IMG/VR virus record: IMGVR_UViG_3300037010_000793
Location: 12,845 to 76,844 of that record
Direction: 5' to 3' (one strand)
DNA length: 64,000 nt
Source: a virus
Below are positions 1-64,000 of the stretch, in pieces. Each line of letters opens with the position of its first letter. The first letter of the stretch is position 1. Both the position numbers and the translations under genes were made by a program. Below the pieces are notes generated by a model that did not search any database, was not told where the DNA came from, and saw nothing but the letters and a program-made list of their open reading frames with translations.

Positions 1-72
1 AATGATTAATAACCCAAATCAAACAAAGGGATTATGTGGGAAGAGCTATCTTCCCTACTTTATTTATAGAGA

Positions 73-804
73 TCAAATACGCTCAATGGTATTTTTCTTG
101 ATCATTGTCACCGCTGAGTTAGTCTCTGCAAAGTATTTGCCTTTGCTAGGACCTGATGTGATTTCAAATTTAACTAATGTACCAACATCGTTAACATCAC
201 CAATGGCTGAACGATCAACGTCCATCTCTTTAGCAATTGAATCAATTAATTTTGCAATATATGATTCATTTATAAACTCTTTAAATGTTTTCAATTTATT
301 TACCTCTGTAGTTATCATACTGCTAACAATACCAGCATTGACTAATTTATTATATTCAAGACTTATCAAACTAGATAATTCGCTAACTAGTAACAAGTCG
401 TTAGATTCGATTAAATTAAATGTTTTATTATAGCTGTAAATCAGTATTACATTTGCGCAAGATTTACACCAGATTTTATCAATATCAATTACTTCTGTTT
501 TTGTTTTAACATCAAAAGCTTTTGCATAACCCGAAATTAAAAATCTTTTCCATACTGATATTGACACAGCAGTTTGTTCATTATCTGAAATAAGATACCC
601 ATGATTGATATTAATAGCAATATCACGATAAAACTCTTCTGTTAATCTACCTTCTTTAGTTGCGGGTGATTTGATTAACTCTGTAGTTTCATATAATCTT
701 GTTTTATTCTCCCTTAACAACCTAGTAGCGATTATTGGGATACCATCTTGTATTAGATATGCAAATATCTCTTTAGTCGGTTTGAACGGAGAATCAATAT
801 ACAC
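73..804 (-). CDS. hypothetical protein, divergent GNAT-like (similar to 16525..17169)
   Basis: LISDNEQTAVSISVWKR resembles LISDVEQYFGARKLWSK; an ATG at 835 is out of frame by one A in an A run. Confidence 0.55.
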   Translation of the reverse strand: MYIDSPFKPTKEIFAYLIQDGIPIIATRLLRENKTRLYETTELIKSPATKEGRLTEEFYRDIAININHGYLISDNEQTAVSISVWKRFLISGYAKAFDVKTKTEVIDIDKIWCKSCANVILIYSYNKTFNLIESNDLLLVSELSSLISLEYNKLVNAGIVSSMITTEVNKLKTFKEFINESYIAKLIDSIAKEMDVDRSAIGDVNDVGTLVKFEITSGPSKGKYFAETNSAVTMIKKNTIERI

Positions 805-937
805 TAACCTAGAATTAGGTACACTTACTTTTCATACGCATAGTCAAGATACAACTTTAATAGTGAATTCCAACTTGCAATAACTAAGTGTTTATTGCAG
901 TCACCTAAATTAATTAGGTGACATACACAGTATATTG

Positions 938-1192
938 CTAATCGTCGTAATCTTCATCAGTGTCTATTAGATCATACTCGTCTTCATCATACTCATACTC
1001 GTCGCGATTGCTTTCCTGATTATACAAAGCGTCAACCAAATCTTGGTCAAGGTCAATACCTAAATCATTAGCGCAAAAGTCAATAAGATCATCGACTGTA
1101 GCAAAATCGGTATAAACATCACCCGTATTAGTAGACACCACATACGTATTATTTTTATCATCAAAAAAGATGCTAATTTCTAAATCGTCCAT
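938..1192 (-). CDS. highly acidic small protein
   Basis: 84 aa, D/E-rich tail; AAGGA RBS. Confidence 0.7.
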   Translation of the reverse strand: MDDLEISIFFDDKNNTYVVSTNTGDVYTDFATVDDLIDFCANDLGIDLDQDLVDALYNQESNRDEYEYDEDEYDLIDTDEDYDD

Positions 1193-1225
1193 TTTACTTC
1201 CTTGTGTATTTTTGTTATTTATGAA

Positions 1226-1774
1226 TTAAAAAAGCGTTGCACTAGGAGATACACCTTTAATCATTCGTTTGTTAGCCAATTCAGCCATCAAACGCTCTTT
1301 CATAGTTGGTGTAATTAATTCAGCAATGTCATACTCATCCATGTCTGTCGCAGTTTCAAGGTATGCTAATATTTTATCAAAGTTGGATAGCTCGATTGAG
1401 TCTGATACAGCATCTAAAATTGTTGATTCAAGATTAGCGCTGATGACGCTCTGTTGATTTTTAATAGTAGCATATTTAATATCAAATGTATCATATACTT
1501 TCCAAACAGTTGCACGATCAATAACTTTAGAACCGATTCTAAATGGATTATCAATAGTGATGTCAAGATATTCAAACATCAATCCAATAACAACTTTATA
1601 ATACAACTCAGTAATCATGTTTCGATTAACGACAATTAATGACGTGTCTGAAGGTCCAATAAACGATAAAGGGATACCGTCGATAACAACTTCATATTGC
1701 TTTGGATTGGTGCATGCATATACGTCGCCATTTACACCGTAGTTAGCTTTAATTAAGAATTCTAATGTAATCAT
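1226..1774 (-). CDS. hypothetical protein
   Basis: 182 aa ORF with 4-bp overlap to the upstream gene. Confidence 0.7.
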   Translation of the reverse strand: MITLEFLIKANYGVNGDVYACTNPKQYEVVIDGIPLSFIGPSDTSLIVVNRNMITELYYKVVIGLMFEYLDITIDNPFRIGSKVIDRATVWKVYDTFDIKYATIKNQQSVISANLESTILDAVSDSIELSNFDKILAYLETATDMDEYDIAELITPTMKERLMAELANKRMIKGVSPSATLF

Positions 1775-2040
1775 GATATGTCGCTCTGTACCTTTAAACC
1801 TAGGTCTTTATTTAAGTTATTAATTTTATCTTTATACCAGCTAGGTACTTGCATACCAGAAGTGCTTGATTTGCCTCCTGTTGTACTGAACCCAGTACCG
1901 GCAGAGATAATTTGCTGAATACAGTGATCAGCAGAACACGACGGGCACGGTAATGCTTCAGGCGCCTTCCTTTCTGAAACTGAATGGCTTTCATCCCAAG
2001 TATGATTACATTCTTTGCAATTATATGTGTATAGCGGCAT
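1771..2040 (-). CDS. FmdB-family zinc-ribbon protein
   Basis: MPLYTYNCKEC...CPSC motif. Confidence 0.85.
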   Translation of the reverse strand: MPLYTYNCKECNHTWDESHSVSERKAPEALPCPSCSADHCIQQIISAGTGFSTTGGKSSTSGMQVPSWYKDKINNLNKDLGLKVQSDIS

Positions 2041-2048
2041 AACTCTCC

Positions 2049-2954
2049 TTAAATCTCAGCGATAGAATCTAACAACATTCTCAAACGATTCTTAGCAAAA
2101 TACTGTTGTAGTTTCATGATAGACGTTGGCTTCTGCGAATCATATTGTTCGATGCATTTATCTTGCAACTCAACTGGGATCATGGTAAAATCTACTAGCA
2201 TTTTATTACGTTCGTATCTTGCTAATGTTTCGTCATTAGGACAGAATAACTTTGGATTAAACCCTGTATTCATAGCCTCAGTGAAGAATTTAGATGTAAC
2301 AGATTTTTGCTTTTCTTTAATACCATCAGTTCGGCGTTTAAAGAATTCATCATCAGAGAAAATATTAGGGATAGCATCACCTGAATCACCTCCGATAATC
2401 TTATGTTGCAAATCAATTAACGGACTGTCTTTTGGTTTAACTAACTTCTTGGTGATTGGTGAATACTGTTCCACATTGGGGTAGCGTTGTAGTTGAACTA
2501 AATCTCCATCAGTAGAGATAATCCGTACCTTTCCATATGAAGCTGCTCGAGGCGCAAGGATACCGATAACATCATCAGCCTCAAGACTTTTGACACGAAT
2601 TACTTTCCATGGGAATACTTCGTCAATTTCGTCAATAAGCTCTTCTAAGATTGGAAATAACGACTTATAGTCAATATCTGACTCTTCACGACCTGATTTT
2701 CGTGTACCTTTATAGAATGGTAAAATATCACGGCGCCAGTATGGTGCAGAATCAACTGCGATGATGCATTCTGATGGTTTGGTCTTCATGTTTTTGTAAT
2801 AAAGAATAGAACCAATCATAGCGCTTTTGAATTTAACTGGTTCAATTGTCCGTTTACCTGATTCAGTAACACTCCAATCACCTTTATTAAACAATCCATG
2901 AAGCGTTGCGTGAAAAATACCAGAGAGGTCAATTATAACTGTTGTTTTATTCAT
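2049..2954 (-). CDS. rnh: T4-type RNase H / 5'-3' flap exonuclease
   Basis: IIDLS, AVDSAPYWRR, YKGTR, EADDVI, STDGDLVQL, GDSGDAIPN motifs. Confidence 0.93.
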   Translation of the reverse strand: MNKTTVIIDLSGIFHATLHGLFNKGDWSVTESGKRTIEPVKFKSAMIGSILYYKNMKTKPSECIIAVDSAPYWRRDILPFYKGTRKSGREESDIDYKSLFPILEELIDEIDEVFPWKVIRVKSLEADDVIGILAPRAASYGKVRIISTDGDLVQLQRYPNVEQYSPITKKLVKPKDSPLIDLQHKIIGGDSGDAIPNIFSDDEFFKRRTDGIKEKQKSVTSKFFTEAMNTGFNPKLFCPNDETLARYERNKMLVDFTMIPVELQDKCIEQYDSQKPTSIMKLQQYFAKNRLRMLLDSIAEI

Positions 2955-3060
2955 GTAACTCCGATGTTAATTAGTTGATAAAATATGAATTTTAAGGGTG
3001 ATATTTTCGAGTAAGAACTACTCTAAGAGAATACTAGATTTTTAGATGATTTGCATTATA

Positions 3061-4134
3061 TTATTTCCAAATATAACCCATTAGCAGCTCACTTCTTTCT
3101 GAAACACGCTTAGCCATTGCTGTTGACATTTTAACACTGAATAAGAATGATGAACTCGTTCTAATACGCAACATATTTTTAGAAGAATCGACTGCAAGAT
3201 ATGTTAGTTGCGGAATTGTATAGTTCTTCTCGTTAGGAAGTGTTATAGTTGGGTTTTCCCAGACTGAGTATTCAACGCTAGGTGATAACTGAATGTATTC
3301 AGGTAGACCTTTTTCTAGTGGAAGAGATAAAATACCACCAGACCGGTCACCAATACCACTTATAATATTAGCATTAATTAATACGTTAACCAGATGCTTA
3401 ATATCATTTGGGTGAATAACCACATTAACATTGTATGACATTACAACATCATCTAATCCTAATGGGTCAACCTTAATATTGCTTACTGATATTTTCGCGT
3501 ACTCTTTAAAGAGTTCATTAAATTTTTGTACAGCGTTATACTGGTTAATCACAATGCTTTTAGCTGTTTGTTGTTGCATATTGACAACTGAAACAGAATT
3601 AGCTAAGTACTTTCCTCGTTGTTCTTTAATCCATCCATCTATTTCTGTAATCTGTCTATTATATACTGAAACATCATCTTTGTAAACATTTATTTGTTGA
3701 GTTGCTAATTTATCTTGAATCAGCTTCAACGATGATATCTGAGATGCAATATTATCATTTTGGTATATTAAAGCCTCAATATGTTTCTGCTGATCTTCAT
3801 CATAACTAGCAATAACTGACACAAAATACAGAACATCGCCATTCGATTCGTAAACCTTATACTTAGATGTTACTTTATAATCCATCAACGCCGAGGTGAT
3901 AACTGATGTAGCTGTTCTTGACGACGTATTAGATTCAGTTCTAATTAAATCCTTATCAACACTAACTAACACCTTACTAGATTCAGCCGCGTTAGCAAGA
4001 GCAAGACTAGTTGCGATTTTATATCCAGTAACATCGTCTTCAGTACTAGCAGCATATTGAGCTTCACCAGTTGATTTGATAACAGCACCATAAGATGAAA
4101 AACTCAATAACAAAATCAAGAACATCAGTTTCAT
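3061..4134 (-). CDS. secreted protein with signal peptide (FlgT-N/LPP20-like N-terminal domain possible)
   Basis: MKLMFLILLLSFSSYGA signal; TGEA..ALANAAE pattern. Confidence 0.6.
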   Translation of the reverse strand: MKLMFLILLLSFSSYGAVIKSTGEAQYAASTEDDVTGYKIATSLALANAAESSKVLVSVDKDLIRTESNTSSRTATSVITSALMDYKVTSKYKVYESNGDVLYFVSVIASYDEDQQKHIEALIYQNDNIASQISSLKLIQDKLATQQINVYKDDVSVYNRQITEIDGWIKEQRGKYLANSVSVVNMQQQTAKSIVINQYNAVQKFNELFKEYAKISVSNIKVDPLGLDDVVMSYNVNVVIHPNDIKHLVNVLINANIISGIGDRSGGILSLPLEKGLPEYIQLSPSVEYSVWENPTITLPNEKNYTIPQLTYLAVDSSKNMLRIRTSSSFLFSVKMSTAMAKRVSERSELLMGYIWK

Positions 4135-4140
4135 GACTTT

Positions 4141-4728
4141 TTACTCAGCTAACGGAACGAACTTAGGCTCGATTTCTTTAGCAACACGCTCAACCAATTT
4201 AGCATGATCAGTCGTTAACGTACCGGTATTTGCTTCATTATTCCGTGAAAACGGTAAAAATACCATAACATATGCACGGACAAACTTACCGTCTTGTTTT
4301 ACTTCACGTTTAACAATTCGATACCCTGCCATGTTTTGACGTGCAGTAAACTCATCGGTTACTAATGAAGAGCTTTTATTTGTAGTACCATCAAGGCCTT
4401 TCTTTTGCATCAATGCTTTTTGTTGAGACATAAGATTGTTAGATTTGCTAGCTAACTCAGACAACGCAATTGTTCGCGCATCATCTAGCGCAATCTGTAT
4501 ATCGTCTGCAAAGCTTGTACCAACAGCATACATACCATTATCATCTGATTGATTATAATCTAAGAACCAATCTGGTACATTTTCCAGTTGTTTTTGTACA
4601 TTCTTAGTTTGCTTAATTTCAATCTGCTCTTGTTGCTTTGCAATTCGTTCTTGTACTGTTGGACTTGAACAACCGCTTAACACTAGAGCTACTGTAGCAG
4701 CTAAAATTAGTTTCTTCATTTCAAACAT
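4141..4728 (-). CDS. LPP20-like lipoprotein
   Basis: lipobox LSGC; VPDWF, YAVGTS, A..A...A...LA pattern. Confidence 0.75.
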   Translation of the reverse strand: MFEMKKLILAATVALVLSGCSSPTVQERIAKQQEQIEIKQTKNVQKQLENVPDWFLDYNQSDDNGMYAVGTSFADDIQIALDDARTIALSELASKSNNLMSQQKALMQKKGLDGTTNKSSSLVTDEFTARQNMAGYRIVKREVKQDGKFVRAYVMVFLPFSRNNEANTGTLTTDHAKLVERVAKEIEPKFVPLAE

Positions 4729-4804
4729 CCTATTTCAATTAGTGTAAACCACACTGTAGACACATTATATACTAACACTGTGCAAAAGTAAACATGTTTT
4801 TCAA

Positions 4805-5059
4805 TTAATACCAAATAAATTTGCTACTGTTAATCGGCTGGTTGTTATTTCGAGCTCGGCTAGCATGCGCCATTGGAGAATCATATCCACATTTACTTAA
4901 TGTACGAAGCATATCATGAATAGCCGGCTGAATTTCCTGGCTAGAGTTAACACGAACTTCTATGATAGGCTTTCGTGTTTTTAAAGAAATAATACGGCAA
5001 CCAAACAAGTTGTTTCCTAAAGCTGTTACATTTGTATCTAACGTTTCTACTGGTTTCAT
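4805..5059 (-). CDS. hypothetical protein
   Basis: ATG 5059 with AAGGA RBS downstream of an early promoter; the longer ORF call runs through the promoter. Confidence 0.65.
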   Translation of the reverse strand: MKPVETLDTNVTALGNNLFGCRIISLKTRKPIIEVRVNSSQEIQPAIHDMLRTLSKCGYDSPMAHASRARNNNQPINSSKFIWY

Positions 5060-5138
5060 TTCAATATCCTTTGTTAATTTATCTGTCATGATTATTATAA
5101 TACGTGTAATTCCAAATGTAAACAACTTTAGATAAATT

Positions 5139-6374
5139 TTACCAACCTTTTATTACTCTGCTTGAAAAATTGTAATGCGAGAAGCTCAAACGATCAACGA
5201 GCTTTACTGTATTCGACGACAACTTATCAACTACAACAACGCCTTCACTACCAGTGACTTGAAACCCATCAGCTGTTTTAATGAATGTTTTCATATTACT
5301 AATTTTATCAAAATGATTAATAATCATAACTTTAGCGTTAACCAAAGCAATCTGTAGGTCAAACAGCATGCTAAGGTTATCAATATTTGACTCATCGAAG
5401 AATTTTAATATCTCAGATCTCTTATCATATTGGGTTTGTTTTCCGCGAGCAGTAACTCTTTTTTCAGCTTCAGCTTCATATCTGTTATGAATCCAATCGA
5501 TTAAACCTAATACATGTTTCTTAGAGTCTGTAATAAACATACCTTGTCTAATATGCGAATTGTTGTATATTTCAATTAACTTAGTAAGCTCTTTATTTTC
5601 TGATAGTACCAACAAAGTATTGCTTGCAATTTTATTAAAAATCTTACGAACTGTATTGATAAGATCTGTGAGGTCTTGAGTCTCGCCTTTGGTCAATGTA
5701 ACCGTACCCGCAAAGTTATGAATCTCTGCGCTTGATACCCACACATTATCGTTATACTCAAAATCTTTTGACGTTACATCTGAACTTGCGACCAAACTAG
5801 ATAGCGTGCTACCAGTATATTTTGTGTGAAATACGACACCTATGTTAGTCTTCACTATGTACTCGCCAAATTCTGAATCTTGAGGTACCGCGTAAACAAT
5901 AGTGTTAGGATGCATTAACCAATATGATTTACCGTCAATCACGTCAGATTCTATATCTGTTCTAATATGTAGCAAGTCGCCTTGATAGATGCCTGACTTT
6001 ACTACTAATGGTAGCCAGCGTAATGCGGCAATAAAACGTTCCTGGAGAGCTGGAGGTAAGTTAGATGATAATACACCTTGTTCAGACGTATAATATTGCG
6101 GATCTGTATTGAATAACGACTTTTTAGCAACAAAAAACTCATTAGTTTCAGGATGATAACCGCAGATGATACTAGGATTTCCATCAATCTTCATAGTAGT
6201 ATTGATATGCGCTTTAGTGCTGCCTGCTAATTCGTCTCTAACGTCTGATAGAATGCTAATAGCATTTTGTATTTGAATTACGCCTTGGTACGTCAACTCT
6301 TCAATATGAGGTAGATGCAATAGTTTAGATGCATTTGTTTGATTTTGTAATTTATTAAACTCGCTAAATTTCAT
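5139..6374 (-). CDS. DUF6267-like protein with ATP-dependent ligase-type motifs
   Basis: KIDG (motif I), QGDLL, EGVVV, VKLV; PNTIVYAVP and GVVFHT as in T4-like phage homologs. Confidence 0.75.
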   Translation of the reverse strand: MKFSEFNKLQNQTNASKLLHLPHIEELTYQGVIQIQNAISILSDVRDELAGSTKAHINTTMKIDGNPSIICGYHPETNEFFVAKKSLFNTDPQYYTSEQGVLSSNLPPALQERFIAALRWLPLVVKSGIYQGDLLHIRTDIESDVIDGKSYWLMHPNTIVYAVPQDSEFGEYIVKTNIGVVFHTKYTGSTLSSLVASSDVTSKDFEYNDNVWVSSAEIHNFAGTVTLTKGETQDLTDLINTVRKIFNKIASNTLLVLSENKELTKLIEIYNNSHIRQGMFITDSKKHVLGLIDWIHNRYEAEAEKRVTARGKQTQYDKRSEILKFFDESNIDNLSMLFDLQIALVNAKVMIINHFDKISNMKTFIKTADGFQVTGSEGVVVVDKLSSNTVKLVDRLSFSHYNFSSRVIKGW

Positions 6375-6376
6375 TT

Positions 6377-7624
6377 TTATTCTCCAATCTTTAAAAACAC
6401 TGAGCTATTATCAGATGCACTAATAGCATATCTAACCATTTTGTCTACGATCATATTCTGATTTTCATCACTTTCTAACACGCTAATTAACTCTAACCCT
6501 TTAAACTTACCTAGCATGTATGAATCACTCACGTCTCCACTCATTACTTTATGTATAAATTCATCAAATGACGTATCCACTTTTTCATATAGTGAAGACG
6601 CTAAGTCATAAAATTTGCCTAAATGACTAACACATCTATTACTTCTATTGACATCCAGCGACGGGGTTAGACGATTATCAAAGAATTTAGATATTTTCTT
6701 TTCACCTATTTTTCCGTGATTAGCTTCATGTCCTTTAACTTCACCTTGCCAATTAGAGTTGACGTTAAACGGTCTAAACTGGATTCTGCCTGGCTTTCCA
6801 TTGATAACATAATGAACATATACGTCAATCGAGTCATTTAAGAATGTTGATTTTGTTATATTAAACCCGCTGTACTCTATATCAAGAGTCATATTAGGTG
6901 TATTGTATTCAGTTATTTTGCAGAATTTAGACACTTTTTTGAGACTAACACCAATTAAATTCCCAGCTTTATAACTATCGTGCATGTGACTGTTTAATTC
7001 TTGAAGCGTTTCAGCTCTACTTAGAATAGTGTTAACATCCCATTCCTTATTAATCATCCAGATGTCTGATGGGTTCCATTTGTTAATATTGCTAAACGGA
7101 TCATCAAGTTTTTTGTTAAGCTCGCTAAACTTGGATGCAATTGATTTTACAGTGTATGATCCTTTATGATGAATATAATCATGCGGATGTTCAATATGAT
7201 TCGCTAGCATGCTTGCAATAATAATAGCAGATTTATGCCATGTATCACAAACATTTTTATGAATATCATCGACTGGTAAATCTATATCATACCCATGGTT
7301 ATCAATAGTGTTTGCATTGTAATAACACTGTAGACATTCGACTTTACCAGTCAACTCAGATCCAGCTCCGCTAGCCAGTTTACCACCAAATTCATCTGTC
7401 TTGGAAAACTGTGCTAGCGTTCTTACTGAACCGTCACCCATGATAAACGGAGCATATCCCAAGTTGTTCCGGATGTTCTGTAATGATGTGAGATTATGTT
7501 GTATATTACTAACTAATAATAATTCACCTGATTCCATCTGGAACAATGATTCAGATTTAATTTTCTTACTAAAAATCTCTATCCTATCATACTTACGAAT
7601 TGTAGCAGGTGATAAGCAGCCCAT
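6377..7624 (-). CDS. PD-(D/E)xK-like nuclease of T4-like phages
   Basis: NKWNPSDIW...LIGVSLKK motif. Confidence 0.6.
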   Translation of the reverse strand: MGCLSPATIRKYDRIEIFSKKIKSESLFQMESGELLLVSNIQHNLTSLQNIRNNLGYAPFIMGDGSVRTLAQFSKTDEFGGKLASGAGSELTGKVECLQCYYNANTIDNHGYDIDLPVDDIHKNVCDTWHKSAIIIASMLANHIEHPHDYIHHKGSYTVKSIASKFSELNKKLDDPFSNINKWNPSDIWMINKEWDVNTILSRAETLQELNSHMHDSYKAGNLIGVSLKKVSKFCKITEYNTPNMTLDIEYSGFNITKSTFLNDSIDVYVHYVINGKPGRIQFRPFNVNSNWQGEVKGHEANHGKIGEKKISKFFDNRLTPSLDVNRSNRCVSHLGKFYDLASSLYEKVDTSFDEFIHKVMSGDVSDSYMLGKFKGLELISVLESDENQNMIVDKMVRYAISASDNSSVFLKIGE

Positions 7625-8380
7625 TTATCCAAGAATCATCATTGCAGGCATCTGCCATTTACTTTCTATCTCATCACGTAGCTCATCAATTTTAGCTTGC
7701 GCTTCGCCTTGCATACCTGCTCCATCGATAACTACACCACCAGGTAAAGCCACGTTACCAAATTTACCTAATACTCTACCCCAGATCAGTTTTGATTGTT
7801 GTACCGCCATTTCTCTGAACCAAGTATCATTGAACACTTCAGGATCTTCTTCTGGGTCAACTTCTTTGGTGCATTCAATGATGACATAATCGCCGACTAC
7901 CATTTTACTCCAATCAGTAACAATGTTAAGTTTGTACTTTACTCTTGAAAAGTTCCAAACAACTTTATTGTTAAACACAGAGCGAAGATCTCCTAATTGC
8001 TGTTCAAGACTCATATAACTCATTACTGAATATCTAGAATCAGAACTAGCGCCAGATGCTGTCATGAACGAATCCCAAAATGAAACAGCGGTAATACCGT
8101 GCCAACCAAGCATGCTGCCGTTAGCGCTAATACTAACTTCTCTAATACCATTAATTGTTTTATCGAGTGTTAAGTATTTGTTATCAATATCAGTTTGACT
8201 GATTTGGTATGACACAATAGATCTTTCAGATCCGTTGTAGTGGTACATTCTGTAGTATCTTAGTGTGTTATCGATCGCAGATAAGAATTGATCTGTTGTT
8301 AGGTTAACCCGAATAATAGGAGCACCTAATTGTAGCCTTATATATGATATTAAATCATCATAGTATAGAATTTCGTTCAT
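7625..8380 (-). CDS. 13: neck/head-closure protein gp13
   Basis: LGAPIIRVNL, YHYNG, WGRVLGKF, LPGGVVIDG, PAMMILG C-terminus. Confidence 0.92.
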   Translation of the reverse strand: MNEILYYDDLISYIRLQLGAPIIRVNLTTDQFLSAIDNTLRYYRMYHYNGSERSIVSYQISQTDIDNKYLTLDKTINGIREVSISANGSMLGWHGITAVSFWDSFMTASGASSDSRYSVMSYMSLEQQLGDLRSVFNNKVVWNFSRVKYKLNIVTDWSKMVVGDYVIIECTKEVDPEEDPEVFNDTWFREMAVQQSKLIWGRVLGKFGNVALPGGVVIDGAGMQGEAQAKIDELRDEIESKWQMPAMMILG

Positions 8381-8406
8381 AGGATTACCTCAGAATTAAC
8401 AAACAT

Positions 8407-8967
8407 TTATTGCCTATTTATCATTACTTTAGATAGAGCATGGTATAATTCTTCGCTGTAATCGATACCGTCATATAACTTAACAAAGCCGTCTAAATCG
8501 TTGTCAATAACCAGTTGCCTAGCTTTAGTTGAGGATACTGAGCTAACATCCGTTGCATCTTGGTTTCTTTCACCGCTAGATATGATGCTGATAGACTCAA
8601 ATGAATAAAACCCATGTTTAGCTTCTACACCATTGTACTTCGGTATCTGTCTATTATGCTCAACTATTCTATCTGCACCAACTACCAAAGTGATATGTGT
8701 ATATCCTTTAATGTATAGATAAACCAATGAGTCAAACATGTTATTAATAGCAATGTCTTCCACAATATTATTTTGGTATTCATTGAACATCAAACACATG
8801 AATTTTAGCTTATCATGATACGGTAATGGGTTTTTTGCGTTTTGTGTTGAGCTTGTGAATATTAACAAGTCTGAAGACGGTTCTGTGCTTGACATAAAAT
8901 CAAACAAATGTAGATGTCCTTTGGTAGGTGGATTAAATCTACCAAAGGTGAATATTGCTTTATTCAT
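8407..8967 (-). CDS. HIGH-superfamily nucleotidyltransferase (cytidylyltransferase / NMNAT-like)
   Basis: FTFGRFNPPTKGH, KNPL, VVGADR, SSTKAR. Confidence 0.85.
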   Translation of the reverse strand: MNKAIFTFGRFNPPTKGHLHLFDFMSSTEPSSDLLIFTSSTQNAKNPLPYHDKLKFMCLMFNEYQNNIVEDIAINNMFDSLVYLYIKGYTHITLVVGADRIVEHNRQIPKYNGVEAKHGFYSFESISIISSGERNQDATDVSSVSSTKARQLVIDNDLDGFVKLYDGIDYSEELYHALSKVMINRQ

Positions 8968-9196
8968 TAACCGCGTTAACCGCGTTAACTACATTTTTGT
9001 ATTGTTTAATATGTTTAAGCATAAACTTGCGAGAAACAAACAACGCAATAATACTAACACCAACAATCCAACTAGTTTCATATGAAATTACAACTATTGA
9101 TCCGATAAAAACTAAAAGACCAAGTACACTTAATGATAAAAACGTTAATACAGATTTTTGTTGTTCATCTGTTAATTCTTCAATATCTACATGCAT
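8960..9196 (-). CDS. small membrane protein
   Basis: two hydrophobic segments. Confidence 0.65.
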   Translation of the reverse strand: MHVDIEELTDEQQKSVLTFLSLSVLGLLVFIGSIVVISYETSWIVGVSIIALFVSRKFMLKHIKQYKNVVNAVNAVNE

Positions 9197-9391
9197 TTAA
9201 AAGAACCCCATAATAACGCCAAGAGGAAATATAAAAACGCCAATTGCGCGAGCGACAACTTCGCCTGTAAGCGCTTCAGCTCCAAATAAAGTAACAATGT
9301 TTGACACATATCCAAGCACGATCAATAATGCAATAGCCAAACCAATTACGGTAAACGTAAACGGATTATAATTGCGTTGTTTCTTAAACAT
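9197..9391 (-). CDS. small membrane protein
   Basis: GYVSNIV..RAIGVFIFPLGVIMG, a common phage membrane pattern; AGGAG RBS. Confidence 0.7.
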   Translation of the reverse strand: MFKKQRNYNPFTFTVIGLAIALLIVLGYVSNIVTLFGAEALTGEVVARAIGVFIFPLGVIMGFF

Positions 9392-9533
9392 CTAACGTCT
9401 CCTTAAAGAATGTTTTATCTTTATGTTTAGCACCCTTAAACTTTTTAGGTGTTTCAACTTTATGTTTAAATCTGCATGAATGAAAGAATTGTTTTTGAGC
9501 TAATTCGCATTCAATGCTTTTCTTCTTTTTCAT
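9384..9533 (-). CDS. ArfA-like small basic protein
   Basis: ATG 9533 with AAGGAG; FKHKVETPKKFKG resembles ArfA FRQRVEKNKKGKG. Confidence 0.5.
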   Translation of the reverse strand: MKKKKSIECELAQKQFFHSCRFKHKVETPKKFKGAKHKDKTFFKETLDV

Positions 9534-9547
9534 AATCAACTCCTTAG

Positions 9548-9970
9548 TTAGAGTTGATCGACTCCAACTGTAATACAAACGAAATAATACGAAATAAACA
9601 AGTACATGGTATAATGTGCTAACTGATCTACGCCAATAGCTATCCAAAATTTATTATCAGAGACAGCCAAACTGTTACTCTTGTTATAATTCATCTTAAT
9701 ATAATCAATGATATAATGCAAAACTGTATCAATTAACGCAAAAATACCAGCAACAAGCAACACAGTATTCACGTTTGGATTATGTAGCGCAAATACAGAT
9801 ACACCAATTAAAACTGCATAAGTAAACACACCATGATCTAGCGAGTGTTCAATACCATCAGAGTTAAACAAAATACCTTTTCCTTTAACCATTGCATCAG
9901 TCTGAATCACCCAATCGCAGTACATATGCTTAACAAATAATGCAAACAACGTGATAACTAAAATACCCAT
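9548..9970 (-). CDS. DUF3307-family membrane protein
   Basis: H..CDW..Q, H...H, HYIID..K, DQLAH. Confidence 0.8.
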   Translation of the reverse strand: MGILVITLFALFVKHMYCDWVIQTDAMVKGKGILFNSDGIEHSLDHGVFTYAVLIGVSVFALHNPNVNTVLLVAGIFALIDTVLHYIIDYIKMNYNKSNSLAVSDNKFWIAIGVDQLAHYTMYLFISYYFVCITVGVDQL

Positions 9971-9981
9971 ATAACCTCTAT

Positions 9982-10461
9982 TTACTTAATACTAGTCAAA
10001 GCAATAGCTGCTTTTTCATAAGCTGCGACTTTAGACTCGAGCGCTTTAATTCGAACGGAATGCTTTGATATACGCTCAGCACAATGGTCTTCAATAATCA
10101 TACGGTAGAAGGCGCCTAACCCAATCATTTTATTCACTTTAGGTGATGCAAAAGCGCAATCAGTAAAGGTAATAACATTGGTTGTGTGCATAATATCGAT
10201 ATAGACATAATTTAATGAATAAACGATATCGTAATTAACACCAACTTCGCGACGGATACTAAATGAACATTTGTATCCTTGTATATCTGCTTGAAAATAT
10301 ACCAAACAGTCACCCATCGGTCTGCCTTTAAAGACATTTTTTACCGAAATTAAGTCTAGGTAGAAAGACTTTGCTGCTTGTTCCATTTCAAATAACCTCT
10401 TTTCATTTAATACGTGATTATTATATACTGTTTGGACGCAATTGTAAACTGTTTTCGTCAT
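9982..10461 (-). CDS. hypothetical protein
   Basis: 159 aa ORF. Confidence 0.65.
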   Translation of the reverse strand: MTKTVYNCVQTVYNNHVLNEKRLFEMEQAAKSFYLDLISVKNVFKGRPMGDCLVYFQADIQGYKCSFSIRREVGVNYDIVYSLNYVYIDIMHTTNVITFTDCAFASPKVNKMIGLGAFYRMIIEDHCAERISKHSVRIKALESKVAAYEKAAIALTSIK

Positions 10462-10467
10462 ATTTTT

Positions 10468-10497
10468 AAAAGGAAAGGAAGCATTGCTTCCTTTCCT
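10468..10497 (-). terminator. intrinsic terminator after nadV
   Basis: 12-bp stem AGGAAAGGAAGC/GCTTCCTTTCCT followed by a short T run on minus. Confidence 0.65.
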
Positions 10498-10531
10498 AAC
10501 ACGACTTTAGTTTTATAAAAAGTACTGCATA

Positions 10532-12220
10532 TCAGATCACGCTGTCGATCCTAGCTCGGATCTCATCAAATGTGCTGATGTTATAGAATAATCCATCTTC
10601 ATACACTTTGACAAGAAGGCCTTGTTCTTCTTGTTCCGCGGATTGCTCATCAAAAAGAACAAGTTCATTGTCAACGCACTCAACACGAACAAGCCCTTTG
10701 GCTGATTTTTTAGTCCCATCATCAGTTTTAGGGTCTTTATTTAAGTTAATAGGTGCACCATCTACGATTGCGTATGTAGCCTTAAGTGCCATACCCAATG
10801 TATCACGTGTGCTATAATTGTAAGTAAAGCTACCTGCAGCTACTATAACGTTGGTACTTGCAAAGCCTTTTGCTTTTAGTCTATTGGTGATATCTAGTGC
10901 GCGCTTAACTGTGATGCTATCTCCATAAATCATGCCAATGTGACTGTCTAGTAAGCGATATCCTTTTTCTGTGATAGTACCGCCAAACGTTTCCCATAAG
11001 CATTCTACTGTACCTTTCATTTCCGGTGTAACTAACTCATCCTGAATAGGAGCAGATAGAATACCTTCATCGGTAACAGTACATACCATATAGCTATTGG
11101 TATAAACCTCTAACTCTACGGTAGTGTTAACAAACACAAATGTGTTAACACTGGGGTTATTTTTAAACCAGCGCTCTACATCAGTTAGTGTTTTAACTGG
11201 AATAGCGATACCACAAATGATTTGAACAGGATCACCTGAATCTGGCCGAATGACTACCTTTGACATTCCTAACGAATCGGGTGCTCGATTAAGAATATCT
11301 TCTTTTAGTCGAGGTACGATGTCAGTAATAACATTCCAGTAATCATAAGAATCACATACCCGAGCAACAACACCTGAAGGGTAAACCTCGGTGATCAACC
11401 GCTTCATTTGAATATATTCTGCTTCATTCAATGAAATGTTGTTACGCTTAGCGATAGTTTGAATTGCTAAAGTCTCTGTCATATGCTCTGACGCATTAAC
11501 AGATCCTGCGATGAATGACCCAAACGGTGCATTATAATAATCAACCACCATCGCAGTTGAACCGATAGCATCACTACCGTAAAAACACGTTAGATGGCAC
11601 ATACCTTGTCGAGCTGCATCAGCGCTACCAGACATACCTCGCGCACTAAAGTCATGGCATTGCCACTTTACAAAGCCAGTATTACCTACCGTTTCTATAG
11701 CAGCTGCAGTCAATAACCTGCGATAGGCTAGCGCGATGGTGGCATTGTTTACTGATTTCCAGGTTTCATTTGAAATAACAGTCTCAAGGTAACCGGTAAC
11801 CCAAGCAAAGTCTTTATGTGTGTTAATCATAGTCAAACCAGGGATCTTTGCCTTCATAAGCGAACCCTCTTTTAGCGACTTAACTCTAATAGGAAGGTAA
11901 CCTAGTTTGTGCAATGATACAATATGGCTATCATCGTATGATCCACCCGAAAAGTAGCAAACTTGTGAACGAAAGTTCTTCAACGCTGTTTCTACATCAA
12001 CTTTAAAGAATTCACGTTCAAATGCATCATGAATCATTTTCATGGTAGCTTGAACACCAAACCAAACCGCGTGATCATCTGTTAAGTTACGTGTTTCTTT
12101 TGGCAAGTGCTTAAAGCTACGTGGAGTGAATGTTTCATAGATATACTCAGTACCTGGAAACATCTGAGCTTTATGTGAAATTTTATATGAGTCGGCACTC
12201 ATTAAAACATTATTAATCAT
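10532..12220 (-). CDS. nadV: nicotinamide phosphoribosyltransferase (Nampt/Namat-like)
   Basis: DSYKISH, HDFSARG, ASEH, DSYDYW, RPDSGDP, IYGDSIT, KDPKTDDGTKKSAKG. Confidence 0.93.
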   Translation of the reverse strand: MINNVLMSADSYKISHKAQMFPGTEYIYETFTPRSFKHLPKETRNLTDDHAVWFGVQATMKMIHDAFEREFFKVDVETALKNFRSQVCYFSGGSYDDSHIVSLHKLGYLPIRVKSLKEGSLMKAKIPGLTMINTHKDFAWVTGYLETVISNETWKSVNNATIALAYRRLLTAAAIETVGNTGFVKWQCHDFSARGMSGSADAARQGMCHLTCFYGSDAIGSTAMVVDYYNAPFGSFIAGSVNASEHMTETLAIQTIAKRNNISLNEAEYIQMKRLITEVYPSGVVARVCDSYDYWNVITDIVPRLKEDILNRAPDSLGMSKVVIRPDSGDPVQIICGIAIPVKTLTDVERWFKNNPSVNTFVFVNTTVELEVYTNSYMVCTVTDEGILSAPIQDELVTPEMKGTVECLWETFGGTITEKGYRLLDSHIGMIYGDSITVKRALDITNRLKAKGFASTNVIVAAGSFTYNYSTRDTLGMALKATYAIVDGAPINLNKDPKTDDGTKKSAKGLVRVECVDNELVLFDEQSAEQEEQGLLVKVYEDGLFYNISTFDEIRARIDSVI

Positions 12221-12331
12221 ATTTTATTTCCTTTGTGCACATTGTGGCTGCACGGTTAGTTTAAAAGTTAGATTGCATTTTGGTCAATCTGATTAATCGA
12301 TTTTGATTGGATCGATTAAACCAATTTCAGG

Positions 12332-13135
12332 TTATCTAACCCAAATATCTTTATCAGGTACCATAGATACTAACATGTTATAAACATCATCACTTAGTTC
12401 GTCTACGCTCATTATTGGTTTATTAACTTGTTTTATTTTAACATAGTTTAGCTCTTTTTGATTGAAAACAATAAACATGGTACCATCCATATATTTTCTA
12501 ATATCTGTCACCCCTTTTAAAATGTTCCGCATCTGGTACGCAACAAGATTATAGGTATCAATTAAAATATTATCATCAACTACACGGCTACGAAGACTAT
12601 TCTGTTTGATAGCAGTTGCTAAATCGTTCAGAACCCAAACAACATGAATATTTTCTTTAGGGTATCCTAGTTTATTGGCCAGCTGAGATACTTTTATTAG
12701 CGATGAAGATGATTTCATAGTAATATCGAATATCAAGTTCGGTCTACGATCATTGTTGCTAACAAGAATAGATTTAACCAATGCCTCTAGCTTACGATCG
12801 CTAATACCAAGATCCTCAATCACTGTATGGATAATCGACGTATGATCTGGATTTCTTAGATCTAACGCACTAACATCTAAATCGTATTCACTTTTTATTC
12901 TATCTTTTATTAAGCTTGACTTTAACGCCAGCTCTTTTAAACGATCAACGTCAAAAGTAAAACCTTGTATATTAAGCAAATTAGACTTTACGTATCCCTT
13001 GCCGCTACCAGCTCCACCGGCTAAGATTACTATCTGGTTAAAATTGCTAGTATTGTTATTATTAAAGTTAATTAGCGCTTCATCTAAGTATTGTTGATCA
13101 AAAGCGTTCTCTTTTAAAAAGTCAATAAATGTCAT
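12332..13135 (-). CDS. P-loop kinase (zeta-toxin/PNK-like fold)
   Basis: ILAGGAGSGKG Walker A; IFDIT; NSLRSRVV lid. Confidence 0.75.
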   Translation of the reverse strand: MTFIDFLKENAFDQQYLDEALINFNNNNTSNFNQIVILAGGAGSGKGYVKSNLLNIQGFTFDVDRLKELALKSSLIKDRIKSEYDLDVSALDLRNPDHTSIIHTVIEDLGISDRKLEALVKSILVSNNDRRPNLIFDITMKSSSSLIKVSQLANKLGYPKENIHVVWVLNDLATAIKQNSLRSRVVDDNILIDTYNLVAYQMRNILKGVTDIRKYMDGTMFIVFNQKELNYVKIKQVNKPIMSVDELSDDVYNMLVSMVPDKDIWVR

Positions 13136-13137
13136 TT

Positions 13138-13584
13138 TTATTTTCCTAAATCATCATAAATCAAAAAGATATTTAAATCTGCTTTAAATTCATCTGGCAG
13201 TTTATCCCAAACCTTATTAATCCTGTTATACCGCTTTATATCCTTTATTTGCGACTTACTCATATCTCTAATTAAGTAGTGGTATCTTACCAAGTTCTTT
13301 GTATAATCGCTTACAAACCACCAATTTTTAATTATTTGAAATGACATTTCCTCATGATTCTTGAAGCTATACGTATCGTTTAATACATCGTCATCCTTAG
13401 ATTGATCTGCTGTAAATGGCTTGCCAAAGTCATGAAGTAGCCCAGCAGCTATCATTTTATAATTGCCTGATCGGATTAGATGATACGTTACCTTTATAGT
13501 GTGAATCAGAACAGAGTGTTTATGTCACTTATTCTGTTTCACAAATAAACTTCTTAAAAACGGTAAACTTAATACTTTGTTCAT
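13138..13584 (-). pseudogene. HD-domain protein interrupted by an in-frame TGA at codon 20
   Basis: ATG 13584 ...QNK*HKHSVLIHT... continues in frame into LLHDFGKP...NHEE...YHY. Confidence 0.7.
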
Positions 13585-13654
13585 CACAATAATCCAAATA
13601 TCTTTAACTTGTAATTATTATAACATGTTCAAAAGCTAAAAGTAAACTGTTTTG

Positions 13655-13804
13655 TTACTTATTTGTCGCGTCATGTTCAAGATATGCGCCAATACAAACT
13701 GCACCAGCGACAAAAACAGTAGCAACCAGACCAAACAAAATCAATGAAACTAACCCCAACAAAGATAGGATTAATATGTTTTGCAATGTGCTAACAATCT
13801 TCAT
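13655..13804 (-). CDS. small membrane protein (49 aa)
   Basis: hand-translated MKIVSTLQNILILSLLGLVSLILFGLVATVFVAGAVCIG... Confidence 0.5.
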   Translation of the reverse strand: MKIVSTLQNILILSLLGLVSLILFGLVATVFVAGAVCIGAYLEHDATNK

Positions 13805-13817
13805 GATAAACCTTTAA

Positions 13818-14045
13818 TTACTCAGTATCTGTAGTCTTTGTATGCTTTTTATTACTGCGTTTCGCCATCTCGTTAGCAACACGTGCAGATAACATCATAC
13901 GTTGAGAACGCTTTTGACCTGCGCGATCACCTACATGATTCAATGCAGCTAAGCACTTATCATTCTTGGTTAGCGTTACACCAATCACCTGAGCAATTTT
14001 ATTGCGAGGTGTTGTTGCCACGTCGCGAGTTTTCTTATGTTCCAT
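13818..14045 (-). CDS. basic hypothetical protein
   Basis: AGGAG RBS, 75 aa. Confidence 0.6.
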   Translation of the reverse strand: MEHKKTRDVATTPRNKIAQVIGVTLTKNDKCLAALNHVGDRAGQKRSQRMMLSARVANEMAKRSNKKHTKTTDTE

Positions 14046-14069
14046 TTCATCTCTCCTAGTTTTAAAAAA

Positions 14070-14522
14070 TCAATACATTTTTGAAAATTTACATTCACCA
14101 TTCGCTACAGTCATGGTGTAGAACTTACTTAAATCCCCTGCCATTCGCGAATAATCTCTTCCACCGTCAATCATCATATTGCCAAGTGTTACACAGTCAT
14201 GTCGATAAGCACTATAATAGAATACACCGTCTTCTACAAACCCATCAATAGCCATGGATTCGATAGATATACCATTTGTTATCACAAGTTTGTCTTTATT
14301 ATATCCAATAGCGTAATAATTAGAACCTCTTGGGTGGGGTGTTTCGTTGTAAAAAATGTGATACGGTTGATACGTAAACTCACCGCTAAGATCTTTAATT
14401 TGACTTTTGCAAATATATCTACCTCCATACGCTTCAATTGCTTTATGGATTAAGTCTTCCTCTTCAGGTCGTATCATAACCTTTATTAAACCCAATTCTA
14501 TCATATCAAATCCTTTCATCAC
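14070..14522 (-). CDS. conserved phage hypothetical protein
   Basis: YSAYRHD...IDGGRDYSR motif. Confidence 0.7.
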   Translation of the reverse strand: MMKGFDMIELGLIKVMIRPEEEDLIHKAIEAYGGRYICKSQIKDLSGEFTYQPYHIFYNETPHPRGSNYYAIGYNKDKLVITNGISIESMAIDGFVEDGVFYYSAYRHDCVTLGNMMIDGGRDYSRMAGDLSKFYTMTVANGECKFSKMY

Positions 14523-14576
14523 GAGGTTTAAATTAAAAAGATGTACATTGCATTAGCTTTTTGATTTGAACCTCGT
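14521..14576. repeat. palindromic element copy 1 (homolog at 26621)
   Basis: 20-bp stem ACGAGGTTTAAATTAAAAAG / CTTTTTGATTTGAACCTCGT. Confidence 0.7.
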
Positions 14577-14590
14577 ATACACAGTTTAAA

Positions 14591-14995
14591 TTAGTCGTTA
14601 ACAACCAAGATCGGTTCATTACTTAAGTAAACTTGATTTACTCCATCTTTAACGTAGTAGTTCTTATAGCCTTTAATCTTCTGCGTCGTCGTGCATTGTT
14701 TATGCTTTTCTGTATTACCGGTATTAGCTCCAATTATACCGCCGGTTGCACCGCCTGCTAATGTGCCTAAGCTACTACCTGTTTTTCCAAATAATAGCTT
14801 ACCAATAATATGACCGGCAGCTGCACCAGCAACACCACCAACTACAGCTCCTGTTGTGTTTGGCTGATTCGATTCATTAGTAACATCAGTACAGTCTTTA
14901 ACATCGTAGTATACAGGTTCTGATGATACTACAGGATATTGCGCGCTAAACGCTGTGTTAGACAACAGCAGCAAAATAACTGGAATTAGTTTCAT
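14591..14995 (-). CDS. glycine-zipper 2TM protein
   Basis: signal peptide; GAVVGGVAGAAAGHIIG...GGATGGIIG. Confidence 0.85.
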   Translation of the reverse strand: MKLIPVILLLLSNTAFSAQYPVVSSEPVYYDVKDCTDVTNESNQPNTTGAVVGGVAGAAAGHIIGKLLFGKTGSSLGTLAGGATGGIIGANTGNTEKHKQCTTTQKIKGYKNYYVKDGVNQVYLSNEPILVVND

Positions 14996-16452
14996 AACGA
15001 CTCCGTTAATAATTGTTGTAAGCTGAGTTCTGTGCTAGCTGCTTCAATTTCTAAGCATTCTTCAAGTGTATTTGCTGAAGTTTTGTCGCTTCGAATCAAG
15101 TGGAATCGTGGATGCATAGTTGAATGAATATCAGCGCCTCTAGCTAAAGTAATGCCACAACATTCAATGGTGCAAACAGAACCGATATACTTATCAGCGT
15201 TATTTGTAAACTCATCCATCATATCTTCTTTTAATCCACCAGCAATAGTCTTTAACCGACCACAAGCTGATTCAACGTTGATTGTAGAGTACACATTCTC
15301 GTTTTTAGTACCCTTAGTTCCATAGTTAAAGCCGGTAATAATCAAATCTAATTCAATCAACTCCTTGAACTTAATTTGATGAACACCTTTACCATCAGAC
15401 CATAGAGCGTCAAGCGACTTAAGGATGGTACCCTCTTCACCTTTACCTCGCATCTCGATAAAGTGCATTTTAGCATCTTTAATATTTTCAACTAGTACAT
15501 AATCAACAATCTTTACAATCTTGCTAAATTTTTCATTTTTGCTGATATTATCTATTAACCAGTTGAATCGTGTAACATACTTATCAGACTTAACTTTACC
15601 GTATGACTTGTACGTATCTAGACTGATAATATCCCAAACGATGTACTGTAACCGTGTGTGAGCAGTGTCAAAGGTGATTCCAAACTTGTTATACTCTTTG
15701 TTGAATTTATCAATATCTTTCTTAATCTTTGTATCAATTAAGCCATCATTATCACGAATCTTTTCATTGATTGAACAGAACGATGATACAACACCATTTG
15801 ATTCATAACGGGTAACCCCTGATAATACAATCTCACCATTCAAAACACAATCAGAACCATACAAGTCACGAATATCTACGAGATCGTCAAAAGCACCGTT
15901 AACTACAGTTTCCAACCCTTGACGTGATTCCATGTAGACTGTATCCGTAATGATAGTATTAGCATATCGACCATCTGCTTTTACTTGTGAAATACAAGAT
16001 CCGCTAGCAAGTAGCTTTGCAACAGCTTTTTCGCTATACGACTTAGCACCCATATAAGGAGCTTCTTTAATGAAGTTAGCGCCAAACACTTTATTAATAA
16101 TTGAAACATTAATACCAGCTTTAGCTGATCCGCCAATCATTAATTTTACAATTTCGCCTAATTGATCATCTGAATTTTCAAGAATTTCAATCAAAACTTG
16201 TTTGGCAGCATTGCCAGTAGCTTCACGTGTAATTAGCTTGTTAATCTTTACTAAAACATCGCCAAAATCAAGTGTTGGATTTGGATTTACAGTGTAATCA
16301 GGAATTTGCTTAATACCAAACTTAATCAACGGTGAATAACACATTTCCAAAAACAATCGTAACGGTAGAAAGTCTTTGTGATTGGTAAGAACTTCAATTT
16401 TATGGTTTTTACCATTATCACTTCGAAGTTCATTGATAATTGAATATAGCAT
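14992..16452 (-). CDS. 30: ATP-dependent DNA ligase (gp30)
   Basis: QVKADG, SRQG, LNGEI, EGTILK, KFK, HPRF..IRSDK. Confidence 0.93.
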   Translation of the reverse strand: MLYSIINELRSDNGKNHKIEVLTNHKDFLPLRLFLEMCYSPLIKFGIKQIPDYTVNPNPTLDFGDVLVKINKLITREATGNAAKQVLIEILENSDDQLGEIVKLMIGGSAKAGINVSIINKVFGANFIKEAPYMGAKSYSEKAVAKLLASGSCISQVKADGRYANTIITDTVYMESRQGLETVVNGAFDDLVDIRDLYGSDCVLNGEIVLSGVTRYESNGVVSSFCSINEKIRDNDGLIDTKIKKDIDKFNKEYNKFGITFDTAHTRLQYIVWDIISLDTYKSYGKVKSDKYVTRFNWLIDNISKNEKFSKIVKIVDYVLVENIKDAKMHFIEMRGKGEEGTILKSLDALWSDGKGVHQIKFKELIELDLIITGFNYGTKGTKNENVYSTINVESACGRLKTIAGGLKEDMMDEFTNNADKYIGSVCTIECCGITLARGADIHSTMHPRFHLIRSDKTSANTLEECLEIEAASTELSLQQLLTESL

Positions 16453-16524
16453 GGTTTGTTCCTTTATTAGATGGTCTTATTATAACACCAACACATGAAA
16501 ATGTAAACTGCTAAAATTAATAAT

Positions 16525-17169
16525 TTAATCAATATGTTTTAGAATCATTCTAAGATGAGATTTATCGTCATTATAAGAATCAATTCGCTCATCAAGCCAT
16601 TTACTTTCATGAGGCCCATGCTTAATTTTAACATCATGAAACGTTATAAGACAAGCTTTAGTATCAATGATGTCTACAGTTAGTGTAGCATCATAACTTA
16701 GTTTACTCCAAAGCTTACGTGCACCAAAGTATTGTTCAACATCAGAGATTAAGTTTAGTTTCTCACGGGTTACAAGTAATTCATAAAGCTTAGTTGAAAT
16801 TCCTAACCCACGATACTCTTCAGCAACTCTAGCAAGATAAACAGCTTTATAGTTTTTACCGCAAATATGTTCATCACTGAGTTTAATTTCAGCAACCCTG
16901 GTGAACACGTATTCAGCATCAATAGTTTCCCAATAACCTACAATATAAACTCTGCCTGATTCGAGTTTGCGTAATTCTAACTTAGATACCATAGGCGATT
17001 TCTTAGTTAGAATCACGTCGCAGCAGTATTTCCATTGGATATTAGTTACTGTCTCAGCCGTGTATATACCAACTGTAAGATCTAACCCGAAATTACCATA
17101 ACGAGCGATAGCTTGCTCTGTAAGCTCCTCACCATCAGCATCTTTTAGAAATTGTTTAAACGATTTCAT
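16525..17169 (-). CDS. GNAT-family acetyltransferase with capsid-targeting-like N-terminus
   Basis: VAEEYRGLGISTKLY acetyl-CoA motif A; MKSFKQFL...LTE leader. Confidence 0.7.
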   Translation of the reverse strand: MKSFKQFLKDADGEELTEQAIARYGNFGLDLTVGIYTAETVTNIQWKYCCDVILTKKSPMVSKLELRKLESGRVYIVGYWETIDAEYVFTRVAEIKLSDEHICGKNYKAVYLARVAEEYRGLGISTKLYELLVTREKLNLISDVEQYFGARKLWSKLSYDATLTVDIIDTKACLITFHDVKIKHGPHESKWLDERIDSYNDDKSHLRMILKHID

Positions 17170-17237
17170 TTTTGATTACCTTTATGCTTTATACGGTCTA
17201 TTATATACTAGCTAGTAGTAAAAGTACATAATTACAT

Positions 17238-17429
17238 TTAATATTTTTCATCGCTCAATCCATCTAATACAACTTTTGCTAACTCTATTGTATCATCAAT
17301 ACCTGATAATGTTAAAGCACAATCAATAGGATTACTAACCACTTTACTCACTGTTGAATCAGCAACCTTTAAAACGTTTGTTGGTAGTTCAATAACAGTG
17401 TCAACAATTGAATTAATTAATCCGAACAT
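17238..17429 (-). CDS. small hypothetical protein
   Basis: AAGGA RBS, 63 aa. Confidence 0.6.
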   Translation of the reverse strand: MFGLINSIVDTVIELPTNVLKVADSTVSKVVSNPIDCALTLSGIDDTIELAKVVLDGLSDEKY

Positions 17430-17443
17430 ATCTTTTCCTTATT

Positions 17444-17464
17444 AAAAAGGAGACCGAAGTCTCC
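17444..17464 (-). terminator. intrinsic terminator (UUCG loop)
   Basis: GGAGAC-TTCG-GTCTCC-TTTTT on minus. Confidence 0.85.
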
Positions 17465-17470
17465 ATTAAA

Positions 17471-18145
17471 TTACATATAGAACTGAACTACTTGATTAGG
17501 GTCTTTAACATCGCCTTTACCAACTGGGATAAACTCAAAACCTGCAGCACCAAATACAATATCACCAATATGTACACAGGTCTTACCGCTATGGTCTGTT
17601 GTTAGGTTAAAATGAGCCAGCTCTTCATCAGTATCGTCATTCACAACTTTAACATACGCATTTTTAATCATACCTAAATGATGTTGACGTTCCATTGCCT
17701 TATGAACAAAGCAATAAACTGCTACTGTCTTATCACCTGGTTGACGCTTATCATAGTCAACAATACCGAATTCGTCTTCACCAGTACCATCATCTTCACC
17801 AGTTTGATTATCTTTTGGAATTGCAATAGTAGAAGAGCGTAGAAGTTCTTCTTTCTGTTCTTCAGTCATCGCTTTTAAATCTGCTTTTGTTACTGACTTT
17901 GGATAGTATTGATTGTTAAAAAATACTACTTTATTAGGTGCAATGACTTTACCTGCGTTATTGAGCACGAACATGAATAAGTCTAAATCAAAACCTTTTG
18001 TCTTATCTGCTGAAAATACTGGATGCATCTCCCAGTTAGTGATTAAACGTAAACGAGTTAGAGCTGGAAACTCTTTAGCCAAGTCTAATACAAAACCAAC
18101 TTCATGTTGCTTTTCTAAATCTAGCATAAAAATTCCTTGTGACAT
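17471..18145 (-). CDS. terD: TerD-family protein
   Basis: FDLDL, VFFNN, DNQTG...DE, FIPVGKG. Confidence 0.85.
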   Translation of the reverse strand: MSQGIFMLDLEKQHEVGFVLDLAKEFPALTRLRLITNWEMHPVFSADKTKGFDLDLFMFVLNNAGKVIAPNKVVFFNNQYYPKSVTKADLKAMTEEQKEELLRSSTIAIPKDNQTGEDDGTGEDEFGIVDYDKRQPGDKTVAVYCFVHKAMERQHHLGMIKNAYVKVVNDDTDEELAHFNLTTDHSGKTCVHIGDIVFGAAGFEFIPVGKGDVKDPNQVVQFYM

Positions 18146-18231
18146 GTTAATTGTTCCTTAAATTGTTAAAACTTTATTGAATATCTTGTAATGTTAATTA
18201 ATACAGAATAAACACTTATTTCATTTGATTA

Positions 18232-19263
18232 TCAATTAGTAGATTCTTCTTGACGATTGTCGAACGCTGAGTGAATAACACTAGCAATAATAATACTAAC
18301 AGAAGTCAATGCGATCATATAGTCAGGGATTTCTAAGAACGGTTCCATCATAATCGATGCCGATAGGAATCCAATAGACCAGAATGCGCCAGTTTCAAGG
18401 TATTGATACGTTTTGAGTGTACCAGTTGCATCTAACATAACTGTCATAGATCGAACAAACATTGCGCCAATACCTAATCCAGCAGCAATAACGAATACGT
18501 TAGACGAGATAGCGAAGGAAGCTAATACACCATCAGCAGAGAATGCGGAATCTAAGATTTCAATATAGATGAATGTTCCAAGACCTGCTTTTGCTACAGT
18601 TCCAGCCGTATTTGCAGTTGCTTCATCAGTTGCACCTTCTAACAAGTGCTTAATAATCTCAATAACGACAAAGGCAATCATACCAGCTAATGCCGCCATA
18701 AAGAATTCATGCCCACCATGTTCCATATTCAGCGATACTAAGTATGATAATGAGCCGACAATCATAGCTTGTACCATATCAAGTGATCCAATAGCAGCTA
18801 ATGGTTTTTCGATTGGTACAAGCCAGAACTCATCACGTTCTTTATCCATGAAGAAGCTCAAGAACACCATTGATAAGAACGCGCCACCAAAACCAGCTAC
18901 CATAGAATGCGAACTAATTAATGTATGTTCAAACTGGGTAGGGTTTGTTAACGCCCAATCAAGAGCAGTTGACATCGATACATCACCGACAATTGATACA
19001 ATTCCAATAGGAAACAGTACTCGCATACCGATTACTGCAATAAAGATACCAACGTATAAGAACATTTTCTTCCAGAAGATGCTCATTTTACTTAGCTGTG
19101 CTGCGTTAACCACCGCGTTGTCAAACGAAAGGGCAATTTCAATAACCGCCAATGTTAACACCGTGCCTAATAAAAGCAGGCTGCCTGTCTCAATATACAC
19201 TGCGCTAAGCGCTACAATTGCAAAGATAATTGATCCGCTAAAATACTTAATTAAAGTATTCAT
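18232..19263 (-). CDS. DUF475 (TerC-related) membrane protein
   Basis: EIALSFDNAVVNA, GMRVLFP, EILDSAFSADGVLASFAIS, GLGIGAMFVRSMT. Confidence 0.88.
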   Translation of the reverse strand: MNTLIKYFSGSIIFAIVALSAVYIETGSLLLLGTVLTLAVIEIALSFDNAVVNAAQLSKMSIFWKKMFLYVGIFIAVIGMRVLFPIGIVSIVGDVSMSTALDWALTNPTQFEHTLISSHSMVAGFGGAFLSMVFLSFFMDKERDEFWLVPIEKPLAAIGSLDMVQAMIVGSLSYLVSLNMEHGGHEFFMAALAGMIAFVVIEIIKHLLEGATDEATANTAGTVAKAGLGTFIYIEILDSAFSADGVLASFAISSNVFVIAAGLGIGAMFVRSMTVMLDATGTLKTYQYLETGAFWSIGFLSASIMMEPFLEIPDYMIALTSVSIIIASVIHSAFDNRQEESTN

Positions 19264-19463
19264 TTTTATTTCCTATTTGTTTAAATGTTTATGAAAGAAT
19301 TACTTTTACATCTTCGTGAGAATAAAGTTAGGTGTAAATTAAGTCATGATAGATTTTGTCAATGTTATGTTCATTACCGTCATTTAATGACTTAATCTTC
19401 ATTTCCTTCATGCTCGCTAAATATATAATACACTATATCCTAACTAGCTTAGAATGTAAACAG

Positions 19464-20150
19464 TTATTTCTTTGTCCAAGTCAAAAACTTAGAAGAAGCT
19501 AAATCATCGTAGAATGTATCAGGTAAAACGTTCATTGGGTTTTTGTAGTGAATAAAACCAACGTTGCTATACTCATCAGCTAAACCGTTTAAGAAACGGG
19601 TATTAACATCGTTACCGATACCAATAAATTGCACAAACGTGTCTTTATTAGCACGTGTTAAGAACTCATTAACAATAAGTTGATCATGTTGAGGCGTATC
19701 ACCGTCTGTGATAATGACTAATAGCGCTCCAGTGCTAACAGATACTTCCTTCTTACCGAATAAACTTCCAAATAATGATTTCTTCGGTTTAGCTAAACCA
19801 TACATATTTTCAAAGATTGGATAGAATAGCGTGCCACCATCAGCTAAATTACCATATTGTTTCATATATTTGCCAAAATCTTTTGATGTTGCACTCGACG
19901 CTTCTTTAAATGAAGTATTGAAGAAACCAACATCAATAGAGCCGTTATCATCAAACTTCATACCAGACACGATCATCATATCTACGATATATTCAACGAA
20001 ACCAGATGAAAATTCGTCACGCATTGATCCTGATCGATCGATTGCAATGCGAACTTCTAATTTTGGTAATTGAGAAAGATCAAATCCGCTTTTTTCTAAG
20101 CTAAGTGAAAACGTCTCTTCAGTTTTACCGAGATCCAGTGTGAATGACAT
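19464..20150 (-). CDS. vWA-domain protein (Ter-associated)
   Basis: DRSGSM MIDAS, FDDNG, ITDG, QFIGIG. Confidence 0.85.
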   Translation of the reverse strand: MSFTLDLGKTEETFSLSLEKSGFDLSQLPKLEVRIAIDRSGSMRDEFSSGFVEYIVDMMIVSGMKFDDNGSIDVGFFNTSFKEASSATSKDFGKYMKQYGNLADGGTLFYPIFENMYGLAKPKKSLFGSLFGKKEVSVSTGALLVIITDGDTPQHDQLIVNEFLTRANKDTFVQFIGIGNDVNTRFLNGLADEYSNVGFIHYKNPMNVLPDTFYDDLASSKFLTWTKK

Positions 20151-20171
20151 ATTTGTGTTCCTTTTAATAAG

Positions 20172-21344
20172 TTAAAGTGTTAAACCCGTTGCAGTAGAGC
20201 GTGCACCTGTTGCAGTTGATTTATTTTGTAATTGGTTCAAGTATTCAATTTGTGACGATTGCATCATAATAGCATCCTGTTCACGTTGCAATTTTGCATT
20301 AGCTTCAGTTGTCTGAACACCTGAAATAGTATCAAGCATTGCGCTTCGAATGTGACTAAGCGTATCGTTGCTGATGACACTAGTATTCAAGCTGGCAGCT
20401 GCAGTTAGCGCGCTGTTTTTCGCATTCGTAGCTCCTGTTTGAATTGTCTGATTAATAATATCTTTAACGCTGTTATTGAACATATTAGACTCATCAGAAT
20501 CTAAAGAGTGCATATACATAACAAATTGCAATTTCAAATCGGGAATAACTGCAATTACTTCGCGCATAGCCGAAACAGTAGCGAGTGATGTCTGCTGCTT
20601 AGAACGAATCAGAGGAGCGTTATTCTCAGTAACAATTTTACGTCGTTCTAAGTTGTCAAGTTTAATCTCGATGCTATTCAACCTGACTTCCATATCACGC
20701 AGGTATTGTGCTTTAATCATAGACTGCGGATCTGCTGGATCGATCGGCGGAATATTAGCAATAAAATCAATTTGGTATTGCTTCCATTCTTTTACTTTTT
20801 CGATTAGCTCATGAATATACAGATGATTCGCATAATTTTCTTTATACAGATTCTCTAAATCCTGAATCCAGATATTATGTTTTGTCATATGTGTTTGAAT
20901 ATCGCTAGCAACACCGTCAAAAACAGTATCAGCGTCTTTCAATCGCTTAGTTAGCTCGGTTTTAACATCAACAACAGTTCTATTAAACCAGTTGATAATT
21001 TTACCTAATCCCTTTGGTTGTAAATCATTTGCAATATTAGCAGGATCTAACCGACCATGTACTGCACTCATGCGAGACATAATTTCACCAAGCTCATTAA
21101 ATTTCTGCATTGATACAGCTGAGATAATCTTCTCAGTTGTCGCAGATACGCGAGAATTTGCGTCTGCTCCTAAGCTTTCAATATCTTGCTCTGTAATAAG
21201 CTCGCTTTGAATCAGAGGAGTGTGATCTTTAGCAACAATAACTTTTGTTAAATTATTTGTTGCAGCGCTTACTGTCAGACTAGGCTTATCATGAGTTGCG
21301 ATAACAACCTCGTTTGAAGATAACCAGTCAAATTCATCAGCCAT
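20172..21344 (-). CDS. telA: toxic anion resistance protein TelA
   Basis: long helical coiled-coil, LENLYKEN, APLIR; position in the ter cluster. Confidence 0.75.
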   Translation of the reverse strand: MADEFDWLSSNEVVIATHDKPSLTVSAATNNLTKVIVAKDHTPLIQSELITEQDIESLGADANSRVSATTEKIISAVSMQKFNELGEIMSRMSAVHGRLDPANIANDLQPKGLGKIINWFNRTVVDVKTELTKRLKDADTVFDGVASDIQTHMTKHNIWIQDLENLYKENYANHLYIHELIEKVKEWKQYQIDFIANIPPIDPADPQSMIKAQYLRDMEVRLNSIEIKLDNLERRKIVTENNAPLIRSKQQTSLATVSAMREVIAVIPDLKLQFVMYMHSLDSDESNMFNNSVKDIINQTIQTGATNAKNSALTAAASLNTSVISNDTLSHIRSAMLDTISGVQTTEANAKLQREQDAIMMQSSQIEYLNQLQNKSTATGARSTATGLTL

Positions 21345-21366
21345 GATACTATTTCCTTTTATTAAA

Positions 21367-21762
21367 TTAAAACCAGTCTAGATCGACTGCTCCCAGTGTA
21401 TAACCTACAAAATTTGGGTGATTAATCATTTGACCAAATGCACCAGCATATTGAACAATTTCACCGTTTACTAGCTCATACATAACAATATTGTCAGCGT
21501 ACAATAAACTAGAAATACGTCCAGGTGTTTCATCGTCATGTAATCTAACTAATTGTGATGGTAACCACAATCGAAACTGTGCATCTGACATCCAATTTGG
21601 TTCAAGATCAATATACCGCATTAAGCCAACAGGTCTACGTCTTTCTATCTTGAATCCATTTTCATAAGCCAATATTAAATTCATGTTGCCATGTATACTT
21701 TTCATCGGATTAATTACTTTTGAATTGTCGAATACAATAGCAAACTTTTCGCTTTCAGTCAT
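21367..21762 (-). CDS. hypothetical protein
   Basis: own early promoter, AGGT RBS. Confidence 0.65.
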   Translation of the reverse strand: MTESEKFAIVFDNSKVINPMKSIHGNMNLILAYENGFKIERRRPVGLMRYIDLEPNWMSDAQFRLWLPSQLVRLHDDETPGRISSLLYADNIVMYELVNGEIVQYAGAFGQMINHPNFVGYTLGAVDLDWF

Positions 21763-21827
21763 ACATCACCTATTTCATTTTATTGTATTATAACATAACC
21801 AGTATTAATAAGTAAACAAAAATGTTA

Positions 21828-22235
21828 TTACTTAATGACGTTTTGTAAATAAAATGGCTGAGTATATCCACGTGATGCAGTATTCCGGCCAAATCCTTCA
21901 GCATTTGTCATGTACTTGTCAAATCTAAACTTAGCATCATGTATCTGCAAACCAATAACATCTGCGATAATCTCTAAACTACCAACAAAATGTGATAATT
22001 CAAACAATTGACAATTATCGGCATTATTTTTTAAATAATCAATTTGCTTCATCAAATAAATCCAACTAATCTTGGTTTTTAGAGAATCATCCATATTATT
22101 AACTAAATCGCTTAGCTCTGTAATATATTGCACATACGCTAGCTTAATACCAGTATCTGTGTCATTAGAATATCGATTTGTTTGCGACTCAGCTAACAAG
22201 CATGGTCCGCCTAAGAAGTTTATACTTTTACACAT
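21828..22235 (-). CDS. hypothetical protein
   Basis: coupled to frd. Confidence 0.6.
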   Translation of the reverse strand: MCKSINFLGGPCLLAESQTNRYSNDTDTGIKLAYVQYITELSDLVNNMDDSLKTKISWIYLMKQIDYLKNNADNCQLFELSHFVGSLEIIADVIGLQIHDAKFRFDKYMTNAEGFGRNTASRGYTQPFYLQNVIK

Positions 22236-22863
22236 TTAACACACCTAATTGATAAGCGTACGATGGAGATTTCTGAGAAAAGAATTCAAATGGCTTCACT
22301 GTTTGCGTTTGTGTATCCATGCAGATGAAGTCATTTGTGCTGACTTTGCGGGAAAACTTGTAAATCACCCCGTCAAGCACAGAACCGTTAGACTCTTCCT
22401 CACTAATTAAACATAATGTTTCGCGATTAAACTCACGAAACAATGTTGCTATAAACTCAATTGATAGTTTAACATTGCCATTATCACAATACGAATCGAA
22501 ACGTGTTAAGTATACATTTTTAGCGTAATGGATACCATCTTCAAACATGTACTTACCGCCAATAATGTATACAGTTTCAAATATATCATGAGCTTTAACA
22601 ACCATTAGCGCTTCTTTGATGCTACGGTATACTTCGTGGCCTCTAACGTCTTCGCGTTTTGCTGTAGAACTGATAATAATCATTCGACGATTATGTAGAT
22701 CATTTGGTAAAGATTTAAAGGTATTCAAACCCATTAACACAGTTTTACCATTGGTCATATTCTTAAAATGATTCAAATCAATACGTGACTTAACGCATAA
22801 ATCATTTGAACCAGTGCCGATATACCCATCATTATCAACGGATAATATTAAATTCACTTGCAT
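22228..22863 (-). CDS. frd: dihydrofolate reductase
   Basis: DLNHFKNMT, LMG..TFKSLP..L.NR, IIGG, YLTR. Confidence 0.9.
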   Translation of the reverse strand: MQVNLILSVDNDGYIGTGSNDLCVKSRIDLNHFKNMTNGKTVLMGLNTFKSLPNDLHNRRMIIISSTAKREDVRGHEVYRSIKEALMVVKAHDIFETVYIIGGKYMFEDGIHYAKNVYLTRFDSYCDNGNVKLSIEFIATLFREFNRETLCLISEEESNGSVLDGVIYKFSRKVSTNDFICMDTQTQTVKPFEFFSQKSPSYAYQLGVLNV

Positions 22864-22872
22864 GGTAATCTC

Positions 22873-23772
22873 CTAAACTGCCATCTTAATGTTTTCAGCG
22901 CCTAAAGTAGGACCCTTAACACAATTTGAAACTACAATGTCTGACCACTGTGTAGACAGCACATCTTGTAGAGTTTTTATCTCTTTATCTTCCTTAACAT
23001 CGCATATAGGCTCGTTAAGATATGCAGCTGCACCGCGACAATGATAGTCTAATAACTCATCGACAATTGGCTGCTGGTTTTCATAGTAGTGTGCATTTGC
23101 TACATTAAGACGAATATTGCCCATTTTATAACCAAGCGCTCGACTAAACAACAACAACCAAAAGAAGCTAAAAGCTAAATTATAAGGCGCTCCGTACGGG
23201 TAGTCGTTTGATCTAGATGTAACATCCAAATTCAATACCCCGTTAATATACACAAAGTTATATGCATAAAAACAAGGTTCAAGAGCCATATCATTTTTAT
23301 CGTTTGGATTCCAGATAGAAATTACATATCGGCGTGAGGTTGGATTATCGCGAAGACCTTCAAACACTTCCTTTACTTGGTCAGTTACACCGCCAAATGA
23401 TCTAAACTGGTAACCATAAGCTCGACCAATGTTATTTTCAGGTGTATCAAGCATTCCCCTTGAGTCAAGAAACTCTCTAGTTGAATTACCGTCCCAGATA
23501 TGAATATTCTTTTCCTGAAGTTCAGTAACGTCAGTTGAACCTCGAAGCATCCACATCAACTCTTCAAACGCAATACGTGGTGCAAATGAACGGCATTGAA
23601 TAAACGGAGCATACTTATTTTGTGTATGAAAGCGAGTTGTAAGACCAAACATTTGCTTGCTTCTACCTACTGACGTTCTATCGCTTTGCCATTCGCCCAT
23701 GGTGTTAATAACATGTAAATTCAATAAGTAGACATGTTCAACCACATTGTTGTTTGCGTAATATGCCAGCAT
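22873..23772 (-). CDS. td: thymidylate synthase
   Basis: DRT, EELMWML.G, YGYQFR, SRR, LEPC, RSND, YN, AHYYEN. Confidence 0.92.
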   Translation of the reverse strand: MLAYYANNNVVEHVYLLNLHVINTMGEWQSDRTSVGRSKQMFGLTTRFHTQNKYAPFIQCRSFAPRIAFEELMWMLRGSTDVTELQEKNIHIWDGNSTREFLDSRGMLDTPENNIGRAYGYQFRSFGGVTDQVKEVFEGLRDNPTSRRYVISIWNPNDKNDMALEPCFYAYNFVYINGVLNLDVTSRSNDYPYGAPYNLAFSFFWLLLFSRALGYKMGNIRLNVANAHYYENQQPIVDELLDYHCRGAAAYLNEPICDVKEDKEIKTLQDVLSTQWSDIVVSNCVKGPTLGAENIKMAV

Positions 23773-24626
23773 TATGAGCTCATTTCGTTATAACATAAAA
23801 CATCATCATACATGCTAAGAGCTTCTATACCCTTAGAGTAGATACCATGCGTTGTCCATAGAATAGTGCGATCACCTGGTTTTAATTGATGTTTAAACGC
23901 GTCATGTAAAGCAATAAAAGTACCACCGCCATCGCAAATGTCATCAACAACCAAAACAGTCTTTGCTAAATCACTTGAAAAATCAGGAACGATAATCGAT
24001 TCAATCTTACCTGTTATATAATCACGTCGTTTAACAGCTTGAATTAATGTAACATCATAATTGTGACTGACTAGAACATTTGCAATCTTCTCAGTTTTCT
24101 TAGATGCACCATTGTCTGGTGAAATTAGTACAACTCGTTTTTCAGTTAAGCTCAGTTTGTTATAATAAAACGAATGATCAAACGCTCGCTCTTGGCTTAG
24201 TACGTTTAGAACACCTACCTTAAACATTCCAGCTAGTACATCGCTATGAGGATCTGCTACTGTAATTGTTTTAAAACCAATGTTATTAATCAAATTAGCA
24301 TACACTAATAAACCATAAGACTCGCCGCTAATTTCTGTTCGGTCTTGACGAGCAGCAGGGAAATAAGGCATATTAAGATGGATATCAACTTTGGGTTGCA
24401 CTCGTTTAATAGCATCATAAATTAATGATAAACTTGTGATATCGTCAGACCCGCTGAATTTACAGTATACATCAACATAATCAAATAATTCAAACGATGG
24501 GTTTCCGCTTAACCAATTAGGCACAGTTACTTTAACCTGTAATTCACCTGCAGGGAACTTAATTAGTTCAAATGGCATGGAATGTATAGTGGACCCTTCA
24601 TACATAATATAGATTGCTTTAATCAT
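23772..24626 (-). CDS. prs: ribose-phosphate pyrophosphokinase-like protein (possible Adps)
   Basis: FPAGE, PYFPAARQDR, DPHS, SPDNGA, VDDICDGGGTF, THG. Confidence 0.88.
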   Translation of the reverse strand: MIKAIYIMYEGSTIHSMPFELIKFPAGELQVKVTVPNWLSGNPSFELFDYVDVYCKFSGSDDITSLSLIYDAIKRVQPKVDIHLNMPYFPAARQDRTEISGESYGLLVYANLINNIGFKTITVADPHSDVLAGMFKVGVLNVLSQERAFDHSFYYNKLSLTEKRVVLISPDNGASKKTEKIANVLVSHNYDVTLIQAVKRRDYITGKIESIIVPDFSSDLAKTVLVVDDICDGGGTFIALHDAFKHQLKPGDRTILWTTHGIYSKGIEALSMYDDVLCYNEMSS

Positions 24627-24682
24627 AACTTACCTTTATAAGCAACATGGTTTAAAAATTGAATTAACGAGGCATACTTGTT

Positions 24683-24871
24683 CTAATAATCAAAATAATG
24701 ACTGATTTTAACACCGCGCTGAGGTTTTGTATTGCGCTTAACGTCATGTTCAGCGCCAGACTTTCGTTTAACATTTTTTAGTTTATGTCGAGCTCGGTCT
24801 TTAACGTCAGACGAATCGACAAAACGGTCAAAAGAGTCAAAGCTATCTGAATAATCTAATTGTGTTTCCAC
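24683..24871 (-). CDS. small hypothetical protein
   Basis: GTG start, AGGA RBS, early promoter upstream. Confidence 0.55.
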   Translation of the reverse strand: METQLDYSDSFDSFDRFVDSSDVKDRARHKLKNVKRKSGAEHDVKRNTKPQRGVKISHYFDY

Positions 24872-24961
24872 TTTATACTTCCTACGTTATGTTAATATAG
24901 ATTTAATATAGATTTATTATAATACATGTATGCTCATAAGTAAACATATTTTGTAACTGAA

Positions 24962-25726
24962 TTAAAATGGATCGGATTTATCTATCATATCAGCAATCCT
25001 TACACTAGTAACATCAACAATCTTACATGTTACCATCTCAACTGTGATGGTGTTAATGGTTTCTGTTGAAATATCAACAATACTAATTTTACCAGTTCTA
25101 TAAAATCCAGTGTCTAAGAATATTTGCTTGCCCATCTTTTTAGGCTCTTTGACAATAGTATGACCAGTGAATAAGTAATCAATTCCTATAACATCAACTT
25201 CAATCTTAGCAGAATGAACCAAACGACCCCAAATAAAACCTTGTGCGCAGAATGTATCTCTTGCGTCGTAAGCGCTGGTAATCTCATCCCAATATTCAAT
25301 ATTAGCAGGTAGCTCAGCGTGAACGATGCCATATTTGCGATTATTAAATTCAATATCGATTGCGCTAGGTAATTCGTTGATGATTGATTGAAGGTGTCTA
25401 ACAACTTTAACCTTGTGCGGTAATCCGCTGGTAAGCATGTCATATACCCACTTGTTACCATTACCTACATTACCAAAGTATTCATTAAGGATCATCAGCT
25501 CGTGATTGCCAATCACTGTCTTAAACCAGGGGCATTTATATAAACTAATTGATAGGACATTATCAGTTCCTCGATCGACAACATCACCTACACAGAATAG
25601 ACGGTCTTTTTCATAATCAAATTTAATATGATCTAGCGCAGCTATCAGTTCCTCATAGCAACCGTGAATATCACCACAAACATAATCTTTACCGTCTACA
25701 TTTTCATAGTAAGATTCTAATTTCAT
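24962..25726 (-). CDS. metallophosphoesterase, Ser/Thr protein phosphatase (PphA/NinI-like)
   Basis: GDIHG, GDVVDRG, GNHE, VHA, GHT, DTG. Confidence 0.9.
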   Translation of the reverse strand: MKLESYYENVDGKDYVCGDIHGCYEELIAALDHIKFDYEKDRLFCVGDVVDRGTDNVLSISLYKCPWFKTVIGNHELMILNEYFGNVGNGNKWVYDMLTSGLPHKVKVVRHLQSIINELPSAIDIEFNNRKYGIVHAELPANIEYWDEITSAYDARDTFCAQGFIWGRLVHSAKIEVDVIGIDYLFTGHTIVKEPKKMGKQIFLDTGFYRTGKISIVDISTETINTITVEMVTCKIVDVTSVRIADMIDKSDPF

Positions 25727-25738
25727 GTTAATCCTTAT

Positions 25739-26563
25739 CTAAGCAACTAAGTGCGATAATTGACTTCGCAACTTCTTTACAACTGTTCTAAAAATTTCAT
25801 CAACCCGCTGATGGCTAACGCCTAGCTCAATAGCAATCTCTTTTAGAGTCATTTTATCTTCATCAATTAAACGTTTTTGAATTACAAACCGCTCCCGCTC
25901 ATTGAATTTATCTAACGCGCCGTGAACTTTGTTGAGAATATTAAGTTCATTGTCTTCTGTTATCGCAATTGATTCAGGGTTAGAGTCAAAATCAGGAACC
26001 TCAACTACCGTTTCTTCATTGTCATATAGTTGATATGTTGATTCAATTTTAGCGCTTAATCTAATATCCATCTCAATTACATCTTCTACTTTTACGTTCA
26101 ATTGAGCAGCAATCTTATTAGCGTCTTCAATCGTAATTGGAAGATTGCTTTTCTTTAGCGATTTTAGATTGAAGAAAAGCTTTTGTTGTGATTTAGTAGT
26201 AGCGATCTTCATAATATGAACATTGTTCAAAATATAATCATACAGTTCAGCTTTAACGTAGTAACCAGCAAAGGTCATTAACCGGACACCTTGCATTGGG
26301 TTAAACTTCCTAACTGCTTTCATTAAGCCAATTGAACCTTCTTGAATTAGATCAATAAGCGGTAAGTTATACCCTTTAAAGAGCGATGCAATTGTGATAA
26401 TATTCTTGAGATTATGAATTACTAGCTTCTCTGCAGCAAATAAATCATTATTTGTGATATAACGATTAGCTAACGAATATTCTTCATCTTTAGATAGATC
26501 AGGGAAGGATTTGATATGTGCAATATACTGATTATTTTCAGATTGAATGGTTATTGAGCTCAT
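25739..26563 (-). CDS. rpoH: RpoH (sigma32)-like RNA polymerase sigma factor
   Basis: DLIQEGSIGLMKAVRKFNP region 2; KIATTKSQQKLFFNLK RpoH box; region 4 HTH. Confidence 0.88.
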   Translation of the reverse strand: MSSITIQSENNQYIAHIKSFPDLSKDEEYSLANRYITNNDLFAAEKLVIHNLKNIITIASLFKGYNLPLIDLIQEGSIGLMKAVRKFNPMQGVRLMTFAGYYVKAELYDYILNNVHIMKIATTKSQQKLFFNLKSLKKSNLPITIEDANKIAAQLNVKVEDVIEMDIRLSAKIESTYQLYDNEETVVEVPDFDSNPESIAITEDNELNILNKVHGALDKFNERERFVIQKRLIDEDKMTLKEIAIELGVSHQRVDEIFRTVVKKLRSQLSHLVA

Positions 26564-26620
26564 TTTGCTTTCCTATTACTTGCTTATCTTTAATTATAAC
26601 CTATCAAATCTTGTCTCTAT

Positions 26621-26669
26621 GAGGTTCAATTCAAAAATATGTATATTCTATTAGCTTTTTGAATTGAAC
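26621..26669. repeat. palindromic element copy 2
   Basis: perfect 14-bp stem GTTCAATTCAAAAA/TTTTTGAATTGAAC with a loop similar to the 14521 copy. Confidence 0.7.
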
Positions 26670-27038
26670 AACGCGATGACAGTTTAATGAGTTTAAACAC
26701 ACTGCCTGTTTTAACGAATAACAGACCATTATCACGACGTTCAATATCTTTATAATATGACCCTGTCAGCTTCATCCATGATTTACTAGCCGGGAATATA
26801 AAGAAGCTTCATGCTCGACAAGAGTTTCTACACGTAATGAGTTTGTATTCAGTTTAACCCCTGTATTGTTTCCTATCAGATGTAAACTTAAAATTACTAA
26901 ACCGATCCTCTGTTAACTTTACACTGCTTCGTAATGCTTCTTTAACTTCTTGCTTTGTCACGTTGCGTTACCTATGTATTAGTTTGTTGTAAACATTATA
27001 ACATAAAATAAAGCAAAGATAAACTATTTTTAATAAAA

Positions 27039-27674
27039 TTATTCACATTCGTCTAACGTAACATCAACTTCATAGTCTGCTAGTTCTGAGTTCTTATTAA
27101 TAACGTCCAACTTTTTAGATAAAGAGTCTAACATTTCGAGAGCTTGGGCCAGTTTTACGTTCGACGCTTGTAATATGTTACCTGCATCGTTAAAGTGATT
27201 TGCTATAGTCTCAAGCTCGCTGACACTAATATCAGTAATAGAAAGAGTCTTAGCTAAACGATGAAACGCATACACCTTCGTAAACATATTCAGCGCAGAA
27301 GGTATTCTTTCATCTATATTATCCACGGTTAATATAGATACGACCCAGGCTGAATCAGGGTCGTGAACCCACCAATAGTTAGCGTGTTTACTTACATAGG
27401 TCTTACCAAGCATTGTATAAAGCTTTGACGTGATCGGGTATAGTTTTGAAGTTTCATCGATGAGATGAGGCATCAGCGAGTCTTTGATAGCGTTTACGGT
27501 TGACTGGTTGTTTATTAAGTCAATCGCCACTTCTTCATACTGTGTCTCGATTGAATTGTATTTTTCATGTGATGCTTTATTCGTCTGCTGTTCAAGCTTG
27601 AGCGCAATATTGGCTACATCTAAGCGTTGCATTATAATGCGACTATATTCGCTTAGCTTAATTTTAACTACCAT
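27039..27674 (-). CDS. hypothetical coiled-coil protein
   Basis: AAGGA RBS, 211 aa. Confidence 0.7.
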   Translation of the reverse strand: MVVKIKLSEYSRIIMQRLDVANIALKLEQQTNKASHEKYNSIETQYEEVAIDLINNQSTVNAIKDSLMPHLIDETSKLYPITSKLYTMLGKTYVSKHANYWWVHDPDSAWVVSILTVDNIDERIPSALNMFTKVYAFHRLAKTLSITDISVSELETIANHFNDAGNILQASNVKLAQALEMLDSLSKKLDVINKNSELADYEVDVTLDECE

Positions 27675-28064
27675 TGCTCTGTTCCTTTTATTTGACTAAT
27701 CTTATTAATGATGTATATACTTCCCCGGCTTCGTTCAGTAGAATAATGTTAACCTTTAACTTGGTTACATTACAATTCTGCATTTTAATTATAACAAATG
27801 TCTAAGAATTTTTAAACTTATATAAAACTATTAAGTTGTATTACGTGATTTTTAAGAAGTGGTTTTATAAACTGGTGCTCGCCAAGAATTGACGGTTAGA
27901 AAACAATAAGTATATTAATCTTTTCTGAGATAATTAAGCCAGACAATTCTGGGTATGTGTCTGTGTCAATTCGTTATACGCATTAAAAAGGTAAGGCTGA
28001 TTTATATTCTTAAACAATATCCAATCTAACGTGTTCACTCTGATTCAGTTAATAGCATTGTAAA

Positions 28065-28535
28065 TTATAATAATTCAATTTCTTTTGGCGCTATTTTAAT
28101 ATTCTTCTTAACTAGCACTTCCTCTTCTTTTAAAGCTGAGTCAACAGAACGTGGATCTAAACCAACGCCACCAGTAAACAACGCATAATTATAAATGTCT
28201 AGTATGCTTTGTGTCTTAGATATATTCTTTGTTATAAGAACAGGTACTAAATCTTTTTTCTTTGCTGTGGTATATTTGGTATCTTTTGTAAATTTAATGG
28301 CCATTGTTTTAGATTTTGACCATGATGTATACTTATCAAATACCATTCTACCTTCAGCTGCGAGCTCAATAAACTCAGGTGTGACCAACATACCACGATA
28401 CAATTTACCGGTAAATCTGAAATGATCTGGTACGTTAATAGCTTTCGCTAACTGATCTGCATACTTCTGATCATTATCAGAAAGCCATTTATCCAAAGTA
28501 TCGGTGAATTCTTTTGAGAAACATTGTAGTGCCAT
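28065..28535 (-). CDS. ADP-ribosyltransferase (R-S-E type)
   Basis: LYRG, YTSWS, EEEVLV. Confidence 0.75.
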   Translation of the reverse strand: MALQCFSKEFTDTLDKWLSDNDQKYADQLAKAINVPDHFRFTGKLYRGMLVTPEFIELAAEGRMVFDKYTSWSKSKTMAIKFTKDTKYTTAKKKDLVPVLITKNISKTQSILDIYNYALFTGGVGLDPRSVDSALKEEEVLVKKNIKIAPKEIELL

Positions 28536-28588
28536 TAAACTATACCAAATTATATAATTAACTTATTTATCACTACAGTTAATAGATA

Positions 28589-28843
28589 TCACTTGATATT
28601 TGTTAATGCAGTACCTTTTTCTGAGATAATATTAATTTCATTTTTATTCATGATTGCCGACCTTGCTTTACGAATCTTTTGAATTGCAGATTCAACACCG
28701 CCATTAAAGAATACCTGCGCTTCTGTTAACATTACCTGATCTTCTGGTAATTTAATTTTTAACGACGTGATCTCTGTAATTAGCTCAGATAATAATGCTT
28801 CATCTGTACTTGATTCATGATTACAACTTAAGATATGTTTCAT
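28589..28843 (-). CDS. hypothetical protein
   Basis: 4-bp overlap coupling. Confidence 0.65.
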   Translation of the reverse strand: MKHILSCNHESSTDEALLSELITEITSLKIKLPEDQVMLTEAQVFFNGGVESAIQKIRKARSAIMNKNEINIISEKGTALTNIK

Positions 28844-29139
28844 TTTGGCTCCGTTGTTGACTTAACAGCCTTAACCCGGCGTTGTGTTTTATTTCTCTTT
28901 ATTGAAACTATAACATTCTTCATAAACGTCAATTCTTTACCAATTAACGCAGACTTATCTAGTTGTTTAATAGCATCATTACATACTAATCTGATAAGAT
29001 AATTCTTTAACTCACCTGTTAATTCAGCGTTATTAATTTGATTACATTTACATGCGCATAACGATGTTACCGACTCAACATAGGCAAGACGTTTTGGTTT
29101 GCCGGCTAGTATAACTTTCAGGGTTTCTAAATTATTCAT
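28840..29139 (-). CDS. hypothetical protein
   Basis: 4-bp overlap coupling. Confidence 0.65.
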   Translation of the reverse strand: MNNLETLKVILAGKPKRLAYVESVTSLCACKCNQINNAELTGELKNYLIRLVCNDAIKQLDKSALIGKELTFMKNVIVSIKRNKTQRRVKAVKSTTEPK

Positions 29140-29612
29140 TTCAGTCCTTTGAGCAGCAAGTTGTACGACGTAGTCTTTAACGATACGACTTTAGTTGAAG
29201 AATGAATAATTCTATAAGCTAACATATCAGCTGTGATCAGCATTGCGTTAGGAACCTCATCAAAGAATACATAATCGTAAGATGATTTGCCACGCCAGAT
29301 ATCTTTGTTATCCATGAATTTGCCGTTACCATCGTAAGAGACATAATCGCACGGTAAACAATGTTTACAATCTTTAGCACGGGCAACATAAAGAATTTTA
29401 CGATCCGCTAATAACCCGCTTGAAATAATCTCTTCGATTGTGGTAGTCTTTCCATAACGTCTAGGAAGATTTAACTCAAGGAAATTCAATTCAAAGAAAA
29501 AACAAACAGGGTCTCTGTCACCAAATAATAAAAATTGTTTGATCATATCTGTCAATAACTTGTTTGTATTCATAATTACTCCTAGTGAAATATTTGAAGT
29601 TGATGGATGCAA
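29136..29612 (-). CDS. small stand-alone P-loop ATPase domain
   Basis: LPRRYGKTT Walker A, YVFFDE Walker B; likely start at MNTNK. Confidence 0.65.
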   Translation of the reverse strand: MHPSTSNISLGVIMNTNKLLTDMIKQFLLFGDRDPVCFFFELNFLELNLPRRYGKTTTIEEIISSGLLADRKILYVARAKDCKHCLPCDYVSYDGNGKFMDNKDIWRGKSSYDYVFFDEVPNAMLITADMLAYRIIHSSTKVVSLKTTSYNLLLKGLK

Positions 29613-29613
29613 C

Positions 29614-29865
29614 TCACTTTGCGAATTTAATAATTTGATAAGATGTTACTTCACAGCTATCAAAAAACGGCTTAAGCGTACTATAAGTTCTACCTTGTTC
29701 TGCAGTAACACCGTGATATTTTGTGTCAACTCTAATTACATCGTGTGCATCAAACCAAATATCATCGCAATAAGGGACAAACCCAACTCGAATTGTTGGC
29801 TCTGCATGTTCTTTCACAACATCGCTCATAACAACAGAGAATAGCTTAAAAATATAGTAAAGCAT
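29614..29865 (-). CDS. hypothetical protein
   Basis: ORF in operon. Confidence 0.5.
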   Translation of the reverse strand: MLYYIFKLFSVVMSDVVKEHAEPTIRVGFVPYCDDIWFDAHDVIRVDTKYHGVTAEQGRTYSTLKPFFDSCEVTSYQIIKFAK

Positions 29866-29870
29866 TTACA

Positions 29871-30263
29871 TTAATCCAAAATAATCTGATAAACTTCATC
29901 ACTTAATCCTTCTCTATTAAGAGAATGTATTTTTGAGTCTAGAATTGTACTTACATACCAGGAATGGTTACCAGGAACAAAACGTCGACTGATTACAACG
30001 ATAACATTCTTATACCTAAGCTCAATAGTACAGTACCGTCCTTGAACCATTGCAAAAATAAGCTCGCATAGCTTATGCCTATATGTTTTATTGAGTGCAT
30101 CAAAGCAATAATCGACAGATAAACGACGTTGCTTAGCACGACTTAATATATGATCACGTGCTAATCCAAAATCAATACTAACTGAATTTAATAACGATTT
30201 ATACTTATTGCAAACAATGTTAAATGAGTTAATATAAACATCGTCAATAGTTTTAGCTGCCAT
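29871..30263 (-). CDS. hypothetical protein
   Basis: AAGGT RBS, 130 aa. Confidence 0.65.
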   Translation of the reverse strand: MAAKTIDDVYINSFNIVCNKYKSLLNSVSIDFGLARDHILSRAKQRRLSVDYCFDALNKTYRHKLCELIFAMVQGRYCTIELRYKNVIVVISRRFVPGNHSWYVSTILDSKIHSLNREGLSDEVYQIILD

Positions 30264-30340
30264 ATTATTACCTTTTATTATGTTTCAAAAACTAAGCAAG
30301 TAAGTTATTGTTTATCCAAAATGTCTAACAAAATTAACAT

Positions 30341-30700
30341 CTAGATATCTTGATAATCCCATGCGTTAGGAGTATGGTGTTTAACGAAATGTTTATAAGC
30401 TAGTTGAGAGGTTGCAACAACTCTTTCTTCAAAATCGCCTTTAACTACTCCATGTTCTGGATGAACTGCGTTAAAACGGTTAACCCATTTAAAGTAATCC
30501 TCCGACACTTTACCTGTAATTGTCCAACCAGAATCATTCTCACCTAAGTGCTCAGGATCTAATGTGCAAGCTGAATAAAAATGAAATTGAGCTTTTAAGT
30601 CATCTTCAGTTAAGTCAACAACCCATTGCTTGTTATTCTTCACAGCAATCCTCCCAACCTTCATAGCTAAACTCGTTGTAATGAACAGGGAATTTAGCAA
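30341..30700 (-). CDS. hypothetical protein
   Basis: start probably near 30643. Confidence 0.6.
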   Translation of the reverse strand: MLNSLFITTSLAMKVGRIAVKNNKQWVVDLTEDDLKAQFHFYSACTLDPEHLGENDSGWTITGKVSEDYFKWVNRFNAVHPEHGVVKGDFEERVVATSQLAYKHFVKHHTPNAWDYQDI

Positions 30701-31007
30701 AGTTGTTAAGGTAAATTGTCATCTTGTTTGATGGGTAAAATTCACCGTTATCTTCAACAAAGATATAGGTTACTGCAAATCTGATCATTTTTTGTAATTC
30801 ATTCAGACCTGAATCAGCATGAAGCATACGACGAAAATAGTAGATTGCATCAAGTTTACTATTTGCAACCATTGACTTATAATGATCTTTAATATTATTG
30901 TTTCGATAATCAATAGATAAACACAATTTAGCGTATTGATTTACAGTTAAATTATCTTTTGCTACATTTTCATCTAGATATAACATTGAAATTGAGCAGA
31001 TATACAT
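30633..31007 (-). CDS. hypothetical protein
   Basis: AGGA RBS. Confidence 0.6.
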   Translation of the reverse strand: MYICSISMLYLDENVAKDNLTVNQYAKLCLSIDYRNNNIKDHYKSMVANSKLDAIYYFRRMLHADSGLNELQKMIRFAVTYIFVEDNGEFYPSNKMTIYLNNFAKFPVHYNEFSYEGWEDCCEE

Positions 31008-31044
31008 TTTATTTCTTCCTATTGTCTTGTTTGGGCTAAAGCTA

Positions 31045-31434
31045 TTACAAGCCTAATGCTTTACGTTCTTCTTCAGATAATTTAGCAATTGCCTGCTTCT
31101 TAATTTCGTTTAATCGAATCTCTTGCTCTAGTCGAATCTTTGCAGATTCTAGCCAGCCTTCAACGGCCTCAATAGCGTCCAGTTCCGAGCTATTCAATAT
31201 TGTTGATGGCATATCAAACAAAAGAGGGTACTTATCGCCTGAAGTGGTTATAATTTGACATGCTTGCGGCACATTTTCGTGATTATTAATTAACCCAGTA
31301 ATGAATGCATCTGCTGAAATAGATGAGGCAATCGCTTTTACCACTCGCATATACCATTCTTTCTGGATAAGCTCAAGTTGTGCAGCTTGTTGGATTTCGT
31401 ATGCGGTTCGAGCTGCCTGTTTTTTGGTTGTCAT
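31045..31434 (-). CDS. hypothetical protein
   Basis: C-terminal AKLSEEERKALGL, common in phage early proteins. Confidence 0.7.
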   Translation of the reverse strand: MTTKKQAARTAYEIQQAAQLELIQKEWYMRVVKAIASSISADAFITGLINNHENVPQACQIITTSGDKYPLLFDMPSTILNSSELDAIEAVEGWLESAKIRLEQEIRLNEIKKQAIAKLSEEERKALGL

Positions 31435-31454
31435 TTTGATTTCCTGTTCTCTGT

Positions 31455-31502
31455 TTGCTTAACTTATGGATATTATAACATAGCTCTATGCAAAAGTATA
31501 CG
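31455..31502 (-). promoter_or_regulatory. early-promoter repeat, family A
   Basis: minus GTATACTTTTG-N-TATGTTATAATATCCATAAGTTAA. Confidence 0.75.
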
Positions 31503-31575
31503 GTTTACCAGTATAAAACACAAATAAATTGCAATTCTTCAATGAACTCAATATTCCAAGCTAATTCGTACATGT

Positions 31576-31887
31576 TCATGCGCCACATTCAAACGAATAA
31601 ATTGCATGATTCAGCGTGATGTACGCTTTCCAAATTTTAACGACGTCTAACGGGAGTTCCGCTAATACGTTATCAAACCTATCGTCATCAGAAACGCTGG
31701 TTGTGATATACCCAACACCAGTTTTATTATCGATACGAATCAACGAACCAATTTTGTATCTATTGTCTGGGTGAATATTGCATTCTCTCAGTCGCTCTAA
31801 AATAATCTTATCAACAATAGCCGACAAGAGTTCTTGCGAATCAATCTCGACATCAACAGCCTGTTTTGCTTTGGTTTTGATAATCAT
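31576..31887 (-). CDS. hypothetical protein
   Basis: GAGG RBS. Confidence 0.65.
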   Translation of the reverse strand: MIIKTKAKQAVDVEIDSQELLSAIVDKIILERLRECNIHPDNRYKIGSLIRIDNKTGVGYITTSVSDDDRFDNVLAELPLDVVKIWKAYITLNHAIYSFECGA

Positions 31888-32031
31888 TTACCATTCCTCT
31901 TATACGGTTTAATACTCAATGTCTTACTCGAAAAGTATTTGAGTTCCAGAAAAGCGCCAAAAGGCTTTTCTGTCCAAACTTTAGTTTCTCTAAACAGACA
32001 CTTCACATGAAACAACATCCCGTCTAAATAC

Positions 32032-32490
32032 TTAGGCTCTTTCGTTCGAATACACAACCTCTATCCCTTTCGAACAACACACGCTGTCGAAAATCAACGA
32101 AGCATCATAGTCTACATATTCATTCTCAACATCGTATTCTACAGTATGTAATATGTCTCCAATAGGACTTTTGATTTCCGCGATATGTCTGTATGTAGAT
32201 CCATATAGGCTAACAGAAGTTATATCCAACGATATACGAATACCAGACCCAATACAATGGGAATATTCATCAGTGTTGATATACGCAGACTCAACACCAT
32301 AAATAACAGCAATTGCAAATAACAACTTACTATCTTCATTACCATCCCATTCACCGCCACCAAAGTGACCATCATGTTCGAATGTGTGAGTGATGGCATC
32401 ATAGGCTATGGTGAATGATGACATATCGCACCATCCGCAATCTTCACAATCAAACCCATCGTGTTTTGTATGGATTTCAATCTTGTTCAT
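32032..32490 (-). CDS. hypothetical protein with CxxC motif
   Basis: DCEDCGW. Confidence 0.65.
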   Translation of the reverse strand: MNKIEIHTKHDGFDCEDCGWCDMSSFTIAYDAITHTFEHDGHFGGGEWDGNEDSKLLFAIAVIYGVESAYINTDEYSHCIGSGIRISLDITSVSLYGSTYRHIAEIKSPIGDILHTVEYDVENEYVDYDASLIFDSVCCSKGIEVVYSNERA

Positions 32491-33172
32491 TTAGTGTACC
32501 ATCATCTATAATAAAATTGGATAGCGTGCGTCTAATTCGCCCCATAATATACGAGTTGTTTTCTTTATATGCAATCAGATAAAATGCACCAAGAATTGCT
32601 TTAGCTGTTTTCTTCAATACAATACTGATATTCATATCAAATTGACAGATTTTAGAGTAGTTTGAGAAGTCTTGTTCGGTCAAGACTATACCTGTAGCAC
32701 AAATCTGTTTACCCCAATATTCTACATCGTATAATGTATCATCTGGGTCGAACTCGTCTGGATTCGGTAGGGTGACTTGATTGTCGTACCTACCATAAAA
32801 TTTAGCATGTTCTTCATCCCACAACATCTCACCGAGTTTCTTTGGATCGAACTCGTGACCAACCCTAGTATATAGATCGGATAGGTGGTTGTACCTAGTG
32901 GCAATATTCTCTTCGATTCTATCATCGTTACCGTAATCGTCGTTGGAAAAATCTCGTAAGTATTCTATTGTTGTGTTCTCTGAGTAGAATATATGAAACG
33001 GGATACTTCTACCATATGAAACTCTAACCACGAAGTTACCTTCTTTGATCGAATACTCGTACCCATTACCAATAACAAACAATAGATGCCGCATCACATG
33101 GATTGGGTACTGGTTAGTGCTGGGGTAGGTAGTCTGCGATTCTCTAATAAACTGCGCTAACCAATTGTCCAT
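32477..33172 (-). CDS. hypothetical protein (intact paralog of 48700..49403)
   Basis: long stretches of nucleotide identity to the 48.8-49.4 kb copy. Confidence 0.75.
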   Translation of the reverse strand: MDNWLAQFIRESQTTYPSTNQYPIHVMRHLLFVIGNGYEYSIKEGNFVVRVSYGRSIPFHIFYSENTTIEYLRDFSNDDYGNDDRIEENIATRYNHLSDLYTRVGHEFDPKKLGEMLWDEEHAKFYGRYDNQVTLPNPDEFDPDDTLYDVEYWGKQICATGIVLTEQDFSNYSKICQFDMNISIVLKKTAKAILGAFYLIAYKENNSYIMGRIRRTLSNFIIDDGTLNEQD

Positions 33173-33211
33173 TTTATTACCTTTACTTGTTACAATGTTA
33201 TTAATAGAATA

Positions 33212-33553
33212 CTATGATCCAAGCCAAACAACATCATTACCAGTGTATTGATATAAGATGTCTTCTAGACACTCTAAGAATGAATCACCAAATCCAACAA
33301 TACCATATCCGTTTGCATATCCAGGGATACCCATAAGTATGAGTTCACCTTTGAATGTATCTTGATTTTCTTTGAACCAGATATAGATGGTATTGATGTG
33401 CCTAATGCCTTTGCCATTATCATAATCCTTGGTTAAAGAGAATGTATCAACGATTGGGAGTACTAAGCCATTTGAGTCAGGCTCTTCTGTTGGATTTGGG
33501 TTATCAAAAATAAACACCCGATTGCCATCGATAAGATAGTATGTATTTTTCAT
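33212..33553 (-). CDS. hypothetical protein
   Basis: directly downstream of a promoter repeat. Confidence 0.65.
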   Translation of the reverse strand: MKNTYYLIDGNRVFIFDNPNPTEEPDSNGLVLPIVDTFSLTKDYDNGKGIRHINTIYIWFKENQDTFKGELILMGIPGYANGYGIVGFGDSFLECLEDILYQYTGNDVVWLGS

Positions 33554-33575
33554 GAATGATATATTCCTATGTTCT

Positions 33576-33621
33576 GTTTAACTTATGAGTATTATAACAT
33601 AAACAATGTTTAATGTAAACA
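33576..33621 (-). promoter_or_regulatory. early-promoter repeat, family A variant
   Basis: GTTTAC...TATGTTATAATACTCATAAGTTAAAC. Confidence 0.7.
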
Positions 33622-34032
33622 TCATTTTCTCCCACAGAAAACTGAAAACACTTCATCGTAGTACGCATCCATATCATAATCGAACAAATCTGGACCAGTG
33701 ATATATTGTGGAGCTTTGTATCTAGCTCGTGTGTACGTCTTAATTTTATCAAGTTCCTTCGATCGAACCCAATCATCATACGTCTTCAGCCATTCAGTTG
33801 TATATACGAATCGTCTCCATCCAGGTTGGGTTACATCATGAACAATCCAACCATCAATATCTTCATGTAATCGTTGAATCTTTATGGTTTCCTCTGAAGA
33901 TAATAAGTCGTTTCCCGTTTCTAGAGACTGCCAAATTAAAAAATCGACTCCAATATACCAACTAGCGGACCAGGTACACTCAGAAACTTCACTCATCAAA
34001 TCCGCTAATTTTTGTTGCTTTTCAGTCAACAT
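33622..34032 (-). CDS. hypothetical protein
   Basis: MSEVSE..W.ASW pattern. Confidence 0.65.
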   Translation of the reverse strand: MLTEKQQKLADLMSEVSECTWSASWYIGVDFLIWQSLETGNDLLSSEETIKIQRLHEDIDGWIVHDVTQPGWRRFVYTTEWLKTYDDWVRSKELDKIKTYTRARYKAPQYITGPDLFDYDMDAYYDEVFSVFCGRK

Positions 34033-34067
34033 ATCAATACCTGCCTGTTACCGTAAAATGATCCGCA

Positions 34068-34466
34068 TCATTCATCACATTCTTCATCATAGTTGGTAGG
34101 ATCTGAATAATAGAACATATCAATGTTAGGAATGTTTTGAGTATATTCACCATTCTTTCTAACAATGTGTTCGACCACTGCAGCAATAGAACCTGCTAGA
34201 ATGGTTTTAATTTCTTCAGTCAATTTACCAGAATACCCACGATTTACAAATGCTTTAAGTTTTTCAAATTCTGGGTAAATGCCCAGCATACCAAATTCTT
34301 GCACCAGAAAGTTGTATGGGCCTGATGTATTGTTACTGAATCCGTTGTTATACCCGTCGTAGTTAATCTTATTGACGGCTCGTAAATATTCTCCATCTAG
34401 TGTAGTACAATTGCCTTGATTAGATACTAACGCATTATATAGACTTTCAAAAACTTCTTTGCTCAT
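34068..34466 (-). CDS. conserved phage hypothetical protein
   Basis: GEYLRAVNKINYD.YNNG. Confidence 0.7.
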   Translation of the reverse strand: MSKEVFESLYNALVSNQGNCTTLDGEYLRAVNKINYDGYNNGFSNNTSGPYNFLVQEFGMLGIYPEFEKLKAFVNRGYSGKLTEEIKTILAGSIAAVVEHIVRKNGEYTQNIPNIDMFYYSDPTNYDEECDE

Positions 34467-34505
34467 TTACATTTCCTAGTTGGTTGTTATTGTATATACA
34501 TGTTG

Positions 34506-34778
34506 CTAAAACTTTTTACCCATTCTTTGTTGCCGGCTCAACATTTGTTCACATTCTTTTAACCAATCCCACAACTTCTTGTTCTCTCGAACCAAAGCAG
34601 AAACATCAAGAGGTTCAGGTGATTTGATGTATAGCGGAGTTACTTCCGAAATAGAAACCAAATTCTCGTCAGGCTTTTCTTTGGTTACCTGATATCGAAT
34701 ATCACCCCGATCATCGACATATTTGAAGCGTTAGAAAGCGGGTTCATCTCTTTTAGCTGGCTCTGGGGTGTTAATCAT
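34506..34778 (-). pseudogene. hypothetical gene with in-frame TAA at codon 16
   Basis: MINTPEPAKRDEPAF*RFKYVDD...GKKF*, 91 codons, GGAGG RBS. Confidence 0.6.
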
Positions 34779-34782
34779 TGTC

Positions 34783-35145
34783 TTACTCACCTCCTATAAC
34801 ATGAACAAGAAAATGGTTTAATCCATGGGCGCGGCGTTCAACCAGATTATAGTTTTGATTGTAATCAGTACCATGGCGAATAAATTTCAATAACCATCTA
34901 TGTTTAACAGGAATGAGCAGTGGTTCGAATGCATATAAGCTTTTAACATAATTATTAAATTCAATAAATGATACGTTAGACGATCGCACATAAGGTACAT
35001 GCATAATTACTGGTATTTTAACCATTGTTAGTCCTTTAATACCATCTGTAGTCGAAATACCAGGTACCGTAGTTAATACAACTACCAGTAAACAACGGTC
35101 ATCAAATACTGACTTATACAGTTTGCGTAATTTTTGTAACATCAT
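34783..35145 (-). CDS. hypothetical protein
   Basis: AAGGA RBS. Confidence 0.6.
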   Translation of the reverse strand: MMLQKLRKLYKSVFDDRCLLVVVLTTVPGISTTDGIKGLTMVKIPVIMHVPYVRSSNVSFIEFNNYVKSLYAFEPLLIPVKHRWLLKFIRHGTDYNQNYNLVERRAHGLNHFLVHVIGGE

Positions 35146-35314
35146 AATATTCCTTAGTGGTGCAATAAAGCTTTAAAAATCTCGGCTATTACCGATGGTA
35201 ATACTTCAAAAATAAATTCAAAAACAGGCCCGATAATAGAACTGTTATCCGACGAGTTTTGGTTCCGTACGTCGTCGACCCCGTCTTGACGAAATAATTT
35301 AAACACATAAGCCA

Positions 35315-35779
35315 TTAATAATATTCGTCTAATCTAACAAACCATCTTTTAAACGATTCCATATCGCCAAACACTGGGATATCATATCGCTCACACACAA
35401 TATCTACGTTACCCTTTCGGTAAAACCCAGCAGGACAAACAACAAAAATGCTCTTATCTTTAAACAGTCCAAACTCTAATAAACTAATTGGTGATTTAGA
35501 ATTTGGGGCAAAATACATCAAGATGTGATCGCATTTCTCAAGGTGATCAAGCTCCCAAAGAACTCGTTCTCGGAAAGGTCCATCGTCCTTTCCTTGCTTC
35601 CATGAATTATTCCAATCTAACCATCGAGGATTGTAAACGTCTATACCTTGATTAGTAAAATAATCAGTAATATCACGCCGCCAATCATCGCCAGGGACCA
35701 TATCAATACTACCAGCTAAGAATACAGATCTGTTTTTGCTTGATGTTCTCTCAAGTGAATAATATCTTCTACCGCTCAT
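35315..35779 (-). CDS. nucleoside 2-deoxyribosyltransferase-like domain protein
   Basis: VFLAGSI, WR, YNPR, WEL, SPISLLEFG, GFYRKGNV. Confidence 0.82.
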   Translation of the reverse strand: MSGRRYYSLERTSSKNRSVFLAGSIDMVPGDDWRRDITDYFTNQGIDVYNPRWLDWNNSWKQGKDDGPFRERVLWELDHLEKCDHILMYFAPNSKSPISLLEFGLFKDKSIFVVCPAGFYRKGNVDIVCERYDIPVFGDMESFKRWFVRLDEYY

Positions 35780-35789
35780 TTAGTACTCC

Positions 35790-36455
35790 TTACATTCCAA
35801 CAAATAGCGCTGTTAATTTCAAATCTTCTTTGTTTTCAAAATAACCATTAGCTGGATTTGAAATAAGAACAAAATAATCAGGAGCAAGCTCAGTAGAAAT
35901 GCTATAGTTATCACCATTACATCTAGACGATGTCTCTTTATCCCACTTATCATAAGCGCGCTTCGCAAATTCTTTATCGGTGAACACAGCTAGTACTTCG
36001 CCGTTACCTTTTGATTGACCAAAAGAGTTACTGGTTGAATATTGAATCCAAAGAACGTATACAACAGCGCCATCTTTGATTTCAGCTTCGGAATAAACAG
36101 GAAATGAATCCCAACCATATTCGTTTGTTTTATCATCAATAGATGCGTTATCTACTGTAAAAAACCAGTCTTCAACCCACTCGCCCCACTGTTCACCAGA
36201 ATGATATGAACTAGTAATGTGATGGTTAGAATAAATCCATACTTTCTTGAAGGCTGGTCTGAACAGTTTATCATACTGTCCAGACAAATCATCGAACCCA
36301 TAATCTTGGCATAGATAAGTAAGACTAGTATAAGTGCTCTGCTTACGTTTGGAGGCTGGACGAATATGCCATTTATCACAATCAGCAGTGATTTCGTAAT
36401 TAATGCCGTTATGTTTAACCTTAATTAAATTCTTTTCGATTTTTAAAATTTTCAT
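35790..36455 (-). CDS. hypothetical protein
   Basis: YSTSNSFG...GYFE motif; 221 aa. Confidence 0.7.
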   Translation of the reverse strand: MKILKIEKNLIKVKHNGINYEITADCDKWHIRPASKRKQSTYTSLTYLCQDYGFDDLSGQYDKLFRPAFKKVWIYSNHHITSSYHSGEQWGEWVEDWFFTVDNASIDDKTNEYGWDSFPVYSEAEIKDGAVVYVLWIQYSTSNSFGQSKGNGEVLAVFTDKEFAKRAYDKWDKETSSRCNGDNYSISTELAPDYFVLISNPANGYFENKEDLKLTALFVGM

Positions 36456-36560
36456 TTTCGTTTCCTAAGTAGGATTTAACAAGATCAGTTACTTCACTAA
36501 CAGTATACTTTAACAAATTATAATACACAACAAATGAATAGTAAACAACTTCAGAAAATA

Positions 36561-36764
36561 TTACTGATTGTTTTTACAAAGCACACTGTCTGCAAATTCG
36601 TTAATTGAAATGCCGCTGGCATTTGTAAGCACTACGTTAGTTTTATCAAAATCAACTTTGCCCGTATCAAGGTCGACTCTTACCTGAAAAGGCGTACCAG
36701 CAGCAGATATAAACAAAGGCGACCAGCTAGAATAATTAACTGGGTTATCATTTTTAGTAGACAT
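36561..36764 (-). CDS. hypothetical protein
   Basis: GGAG RBS. Confidence 0.55.
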   Translation of the reverse strand: MSTKNDNPVNYSSWSPLFISAAGTPFQVRVDLDTGKVDFDKTNVVLTNASGISINEFADSVLCKNNQ

Positions 36765-36848
36765 GTTATCTCCGTCTAGTTGATTTAGTTATACAATTAG
36801 TAAGTTGAACGGTAACAGCGAATTTAATGTACGTGTTACCTAGAAGAT

Positions 36849-37073
36849 TCAATCCCCGCACGGTGAACCACTAGATGAACAGCATGATGAACCAGATCCG
36901 CAAGACCATGAGCTGTCAAGATAGCTATCATGATTAACCTGATGGCTGGAATCATAAGATTTGTTTCGTGTATTGATCTTCTTATAATTCTGTTTAATTG
37001 AATAAGCAAGCCAACCCAATACCAAAGCAATCCCGATAAACCCAAGTATTGTTAAAATATATCCTTCTACCAT
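36849..37073 (-). CDS. membrane-anchored peptide with Cys/Ser/Gly-rich tail
   Basis: N-terminal TM; SSWSCGSGSSCCSSSGSPCGD. Confidence 0.6.
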   Translation of the reverse strand: MVEGYILTILGFIGIALVLGWLAYSIKQNYKKINTRNKSYDSSHQVNHDSYLDSSWSCGSGSSCCSSSGSPCGD

Positions 37074-37074
37074 T

Positions 37075-37443
37075 TCATTTTCCTATAATACATTGTTGAT
37101 TTGCATCATATGTTGCAGAGCATGGTGAGTCCATAAAATAATTAATGCTAAATTCACTTATTTGATTTTCAACGATTTTAATCTTATCGTTAACGTCAGA
37201 GATGTCTTTCAAAATAAGCTTTTGTTTAACATCATATTGATAAAGATTTGTCAACCACTCAGCATCAGCTTCGTGACATGCTCGAATATTGACATACTTC
37301 ACACCTAAATCAAACATATCGATCCCAATCACCAACCCATCCGAAACGTATCGAGTTGAACCAATTTCGCTCTTAGCTTCGGCTTCTGGATACATAGATA
37401 GAATTTTGCGAAAGTAATCATCATTGACTTGTGTTGTGAACAT
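37075..37443 (-). CDS. hypothetical protein
   Basis: GGAG RBS. Confidence 0.6.
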   Translation of the reverse strand: MFTTQVNDDYFRKILSMYPEAEAKSEIGSTRYVSDGLVIGIDMFDLGVKYVNIRACHEADAEWLTNLYQYDVKQKLILKDISDVNDKIKIVENQISEFSINYFMDSPCSATYDANQQCIIGK

Positions 37444-38086
37444 CTTTTATCTCCAAACTAACCGATACACCTTCTTCGAATCTAACAAGATTGACTAACG
37501 AGTTCTTTGGTTTGGTTTGCTTTCGAATGCGGGTACGAACCTCTGGTGAAACTTCGACATTAATCGGACCATTCCAATCTCCTTCATACTCGCATTCTAT
37601 GTCAGCTTCCCACAACTTTGTCCTAGGATTCCAAGTCGGCTTACTATGAAATGCAAAAACGTCATAATCAACACGGTAACTAGCTCTAGGAAAAACTCCA
37701 TCAATAGCGATATAATTATACCCATTAGGAACTTTGACAATTTCACCCCAAAAGTAAAAACTACTAATGTCAGCATGTTCTGGATTCGACTGACATTGAT
37801 CTTGGTCTTGAATTGTTGGTATTTTTGAGTTCATGGCTAATTTTTCCATTAATTGTTGGTGTCGAACACTGTAAACTTCTGATGCTAATTTCTCACTGAG
37901 AACATTGAACATATCGACAGGAATATTATATTCTTGCGAATATTGGTCTACAACAGCATAAAATGGGTCAACTTCGTATAGGAAGCACCCGTCATCGTTT
38001 AACCCAGTTTCATACGCATCGATGATTTGTTCGAGTTGGTCGCTAGTGAATTGGCTGGCGATTAGATATTGTCGAATGTTCATCAT
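37421..38086 (-). CDS. hypothetical protein
   Basis: GAGG RBS, promoter upstream. Confidence 0.65.
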   Translation of the reverse strand: MMNIRQYLIASQFTSDQLEQIIDAYETGLNDDGCFLYEVDPFYAVVDQYSQEYNIPVDMFNVLSEKLASEVYSVRHQQLMEKLAMNSKIPTIQDQDQCQSNPEHADISSFYFWGEIVKVPNGYNYIAIDGVFPRASYRVDYDVFAFHSKPTWNPRTKLWEADIECEYEGDWNGPINVEVSPEVRTRIRKQTKPKNSLVNLVRFEEGVSVSLEIKDVHNTSQ

Positions 38087-38178
38087 TTTGGTTTCCTCAT
38101 CAGGATTTAGTAGTTAAATTTAAGGTTTCCATCAACTTGTAATTATTATAACCTAAGTCATGAGAAAAGTAAATAGAT

Positions 38179-38635
38179 TTAATGGTTATCGTTGTCAATA
38201 ATCACAGTGGTTCCTGTATTGAATACGAAAGTTGATGATGCTTTCGTCAGAATAAAAAATTTCATCAGTGATTCCAACCGATGCATGGTCAACATAAGAT
38301 GAGGGGTATGTTCCCACCCACAACACATTGTATCCTAAGTATTCAGAAATAACATAATTGAGTTTATCGAAAATGCTTTCATCATTAGAATCAGTTTCAT
38401 CAATGTATGCTGCTTGTGCATATAGATAACTGAGACGGTCTTCCCAATTGGTTAATGTTTCTATGCCCCAACCAAACGCACCGCCAACAACCAAAATTGT
38501 ATCGGACTCTTTGTCGTATAAAATTGATGTTTCTACTTCAACAGGTTTTCGTAATTTCGAAGGGTCAGTTCCTAACGTGAATGAGTGAGAAGAACTTGAG
38601 TTGGTCTCAAACGTAGAATTGCGGATTTGTTTCAT
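38179..38635 (-). pseudogene. 'FETNSSSSH' family protein, frameshift near 3' end
   Basis: MKQIRNSTFETNSSSSHS; removing one T near 38228 gives IINFVFNTGTTVIIDNDNH*. Confidence 0.65.
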
Positions 38636-39508
38636 TGTACTTTTACCTTTTCAAAAATTTCACGGATTGTTAGATTATCTAAGCTGTGTCGAATTGGAGA
38701 AGTTGAGCTAACAGCAAATTCACCTTTCTCCGCATCGATATACATAGTGTGTGACCCGTCAGTACCCATATAATATGTATCATAATCCGACCAATTAGCC
38801 AATACACGCTTTGGGTTCAATTGTTCAATTGCTAAATTGTCAAAAGATAATTTAGCTTCATGTACAGCATTGAATAATTTTCGATACCAAGTCATAATGC
38901 ATGCTTGAACCTGTTTCTCTCTAGTTTCGATGTAACGAGAACCTCGACGGAAGTTCTTGTATCCTAATAGCAACACCTTACCTGAATTTTTACTGACGAT
39001 GTTGGATAATTCTCCGTAAGGAGTCACCCCAACAATAACATGATTGACCGCATGTTCATAATCCCAAACAAGCGGAGTCTTAGTGTAAGAATAACCACCC
39101 CCTTTAGATGACCATTAGAAATCAATCGTTCTAGACGTTTACGTTCATCTGCGAAATGGAATTCATTCACAGTAACATTACAAATTTTACCTTGATTTGA
39201 TAGTTCCTCAACAAACTCATCGAACCCAGCATGAGCTAGTGGATTACCGCCACCAATGGCGATTTCAACACCGGCCGGTAATTGCGAATATAGGTCGATG
39301 ATTTTAGATAAATCTGGGACTTCATTCCCTTCGTTGTCGAGTTCTCGTGACACCAAGCACAACCAGCATCACACCAACCATTGATCTTTACATCCATAGA
39401 TTCTGGGAATTCTACGTAAGGTGTTAAGACATCTGTCATTCTGATCTTGGTTCCATCTTTGTGGATTTCTACTGACCACGAACCATTGGAATATTCATGT
39501 AGTTTCAT
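38632..39508 (-). pseudogene. radical SAM enzyme split by two frameshifts
   Basis: CDAGCAWC (CxxxCxxC), AIGGGNP, NVTVN, LLLGYK, MYIDA spread over three ORFs; shifts near 39328 and 39095. Confidence 0.8.
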
Positions 39509-39885
39509 TTTCTATCCTCCACAAGATAGATGATATGTCTAATTCTATCACGAGTTATATCATGATCGACGTCCGCTCTACCAGAAAGAAGATCTTGTAA
39601 GAGAACATACATAGCTGGGGCGCTTTTGATCAATCTTGTATTAGCTTCTTGCATTTTAATATCAGAAAAACCGCACGATTGAATAGTCATTTCACCCCAA
39701 AATAGAGTTGGATTTAAATCTTCAATGTCATGCCTGCCACAAAATGTGAATATCTGCATATTTCTCGGGTCTTTAAAAACGACATGTACACTGCGATCCT
39801 CTATAAGAACTATTGTACCCCATCCGCAGAGTATAGACCAAACACGATCACCTATTTGTGCATTTTCAAATGTATTCATTGACAA
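39505..39885 (-). CDS. 'TFE.A..GD.V.S..GWG' family member with a different C-terminus
   Basis: TFENAQIGDRVWSILCGWG...LFW; C-terminal ANTRLIKSAP. Confidence 0.7.
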   Translation of the reverse strand: MSMNTFENAQIGDRVWSILCGWGTIVLIEDRSVHVVFKDPRNMQIFTFCGRHDIEDLNPTLFWGEMTIQSCGFSDIKMQEANTRLIKSAPAMYVLLQDLLSGRADVDHDITRDRIRHIIYLVEDRK

Positions 39886-39908
39886 ATTCCTTTTATTGTT
39901 TTGTAATA

Positions 39909-40211
39909 TTATCCAATGAAACTGTTCTTCAATTTCAAAAACTTAGCTTTACGGTAACGCTTAGCATTACGCAATCCATAAGCCTGACAGCGACCATTTT
40001 CCACAGGAAAAAACGTGTAATCATTAGTAGAACTATCAGAACACAGCACTGCCATAACAGGGATGTCTCCATAGTCGCGGTGAAACATGCGGCGCAAACG
40101 CTTCTTGGTACTAGGGTGAGTGTTATAGTTGCTAGCAACCAAACAAGTACCTTTGGTCTCGATGATATGGCGAGAGTTATTTAGAAAGTGAGAAGATTTA
40201 GTACCGCTCAT
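39909..40211 (-). CDS. basic hypothetical protein
   Basis: downstream of a family B promoter. Confidence 0.55.
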   Translation of the reverse strand: MSGTKSSHFLNNSRHIIETKGTCLVASNYNTHPSTKKRLRRMFHRDYGDIPVMAVLCSDSSTNDYTFFPVENGRCQAYGLRNAKRYRKAKFLKLKNSFIG

Positions 40212-40235
40212 ATTATGTTATCCATATCGTTTAGT

Positions 40236-40295
40236 GTTTGTTCATTTGTTAGATATATTATAACAAGAACATGAGCGAATGTAAATAGCAAAATG
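40236..40295 (-). promoter_or_regulatory. early-promoter repeat, family B
   Basis: TTTAC...GTTATAATATATCTAACAAATGAACAAA. Confidence 0.7.
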
Positions 40296-40351
40296 TAAAA
40301 ATAATTGAATTATTTTATTCAATACAAACATGATGGTAAAATCTTAATTAC

Positions 40352-40864
40352 TTAGCAGTTATTATCATTTTGAGTGTATGGTGACTGAGCTTTAATAGTC
40401 TCAATACAGCTAGCAATCAATAATTTATGATTTTTCCACCATTTTAACGCGTATGGGTGCATCTTCTGAATCTTTTTGTCTGAGAAGTTTAGCCACTCTT
40501 CATGACTGTAATGAAGATTACCAACGCGAACACTATCTGTATAGATATACGTCTCCCAACCTTGAAGATTAATGATAATAAGAGCAACGCCACGGAGGTC
40601 TGCGTTGTGAAGGTTTACACAACGGAGGTCTGCTCCTCGGACGTCTGCTTTGCGAAGGTCTGCTCCTCGAAGATTTACTCCTTCGAGGTCTACATTACGA
40701 AGATCTACATTACGAAGATCAGCTCCGCCGAGGTCTACGTAGCGAAGGTCTAGACCTCGAAGATCCGCTTTACGAAGGTTCGCACGAACACCACCTTCTT
40801 TACCTTCTAACCATAGCTTATGTAATTTAATGATTTCATTTAACTGTTGTTGAGTTAATTTCAT
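40352..40864 (-). CDS. pentapeptide-repeat protein
   Basis: HKLWL..EGG.RANLR.ADLR..; 15-bp repeats at about 40595-40780. Confidence 0.9.
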   Translation of the reverse strand: MKLTQQQLNEIIKLHKLWLEGKEGGVRANLRKADLRGLDLRYVDLGGADLRNVDLRNVDLEGVNLRGADLRKADVRGADLRCVNLHNADLRGVALIIINLQGWETYIYTDSVRVGNLHYSHEEWLNFSDKKIQKMHPYALKWWKNHKLLIASCIETIKAQSPYTQNDNNC

Positions 40865-40888
40865 ATTCTGTTCTCCGCGTTGTTTAGC

Positions 40889-40941
40889 ATTTGTTCATTT
40901 GTTAGATATATTATAACATGTTGGTTGTGACTTGTAAATAG
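40889..40941 (-). promoter_or_regulatory. early-promoter repeat, family B
   Basis: TTTGTTCATTTGTTAGATATATTATAACA core identical to the 40236 copy. Confidence 0.7.
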
Positions 40942-41206
40942 TTATTTTCTACATAATACACATTAATTTCCAACATTGTTACTGCATTACATATGCTCTG
41001 TACATAATCACAAATTAAATATATTTCAGCGTTAGAAATGAATCCAGAATGGTTAGGTTCACTTGCGGTTATGTTCCATAAAAATTGGCTATAAGACATT
41101 AATGGAAAATATGACAGATGTTTCATTAAGATTGGTTGATACATCGAGAGACAATCAAAATTTAGACTTGATTACTGTTTTAGATAAATCATTACCATTT
41201 GTATTT

Positions 41207-41434
41207 TTATCCTGAATATGGAGAAACTAATGACAATGTTACATCAGTTATGGTTACACGGTCTAAGTTATCTAGCAATTCGTCAGACAAAGATTCTTCA
41301 TAATTAATGAGGATTGTCTGCCCGTAGATTTCAAGGTAATCTTCATAAGGTTTTATAGTGATTGCATCTACTACTTCATGTGTAATAGATGTATCTTTCC
41401 AATAAATTTCAAGAGTGACTTTGTAATGGTGCAT
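41207..41434 (-). CDS. hypothetical protein
   Basis: AGGT RBS. Confidence 0.55.
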   Translation of the reverse strand: MHHYKVTLEIYWKDTSITHEVVDAITIKPYEDYLEIYGQTILINYEESLSDELLDNLDRVTITDVTLSLVSPYSG

Positions 41435-41468
41435 AAAGTATACCTAAATATTGATTACTATGAGTGTT

Positions 41469-41807
41469 TTACACGTTCACCGCAACGAAATGTTCATCGA
41501 GATAAGCATCAACCAATTCTTGAACTTCTTCAAGCTCGAATTTCTTCCCTAGAAGATCCAATTCTTGAATTCTAGCAATCTTCAATGTATTCTCTAAGAA
41601 TGGTGTAATATTATTGAGTCTTTCATCTACACTGCATTTATAGATAACTTCAGCTTGAGAAGACAATAATCCTAAACGGAATGCATCGGTTCCTATTAGC
41701 AAACGAGCCTTTTCCATACAAATATTGAAGAAAATCGTTTGCCAAAGCGTAATGATATCCGGTTCGAATCTCTCGCCAGTTACTTTAGTGTAAAAACATT
41801 TCTTCAC
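41469..41807 (-). CDS. hypothetical protein
   Basis: AAGGA RBS, GTG start. Confidence 0.6.
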   Translation of the reverse strand: MKKCFYTKVTGERFEPDIITLWQTIFFNICMEKARLLIGTDAFRLGLLSSQAEVIYKCSVDERLNNITPFLENTLKIARIQELDLLGKKFELEEVQELVDAYLDEHFVAVNV

Positions 41808-42003
41808 AATAAATTCCTTTTTATAAATATCTAATTGAAATAAAATGATCGTTCTTATGATCTTCAGACCATCTTAACATAGCATTGTATACTATGTTAG
41901 CAGCTATACGACATTTCCTAACATTACCAAAAGAAAATTCTCTATATAGAATTTCAAATTCGATGTTAGTAGAATTAGTATTATTCATGATAGCACCTCG
42001 CTG

Positions 42004-42588
42004 TTAGTAGTACCAAGAACGGTAATGAGTTGCGGTTTCTGGATTTTGAATTTTCGTAGCACGCTTAAATGAGGAGAATTTAATAGAGTCTCCAATTAAA
42101 CGGAATTTTTCAGGTTCTCCAATGAACGTATCTTTAACTGGACGACAATATTCAGAAGCCCAACCATGTACTTTAACAGTTTCCCGAGCGATTTCTCTAA
42201 CGATCACGCTATTAGTTGTAGGTTTATCAATAACTTGATAGTAATCACATTGCGTTTGCTCATACCCCCAATCAGCGTGTAAAATATCACCTACTTGAAT
42301 CACATTAGCATCTTCTTTTTCTTTAACTTTACGTTCGGCTTTATTTTTAATATCCAGTTCAATATTACTAGTGATATTGTTTAATTGAGTTTGAAGATTT
42401 TCGATAAGAGACTCTACTGTTTTAAAACGGTAGCCATAAATCATTTTCTCTTTTTTCAAACGAGCTTTTGGAGTAGGTTTATAGATCGCGCCAGCGATAG
42501 TAGGTGTTACACTATATTCTAGACGGTAGCCGATTTTAGCAAACCCTGAAGAGATAGTTTCTAAAGTTTTGATTTGATTTGAATTCAT
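42004..42588 (-). CDS. conserved hypothetical protein
   Basis: VGDIL...WGYEQT..DYYQV motif. Confidence 0.75.
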   Translation of the reverse strand: MNSNQIKTLETISSGFAKIGYRLEYSVTPTIAGAIYKPTPKARLKKEKMIYGYRFKTVESLIENLQTQLNNITSNIELDIKNKAERKVKEKEDANVIQVGDILHADWGYEQTQCDYYQVIDKPTTNSVIVREIARETVKVHGWASEYCRPVKDTFIGEPEKFRLIGDSIKFSSFKRATKIQNPETATHYRSWYY

Positions 42589-42768
42589 AATATAGACTCC
42601 TAAGAGATTTCAATTTTTAGTTGATAACCTAACCAACTTAGGAGTAATTATAACATAACTAATCAGTAAAGTAAATAGTTTAGCGAATATTTCTTATATT
42701 TTTCTTAACCTTATCCGGTAACTGGTTAAAGGTCATTTCAATGTATTTCACCATTTCGATAAATGTTT

Positions 42769-43413
42769 TCATTTCTTTACAAATAAATTCTTCATAATTA
42801 ATATTACCCGAATATACGGATTACTATCCATACGAATAGTATCAATATTGAATTTAATTTCCCCATTAGCAATGACAATATAGATATATCCTTGAGCTAA
42901 TCCTACTGTTAGATAAAAATGGCTATCATAATTATTATATTGTCTAGATATATCGAATTCCAGAGATCCTAAATTGAAGTCTTCCTTAAGATTCTTTTTG
43001 AGTAAAGATAGATTTAATATGCTGAAAACGTCGCAGAGCTCTGGAAAAGGCTTGGTAAAATCTTGAGAACATTCCATCAAATTGATACTATCAAAAATTA
43101 GTTCGAAAATGGAGAATACGTTTAAATGAATGAAGTTAGCTAACTTGCTTCTACCAATTTTACGAATCTCGGTATATCCATGACCATTGTTACTCGTTTC
43201 TATTACAAGTTTCTTAGTACCTCGAACACGAATATAAAATGGTTCCGTACCAAACTTATTATTATAGCAAAGATAATAATGTACTGTAGGATCCGTCGTA
43301 TTAAGCACCTTTAGAAATTTCATAGATTTAGGGTAGATGTAATTTTTGAATAAATCTACAGCTGGGATTTTGAATAAATCGGTGCCAATAGGAAGTCTAA
43401 GTTTTGCTTTCAT
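42769..43413 (-). CDS. hypothetical protein
   Basis: likely start MKAKLRL; the longer call runs through a hairpin at 43457-43488. Confidence 0.6.
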   Translation of the reverse strand: MKAKLRLPIGTDLFKIPAVDLFKNYIYPKSMKFLKVLNTTDPTVHYYLCYNNKFGTEPFYIRVRGTKKLVIETSNNGHGYTEIRKIGRSKLANFIHLNVFSIFELIFDSINLMECSQDFTKPFPELCDVFSILNLSLLKKNLKEDFNLGSLEFDISRQYNNYDSHFYLTVGLAQGYIYIVIANGEIKFNIDTIRMDSNPYIRVILIMKNLFVKK

Positions 43414-43570
43414 TTTTGTCTCGCAGTTCATGTGATTAGTTTTATATTGGCATCTTATAGAGATCCATTCCATTAGCGGATCTCTATTTCAGTGATGACA
43501 TTTTTAAGAAAATGTTGCACCGCTGATGTCTACAGCGCCGGACCATGATGGTAAAATGTTTTGTTCTTCA

Positions 43571-44032
43571 TCAATGCTTTAGCATTGCTTTGATATGAAG
43601 TATAGCTGCCTCACGACCTAAATTATTACAGGGATAACACAAATTATTCTCAGACAAAAATTTACACCAAGTGCCATCATTGTATATCATTAATTTATGT
43701 AAACTTGTACAATCTACAGATGGGTGATAGAAATGTTCACCTGAAGTCGGTTTAAACGAGATATTAGGGACTTCAATCCCATTAATCAATTTAACACCTA
43801 CTGGTTTTACAGGAGCATTAATCTGACATTCATCCCAAAACAAAGACTGGGTTTGTATTGTATGCATACAATACCCTTCCACGGTAAAGAAAATAGTTTG
43901 ATCAACTAAATTTATGAAACGAACGTAAATAGCATATGTTTTACCTGCTTCTACACGATCAATTTCACCCCAGCCAAATGTATGGGAAAAGACGCGATCA
44001 CCGACTTTAGCGGTTTCAAATGTAGTCGTCAT
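43571..44032 (-). CDS. 'GWG' paralog family protein
   Basis: TFETAKVGDRVFSHTFGWG...QSLFW...NGIEVPNISFKP...AAILHIKAML. Confidence 0.75.
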   Translation of the reverse strand: MTTTFETAKVGDRVFSHTFGWGEIDRVEAGKTYAIYVRFINLVDQTIFFTVEGYCMHTIQTQSLFWDECQINAPVKPVGVKLINGIEVPNISFKPTSGEHFYHPSVDCTSLHKLMIYNDGTWCKFLSENNLCYPCNNLGREAAILHIKAMLKH

Positions 44033-44056
44033 GTCTAAATTCCTTTATGGTTAATA

Positions 44057-44110
44057 TTTGTTCAATGTTAGATATATTATAACACGTCTGAAGTAAAAAG
44101 TAAACAGTTT
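44057..44110 (-). promoter_or_regulatory. early-promoter repeat, family B
   Basis: GTTTAC...TATAATATATCTAACATTGAACAAA. Confidence 0.7.
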
Positions 44111-44122
44111 ATTGCAATTCTA

Positions 44123-44515
44123 CTAACTATTTTCCCAACATGTACTGTGGTCATACACGGCCGAACTATCTGCAGGATTGTAAGGCATAATTCGAGTAAT
44201 TACCTCACGATCGCTGGATACATCAACACGAAAACAACTAGCTAGAGTAGGGTGTTCTGAAACCAACCAAACTAAAGAGTCATGGTTCATTTTACTAATC
44301 TGTTCAATAACAAACGACCTAATGTCTTCAAGTGGTACAGTTGGTTCCTGAACAATTCGAATTACAGTATTCATATTAAGATCACCTTTACGATTATCTA
44401 AATTATGTTTTAGCTCATCAATCGTGATGTCTTTAAATGTAACAACAGCCTCATTATCCTGGTGTTTACCTCTACCCTCAACGAATTCGTATACAATACT
44501 ATATGTGTTTTTCAT
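44123..44515 (-). CDS. hypothetical protein
   Basis: 130 aa ORF. Confidence 0.6.
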   Translation of the reverse strand: MKNTYSIVYEFVEGRGKHQDNEAVVTFKDITIDELKHNLDNRKGDLNMNTVIRIVQEPTVPLEDIRSFVIEQISKMNHDSLVWLVSEHPTLASCFRVDVSSDREVITRIMPYNPADSSAVYDHSTCWENS

Positions 44516-44533
44516 TTTGTCACCAATTAATGT

Positions 44534-44902
44534 TTATTGAATTTTAACAGCTTTAACAGCTTTTTCAACACAAGCAAAATCATTTTCAGATAAATCAGCA
44601 TGGTATTTCAATTCAAACTGAAGAAAAGTATCACCTGAGTCATAAACGCGAATACTATCCCAATTAGAGCAGCTGATTCCGTCTGCTAGTTGACAATCAA
44701 CGTCATTAACTAAAGTTGTGTCTAATTCGATTGACTCAACATTAATAAACGTGATGATAATAGTTTGTGTATCCACTTGCTTCCATTCTACAGAAGATGG
44801 ATGTTGATTGGTTGAGACCCACTGTGATTGTTCACCTTCAGCGATACTCTGAATATAAACAATCTCATGTTTTACACCAGTGTTTGGATCAATTACATAC
44901 AT
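44534..44902 (-). CDS. hypothetical protein
   Basis: GGAG RBS. Confidence 0.6.
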   Translation of the reverse strand: MYVIDPNTGVKHEIVYIQSIAEGEQSQWVSTNQHPSSVEWKQVDTQTIIITFINVESIELDTTLVNDVDCQLADGISCSNWDSIRVYDSGDTFLQFELKYHADLSENDFACVEKAVKAVKIQ

Positions 44903-45037
44903 TAAAATAAAACTCCATTAAAATAAATTTAAGCACTACAGCGACACCAAAATGATGCTAGCTATAGTTACCCAATCATTAATAATTAGATAATTAAGCA
45001 GGGACAATCTGGTGTAATCCTATTACAGTTTAATGAC

Positions 45038-45802
45038 CTACTTATTCAAAGCAAGTAGCTGTTTATTTTTCCAGTTATCATCTACTTTCTTCATATCAGC
45101 CTTGTAGAATACATGATCTCCAATAACAGTTCTCGTTTTCTTATCCATATAAGGAATCCAGCTAGTCTGTCGCTCTACCTTAAGAGTGCAATAATGGTCA
45201 AACTTATGTTTTAATTTGCCTGCCTTATACTTCTTGATAGTCTCGTTAGCAATAATATTAGCGTTATTCCAAGCAACCATAGATTTAGTATCAGAACCGA
45301 TGACCCGATTATCAATACCTTCACAGTACCATGAAAAGTGGCATTTGTTTAATACTAGTTGTTTTTTATCAGGTGATGTATAAGCGTGTTTAACAACTTG
45401 ACATATATTATTATCACCGAACATACCAACTCTGCTAACTGTAGTTTCGGCTTGGGTGATTTGACCTGAGTTTAATTGATTAGCGGCTTCAAAGAAAATG
45501 TTAACAGCAAGACATGTTTGATCATCTTCGAGCTTTAGATATTTTTTATCAATTTTGCTATACACTGTTGGAATGTTTATGTAACGATTATCTTTGTTAG
45601 TTGAATCAATAAAGTCTGGGTCATTACCATCAATGGATATTTGCGGTTTATTAATGGTTAAAACTTCAGCGTTATTAGCAGGTGTTACTAGCTGAACTTC
45701 TACTGTGCCTGGTTGTCTTAAGTGTAGGTATTGAAGATACCCCATAATAATCACAGTTACCGCGAAAATAGCTGAGTATTTGTACTTCGAGGCTACTAAC
45801 AT
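45038..45802 (-). CDS. cell-wall hydrolase (SleB/Hydrolase_2 family), membrane-anchored
   Basis: CLAVNIFFEA, ICQVV, CHFSWYC, IGDHVFY. Confidence 0.85.
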   Translation of the reverse strand: MLVASKYKYSAIFAVTVIIMGYLQYLHLRQPGTVEVQLVTPANNAEVLTINKPQISIDGNDPDFIDSTNKDNRYINIPTVYSKIDKKYLKLEDDQTCLAVNIFFEAANQLNSGQITQAETTVSRVGMFGDNNICQVVKHAYTSPDKKQLVLNKCHFSWYCEGIDNRVIGSDTKSMVAWNNANIIANETIKKYKAGKLKHKFDHYCTLKVERQTSWIPYMDKKTRTVIGDHVFYKADMKKVDDNWKNKQLLALNK

Positions 45803-45867
45803 AAAAAGAATCCTATTTCAATCAAATAAATGTAATTATATCACACGTATTGAATAATGTAAATCGT

Positions 45868-46359
45868 TTATTGTGATAAAATATCAGCAATGATTGCTTT
45901 TTGTGTATTACTAAGGTTACGTTTTTGTCCTAGTGAACTACAAGTTTCAATAATCTCTGCTTTACGCTTTTCGCTTGGCTGATCTGATACGTTGTAAAGA
46001 AAGTCAATTAGCTTTAATGTCAAAGCCCATGAACTCATTCCAAGCATCTTTTTCAATTGATATGCACCCTTACCAATCAATTCAACCATTGTCTTATCGT
46101 TAGACAACTCTAACACAAGCGAGGCAACCAATGGGGTAGTTTGCTCTGCTAATTCATGGAATGTAATATCGCAATCTTCAAGAACATCATGCAAAATCAT
46201 AGCAGAAATGAGTTCATCAGCACGATGAGAATTCGGTTTGTACTTAGCTAGCAGATACGAACAACCGATAGGATGTGCAATGTATTCATGACCGTTACCT
46301 TTGCGGACTTGACCTTTGTGTAATTCATCTGCTAAGCGCATAGATTTTACTACTAACAT
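45868..46359 (-). CDS. SpoT/Mesh1-like HD hydrolase ((p)ppGpp hydrolase domain)
   Basis: AxxLHKGQVRK..G..YIAHP, LHDVLED, KLID...N. Confidence 0.85.
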   Translation of the reverse strand: MLVVKSMRLADELHKGQVRKGNGHEYIAHPIGCSYLLAKYKPNSHRADELISAMILHDVLEDCDITFHELAEQTTPLVASLVLELSNDKTMVELIGKGAYQLKKMLGMSSWALTLKLIDFLYNVSDQPSEKRKAEIIETCSSLGQKRNLSNTQKAIIADILSQ

Positions 46360-46384
46360 AATACTGTACCTCGGTGTGAATTAA

Positions 46385-46435
46385 TTTAACTTATAGATAT
46401 TATAACATAGCACATACAAAAAGTACACTGTTTTG
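46385..46435 (-). promoter_or_regulatory. early-promoter repeat, family A
   Basis: TTTAACTTATAGATATTATAACATAGC...AAAAGTACACTGTTTTG on plus. Confidence 0.75.
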
Positions 46436-46464
46436 TTAGTTATTTTATCATTTAAGCTTTACTT

Positions 46465-46776
46465 CTAATGACCATAGTTACACCCAAATTCAAAAACAAT
46501 GTCTTCAATAGAATCAATTGTTACCATCCTATCAGTGTGACCGCAGCAGGTGATCAGTTTTCCGTATTCTTCTTCGTTATTATAAACTTCATCGCCGCAA
46601 GAAACAATACGAATACGAAAAGAATCTTGATAATTATCTTGATCAAATTCGTCAACAAATCCCTGAAATTTAGTTAAAATATCAGTTGCTGATTGCGGTG
46701 TAAAAGCATTATGTAAGTTAGCAATACCTTCAGCAGATGCCAAGTCGAAAACTGTAATTAATTCAGGCGATGTCAT
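46465..46776 (-). CDS. hypothetical protein
   Basis: CCG...GCNYGH C-terminus. Confidence 0.7.
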   Translation of the reverse strand: MTSPELITVFDLASAEGIANLHNAFTPQSATDILTKFQGFVDEFDQDNYQDSFRIRIVSCGDEVYNNEEEYGKLITCCGHTDRMVTIDSIEDIVFEFGCNYGH

Positions 46777-46795
46777 TTGATTTTCATATCTCTAT

Positions 46796-46848
46796 TTGTT
46801 TAACTTATGAGTATTATAACATAACTCCAGACAAAAGTATACTGTTTT
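46796..46848 (-). promoter_or_regulatory. early-promoter repeat, family A
   Basis: TTTAACTTATGAGTATTATAACATAACTCCAGACAAAAGTATACTGTTTT on plus. Confidence 0.8.
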
Positions 46849-46856
46849 GATGAGTT

Positions 46857-47294
46857 TTATTTGTTATTGGTAGTAATATTATCTAGTTTGTGAGACACTA
46901 ACTCTAGTTTTTTCTTAAGCAACTCACGTTCATCAATCAGCAGTTGACGCTTATTCTCCTGCGCTTGATTAAGACGTTTAGTCATGTCTTCAACTGTTTC
47001 CATCACAAAAAGATCGTATACAAGCGTTGTACAACAGTATGGATCAGTATCAATCCAACTAAACTCTAAAATCCATCCAACAGATGATGCCATTTCCTGC
47101 ATGTTAGCTAATAGAAAAGTATACTCTTTTACATCCGTTACGACAGAGGCATCACCGTCCATAATAAGTTGAATACGGCTCCAATAACTAAGAAATGTAG
47201 AATATGCAGGACATTCACAACTGAGTTCTACACCAGTTTTATAAACATCTGCGTTATGTCTTGACGATGATAATAAAATCTTTCTAGGTTGCAT
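46857..47294 (-). CDS. hypothetical protein
   Basis: AGGAG RBS. Confidence 0.65.
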   Translation of the reverse strand: MQPRKILLSSSRHNADVYKTGVELSCECPAYSTFLSYWSRIQLIMDGDASVVTDVKEYTFLLANMQEMASSVGWILEFSWIDTDPYCCTTLVYDLFVMETVEDMTKRLNQAQENKRQLLIDERELLKKKLELVSHKLDNITTNNK

Positions 47295-47334
47295 ATATTA
47301 GTTACTCTCCTTTGTGCTAATTTCTAAATTCAGT

Positions 47335-47686
47335 TTACATCTCTAAATGCAATGGATATCTCACATCCATAATATCAGGGTGTTGATAACGAGTACCAGC
47401 TTCTGTAGGATGAAAGCTGATGTCTGGTACCTCTACACCGCTGTCAACTGTTCTTCTGGTTTCTTAGGCTTTCAATTTATACCTTATCCCAAAATAAAGA
47501 CTGGGTTGGTTTATCCATATCGTGATAGCCTTCTAATGTAAAATATTCATATTCATTATTGCGGGAGAATCTTACATAGAGAGGATGATTAGCATGCTCA
47601 TGTATAACAAGAATTTCACCCCAACCAAATATAGGTGAATAGACCTTGTCACCTTCTTTAGCATATTCAAATGTTTTAGTTAACAT
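47335..47686 (-). pseudogene. 'GWG' family copy, nonsense plus frameshift
   Basis: TFEYAKEGDKVYSPIFGWG..QSLFWDKV*, then GVEVPDISFHP in a shifted frame. Confidence 0.7.
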
Positions 47687-47704
47687 ATTTTTGTTCTCCG
47701 TGTT

Positions 47705-47762
47705 GTTTGTTCATTTGATGGATACATTATATCAAGAACGTTAGGCAATGTAAACAGTTTTG
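47705..47762 (-). promoter_or_regulatory. early-promoter repeat, family B
   Basis: GTTTAC...GATATAAT...AAATGAACAAAC. Confidence 0.7.
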
Positions 47763-47930
47763 TGAAAATATTTCAATTATTTTCAGTAGGTCCTATAATC
47801 GCCTCTACAACACCAAAATCTATACAATGGTAAAATACCTATCAGTCTAGCCGTTAGAGTTCAACCTGGGGACTTTATGGAGGTTTGATGGTGTATAAAG
47901 AAAAAGGCTGTATATTAAACATATTCAATA

Positions 47931-48230
47931 TTATTTTGTGTCCAGACTGTTAAACCGATTATTAGTCCAGCGGTTAATATTTTCCGGAATAGAATCAAAT
48001 ATAGAGATGACGTTGTATTTGTTAAGCAATATAGGACTCAAAAAATTGGACTTTAGTTCCATATTGTTTCTATCTTGATATACCGATGCCATATATAATT
48101 CTGCATTCGGTGCGCCAATAGAAAATCGAACATTATCAATATTCTTATTGATCCATTTCATAGTAATATCGGGATGAAATTCATCCCTAGTTGTTAGAAA
48201 ACAACACGATGGGCATTTTGTATTAACCAC
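47931..48230 (-). CDS. hypothetical protein (may be 5'-truncated)
   Basis: 99 aa ORF. Confidence 0.45.
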   Translation of the reverse strand: MVNTKCPSCCFLTTRDEFHPDITMKWINKNIDNVRFSIGAPNAELYMASVYQDRNNMELKSNFLSPILLNKYNVISIFDSIPENINRWTNNRFNSLDTK

Positions 48231-48326
48231 ATTGAGACCATAAATTTTACTGTTTCGTCTATCAATGTACCATTTAAATCAATAACTATGCATTTCGGTT
48301 TTGACAGATTTGGTACATATTGGTAA

Positions 48327-48578
48327 CTAACGTTGTAATCCATAATATTGTCTGATTGCATATAAACCTGCTAAAATATCTTTAATTTGTTTTTCATGAT
48401 CTGCTGGATAACCAAGATTTTCGGTAATTTGTTTAGTCTCCGGATCAAAATGTACCAATGTACCGTTTTTAATGTATATATTTTCTGGTACACATCCGCC
48501 TTCAATCTGATTGAGCGCATCAGCTAAATCAATAGTAACACTGGTTGATGCACGTACAATTAATGTTTTCATAGGCAT
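48327..48578 (-). CDS. hypothetical protein
   Basis: GGAG RBS, promoter upstream. Confidence 0.65.
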   Translation of the reverse strand: MPMKTLIVRASTSVTIDLADALNQIEGGCVPENIYIKNGTLVHFDPETKQITENLGYPADHEKQIKDILAGLYAIRQYYGLQR

Positions 48579-48600
48579 GAAGTCTCCGTACTCTTTGGTA

Positions 48601-48660
48601 TTTGTTTATTTGATTGATATATTATAACAAGAACAATGGGTAACGTAAACAGCAAAAATG
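48601..48660 (-). promoter_or_regulatory. early-promoter repeat, family B
   Basis: GATATATTATAACAAGAAC...GTAAACAGCAAAA on plus. Confidence 0.7.
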
Positions 48661-48699
48661 CAATTTTATGATAATATGATGGTGTATTTCTTTAATATG

Positions 48700-49403
48700 T
48701 AGTATTACCACTTCATTCAACTGCAATAAAAATTAGACAGTGCGCATCTAATTCGACTCATAATATATATATATATATATATGTTGATCTCTTTATAAAG
48801 CAATAAGATAAAATGCGCCAAGAATTGCTCGAGCTGTTTTCTTCAATACGATATCAGTATTCATATCAAATTGACTGATTTTATAGTAGTTTGAAAAGTC
48901 ACGAGCAGCCAAGACTATACCTGTATCATTAATCTGTTTGACCCAATATTCTACATTATATAATGTATCAACTGTGGTAAACTCGTCTGGATTGGGTAAT
49001 ATGACTTGCTTATCGTACCTACCGTAAAATTTAGCATGTTCTTCATCCCACAACATCTCGCCGAGTTGCTTTGGATCGAACTCATGACCATTCCTAGCGT
49101 ATAGACTGGATAGGCGGTTGTACCTAGTGGCAATATTCTCTTCGATAGTAGAATCGTTACCATAATCGTCGTTGGAAAAATCTCGTAAGTATTCTATTAT
49201 AGTATTCTCCGAGTAGAATGTGTGGAACACCATACTTCTACCGTATGAAATTGGAACCATGAAGTTACCTGTTTCAGATGAATACTCATACCCATTGCCA
49301 ATAACAAACAATAGATGATACATCACATGTATTGGATATTGGTTAGTGCTTGGGCAGGTAGTCTGAGTTTCTCGAATGAACTGAGCCAACCAATTATCCC
49401 CAT
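48700..49403 (-). pseudogene. degraded duplicate of 32477..33172
   Basis: ATG 49403 out of frame (extra G's); 3' frameshift and (AT)10 tract. Confidence 0.75.
48763..48782. repeat. (AT)10 microsatellite
   Basis: atatatatatatatatatat. Confidence 0.9.
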
Positions 49404-49617
49404 CAGTAAATTCCTGCTAATTATTACCATCACTGTTCTGAGATGTATCAGCCGTTGCAGACTCTTGCTCAATCATTTGTGTAGTGTTAAAAATATCTTT
49501 ATTAAACTCTTCTGATACACAGTACTTACTAGCTAGTTCTTCCCATACATCGAATGATTTTCTTGTTAGATCATTTGACAGCTGGCACGTTGTCATTTAG
49601 CAAATCTCCTAGCTAAG

Positions 49618-50087
49618 TTAACGAATACCGGGCATTGCTTTGGTATGAAGTATCGATGCTTGTTTGCCTTCTTCTGTAAATGGATAGTATACAACATTGG
49701 TGCTTAGACGTTTATTTGTTGCATCTGGTAAGTAATATACATGACGATATAACTCTGAATAACTTAGTAAAGGGGCGTAACAGTCGATGTACGAATTAGG
49801 CTTAAAAGAAATATCTGGAATATCAACCCCATTAATTAGTTTCATACGAACTGGTTGTTCAGTTGCTTCGATTTTAATCTCTGTCCAGAACAACGTTCGA
49901 TTTTGGTTATGAGTTTCTATACCTTGAAATGTATAGCTACGTGTATTATCATCGGAAAATTTAACCACGACAGGAAAAATACTAAAGCTTTGTGGTGATA
50001 GTCGTATTCCTACCACTTTACCCAACCGTAAACGATGGAAAAAACGTTATCGCCTGATTGTGCGTTTTCAAATGTAGTTGTTTTCAT
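49618..50087 (-). pseudogene. 'GWG' family copy, one-base frameshift at GWG
   Basis: MKTTTFENAQSGDNVFSIVYGW then shifts frame to GKVVG...LFW...NGVDIPDISFKP...EEGKQASILHTKAM. Confidence 0.75.
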
Positions 50088-50114
50088 ATACTATCACCTA
50101 TTATTGGTTGTTAA

Positions 50115-50534
50115 TTATGATGCTTTTAACACGTTTGATACAAATTCTTCTAAATCATCAAACTCACTGACAAGCCCATCATAACTGTAGGTGTTACTAT
50201 AAGCCTTTGAGTACAAAATATCAAACACAGCGTCAGAAAGGTGTTTGTTTTCATCGCGCAATGCTTCTCTGAATAACTTCAATGCAGTATCTGATACTTT
50301 ACGCTTAATTTCTTTGATATTAGCTACAAGATTAACTGAAGATACTGTAGCTGTTTTATCAACTAGAATAGAGAAAGCGGCTGCATCTTCATAGTTGCTA
50401 AATTCACGAACTTCACCGTTTTTGTAAGCATGATATACAAAATCTAACTTAACGGGTGTATTGGATTTGTAATCAGAATAAGAAACTTGGTTTTAAGTAC
50501 AAGCGATCTTAACATATTCTTCAAATTTTTTCAT
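50115..50534 (-). pseudogene. hypothetical gene with in-frame TAA at codon 14
   Basis: MKKFEEYVKIACT*NQVSY... 140 codons, AGGA RBS and promoter repeat upstream. Confidence 0.7.
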
Positions 50535-50554
50535 TTTGTTTCTTCCTACGTTCG

Positions 50555-50613
50555 TTTAACTTATGGATATTATAACATAGCTCAAGTCAAAAGTATACTG
50601 TTTTGTTTAAAAT
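50555..50613 (-). promoter_or_regulatory. early-promoter repeat, family A
   Basis: TTTAACTTATGGATATTATAACATAGCTC...CAAAAGTATACTGTTTTGTTTAAAAT on plus. Confidence 0.8.
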
Positions 50614-50983
50614 TTTAGTAAACCATTAGTAGTATTCTGCTTGTTATAAAAGCTGAGCGATAACCTTCTTGAAAATCTAACTTAATACATGAGCAAAAGT
50701 ATTTGGTAATTTGATGTCAACACTAAACCATTTTACGCGAGGTTCATTTCATTATCTCTCATTTATATACATTATAACCTATAGTAGCTACAGTTATTAT
50801 CCATGTAAGTACCAGTGATAACATTGTAACTATCACTATCCAATACTGCTTCTACACTACTTGAGTATACTTATGATATGATTAGATTAGCCTCATAGTC
50901 TGACATCTTCTGTGTTAGCCGGTATGTGCTAGGAACAGCAATGTCTTGCGACAATATATAACCTATCAACTCTTTTATGTTTT

Positions 50984-52228
50984 TCATGTCTTGATACCTG
51001 CACCTGTATAGAAGTAGAAACCATCATGGTATTTCATAAAACCTGCATGGTATTTCACAAAACCTGCCTTTAACCACTTAGGTAGTTCATCACACAATAT
51101 GGGGTACTTTAACCCGTCCACTGGTACGGTAGGGTGGAATTCGTGGACGATTTCGAGCGCGCCTACACAGCGACTTCTATTGAATAACAACACTTCCCTT
51201 GTCTGACAAACATAGAAATAGTCGTCATCATGATTAGAATAGCACGAGCAACTCGCGAGTATTTGTCCGTTATTATATCTTGAGTAGCACGTATCGGACT
51301 CGCTGTGCCAATCACCGCCAATTATTACATAGCCAGGGCGGAGCGTACCACTGTGATATTCGCTGTGTCCATTTGAAGTGTCACACCTATATGTGTTCGC
51401 CGTTTCATTCGTCACGATGGCAAACTCGTTTCCATGGTTCCATGATACATAACTATAATCACCGTCAAGATACGGCATTTTTATTCTAATGTCGGTATTG
51501 CATACTTCGTCATGATCACCACCTATATAGCGGAGGCGACAGTTTAATAGACACTCGGTATTATGCGTGTATTCTTCACGCTCAAGCAATGACAAGAACA
51601 ACATGCGCCACATGTTTCTACCCAACCCCTCATGAGATCGAGTATGACCAACAACTGTTGGGTATGCGCGGACAAACTGCCTGGTTTTGCGATTGCATAC
51701 GGCACGGCCAACTACCACACCCTCATATATAGCGTATACGACCTCTATGTCAGCTGTGTCATAAACCTCAACTGATGTTTCATTACTCATACAGCTATCA
51801 CAGATATGTTTATCCTCGTAAATACGGCAAATTTCGTCAGAGCCAATACAAGTATCTAGTTTTAGCCATGAAGCATCAATATTCAGTGATTTATATCGCT
51901 CTGAGAAGACTTTAATCTCACTGTCACAAAGTGTAGGATCTTTACACTTTAACCATCGTCCAATCGTTGTTGTTACCCGTGTGTAATACCCGTTGGGTTT
52001 CACTTTTGAATAATCGACCCGTGTTGGGTCACTAACTGACTGCCATAGACACTCATCGTATGCCTCTGGGTATGTTGAATATAACTCATAAAAAAACCTA
52101 ACAATAACCGAGTTGTCAAAGGAAGGCATGTCCGCTTCCTTGATGTTTTGGAGATTGAGTGTATGTCTAATAGTCGCTATTAGTTCAGTGTTTTCCATGT
52201 TCATTCTCAATAGATGACTAATGTACAA
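50984..52228 (-). CDS. hypothetical protein, GC-richer than its surroundings
   Basis: SCMS, GRAV, RAYP, MPYLDG motifs; AGFxKYH repeats at the C-terminus. Confidence 0.75.
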   Translation of the reverse strand: MYISHLLRMNMENTELIATIRHTLNLQNIKEADMPSFDNSVIVRFFYELYSTYPEAYDECLWQSVSDPTRVDYSKVKPNGYYTRVTTTIGRWLKCKDPTLCDSEIKVFSERYKSLNIDASWLKLDTCIGSDEICRIYEDKHICDSCMSNETSVEVYDTADIEVVYAIYEGVVVGRAVCNRKTRQFVRAYPTVVGHTRSHEGLGRNMWRMLFLSLLEREEYTHNTECLLNCRLRYIGGDHDEVCNTDIRIKMPYLDGDYSYVSWNHGNEFAIVTNETANTYRCDTSNGHSEYHSGTLRPGYVIIGGDWHSESDTCYSRYNNGQILASCSCYSNHDDDYFYVCQTREVLLFNRSRCVGALEIVHEFHPTVPVDGLKYPILCDELPKWLKAGFVKYHAGFMKYHDGFYFYTGAGIKT

Positions 52229-52259
52229 TAATTGTACTAATTGCAGTTTTAATTATTCT

Positions 52260-52340
52260 GTTTAACTTATGAGTATTATAACATAGCTTCTAGACAAAAG
52301 TATACTGTTTTGTTTAAAATATCATTAATTTTTAGTAAAC
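52260..52340 (-). promoter_or_regulatory. early-promoter repeat, family A (long form)
   Basis: ~80 bp nearly identical to the 55884 copy. Confidence 0.8.
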
Positions 52341-52597
52341 AATTGAACATGATCGTCTGTAATAAAACCACAGCACTTCCAGTTATACTCAATAAAACCC
52401 TCAAGCCATCTTGTTCGTCTTGTGTACCACAAAGTAGTTACATTTCCAATTACAAACTCTCGGCGACATGTTTCCATGTTTATCATCAATCTGGGCATAA
52501 TAAAAAACTCTTTGCGTTTAGTATAGCCAGTGTTAATCCAAGAATCGTATGTTGCCGGTGGTAGAACGCCTGAGCAAAATAAGCATTTAAGATTCAC
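52325..52597 (-). CDS. hypothetical protein
   Basis: 4-bp overlap coupling. Confidence 0.5.
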   Translation of the reverse strand: MNLKCLFCSGVLPPATYDSWINTGYTKRKEFFIMPRLMINMETCRREFVIGNVTTLWYTRRTRWLEGFIEYNWKCCGFITDDHVQLFTKN

Positions 52598-52905
52598 ATG
52601 ATACCTCTTCTAGCTTTAGTCGCGTTAATAAAAGCATCTAAACGCTCTTCTTGTTTGATTGATTCCAGTATACTCTCCTGGTATATATTCATGGCTAACT
52701 CTTTGTCTGCTTCTAGTACAAAAGTCTCATACACATTATACTCCATGTCAGACCCTGCAGGGTACATATCAAAACTATGCACCCCAAACAAAACAGATTC
52801 TCCGTTAATCATTACATAAAAACAGTTGACACCGACATTGTGTGTAATTTTATACTCAGGAAAGACAGATAAACACTTATAGAAATACTCTTTATTGCAT
52901 CTCAT
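52594..52905 (-). CDS. hypothetical protein
   Basis: coupled ORF. Confidence 0.65.
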   Translation of the reverse strand: MRCNKEYFYKCLSVFPEYKITHNVGVNCFYVMINGESVLFGVHSFDMYPAGSDMEYNVYETFVLEADKELAMNIYQESILESIKQEERLDAFINATKARRGIM

Positions 52906-53312
52906 TATAGTAAACCTTGAACCTTCTTAAGAGCAACTGTAATATATCGTAATTCATCAGAAGATAAAGTAATCTTACCTGCATGATTAATACTAGCTAT
53001 GTCCTTTATCTTTTCAACGTTTTGCTCAATTACATACAAACCATGATTCGCTTTATAAAGAGGTGAATTATATATAATATGAGATAAACCGTTCTCGTCT
53101 ACTCTAATGCATAAAGCATTGAAAATAGACATAACCACATCGTCAGGAATATCTTTAAACTTCCAGAATTGATACCACTTTTTACGTGTAAGTCTTTCTT
53201 TAATATTAGCCACTTCTTTCTCTAGGTTATCCGCTTTAGCCTTGCTGCAATAATCAAGCATCATATCACAAGCTAAGATAACATCTTCACATTTTAACTC
53301 AATATAACTCAT
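52905..53312 (-). CDS. hypothetical protein
   Basis: coupled ORF. Confidence 0.65.
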   Translation of the reverse strand: MSYIELKCEDVILACDMMLDYCSKAKADNLEKEVANIKERLTRKKWYQFWKFKDIPDDVVMSIFNALCIRVDENGLSHIIYNSPLYKANHGLYVIEQNVEKIKDIASINHAGKITLSSDELRYITVALKKVQGLL

Positions 53313-53665
53313 TCTATAACTCCAATTGATTGTAGGCCTTCACGAAGAGACACATCTTGTTCAAGCCATGATAATAATAACCCAACATGTACTTGATACT
53401 GCTGTTGATTAATTAGATTCATAAAGAACGCTTTTTCCTCTGGGGATATTATAGCAGAACGATGAGGGTCAGTTCTCAACACGTTAAGTGTGATTGGAAT
53501 AGCTTTGGCAGTTTCTTGTGATTGAACTAGTTTACTATCTTCAACGACTGGCTTGCTAACCCGATCACTAAGCTTAGTAATATTAGTTACTTTGTTAGAT
53601 GAGGCGGATTGCGGATTACCAGCTTCGACAGATTTAAATTTGGGAAACTTAATTATATTTGACAT
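53309..53665 (-). CDS. hypothetical protein
   Basis: MSNIIKFP N-terminus, AAGGT RBS. Confidence 0.7.
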   Translation of the reverse strand: MSNIIKFPKFKSVEAGNPQSASSNKVTNITKLSDRVSKPVVEDSKLVQSQETAKAIPITLNVLRTDPHRSAIISPEEKAFFMNLINQQQYQVHVGLLLSWLEQDVSLREGLQSIGVIE

Positions 53666-53781
53666 GTCTTTACCTTAAAAATAAATTAATGTTATACCAC
53701 ACGACTGTTAATCCTCACGTATTACAGCAACTAGCACGATGCATCATAAAGCAGTTAACCGGTATAATTTTCATAATACTA

Positions 53782-54339
53782 TCATACTACATATGCTAGA
53801 ATATCGCCACAAACAGGGTTTTTTGTATCGATATTCCATTGTAATAAACAGCCATGGTTATCTTCGAGTGTTACCTTGTAAACTTCATTACAGTGGCCTC
53901 GTAGATATACACGTATAATCTGATCAACACAATCAGGTGGTACATTAGCCAAACTACCTGTAAATGAGCAGTGCAAATGCGTATAATTAATTTTGTTGTT
54001 AGATAAAACTAAATGTTGATCATAGATACGGTTTAGTACTTTGCGCTTAATTAATACAAACTCTTCAGGCGATTCAACATGTTGAACATTATATTTTTTG
54101 ATAAGATTAGCTGCCTCCTGATCTATATCATTGGATAGATAGTTAACATCATTGTTTTTGGGGCGCTTAAACAAAGAATACCAAAATGATCCTTTCATAA
54201 CGTCAATAAAATATCCTTTATGGATATTAACAAGACGATGGTATTTTTCTTGAATTGGGTATTTTCCAAGATCCAGAAATGGATGTGTTGTTAGATTCAT
54301 GATTGCTTCCTTTATAATTAACTTATGAATATTATACAA
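53782..54339 (-). CDS. hypothetical protein
   Basis: likely start MNLTT (54300) after AAGGA. Confidence 0.6.
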   Translation of the reverse strand: MYNIHKLIIKEAIMNLTTHPFLDLGKYPIQEKYHRLVNIHKGYFIDVMKGSFWYSLFKRPKNNDVNYLSNDIDQEAANLIKKYNVQHVESPEEFVLIKRKVLNRIYDQHLVLSNNKINYTHLHCSFTGSLANVPPDCVDQIIRVYLRGHCNEVYKVTLEDNHGCLLQWNIDTKNPVCGDILAYVV

Positions 54340-54433
54340 TAAAACACAATTTCTTGTACGACTTTATTCTTTACAGACACGAATTGTTTAAATAAATTTA
54401 GTTTATAGTAACAAGACTATTGTGTTTCTAAGC

Positions 54434-54625
54434 TCAAACAGGAAATTCGAGTAATAGTCTAATCATATCCAAATCGCGATCTAAAATCTCACACCATACT
54501 TCACCAGGTGTTAATGCTAGTTCAAATTGATTCCATGAGCCTTCTTTGCCAATGTATTTCATAATGTTTTGTTTAGATTCATCATGCTTCCAGATATACA
54601 AACAGCCAATTTGTAGATTCATCAT
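54434..54625 (-). CDS. small hypothetical protein
   Basis: Y.WK...Y.G..G.W.QF...VWCE pattern. Confidence 0.6.
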   Translation of the reverse strand: MMNLQIGCLYIWKHDESKQNIMKYIGKEGSWNQFELALTPGEVWCEILDRDLDMIRLLLEFPV

Positions 54626-54736
54626 GCTTACTCCAATGAATGTAATATAGTTAACATATCATTAATTTTTCGATAATCAGCCTTGACGCGTCGCAGTGAT
54701 ACGATTGTTTTTGATGATAATTCAATGAACATTACG

Positions 54737-55198
54737 TTACTCCTTAATACCTAACATAGCTTTCGCGTGCAGAATCGCTGCTTGTTTACCTTCTTCGGTG
54801 TACGGGTAGCACAAGTTGTTAGCAGAACGGAATGTATCGGATGAGTACGAATCATAATATGTTGTAGTATCAAACATATCAGCTTCGGTGGTATCAGGGT
54901 AATAGTAGTCAGTTTCATATGTAGGGTGAAAGCTGATATTTGGTACCTCTACACCATGAACAAGTTTCATGGTTAGCGGTTTGGTTGGTGCTTCAATTAC
55001 ACACTCGTTCCAAAACAAGCATTGTATATGTTTACCTTTACGATAAAAGCCTTCTACCGTGAAAGAATCACCAGCAGTATCAAATGATACACGGATAGGA
55101 CAGTTACTATTTTTGTCTACCTGATGGATCACACCCCAACCGAATGTGTGAGAAAAGACGCGATCACCGACTTTAGAATTTTCAAACGTTGTACTCAT
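54737..55198 (-). CDS. 'GWG' paralog family protein
   Basis: TFENSKVGDRVFSHTFGWG...HGVEVPNISFHP...EEGKQAAILHAKAML. Confidence 0.75.
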   Translation of the reverse strand: MSTTFENSKVGDRVFSHTFGWGVIHQVDKNSNCPIRVSFDTAGDSFTVEGFYRKGKHIQCLFWNECVIEAPTKPLTMKLVHGVEVPNISFHPTYETDYYYPDTTEADMFDTTTYYDSYSSDTFRSANNLCYPYTEEGKQAAILHAKAMLGIKE

Positions 55199-55605
55199 TA
55201 TAGTGTCTCCTTTAATCCTAACTTCAACTCAACAACTTCACCAGACCCGTTAATGGTATCGATCATAGTAAATTTACAATCAAGTGATTCAAATTGTTTG
55301 AAGTGTTCTTCATAATAATTCAGGGACTCATTGCTACGGCATTGAATTGAAATTACTTGGCCTGATGATTCAAACGGCCATAGACTCATCGGTAGGTTTG
55401 TAGTTAGATGTAAGAACTCACCCTGCGCAGTCTTTAATACTGTAACTTTATTGATAGACCATGTCATTTCGATAATCTCTTTCTTTGCTTCTTCAGCTAA
55501 TTCCTGCATACGAGCTAACAGGCCAAGGCCAAGGCCAATCTCAGTACTATTTGGATTAAGACGATGAACAATCTCAATGAGACGTTGGATATTTTCTGTT
55601 TTCAT
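55198..55605 (-). CDS. hypothetical protein
   Basis: coupled ORF. Confidence 0.65.
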   Translation of the reverse strand: MKTENIQRLIEIVHRLNPNSTEIGLGLGLLARMQELAEEAKKEIIEMTWSINKVTVLKTAQGEFLHLTTNLPMSLWPFESSGQVISIQCRSNESLNYYEEHFKQFESLDCKFTMIDTINGSGEVVELKLGLKETL

Positions 55606-55883
55606 TTTTGATTCCGTGCGAAATAATTATTAAAAACCGCCACTGAAAGGTGGCCGAAGCTTGCATTTAGTTTAGCAACCTATTCTTGCCATCTTCTAGT
55701 TATGCTCCGACGATGGCATAAAAATAGGGCCATCAAGATGTTCTACACAAAAATCAACAGCTGCTGATAAACTATCAAACCAATAACCGGTAGACTCACC
55801 GTACTGAGTAATAATCTCAAACAAGTGATTATGCCGGTTTAATATATGGGGTTACTTTCATTTTGATTTCATATTCTCTGTTT

Positions 55884-55968
55884 GTTTAACTTATGGATAT
55901 TATAACATCGATCTAGACAAAAGTATACTGTTTTTGTTTAAAATATCATTAATTTTTTTAGTAAACCA
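55884..55968 (-). promoter_or_regulatory. early-promoter repeat, family A (long form)
   Basis: near-identical to the 52260 copy. Confidence 0.8.
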
Positions 55969-56206
55969 TTGATATACAGACATTTCATATGACACACTTG
56001 GTTTTGTGTCATACCGGAAAGTGTTAGGGATTAAATATAGGTAACAGTGTTAAAACTGCTGAAAACCTCGCACGGCTTTACCTGACCATTTTCTCTAATG
56101 GCGGTTGCACCTGATACTGGTGCAACAACATCATATCTCTTAGCAGATTGTGCTACCAAAGAGCTAACAAGGTATATCGTGTCGTGTTGAGGCGCTGGTA
56201 GCCCCT

Positions 56207-56800
56207 CTACGGCTGGTGGAAATACATTTTACCAGTTAAGGTGTTTAAGACGATTCCCTCCCCTGTTGGGATGTGTTTAGTCTTATGTGTTTCACCAGTT
56301 AAGGCGAAAATCACTTCTTCGCCTACGGCACAATAGCCGTAGATTCTTTCTGCACCTCGCAGGTCTTCGCCATTACTAGTAATGTCTGCGTTGTCGATTC
56401 TATCAGCAAGTTTAGGAAACCTGCGCTTCACCGCGAGTATTCCGTTATAGAGGTAGAAGGTCATGCCAGCGGCATAAGCCGCTGCCACTTCTGAGGCCTC
56501 AGCCGATACTGCGTTAGCTGCCCTGATTTTTTCCTTTACTAGGAGCAGGTCGGTGTATGAGTCTACCTCAACAACACCCATACCTTTTGTGAACATAAGG
56601 TATGGATAGCTGCCATCATACACCGCAATGGACAGTGTATGGCTGTACATAAGGTCTCTGCATTGAGGGTTTTCTCCATTTTCGAAGGCTTTAAATGACT
56701 TATAAGCATTTGCGGTGCGGTAGACAGCTATATTGGCTGCTGCGATAGCCAAATGGTTGTGCTGTACAACTCGTGTTTGGGTGTCGTGAATCCATCCCAT
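56207..56800 (-). CDS. hypothetical protein, GC-richer
   Basis: AAGGAG RBS, promoter repeat upstream. Confidence 0.7.
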   Translation of the reverse strand: MGWIHDTQTRVVQHNHLAIAAANIAVYRTANAYKSFKAFENGENPQCRDLMYSHTLSIAVYDGSYPYLMFTKGMGVVEVDSYTDLLLVKEKIRAANAVSAEASEVAAAYAAGMTFYLYNGILAVKRRFPKLADRIDNADITSNGEDLRGAERIYGYCAVGEEVIFALTGETHKTKHIPTGEGIVLNTLTGKMYFHQP

Positions 56801-56837
56801 GTTAGTCTCCTTTTCGGTTACGATTTTAGTTATGTTC

Positions 56838-56898
56838 TTGTTTAACTTATGGATATTATAACATAGATCCAGACAAAAGTATACTGTTTTTGTTAAAA
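56838..56898 (-). promoter_or_regulatory. early-promoter repeat, family A
   Basis: TTTAACTTATGGATATTATAACATAGATCCAGACAAAAGTATACTGTTTTTG on plus. Confidence 0.8.
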
Positions 56899-56899
56899 A

Positions 56900-57241
56900 T
56901 TAATAATTGTTATACGGATATGGCGTAATATATGACCATAGTTTAACATTATTAGCAACCGGTTTCTTGATATCGTTATTATGCAGACCAAGCCAAATTG
57001 AACCAAAGGCTGAATATTGTAAAATGTTTCCATTTTGATCTTTACAAATTCTACCATCGTCTGGTTTTGAAATATCAGCGTCATGCCATTCGCTATTAAC
57101 GCGATCGATATGAAACCTATGCATCATAATAGCTAGTGCTTCCCACGACATTTCAACATGACCGTTATGGTTAATACCGCCATAATGCTGAATATACTCA
57201 GAAATAGCTGTTAAGTCTTTGGTTGCTGTTTCGTACTTCAT
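56900..57241 (-). CDS. hypothetical protein
   Basis: AAGGA RBS. Confidence 0.65.
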   Translation of the reverse strand: MKYETATKDLTAISEYIQHYGGINHNGHVEMSWEALAIMMHRFHIDRVNSEWHDADISKPDDGRICKDQNGNILQYSAFGSIWLGLHNNDIKKPVANNVKLWSYITPYPYNNY

Positions 57242-57365
57242 ATTTGTTCCTTAATTTTAAAGTCTAACGTCTCGTCTAGACATGAATAATGATAAACCAA
57301 TGCTAAACCCAATACTAAAAATAGCAGCGATGATAATTCCAAAATATTTCATTTTGTAAGTTCCT

Positions 57366-57644
57366 TTATTGGGCTAAATCAGGTAATTGAGACTGGTCGA
57401 TAGACTCGATTGATAACACCGAGCTGAGCGTAAATGAGCGCCAACCTTTATTTGTAACGTCATAACACTTATAATTAGATTGTAACGAACGAAGATCAAA
57501 TGATGATTCTGTTTTAGGTAACTCATCCTCTGGAATGTTCTTAATAGTACCATATAAGGTGCGCACTGTTCCATCTGCCTTTGTAAAAACTACTTTTACA
57601 AAGTCGTTCGATGTAAACAAGTTAGACACTTCTTGATAAGTCAT
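57366..57644 (-). CDS. SH3/WYL_2-like (DUF2693) protein
   Basis: FTKADGTVRTLYGT...YDV..KGWRSF. Confidence 0.8.
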   Translation of the reverse strand: MTYQEVSNLFTSNDFVKVVFTKADGTVRTLYGTIKNIPEDELPKTESSFDLRSLQSNYKCYDVTNKGWRSFTLSSVLSIESIDQSQLPDLAQ

Positions 57645-57797
57645 TGTGTTGTTCCTCTTTTAAGTAACTTTAATTTATTTCTAGTACATTATAACATAAA
57701 TGATGCTATTAGTAAACTGCTCACAATAAAAATTATCTATATTGTTTATTATGCAGTTTAACATACCAAGCATTTACTGATTAGTCTTTATTCATTT

Positions 57798-58838
57798 TTA
57801 GTTAAAACCGTTCATAAGTTTGATATTCGTAGCTACATTATCCCGTGCACTTTTGATGTCCAGCGTTACTGGAGCATGCACTGTGTTTTTAAGTTTTTCC
57901 TTCAGTAAACCGAATTGTGGTTGTTGTACAGTCAAGTCGATATTAGCTTCGCTTGCAATAAACTTATTATCAAAAACAACACGGTGAAATAACCGTTCAG
58001 CTTGAAGTAACATATGACTTGTGTACACACGCATTTTATCAAAGTGAACTAATGCAACTAAAAAGTATTCTTTGTTTACTAATGGCTTCGCAGGAAACAC
58101 ACGAGCGTTCATTACTTCAATAAAGCGATTATACGTAGGCCGTTTCTGATCGCGAACCCTACCTTCGTACGATCTCATGTCGAGATCAAACAAACTTGGA
58201 TGAAAGAATGGACTCGCCATAACATATTCATACACATCTTCCATTGATTCAAACCCTGCGCAATATTTTGAATAGGATAATCCAAAGAACTCTAAAATTT
58301 GTTGATGAGACGTTGATAACATGATTTCGACAACAACATAGGTATCAATCTTGTATATGAATGATAAACCAGTATGTCCATACTTCAAACCCATGCCATT
58401 AGCTAATCTACCAATGAAGTTTCCGATATCACCATACCCATGGTAGTTACACATTGTCTTAAACGCAGCTTCTGATACGAAAATGAAGTCAACCTGAAAT
58501 AACGACCATTGAGGTAAACCTTCTGAATCAATAACACAGGTTGAATGAACATAAGAAGTAACAGGTCCGTTTTTAACGTACTTATATTCACTGCTATTCA
58601 TAATAAAATCGTTGTACATTTCATCGTCTCTTGGCATTGAAATGATAACATCAAGATCACCGAACGATTCTTTATTTCGAACATGTGGTACTACACGAAA
58701 CTCGCCAGTAAAGCCATGACACTCTTTTATAAGTGTTAATCGTTCAACAACTTGTTCAACAACTTCGTTATACCGTTCAACGTTAAGTCGAACTGGTTCT
58801 TTATTATTAAGAACCTTTTTGATAGCTAAGCCACCCAT
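57798..58838 (-). CDS. pol-beta superfamily nucleotidyltransferase
   Basis: KESFGDLDV, FQVDFI, GLKYGH.GL. Confidence 0.75.
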   Translation of the reverse strand: MGGLAIKKVLNNKEPVRLNVERYNEVVEQVVERLTLIKECHGFTGEFRVVPHVRNKESFGDLDVIISMPRDDEMYNDFIMNSSEYKYVKNGPVTSYVHSTCVIDSEGLPQWSLFQVDFIFVSEAAFKTMCNYHGYGDIGNFIGRLANGMGLKYGHTGLSFIYKIDTYVVVEIMLSTSHQQILEFFGLSYSKYCAGFESMEDVYEYVMASPFFHPSLFDLDMRSYEGRVRDQKRPTYNRFIEVMNARVFPAKPLVNKEYFLVALVHFDKMRVYTSHMLLQAERLFHRVVFDNKFIASEANIDLTVQQPQFGLLKEKLKNTVHAPVTLDIKSARDNVATNIKLMNGFN

Positions 58839-59140
58839 TATAAACCTCCATTGTATATGTCAATAGCTTCTAGCCATTTTTGATTAGCTTCAGGATTACC
58901 GTCAATATGTCTATCAACAAACATAATGACCGAACTTAATGTTGCATCAATCTTAACAGGATCACCTTTACCCCAAATCCATGCCGTGGTTGCACCAGTA
59001 TCTACAAACCGAATGTAGCATTCATGTTTTAAATTAGTCTGCAGACTATACCAAACGTAATTACCAACAACGTACTCAGGTGTTACACCAACTTCAGATA
59101 TAATGGTTCTTATTAGCGGATGTATTTTATGGCTTATCAT
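58838..59140 (-). CDS. hypothetical protein
   Basis: coupled ORF. Confidence 0.65.
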   Translation of the reverse strand: MISHKIHPLIRTIISEVGVTPEYVVGNYVWYSLQTNLKHECYIRFVDTGATTAWIWGKGDPVKIDATLSSVIMFVDRHIDGNPEANQKWLEAIDIYNGGL

Positions 59141-59145
59141 ATTCC

Positions 59146-59595
59146 TTACCCATCGAATCGGGTGCTTAACACAGAAACGATGATATCGTGGTATTCATAG
59201 AAGTCGACCATTTTACGAATAATTTTCGCGGTATATCTCTTGACACAATCGCATGAAGCTGATTCTACACGCTTACGAATTACAGGTATTTGATGTTCAT
59301 TATACCGGTTATCGTGTTCAATTGCTTCAGCTACAATCAATAATAAGTACTCATCTAGCAAGCTATTGTTAGGTGACTCAAATAACTGGCGTGGGACTAT
59401 TGCAGTAAAGTGACTTTTACTCATTGCAATTTCGACACCCTTCTTTTTAGAAAACTGATCATTTGGTGCACAAACAGTGTGATAGATTATGTATTGATCA
59501 TTGTCAACCCATAAACCCACAACGGTAATCTGTGTACCTGAAAAATTATTGTACTCGTTAACATTGATATGTTTAATAAACGTTTTCTTTTTCAC
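59146..59595 (-). CDS. hypothetical protein
   Basis: C.P.DQFSKKKG..IA motif. Confidence 0.65.
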   Translation of the reverse strand: MKKKTFIKHINVNEYNNFSGTQITVVGLWVDNDQYIIYHTVCAPNDQFSKKKGVEIAMSKSHFTAIVPRQLFESPNNSLLDEYLLLIVAEAIEHDNRYNEHQIPVIRKRVESASCDCVKRYTAKIIRKMVDFYEYHDIIVSVLSTRFDG

Positions 59596-59672
59596 TTTAA
59601 CACCTTTGCTTTAATGATTAATTGAAATATATGTTATAATTGTAAACTAAATTCTAAGAAATGTAAACAACT

Positions 59673-60626
59673 TTAGCATATTTTTATCTTTACTGGTTTG
59701 AATACAGCACCTGATGGAATTGGGTTAACATGTATCTGTTCTAGTTCGACTTCACTGTTCATAATAAAGAACGAACCGAACCGAATATTTGTATGATTAT
59801 AAGCACCTGCATAAACCCACGCATCATTTGTTGACATACCCTCATTCCAAAGATGATCGTCTATTCCAACATAAATTGTTTTACCCATATATTCAGTTCT
59901 AGCAAAATATGCATGCTCAAAGAAAACTCGTCTATTAAGCGTTGTTGATACGTCAACTATCTGTTTTGACATGTCTTTTGAAGGTTTATCATACCCAATA
60001 TAACTATACATGTTTGATGCCTTAGCTATAGAATCGGTAATCTGTTGTTCATCGATTTGTGGATTACTTAATTCTTCAATAAATGTAAACTTAGCAACAT
60101 CATGAGCATGCACTTGTCCTATTTTATCTAAAACAACGTAGCGCTTCTTCGGAATAGTACAATTAAATGCATAGTTATTTGTCCATAGTTGTGCTTTAGA
60201 TGTATCCATGCTTACATACATGATACCTAAGAATACCCAATCCATACCGCACTTAGCTTTATATGTTTTACCTGGTACCAAGTCACAGATTTCAAGTTTC
60301 TTATCATACCGTGTTTTCCATTCAGAATACATATAACTGTGGTATACAGACCGATCAGAACCAACGATAAACTCACCTTGAATTGCGTCTCCGGTAATTG
60401 TAATATTAAACTCTTTACAAAAACGTAAGAAACGTCGAAGATTAATACCCTGAACGTATTGATTTGTCTTTTCAGATTTTAAACCAAAACCTTCGGTACG
60501 ATTATACGTCTCTGGAATAATTACCCAGTCATCAGCAACTGTGGGATTAATCTTTGTTTTAACTGAAGTAAACTGAGTGAATAGTTTTGGGTTGTAGTCG
60601 CAATAGCTTTGCATTTTGTTTGACAT
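59673..60626 (-). CDS. hypothetical protein
   Basis: 317 aa ORF. Confidence 0.75.
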   Translation of the reverse strand: MSNKMQSYCDYNPKLFTQFTSVKTKINPTVADDWVIIPETYNRTEGFGLKSEKTNQYVQGINLRRFLRFCKEFNITITGDAIQGEFIVGSDRSVYHSYMYSEWKTRYDKKLEICDLVPGKTYKAKCGMDWVFLGIMYVSMDTSKAQLWTNNYAFNCTIPKKRYVVLDKIGQVHAHDVAKFTFIEELSNPQIDEQQITDSIAKASNMYSYIGYDKPSKDMSKQIVDVSTTLNRRVFFEHAYFARTEYMGKTIYVGIDDHLWNEGMSTNDAWVYAGAYNHTNIRFGSFFIMNSEVELEQIHVNPIPSGAVFKPVKIKIC

Positions 60627-60961
60627 AAATTACTCTTTAAATTATCTAAGCATGTATAATTACAATCTTTAACATCAATTTCAGATTCGTTGTTCAACAT
60701 CTCCATCCATTTTTCAAAGTCATCAATGGACATACCATTTGAAATATGTTGTCCGTCTAAATTAACAGCAACGTATTCAACAGCTTCGGGTGAAAATGAA
60801 ACTCGAACAATTTCCCAATCATCGTTAAATTTTGAATAAGCTAAGAATGATTTTTCATTATCATAGATTAAACTGATGTAAAATGATAATTTATATAAAG
60901 CCTCTCGAATTTGCATGGGTTTGCTAGATTTAATACTCAATTTTAAAAACTCCACTGTCAA
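60521..60961 (-). CDS. hypothetical protein (3' overlap suggests a frameshifted end)
   Basis: overlaps the next gene by ~105 bp. Confidence 0.5.
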   Translation of the reverse strand: MTVEFLKLSIKSSKPMQIREALYKLSFYISLIYDNEKSFLAYSKFNDDWEIVRVSFSPEAVEYVAVNLDGQHISNGMSIDDFEKWMEMLNNESEIDVKDCNYTCLDNLKSNLCQTKCKAIATTTQNYSLSLLQLKQRLIPQLLMTG

Positions 60962-60974
60962 TATTCATAACTCT

Positions 60975-61211
60975 CTATCCTTCAAACGGGATATCGATGT
61001 TAACTTTCTGAATCTTAAGGAGTTGGTCTGGGTATTGAAATAATTCGGTATCCCAACTATCACCTGCAACATTCCAAGTATTACGGAAGAAGACTTTGAC
61101 CTTCTCAGGTGTAAACATGATAACTTCAGCCACCACAAACTGGCGATACTTTGGTGCAATCAACACAACACTATCACCGATTTCCAATTCTTGTCCAGCA
61201 AAATCTTTCAT
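60975..61211 (-). CDS. hypothetical protein
   Basis: MKDFAGQELEIGDSVV; AGGAG RBS. Confidence 0.7.
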   Translation of the reverse strand: MKDFAGQELEIGDSVVLIAPKYRQFVVAEVIMFTPEKVKVFFRNTWNVAGDSWDTELFQYPDQLLKIQKVNIDIPFEG

Positions 61212-61392
61212 AACTTTTCAACTCCTGATAAATGTTGTAGATATTTCACAACCATCCAAACTGCAAAATAAGACCATATAACGCCAATAGGTATTAATGC
61301 AGCTGGTGTCAAGAGAATCGATAATAACCCGAACGACATAGTCAATACCGTAAGATATAGGATAACCATTCCCATTTTAATTCCATTTTCGG

Positions 61393-61445
61393 TTTGCTTA
61401 ACTTATGTGTATTATAACATAAGCTCTAGGCAAAAGTATACTGTT
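61393..61445 (-). promoter_or_regulatory. early-promoter repeat, family A
   Basis: TTAACTTATGTGTATTATAACATAAGCTCTAGGCAAAAGTATACTG on plus. Confidence 0.78.
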
Positions 61446-61450
61446 GAAAA

Positions 61451-61684
61451 TTAATGAGTAAAGAGTTTACCATATTGTTTATCCAACTCAGAGAATTCAT
61501 TACATAAAAAATACGATGCATCATCTTTAACGTTAGACATGGACTGTTTAGCAAATAAATGTCCATCTTCAGTCATAAATCGCTTAAATTTCATAGTTGA
61601 GTTATATGATGGTCCAATTAACATAATGTCTTCCTGTTCTGCAATACTGCGAATTTCACCAGCTGTGTATAAAATACTAGACAT
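61451..61684 (-). CDS. hypothetical protein
   Basis: AGGA RBS, promoter upstream. Confidence 0.65.
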   Translation of the reverse strand: MSSILYTAGEIRSIAEQEDIMLIGPSYNSTMKFKRFMTEDGHLFAKQSMSNVKDDASYFLCNEFSELDKQYGKLFTH

Positions 61685-61717
61685 TTATTTCTTCCTAACT
61701 TTGTTTAACTTAGAACT

Positions 61718-61747
61718 ATTATACAACATTAACAGTCAAAAGTAAAC
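61718..61747 (-). promoter_or_regulatory. T4-type early promoter (leftward)
   Basis: GTTTAC at 61742-61747, TATAAT at 61718-61723. Confidence 0.75.
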
Positions 61748-61789
61748 AAAAATAGTTAAAATAAAAATATTTCAAAAATAGTTAAAATA
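61747..61789. repeat. 17-bp direct repeat pair
   Basis: CAAAAATAGTTAAAATA at 61747 and 61773. Confidence 0.85.
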
Positions 61790-61792
61790 CTT

Positions 61793-61822
61793 GTTTACTT
61801 TTACCAAGAACTATGTTATAAT
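61793..61822 (+). promoter_or_regulatory. T4-type early promoter (rightward)
   Basis: GTTTAC 61793-61798, TATGTTATAAT ending at 61822. Confidence 0.75.
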
Positions 61823-61888
61823 ACAAAAGTTATTAAAATTTTAAGGTTATACAACTTTACCATTCGATTATAATAACATAAAACATGA

Positions 61889-61896
61889 TATAAATA
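61889..61896 (+). promoter_or_regulatory. T4-type late promoter
   Basis: TATAAATA immediately before the first hairpin. Confidence 0.6.
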
Positions 61897-62478
61897 AACT
61901 ATCTCTGTGGGTTAACATCGAATCAAGTTAACCAGGTTATCAGACTATGCTATGGTACGTCTAAAACCTTGTAAAGACAAATCGTTAAAACACTTTACTA
62001 AATTAAACATAATCTACCGTAGACCAAAAGTTTTCAAACAAACGACTTTTGCTGGCAATGCTCCCCTTTGTACCCAGCGCTTATACTGATATCCCAGTAA
62101 GACGGGATGGTCTTGGATCAGGAACTAGTAGAATGAATACCCATGTTAGTCGTAATTCTATGAGGTTGATAACAACCGATGTTAATATAGACAATTAAAT
62201 TAGTAGCCCTAATCTAAAGTCTTTATTGATCTAGCTAGAGAGTCCTATTAAATCTCTAGAAGGAGACAGTTCTACGGGAATGAACTGAATAGCGTTTTTA
62301 ATATGTCTTGGTTGACACGCTAAAGCATCACTGAGTATTCTTAGTCATTCATTTGACTGCTATCGTTACTATTGATAGCCCTGTATAAAAATCTTATATC
62401 TGTATTGGATACCAAGGTCATTATCAGGAAAGGAGAAAAGGAGGTAGCTGTGTCTAAAAATTGTGGCGATTTCTAGAC

Positions 62479-62503
62479 AAAAGAAAAGGAGCCGAAGCTC
62501 CTT
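62479..62503 (-). terminator. UUCG terminator (minus; possibly bidirectional)
   Basis: AAGGAGC-TTCG-GCTCCTT-TTCTTTT on minus. Confidence 0.75.
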
Positions 62504-62708
62504 GTTTCTGAAAGTTTTTTGCTTGGTTTTGCTGGCGCCAAATACATGTACGATTTAATAACTTCGTTAATAAATTCTAAAAAGTTTTCATTATAATAGT
62601 ATCAGGGTTGTTTCAGGGTTCACAGGTTTAATCCAAAAAGAAAAGATATAGATTTTATCATCTATCGTGATTATAATTAAACCTGGGTGATTCAGACGAA
62701 TTGCTGAT

Positions 62709-62734
62709 AAAAATATGGAGAGCAAAAGCTCTCC
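62709..62734 (-). terminator. terminator after ruvC
   Basis: GGAGAGC-TTTT-GCTCTCC-ATATTTTT on minus. Confidence 0.65.
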
Positions 62735-62748
62735 AATGTTATGTTATT

Positions 62749-63288
62749 TTATATTGTTTTAATTATTTCGTAAAAATCACAGTTATACCGCGACAAGAAA
62801 TACGCATCTACACAATCATTAAACGAGCTCAAATTTGGATTAGTTATTTCAAACTTAGAGCAAAATGTTGTCATCATGAGATGTTTATTGGCGTTACCCT
62901 TTCCAGTTGCAAACTTCTTAAGACTTGTTGGCGCTATAATATTAATAGTGATACCATTAGCTAATAGGTTCAATTTAAGAATAGTTGTATTCTCTGCAAT
63001 AGTGAATACCTGGCCTGCTCTTGAACCCATCGAGTACCCTTCCAGGTTTATCTCTTTAATATCTGATGGAATCTTGCTTGTAATCCATTTAGACAGCAGC
63101 TTAAATCGTTCTATATTATTAGTATAATCGCTTGGATATTGCTCAATAACTAATGTAATATTTTCAGATATTTGATGAACGCCTAATTCTTTCTTCTTAG
63201 ACGATAGTCCAAACATCTTAACGCTATCACCGTCGACTATAGCAATACCTGGAGATGTCATGCTATAATCAATGCCGCACTTAATCAT
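62749..63288 (-). CDS. ruvC: RuvC-like Holliday junction resolvase
   Basis: GIDYSMTSPG, LEGYS, PTSLKKFATGKGNANK, DCVDAY. Confidence 0.88.
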   Translation of the reverse strand: MIKCGIDYSMTSPGIAIVDGDSVKMFGLSSKKKELGVHQISENITLVIEQYPSDYTNNIERFKLLSKWITSKIPSDIKEINLEGYSMGSRAGQVFTIAENTTILKLNLLANGITINIIAPTSLKKFATGKGNANKHLMMTTFCSKFEITNPNLSSFNDCVDAYFLSRYNCDFYEIIKTI

Positions 63289-63973
63289 CTGATTTTTTAG
63301 CTGCATTAGATCTATCAGACCCATCCATATTCAAATCATCAACTGTTCGTTGAAGTTTATCGTTAAGAGAATCACGTCTGTTTTTATTTCTTCTAAGAAT
63401 CCTGTTTGTAGCTCGTTTGATTAAAGAACCCAATGGCATTTCAGTCTTAGCAGTAGCATCAGTCGTCATTATACTTGTATCCGACAAACCTTCATCTTCT
63501 ACTAAATCTACAATCTTAACAACATCAACAGGAACGACAAAAGCGCCTGATTCTGTATAGATTGATACACTATTGCCTGTTAGATGAAAACTATCTTGTT
63601 TTGTTACTACACATAGTGTACCCTCAGAAATATCATTATAAGTCTTTACAAAACGACCAACGCTTACAGTTGATTCTAATGATTCAGCTGCTTCATTTGT
63701 AAAAACTGATTTCATCAATGTTCTTAATAGCGCATACTTAATGAAAGGGTAGTTTTCGACTGTACGCTTTAGATTTAGAGCAAACAAGTTAAAAGGCGTT
63801 TTGGCTTCCTTTTGTTCCATTGTTACATATTGTGGATGTAATGAATTACCGTTTTCATCAATGAATCCGGCAGAATACAATGGATTGTGTGTATAATCGT
63901 TTTTAATCAACTTATAAAGTTGAGCTAAAGCTATAGCGGTAATTACACTTTTAAACATTAGGTTGCCCCTCAA
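63281..63973 (-). CDS. hypothetical late protein
   Basis: AGFIDENGN motif; TATAAATA upstream. Confidence 0.7.
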   Translation of the reverse strand: MRGNLMFKSVITAIALAQLYKLIKNDYTHNPLYSAGFIDENGNSLHPQYVTMEQKEAKTPFNLFALNLKRTVENYPFIKYALLRTLMKSVFTNEAAESLESTVSVGRFVKTYNDISEGTLCVVTKQDSFHLTGNSVSIYTESGAFVVPVDVVKIVDLVEDEGLSDTSIMTTDATAKTEMPLGSLIKRATNRILRRNKNRRDSLNDKLQRTVDDLNMDGSDRSNAAKKSDD

Positions 63974-63985
63974 ATAAGATATTAG

Positions 63986-63993
63986 TATTTATA
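63986..63993 (-). promoter_or_regulatory. T4-type late promoter
   Basis: TATAAATA on minus. Confidence 0.6.
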
Positions 63994-64000
63994 TGACTAT

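Follow-up and report, generated by a model that had tools for sequence, protein, structure and literature searches.

A probable large structured non-coding RNA on the strand opposite all genes of an uncultivated T4-like phage

A gap of about 1 kb next to the ruvC gene of a T4-like phage probably encodes a large structured non-coding RNA (about 0.6-0.9 kb). It would be transcribed from the plus strand, opposite all genes. This reading is supported by helices that are kept by compensatory changes, by invariant loops, and by promoter motifs and terminator hairpins that flank the RNA unit in two phages. The initial annotation had proposed a new large structured plus-strand RNA at this place. Its proposal gains support from the compensatory changes in a homologous locus (L104), the strand-specific G-U pairs, the promoters, and the lack of a match in Rfam.

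The window, meaning the whole stretch of 64,000 nucleotides analyzed here, comprises bases 12845 to 76844 of contig G000. This contig is a 76.8-kb IMG/VR virus record with 35% GC and an estimated completeness of about 50%. Every credible gene of the window is on the minus strand, and the plus-strand ORFs of at least 100 aa overlap these genes. The RuvC of G000 is at most 39% identical to that of sequenced phages, and the tail sheath of its relative, G040, at most 32%. For both proteins, the best relatives among sequenced phages are mostly T4-like and similar large myoviruses. By these protein comparisons, G000 is an uncultivated T4-like phage, distant from all cultured phages. Metagenomes from microbial mats, sediments, and freshwater contain DNA of this region, and none of the sequencing runs listed for it is an RNA run.

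Nowhere else in the 76.8-kb contig is there so long a stretch free of ORFs of at least 70 aa as the gap (61685-62748), which includes the ORF-less stretch of about 830 bp that had been reported. On its left lies a 77-aa gene (61451-61684, minus strand), which diverges from the promoter zone. This gene is called in the protein collection and has a codon score typical of the phage's genes. On its right, ruvC (62749-63324, minus strand) encodes a RuvC-like Holliday junction resolvase (phrog_159, E 3e-28) and is convergent with the RNA. The nearest relative of this RuvC is P0002 (86% identity), encoded on a 6-kb JGI contig.

No ORF was found in the gap under four genetic codes, and no long reading frame opens when TAG is read as Q, TGA as W, or TAA as Q. 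The small ORFs of the gap have codon scores near 0, compared with 0.26 ± 0.12 for real genes. None of them was called as a gene in the protein collection or gave a Pfam or PHROG match, and only one frame, of 8 codons, has a ribosome-binding site. The gap region is non-coding, given the closed frames in the alternative codes, the codon scores, and the absence of family matches and of ribosome-binding sites beyond that frame. Between the blocks of the gap that are conserved in L104 there are indels of 1, 2, 4, and 7 nt. The reading as small ORFs or as genes in an alternative code was rejected on the codon scores, the lack of called genes, and the closed frames. Pseudogene remnants were also rejected, because no remnant of a protein family was detected.

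The exceptional frame follows a polypurine, Shine-Dalgarno-like tract (62426-62445, plus strand) that is partly conserved in L104. This tract is the sole strong Shine-Dalgarno sequence with a start codon on the plus strand of the gap. It is followed by GTG and only 8 codons, which is too short for a gene. The arrangement of a strong Shine-Dalgarno sequence and, 5 nt on, a start codon with a micro-ORF occurs at 62440-62476 of the window and at 7087-7070 of L104 (minus strand). The micro-ORF lies in the conserved polypurine region near the RNA 3' end; it has 8 codons in the window and only 3, in another register, in L104.

All 14 stem pairs named in the initial annotation are exact reverse complements at their coordinates. 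Taken by itself, the window sequence has a signal of structure that is only modestly beyond chance. Perfect hairpins with stems of at least 6 bp number 9 in 61903-62480, against 3.6 ± 2.0 in shuffled sequences (about 2.5-fold, p ~0.03), but a count of 9 is also reached in 5 of 110 tiles of the same size across the window. For 61900-62485, the z score of the minimum free energy (MFE) is -2.08 on the plus strand and -3.31 on the minus strand. Sliding windows of 120 nt on the plus strand gave z values mostly from -0.2 to -2.6, with a background of -0.17 ± 1.14. The expectation of folding better than shuffles is thus borne out in part: the hairpin excess and the plus-strand z score are modest but present, while the minus strand folds slightly better. 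It is the comparison with the L104 homologue that makes the stems significant.

This homologue is part of the 82-kb viral contig G040. It was found by scanning viral contigs for the stem of a 76-nt hairpin repeat that adjoins the gap. The minus strand of L104 aligns with the plus strand of the window from the promoter to about 62525. The homology covers about 600 nt, with 61934-62450 as its main part and weaker similarity on to about 62525. The core of the two RNAs is about 75% identical, and several loops are invariant. Identical or nearly identical blocks are found at 61943-61963, 61998-62011, 62019-62029, 62050-62079, 62088-62111, 62135-62154, 62264-62287, and in parts of 62418-62452. They are separated by diverged stretches and indels. 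The syntenic segments of the window and L104, each folded alone, give the same architecture.

For the covariation test, twelve helices were defined from the window alone and mapped to L104 through exact anchors. Sixty of the 64 stem pairs form in L104: 35 are unchanged, 20 carry double changes, and 5 carry one-sided changes. The 4 broken pairs are all at helix ends. Under a null of neutral substitution, 46.6 ± 2.7 pairs form, and none of 4000 simulations reaches 60. When a register freedom of ±2 nt is allowed for both the data and the null, p is ~0.005. Seven stems had been written down before L104 was known; these keep 37 of 41 pairs (p <0.0003, or 0.02 with register freedom). The check by covariation proposed at the outset therefore gives 20 compensatory double changes in 12 helices against one homologue. 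Since only two full sequences carry this covariation, it is not of R-scape grade, and the individual helices are not fixed by it and are not proven.

Contigs of four DNA runs show only four well-supported substitutions in the gap (62018, 62214, 62215, and 62313), a number too small for such a test. The four substitutions fall where the two RNAs also differ. The block of low divergence in the strains covers ruvC as well as the gap; the conservation at the strain level is therefore not specific to the gap.

The 5' part of the RNA begins with hairpin S1 (GGTTAAC/GTTAACC, 61910-61933; all helix coordinates refer to the plus strand). At the equivalent place, L104 has a different 6-bp hairpin, AACCGT/ACGGTT. 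S1, S3, and S10 are all kept in L104 with changed letters. Helix S2 (AGGTT/AACCT, 61934-61969) encloses a conserved inner hairpin, and its L104 form, GAGTT/AACTC, represents two compensatory double changes. Hairpin S3 (GTAAAG/CTTTAC, 61971-61998) keeps 5 of its 6 pairs in L104, and the alignment chosen decides whether two double changes are seen or an inserted pair. It is followed by an invariant single-stranded junction, CTAAATTAAACATA (61998-62011), a 14-nt exact block common to both RNAs.

Next comes a multi-helix junction domain (62021-62113) closed by S4 (AGACCA/TGGTCT), which appears in both the MFE and the centroid folds. Within it, H4 (62025-62051) is a variable hairpin, deleted in L104 and indel-polymorphic among strains. 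H5 (62051-62078) has the invariant loop TGCTCCCCTTTG and one change from G-U to G-C in L104. H6 (ATCCC/GGGAT, 62091-62108) becomes ATCCT/AGGAT in L104, a change from C-G to U-A. This domain had been described as a four-way junction closed by AGACCA/TGGTCT. The closing helix holds, with 5 of 6 pairs kept in L104, but one of the arms is the hairpin at 62025-62051, which is variable or absent in relatives. A pairing of the H5 loop with the polypurine tract was considered by eye and rejected, with only 4-5 bp and no covariation.

The second domain is enclosed by the long-range helix S5 (62112-62416), which pairs CTTGG at 62112-62116 with CCAAG at 62412-62416. The L104 counterpart is TCGGG/ACCGG, in which two pairs are changed on both sides, one has become G-U, one is the same, and one is broken. 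The longer form that had been proposed, CTTGG-ATC/GAT-A-CCAAG, is supported in its CTTGG/CCAAG part, but its ATC/GAT extension, read by eye, is not kept in L104. The CAGG/CCTG stem lies in a region that is not alignable with L104.

Inside this domain, hairpin H7 (GTAGAAT/ATTCTAT, 62128-62161) has a conserved 20-nt loop. In L104 (ATGAAAC/GTTTCAT) it keeps 7 of 7 pairs through three double changes and one change from G-U to A-U. Hairpin S8 (CTAGAGA/TCTCTAG with three outer pairs, 62230-62264) also keeps 7 of 7 pairs in L104 (TGATAAC/GTTATCA), with five double changes, and its outer pairs show one further double and one single change. A third variant of S8, GATGAC...GTCATC, occurs in a loose contig end of run X2 and represents a further change, from A-U to G-C. 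Hairpin S9 (CAGTTC/GAACTG, 62267-62287) bears the invariant loop TACGGGAAT and belongs to a 24-nt block identical in L104. Hairpin S10 (TAGCGT/ACGCTA, 62290-62322) has a shorter loop and changed pairs in L104, where 5 of 6 form. Two regions are variable. The first (62162-62229) has hairpins that differ between the two RNAs and includes the strain substitutions 62214 and 62215. The second (62326-62410) has three hairpins, with other hairpins in L104.

The pseudoknot suggested between CCGTA and TACGG is compatible with L104, where TTGTA/TACGG can pair via G-U. However, at least two alternatives are equally compatible. RNAalifold finds alternative covarying pairings, for example of 61950-57 with 62015-22, which competes with the inner hairpin of S2 and with this pseudoknot.

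Both pairing and folding point to the plus strand. Read as plus-strand RNA, the conserved helices have 5 G-U pairs versus 1 A-C, and all five one-sided changes are switches between Watson-Crick and G-U pairs on this strand. This is in agreement with the earlier remark on G-U pairs that work only on the plus strand. In addition, the MFE z score of L104 is -4.6 on the RNA strand and -2.2 on the other.

Upstream of the candidate RNA, a sigma-70-type early promoter (TTTACT, a spacer, and TGTTATAAT; 61794-61822, plus strand) points into the gap, with a predicted start at about 61830. It is conserved in L104. The early consensus of the phage, TTTAC-N16-19-TATAAT, occurs 24 times in the window versus 0.77 expected, with 21 of the 24 copies on the gene strand, and it usually has TGT ahead of the -10 box. 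The copy at 61794-61822 is the only one on the plus strand of the window with the full TGTTATAAT.

A T4-type late promoter box follows at 61889-61896 (plus strand), with a predicted start at about 61903. It consists of TATAAATA, which we take to be the T4 late-promoter box. The motif of the late promoter that had been described just before the candidate RNA is present there. TATAAATA is depleted in the window, with 4 copies in 64 kb versus 12.6 expected. Another copy is at 63986-63993 (minus strand), just upstream of a 230-aa gene and ruvC. T4 gene 49 is a late gene, and the position of this box suggests that the RuvC-like resolvase is probably a late gene as well.

Some further details of the promoter zone were observed. 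The early promoter cassette (61793-61823, plus strand) faces a degenerate inverted copy of itself at 61869-61899, 45 nt away. The TATAAATA box at 61889 overlaps this inverted copy and is created by the reverse complement of its -35 part; this overlap counts against the RNA reading. An exact direct repeat of 17 bp, CAAAAATAGTTAAAATA, is present at 61747-61763 and 61773-61789, 26 bp apart. It sits in the zone of 15-19% GC between the divergent promoters and could be a regulator site or an UP-like element.

The same organization is seen in G040. Its RNA strand has only three TATAAATA boxes and one early consensus in 82 kb, and all 4 motifs are within about 160 nt upstream of the RNA homologue. 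On the gene strand there are 19 early-promoter matches and, among the structural genes, 16 TATAAATA boxes. Of the 60 ORFs of at least 150 aa in G040, 58 are on one strand. A gp55-like late sigma factor is encoded two genes from the RNA homologue. Given the strandedness of the genes and the confinement of these motifs to the region upstream of the RNA, the putative RNA stands alone in both phages (~159 kb) on the strand opposite the genes, with early and late promoters. The proposal that it is expressed from both is supported by the motifs conserved upstream in the two phages.

Two minus-strand terminators had been indicated, and both were found, at 62735-62716 and 62503-62486. T1 (62716-62735) is the terminator of the ruvC operon and the outer limit of a plus-strand RNA. 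T2 (62486-62503) is a hairpin with a cUUCGg loop on the minus strand and a possible RNA 3' end; it is missing from L104. Both are strong as minus-strand terminators and weaker on the plus strand, where the T-run of T2 is weaker. In both phages, the RNA unit lies ahead of terminator hairpins common with the convergent operon. L104 has a perfect bidirectional terminator (6834-6861; A5, a 6-bp GC-rich stem, and T5) between the tail sheath gene and the RNA homologue, which would serve both convergent units.

A 110-nt hairpin at 62600-62709 had been assigned to the RNA. It is not part of the conserved RNA core. The sequence contains a 76-nt hairpin repeat (62618-62693; stem CAGGTTTAAT/ATTAAACCTG, loop of about 43 nt), an independent intergenic element that is inverted relative to the RNA in L104. 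A copy with 95% identity is at 11058-11133 of G000 (L002). G040 has full copies at 33179-33256 and 35678-35752 and a partial one at 55652-55699 (L113, L114). There are at least 2 copies per contig, in both orientations, and the genes whose stop codons they follow are unrelated. Runs X2 and X3 have raised coverage over the repeat, and a loose end of X3 contains a variant whose stem is longer. The repeat could be a mobile intergenic element or have a regulatory role. In one contig of run X4, 62451 is joined directly to 62729, so that 277 nt with T2, the hairpin repeat, and half of T1 are missing. This junction suggests that strains without the T2/hairpin-repeat module exist. Another intergenic element, of about 100 nt, is at 38083-38181 of the window, with two copies in G040 (51644-51743 and 53666-53763, L114). 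It is 91-93% identical between G000 and G040 and far better conserved than the genes around it.

The RNA loci have different neighbors: the one in the window lies beside ruvC, and L104 lies between the tail sheath and a helicase. Each of them marks the point where the terminator of a late operon is followed by the start of the next early cluster. The two contigs overlap at one end: positions 1-936 of G000 match positions 3-938 of G040 (L112) in reverse, with 91.6% nucleotide identity. This overlap is within a gene whose 579-aa product is 90% identical over 228 aa. Beyond it, the two contigs have almost no common genes, and their completeness is estimated at 50% (G000) and 46% (G040). From the overlap of the ends, the few other common genes, and these estimates, G000 and G040 seem to complement each other as halves of two closely related genomes, each of about 160 kb and with nearly all genes on one strand. 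The two RNAs would then probably be paralogues, two per genome, one at each junction between the end of a late operon and the start of an early cluster. Run X2 holds both types of RNA sequence. No single contig shows both, so the presence of two loci per genome is an inference.

In the viral records and contig collections searched, the RNA was not found outside these two contigs. A covariance model of the 5' domain (R1), searched on 50 related viral records, including two complete genomes, detected only G040 and was negative in the other 49. Exact and degenerate patterns of the core in viral contigs recovered only L104. The same patterns gave 4 chance matches in metagenome contigs and 5 in genome contigs, with no true one. 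Both RNAs had no blastn match in 50,697 phage records, and a scan of metagenomes for loci based on RuvC gave nothing. Homologues beside ruvC had been anticipated in related phages, but 82 viral loci (RuvC identity 35-53%) have no similar DNA; in the closest ones (L014 and L009), genes come directly after ruvC. By its absence from the 49 related records and from all the other scans, the RNA family is very narrow and confined so far to one clade.

These observations suggest how the RNA might be made. Host RNA polymerase would start at about 61830 from the early promoter, and polymerase with a gp55-type late factor would start at about 61903 from TATAAATA. The transcript may end at T2 (about 62510; 0.6-0.7 kb) or at T1 (about 62740; 0.84-0.9 kb). 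Its predicted fold has two domains, a 5' junction domain (61934-62116) and another that is closed by 62112-16/62412-16. The signals for early and late expression and the invariant single-stranded loops fit best with an abundant folded RNA that acts in trans throughout infection. As a scaffold or decoy, it would bind a partner, either protein or RNA, with its invariant loops. We consider a trans-acting, partner-binding folded RNA the most likely mode of action, and we hold it tentatively, with rather less than half of our belief. The search for a partner or target found none: complements of the invariant loops are not enriched within the phage genome. This disfavors regulation of phage mRNAs by pairing, and the RNA would not work in that way on the phage's own mRNAs.

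A more specific version is rather doubtful. It proposes an RNA class limited to a deep-branching T4-like clade, with two paralogous copies expressed early and late, that forms a self-contained machine. Such a machine could be a multimeric particle like those of ROOL/GOLLD, a ribozyme, or a decoy against a host RNA-binding defense or the ribosome. As a decoy, the RNA would use its invariant C-rich and purine-rich elements to disarm either target.

The RNA could instead serve as a primer for replication, which we regard as unlikely. The early promoter would give a folded pre-primer, the purine-rich 3' part would form an R-loop that primes the leading strand, and the phage would have two origins. 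Two loci per genome of about 160 kb, each heading an early cluster, agree with this idea, as do the strong early promoter (61794-61822) followed by about 70 bp of 19% GC and a conserved run of 15-18 purines near the RNA 3' end. It also has precedents. In ColE1, the structured RNA II of about 550 nt is a pre-primer, and in T4, transcripts from promoters prime replication at the origins, with several such loci per genome. However, the firing of T4 origins is an early event, and here the RNA of each phage is also served by late TATAAATA boxes, one to three in number. No iterons were found beyond the one 17-bp pair, and invariant loops across 500 nt exceed the known needs of a primer. Moreover, replication primed in this way would run head-on into all genes.

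The gap could also act in cis as a boundary. Convergent transcription and the terminators would shield the early cluster from late read-through, the hairpins would be sites of pausing, processing, or termination, and the transcript itself would have no function. The positions of both loci, between the terminator of a late operon (ruvC or tail sheath) and the first promoters of the next cluster, suit such a role, and the window has two tandem minus-strand terminators. But an insulator needs neither 20 compensated pairs nor invariant loops over 500 nt, and the homologous core is inside the terminators rather than at them. We find this reading quite improbable.

Finally, an absence of RNA function, in which the region would instead consist of palindromes recognized as DNA by a binding protein, of the remains of genes, or of coding sequence for one or several very small proteins, is highly improbable: perfect Watson-Crick stems are symmetrical as DNA, the hairpin excess is modest, and there is the strong Shine-Dalgarno sequence with a start codon at 62440-62452, but the G-U pairs and one-sided changes are strand-specific, the stems, all of different sequence, do not form a repeated operator, conserved ORFs are lacking (the micro-ORF differs in length and register, 8 vs 3 codons), indels of 1, 2, 4, and 7 nt fall between the blocks, the codon scores are non-coding, and no remnant of a protein family is present.

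Known bacterial or phage RNAs that exceed 500 nt and have a conserved ornate structure are very few, and their functions are open. The RNA of the gap would add a further family of large RNAs, unrelated to the known ones. It has a clear genetic setting, as the sole predicted unit on the opposite strand in ~159 kb, with early and late promoters and probably two diverged copies. This setting leads to testable ideas on timing and role, and the pair of copies offers a built-in structural comparison. Its weak points are that the phage is uncultivated and that the family is so far in one clade.

As a folded RNA driven by a promoter, with a purine-rich 3' part and more than one locus, the candidate resembles ColE1 RNA II and the T4 origin transcripts, the latter with several loci. 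It differs from them in having no known RNase H site, antisense partner, or role as an origin, and in that late promoters also feed it.

Among known RNA families, no relative was found. A cmscan search of the whole window against Rfam gave 0 matches at the gathering thresholds. ROOL and GOLLD did not match the gap at E up to 10 or the L104 region at E up to 1, in agreement with the initial annotation, which saw no match to their consensus by eye. The other families of Rfam 15 (OLE, HEARO, raiA, RNase P, tmRNA, group I/II introns, 6S, and the rest) were not matched. Only chance-level matches appeared, to short sRNA, CRISPR-repeat, and terminator-like models, far below the gathering scores. ARAGORN found no tRNA or tmRNA in the 64-kb window. 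ROOL and GOLLD are large ornate RNAs, often in prophages or phages (Rfam; PMC5737381; 10.1101/2024.12.08.627333). The candidate is like them in its size (0.6-0.85 kb), its many helices with conserved loops, its place in a phage, its non-coding nature, and the lack of a known function. In contrast with them, it is not beside tRNA genes, a frequent neighborhood of ROOL and GOLLD, and it is known from one uncultivated T4-like clade only.

Long non-coding RNAs of virulent phages offer another comparison. In ICP1, a transcript of about 800 nt comes from a 1-kb gap without ORFs between gp139 and gp140 and is the most abundant transcript of the phage (PMC7567579). Phage K carries abundant lncRNAs (PMC9241854). 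The RNA of the gap has no sequence similarity to any record of the phage collection. The ICP1 and phage K RNAs were seen by RNA-seq, and the sections of those two reports considered here do not describe a conserved structure; in our case, on the other hand, the structure is supported and the expression is only inferred. The likeness is in the setting: a virulent phage, a gap of about 1 kb without ORFs, and one long non-coding transcript presumed to come from it.
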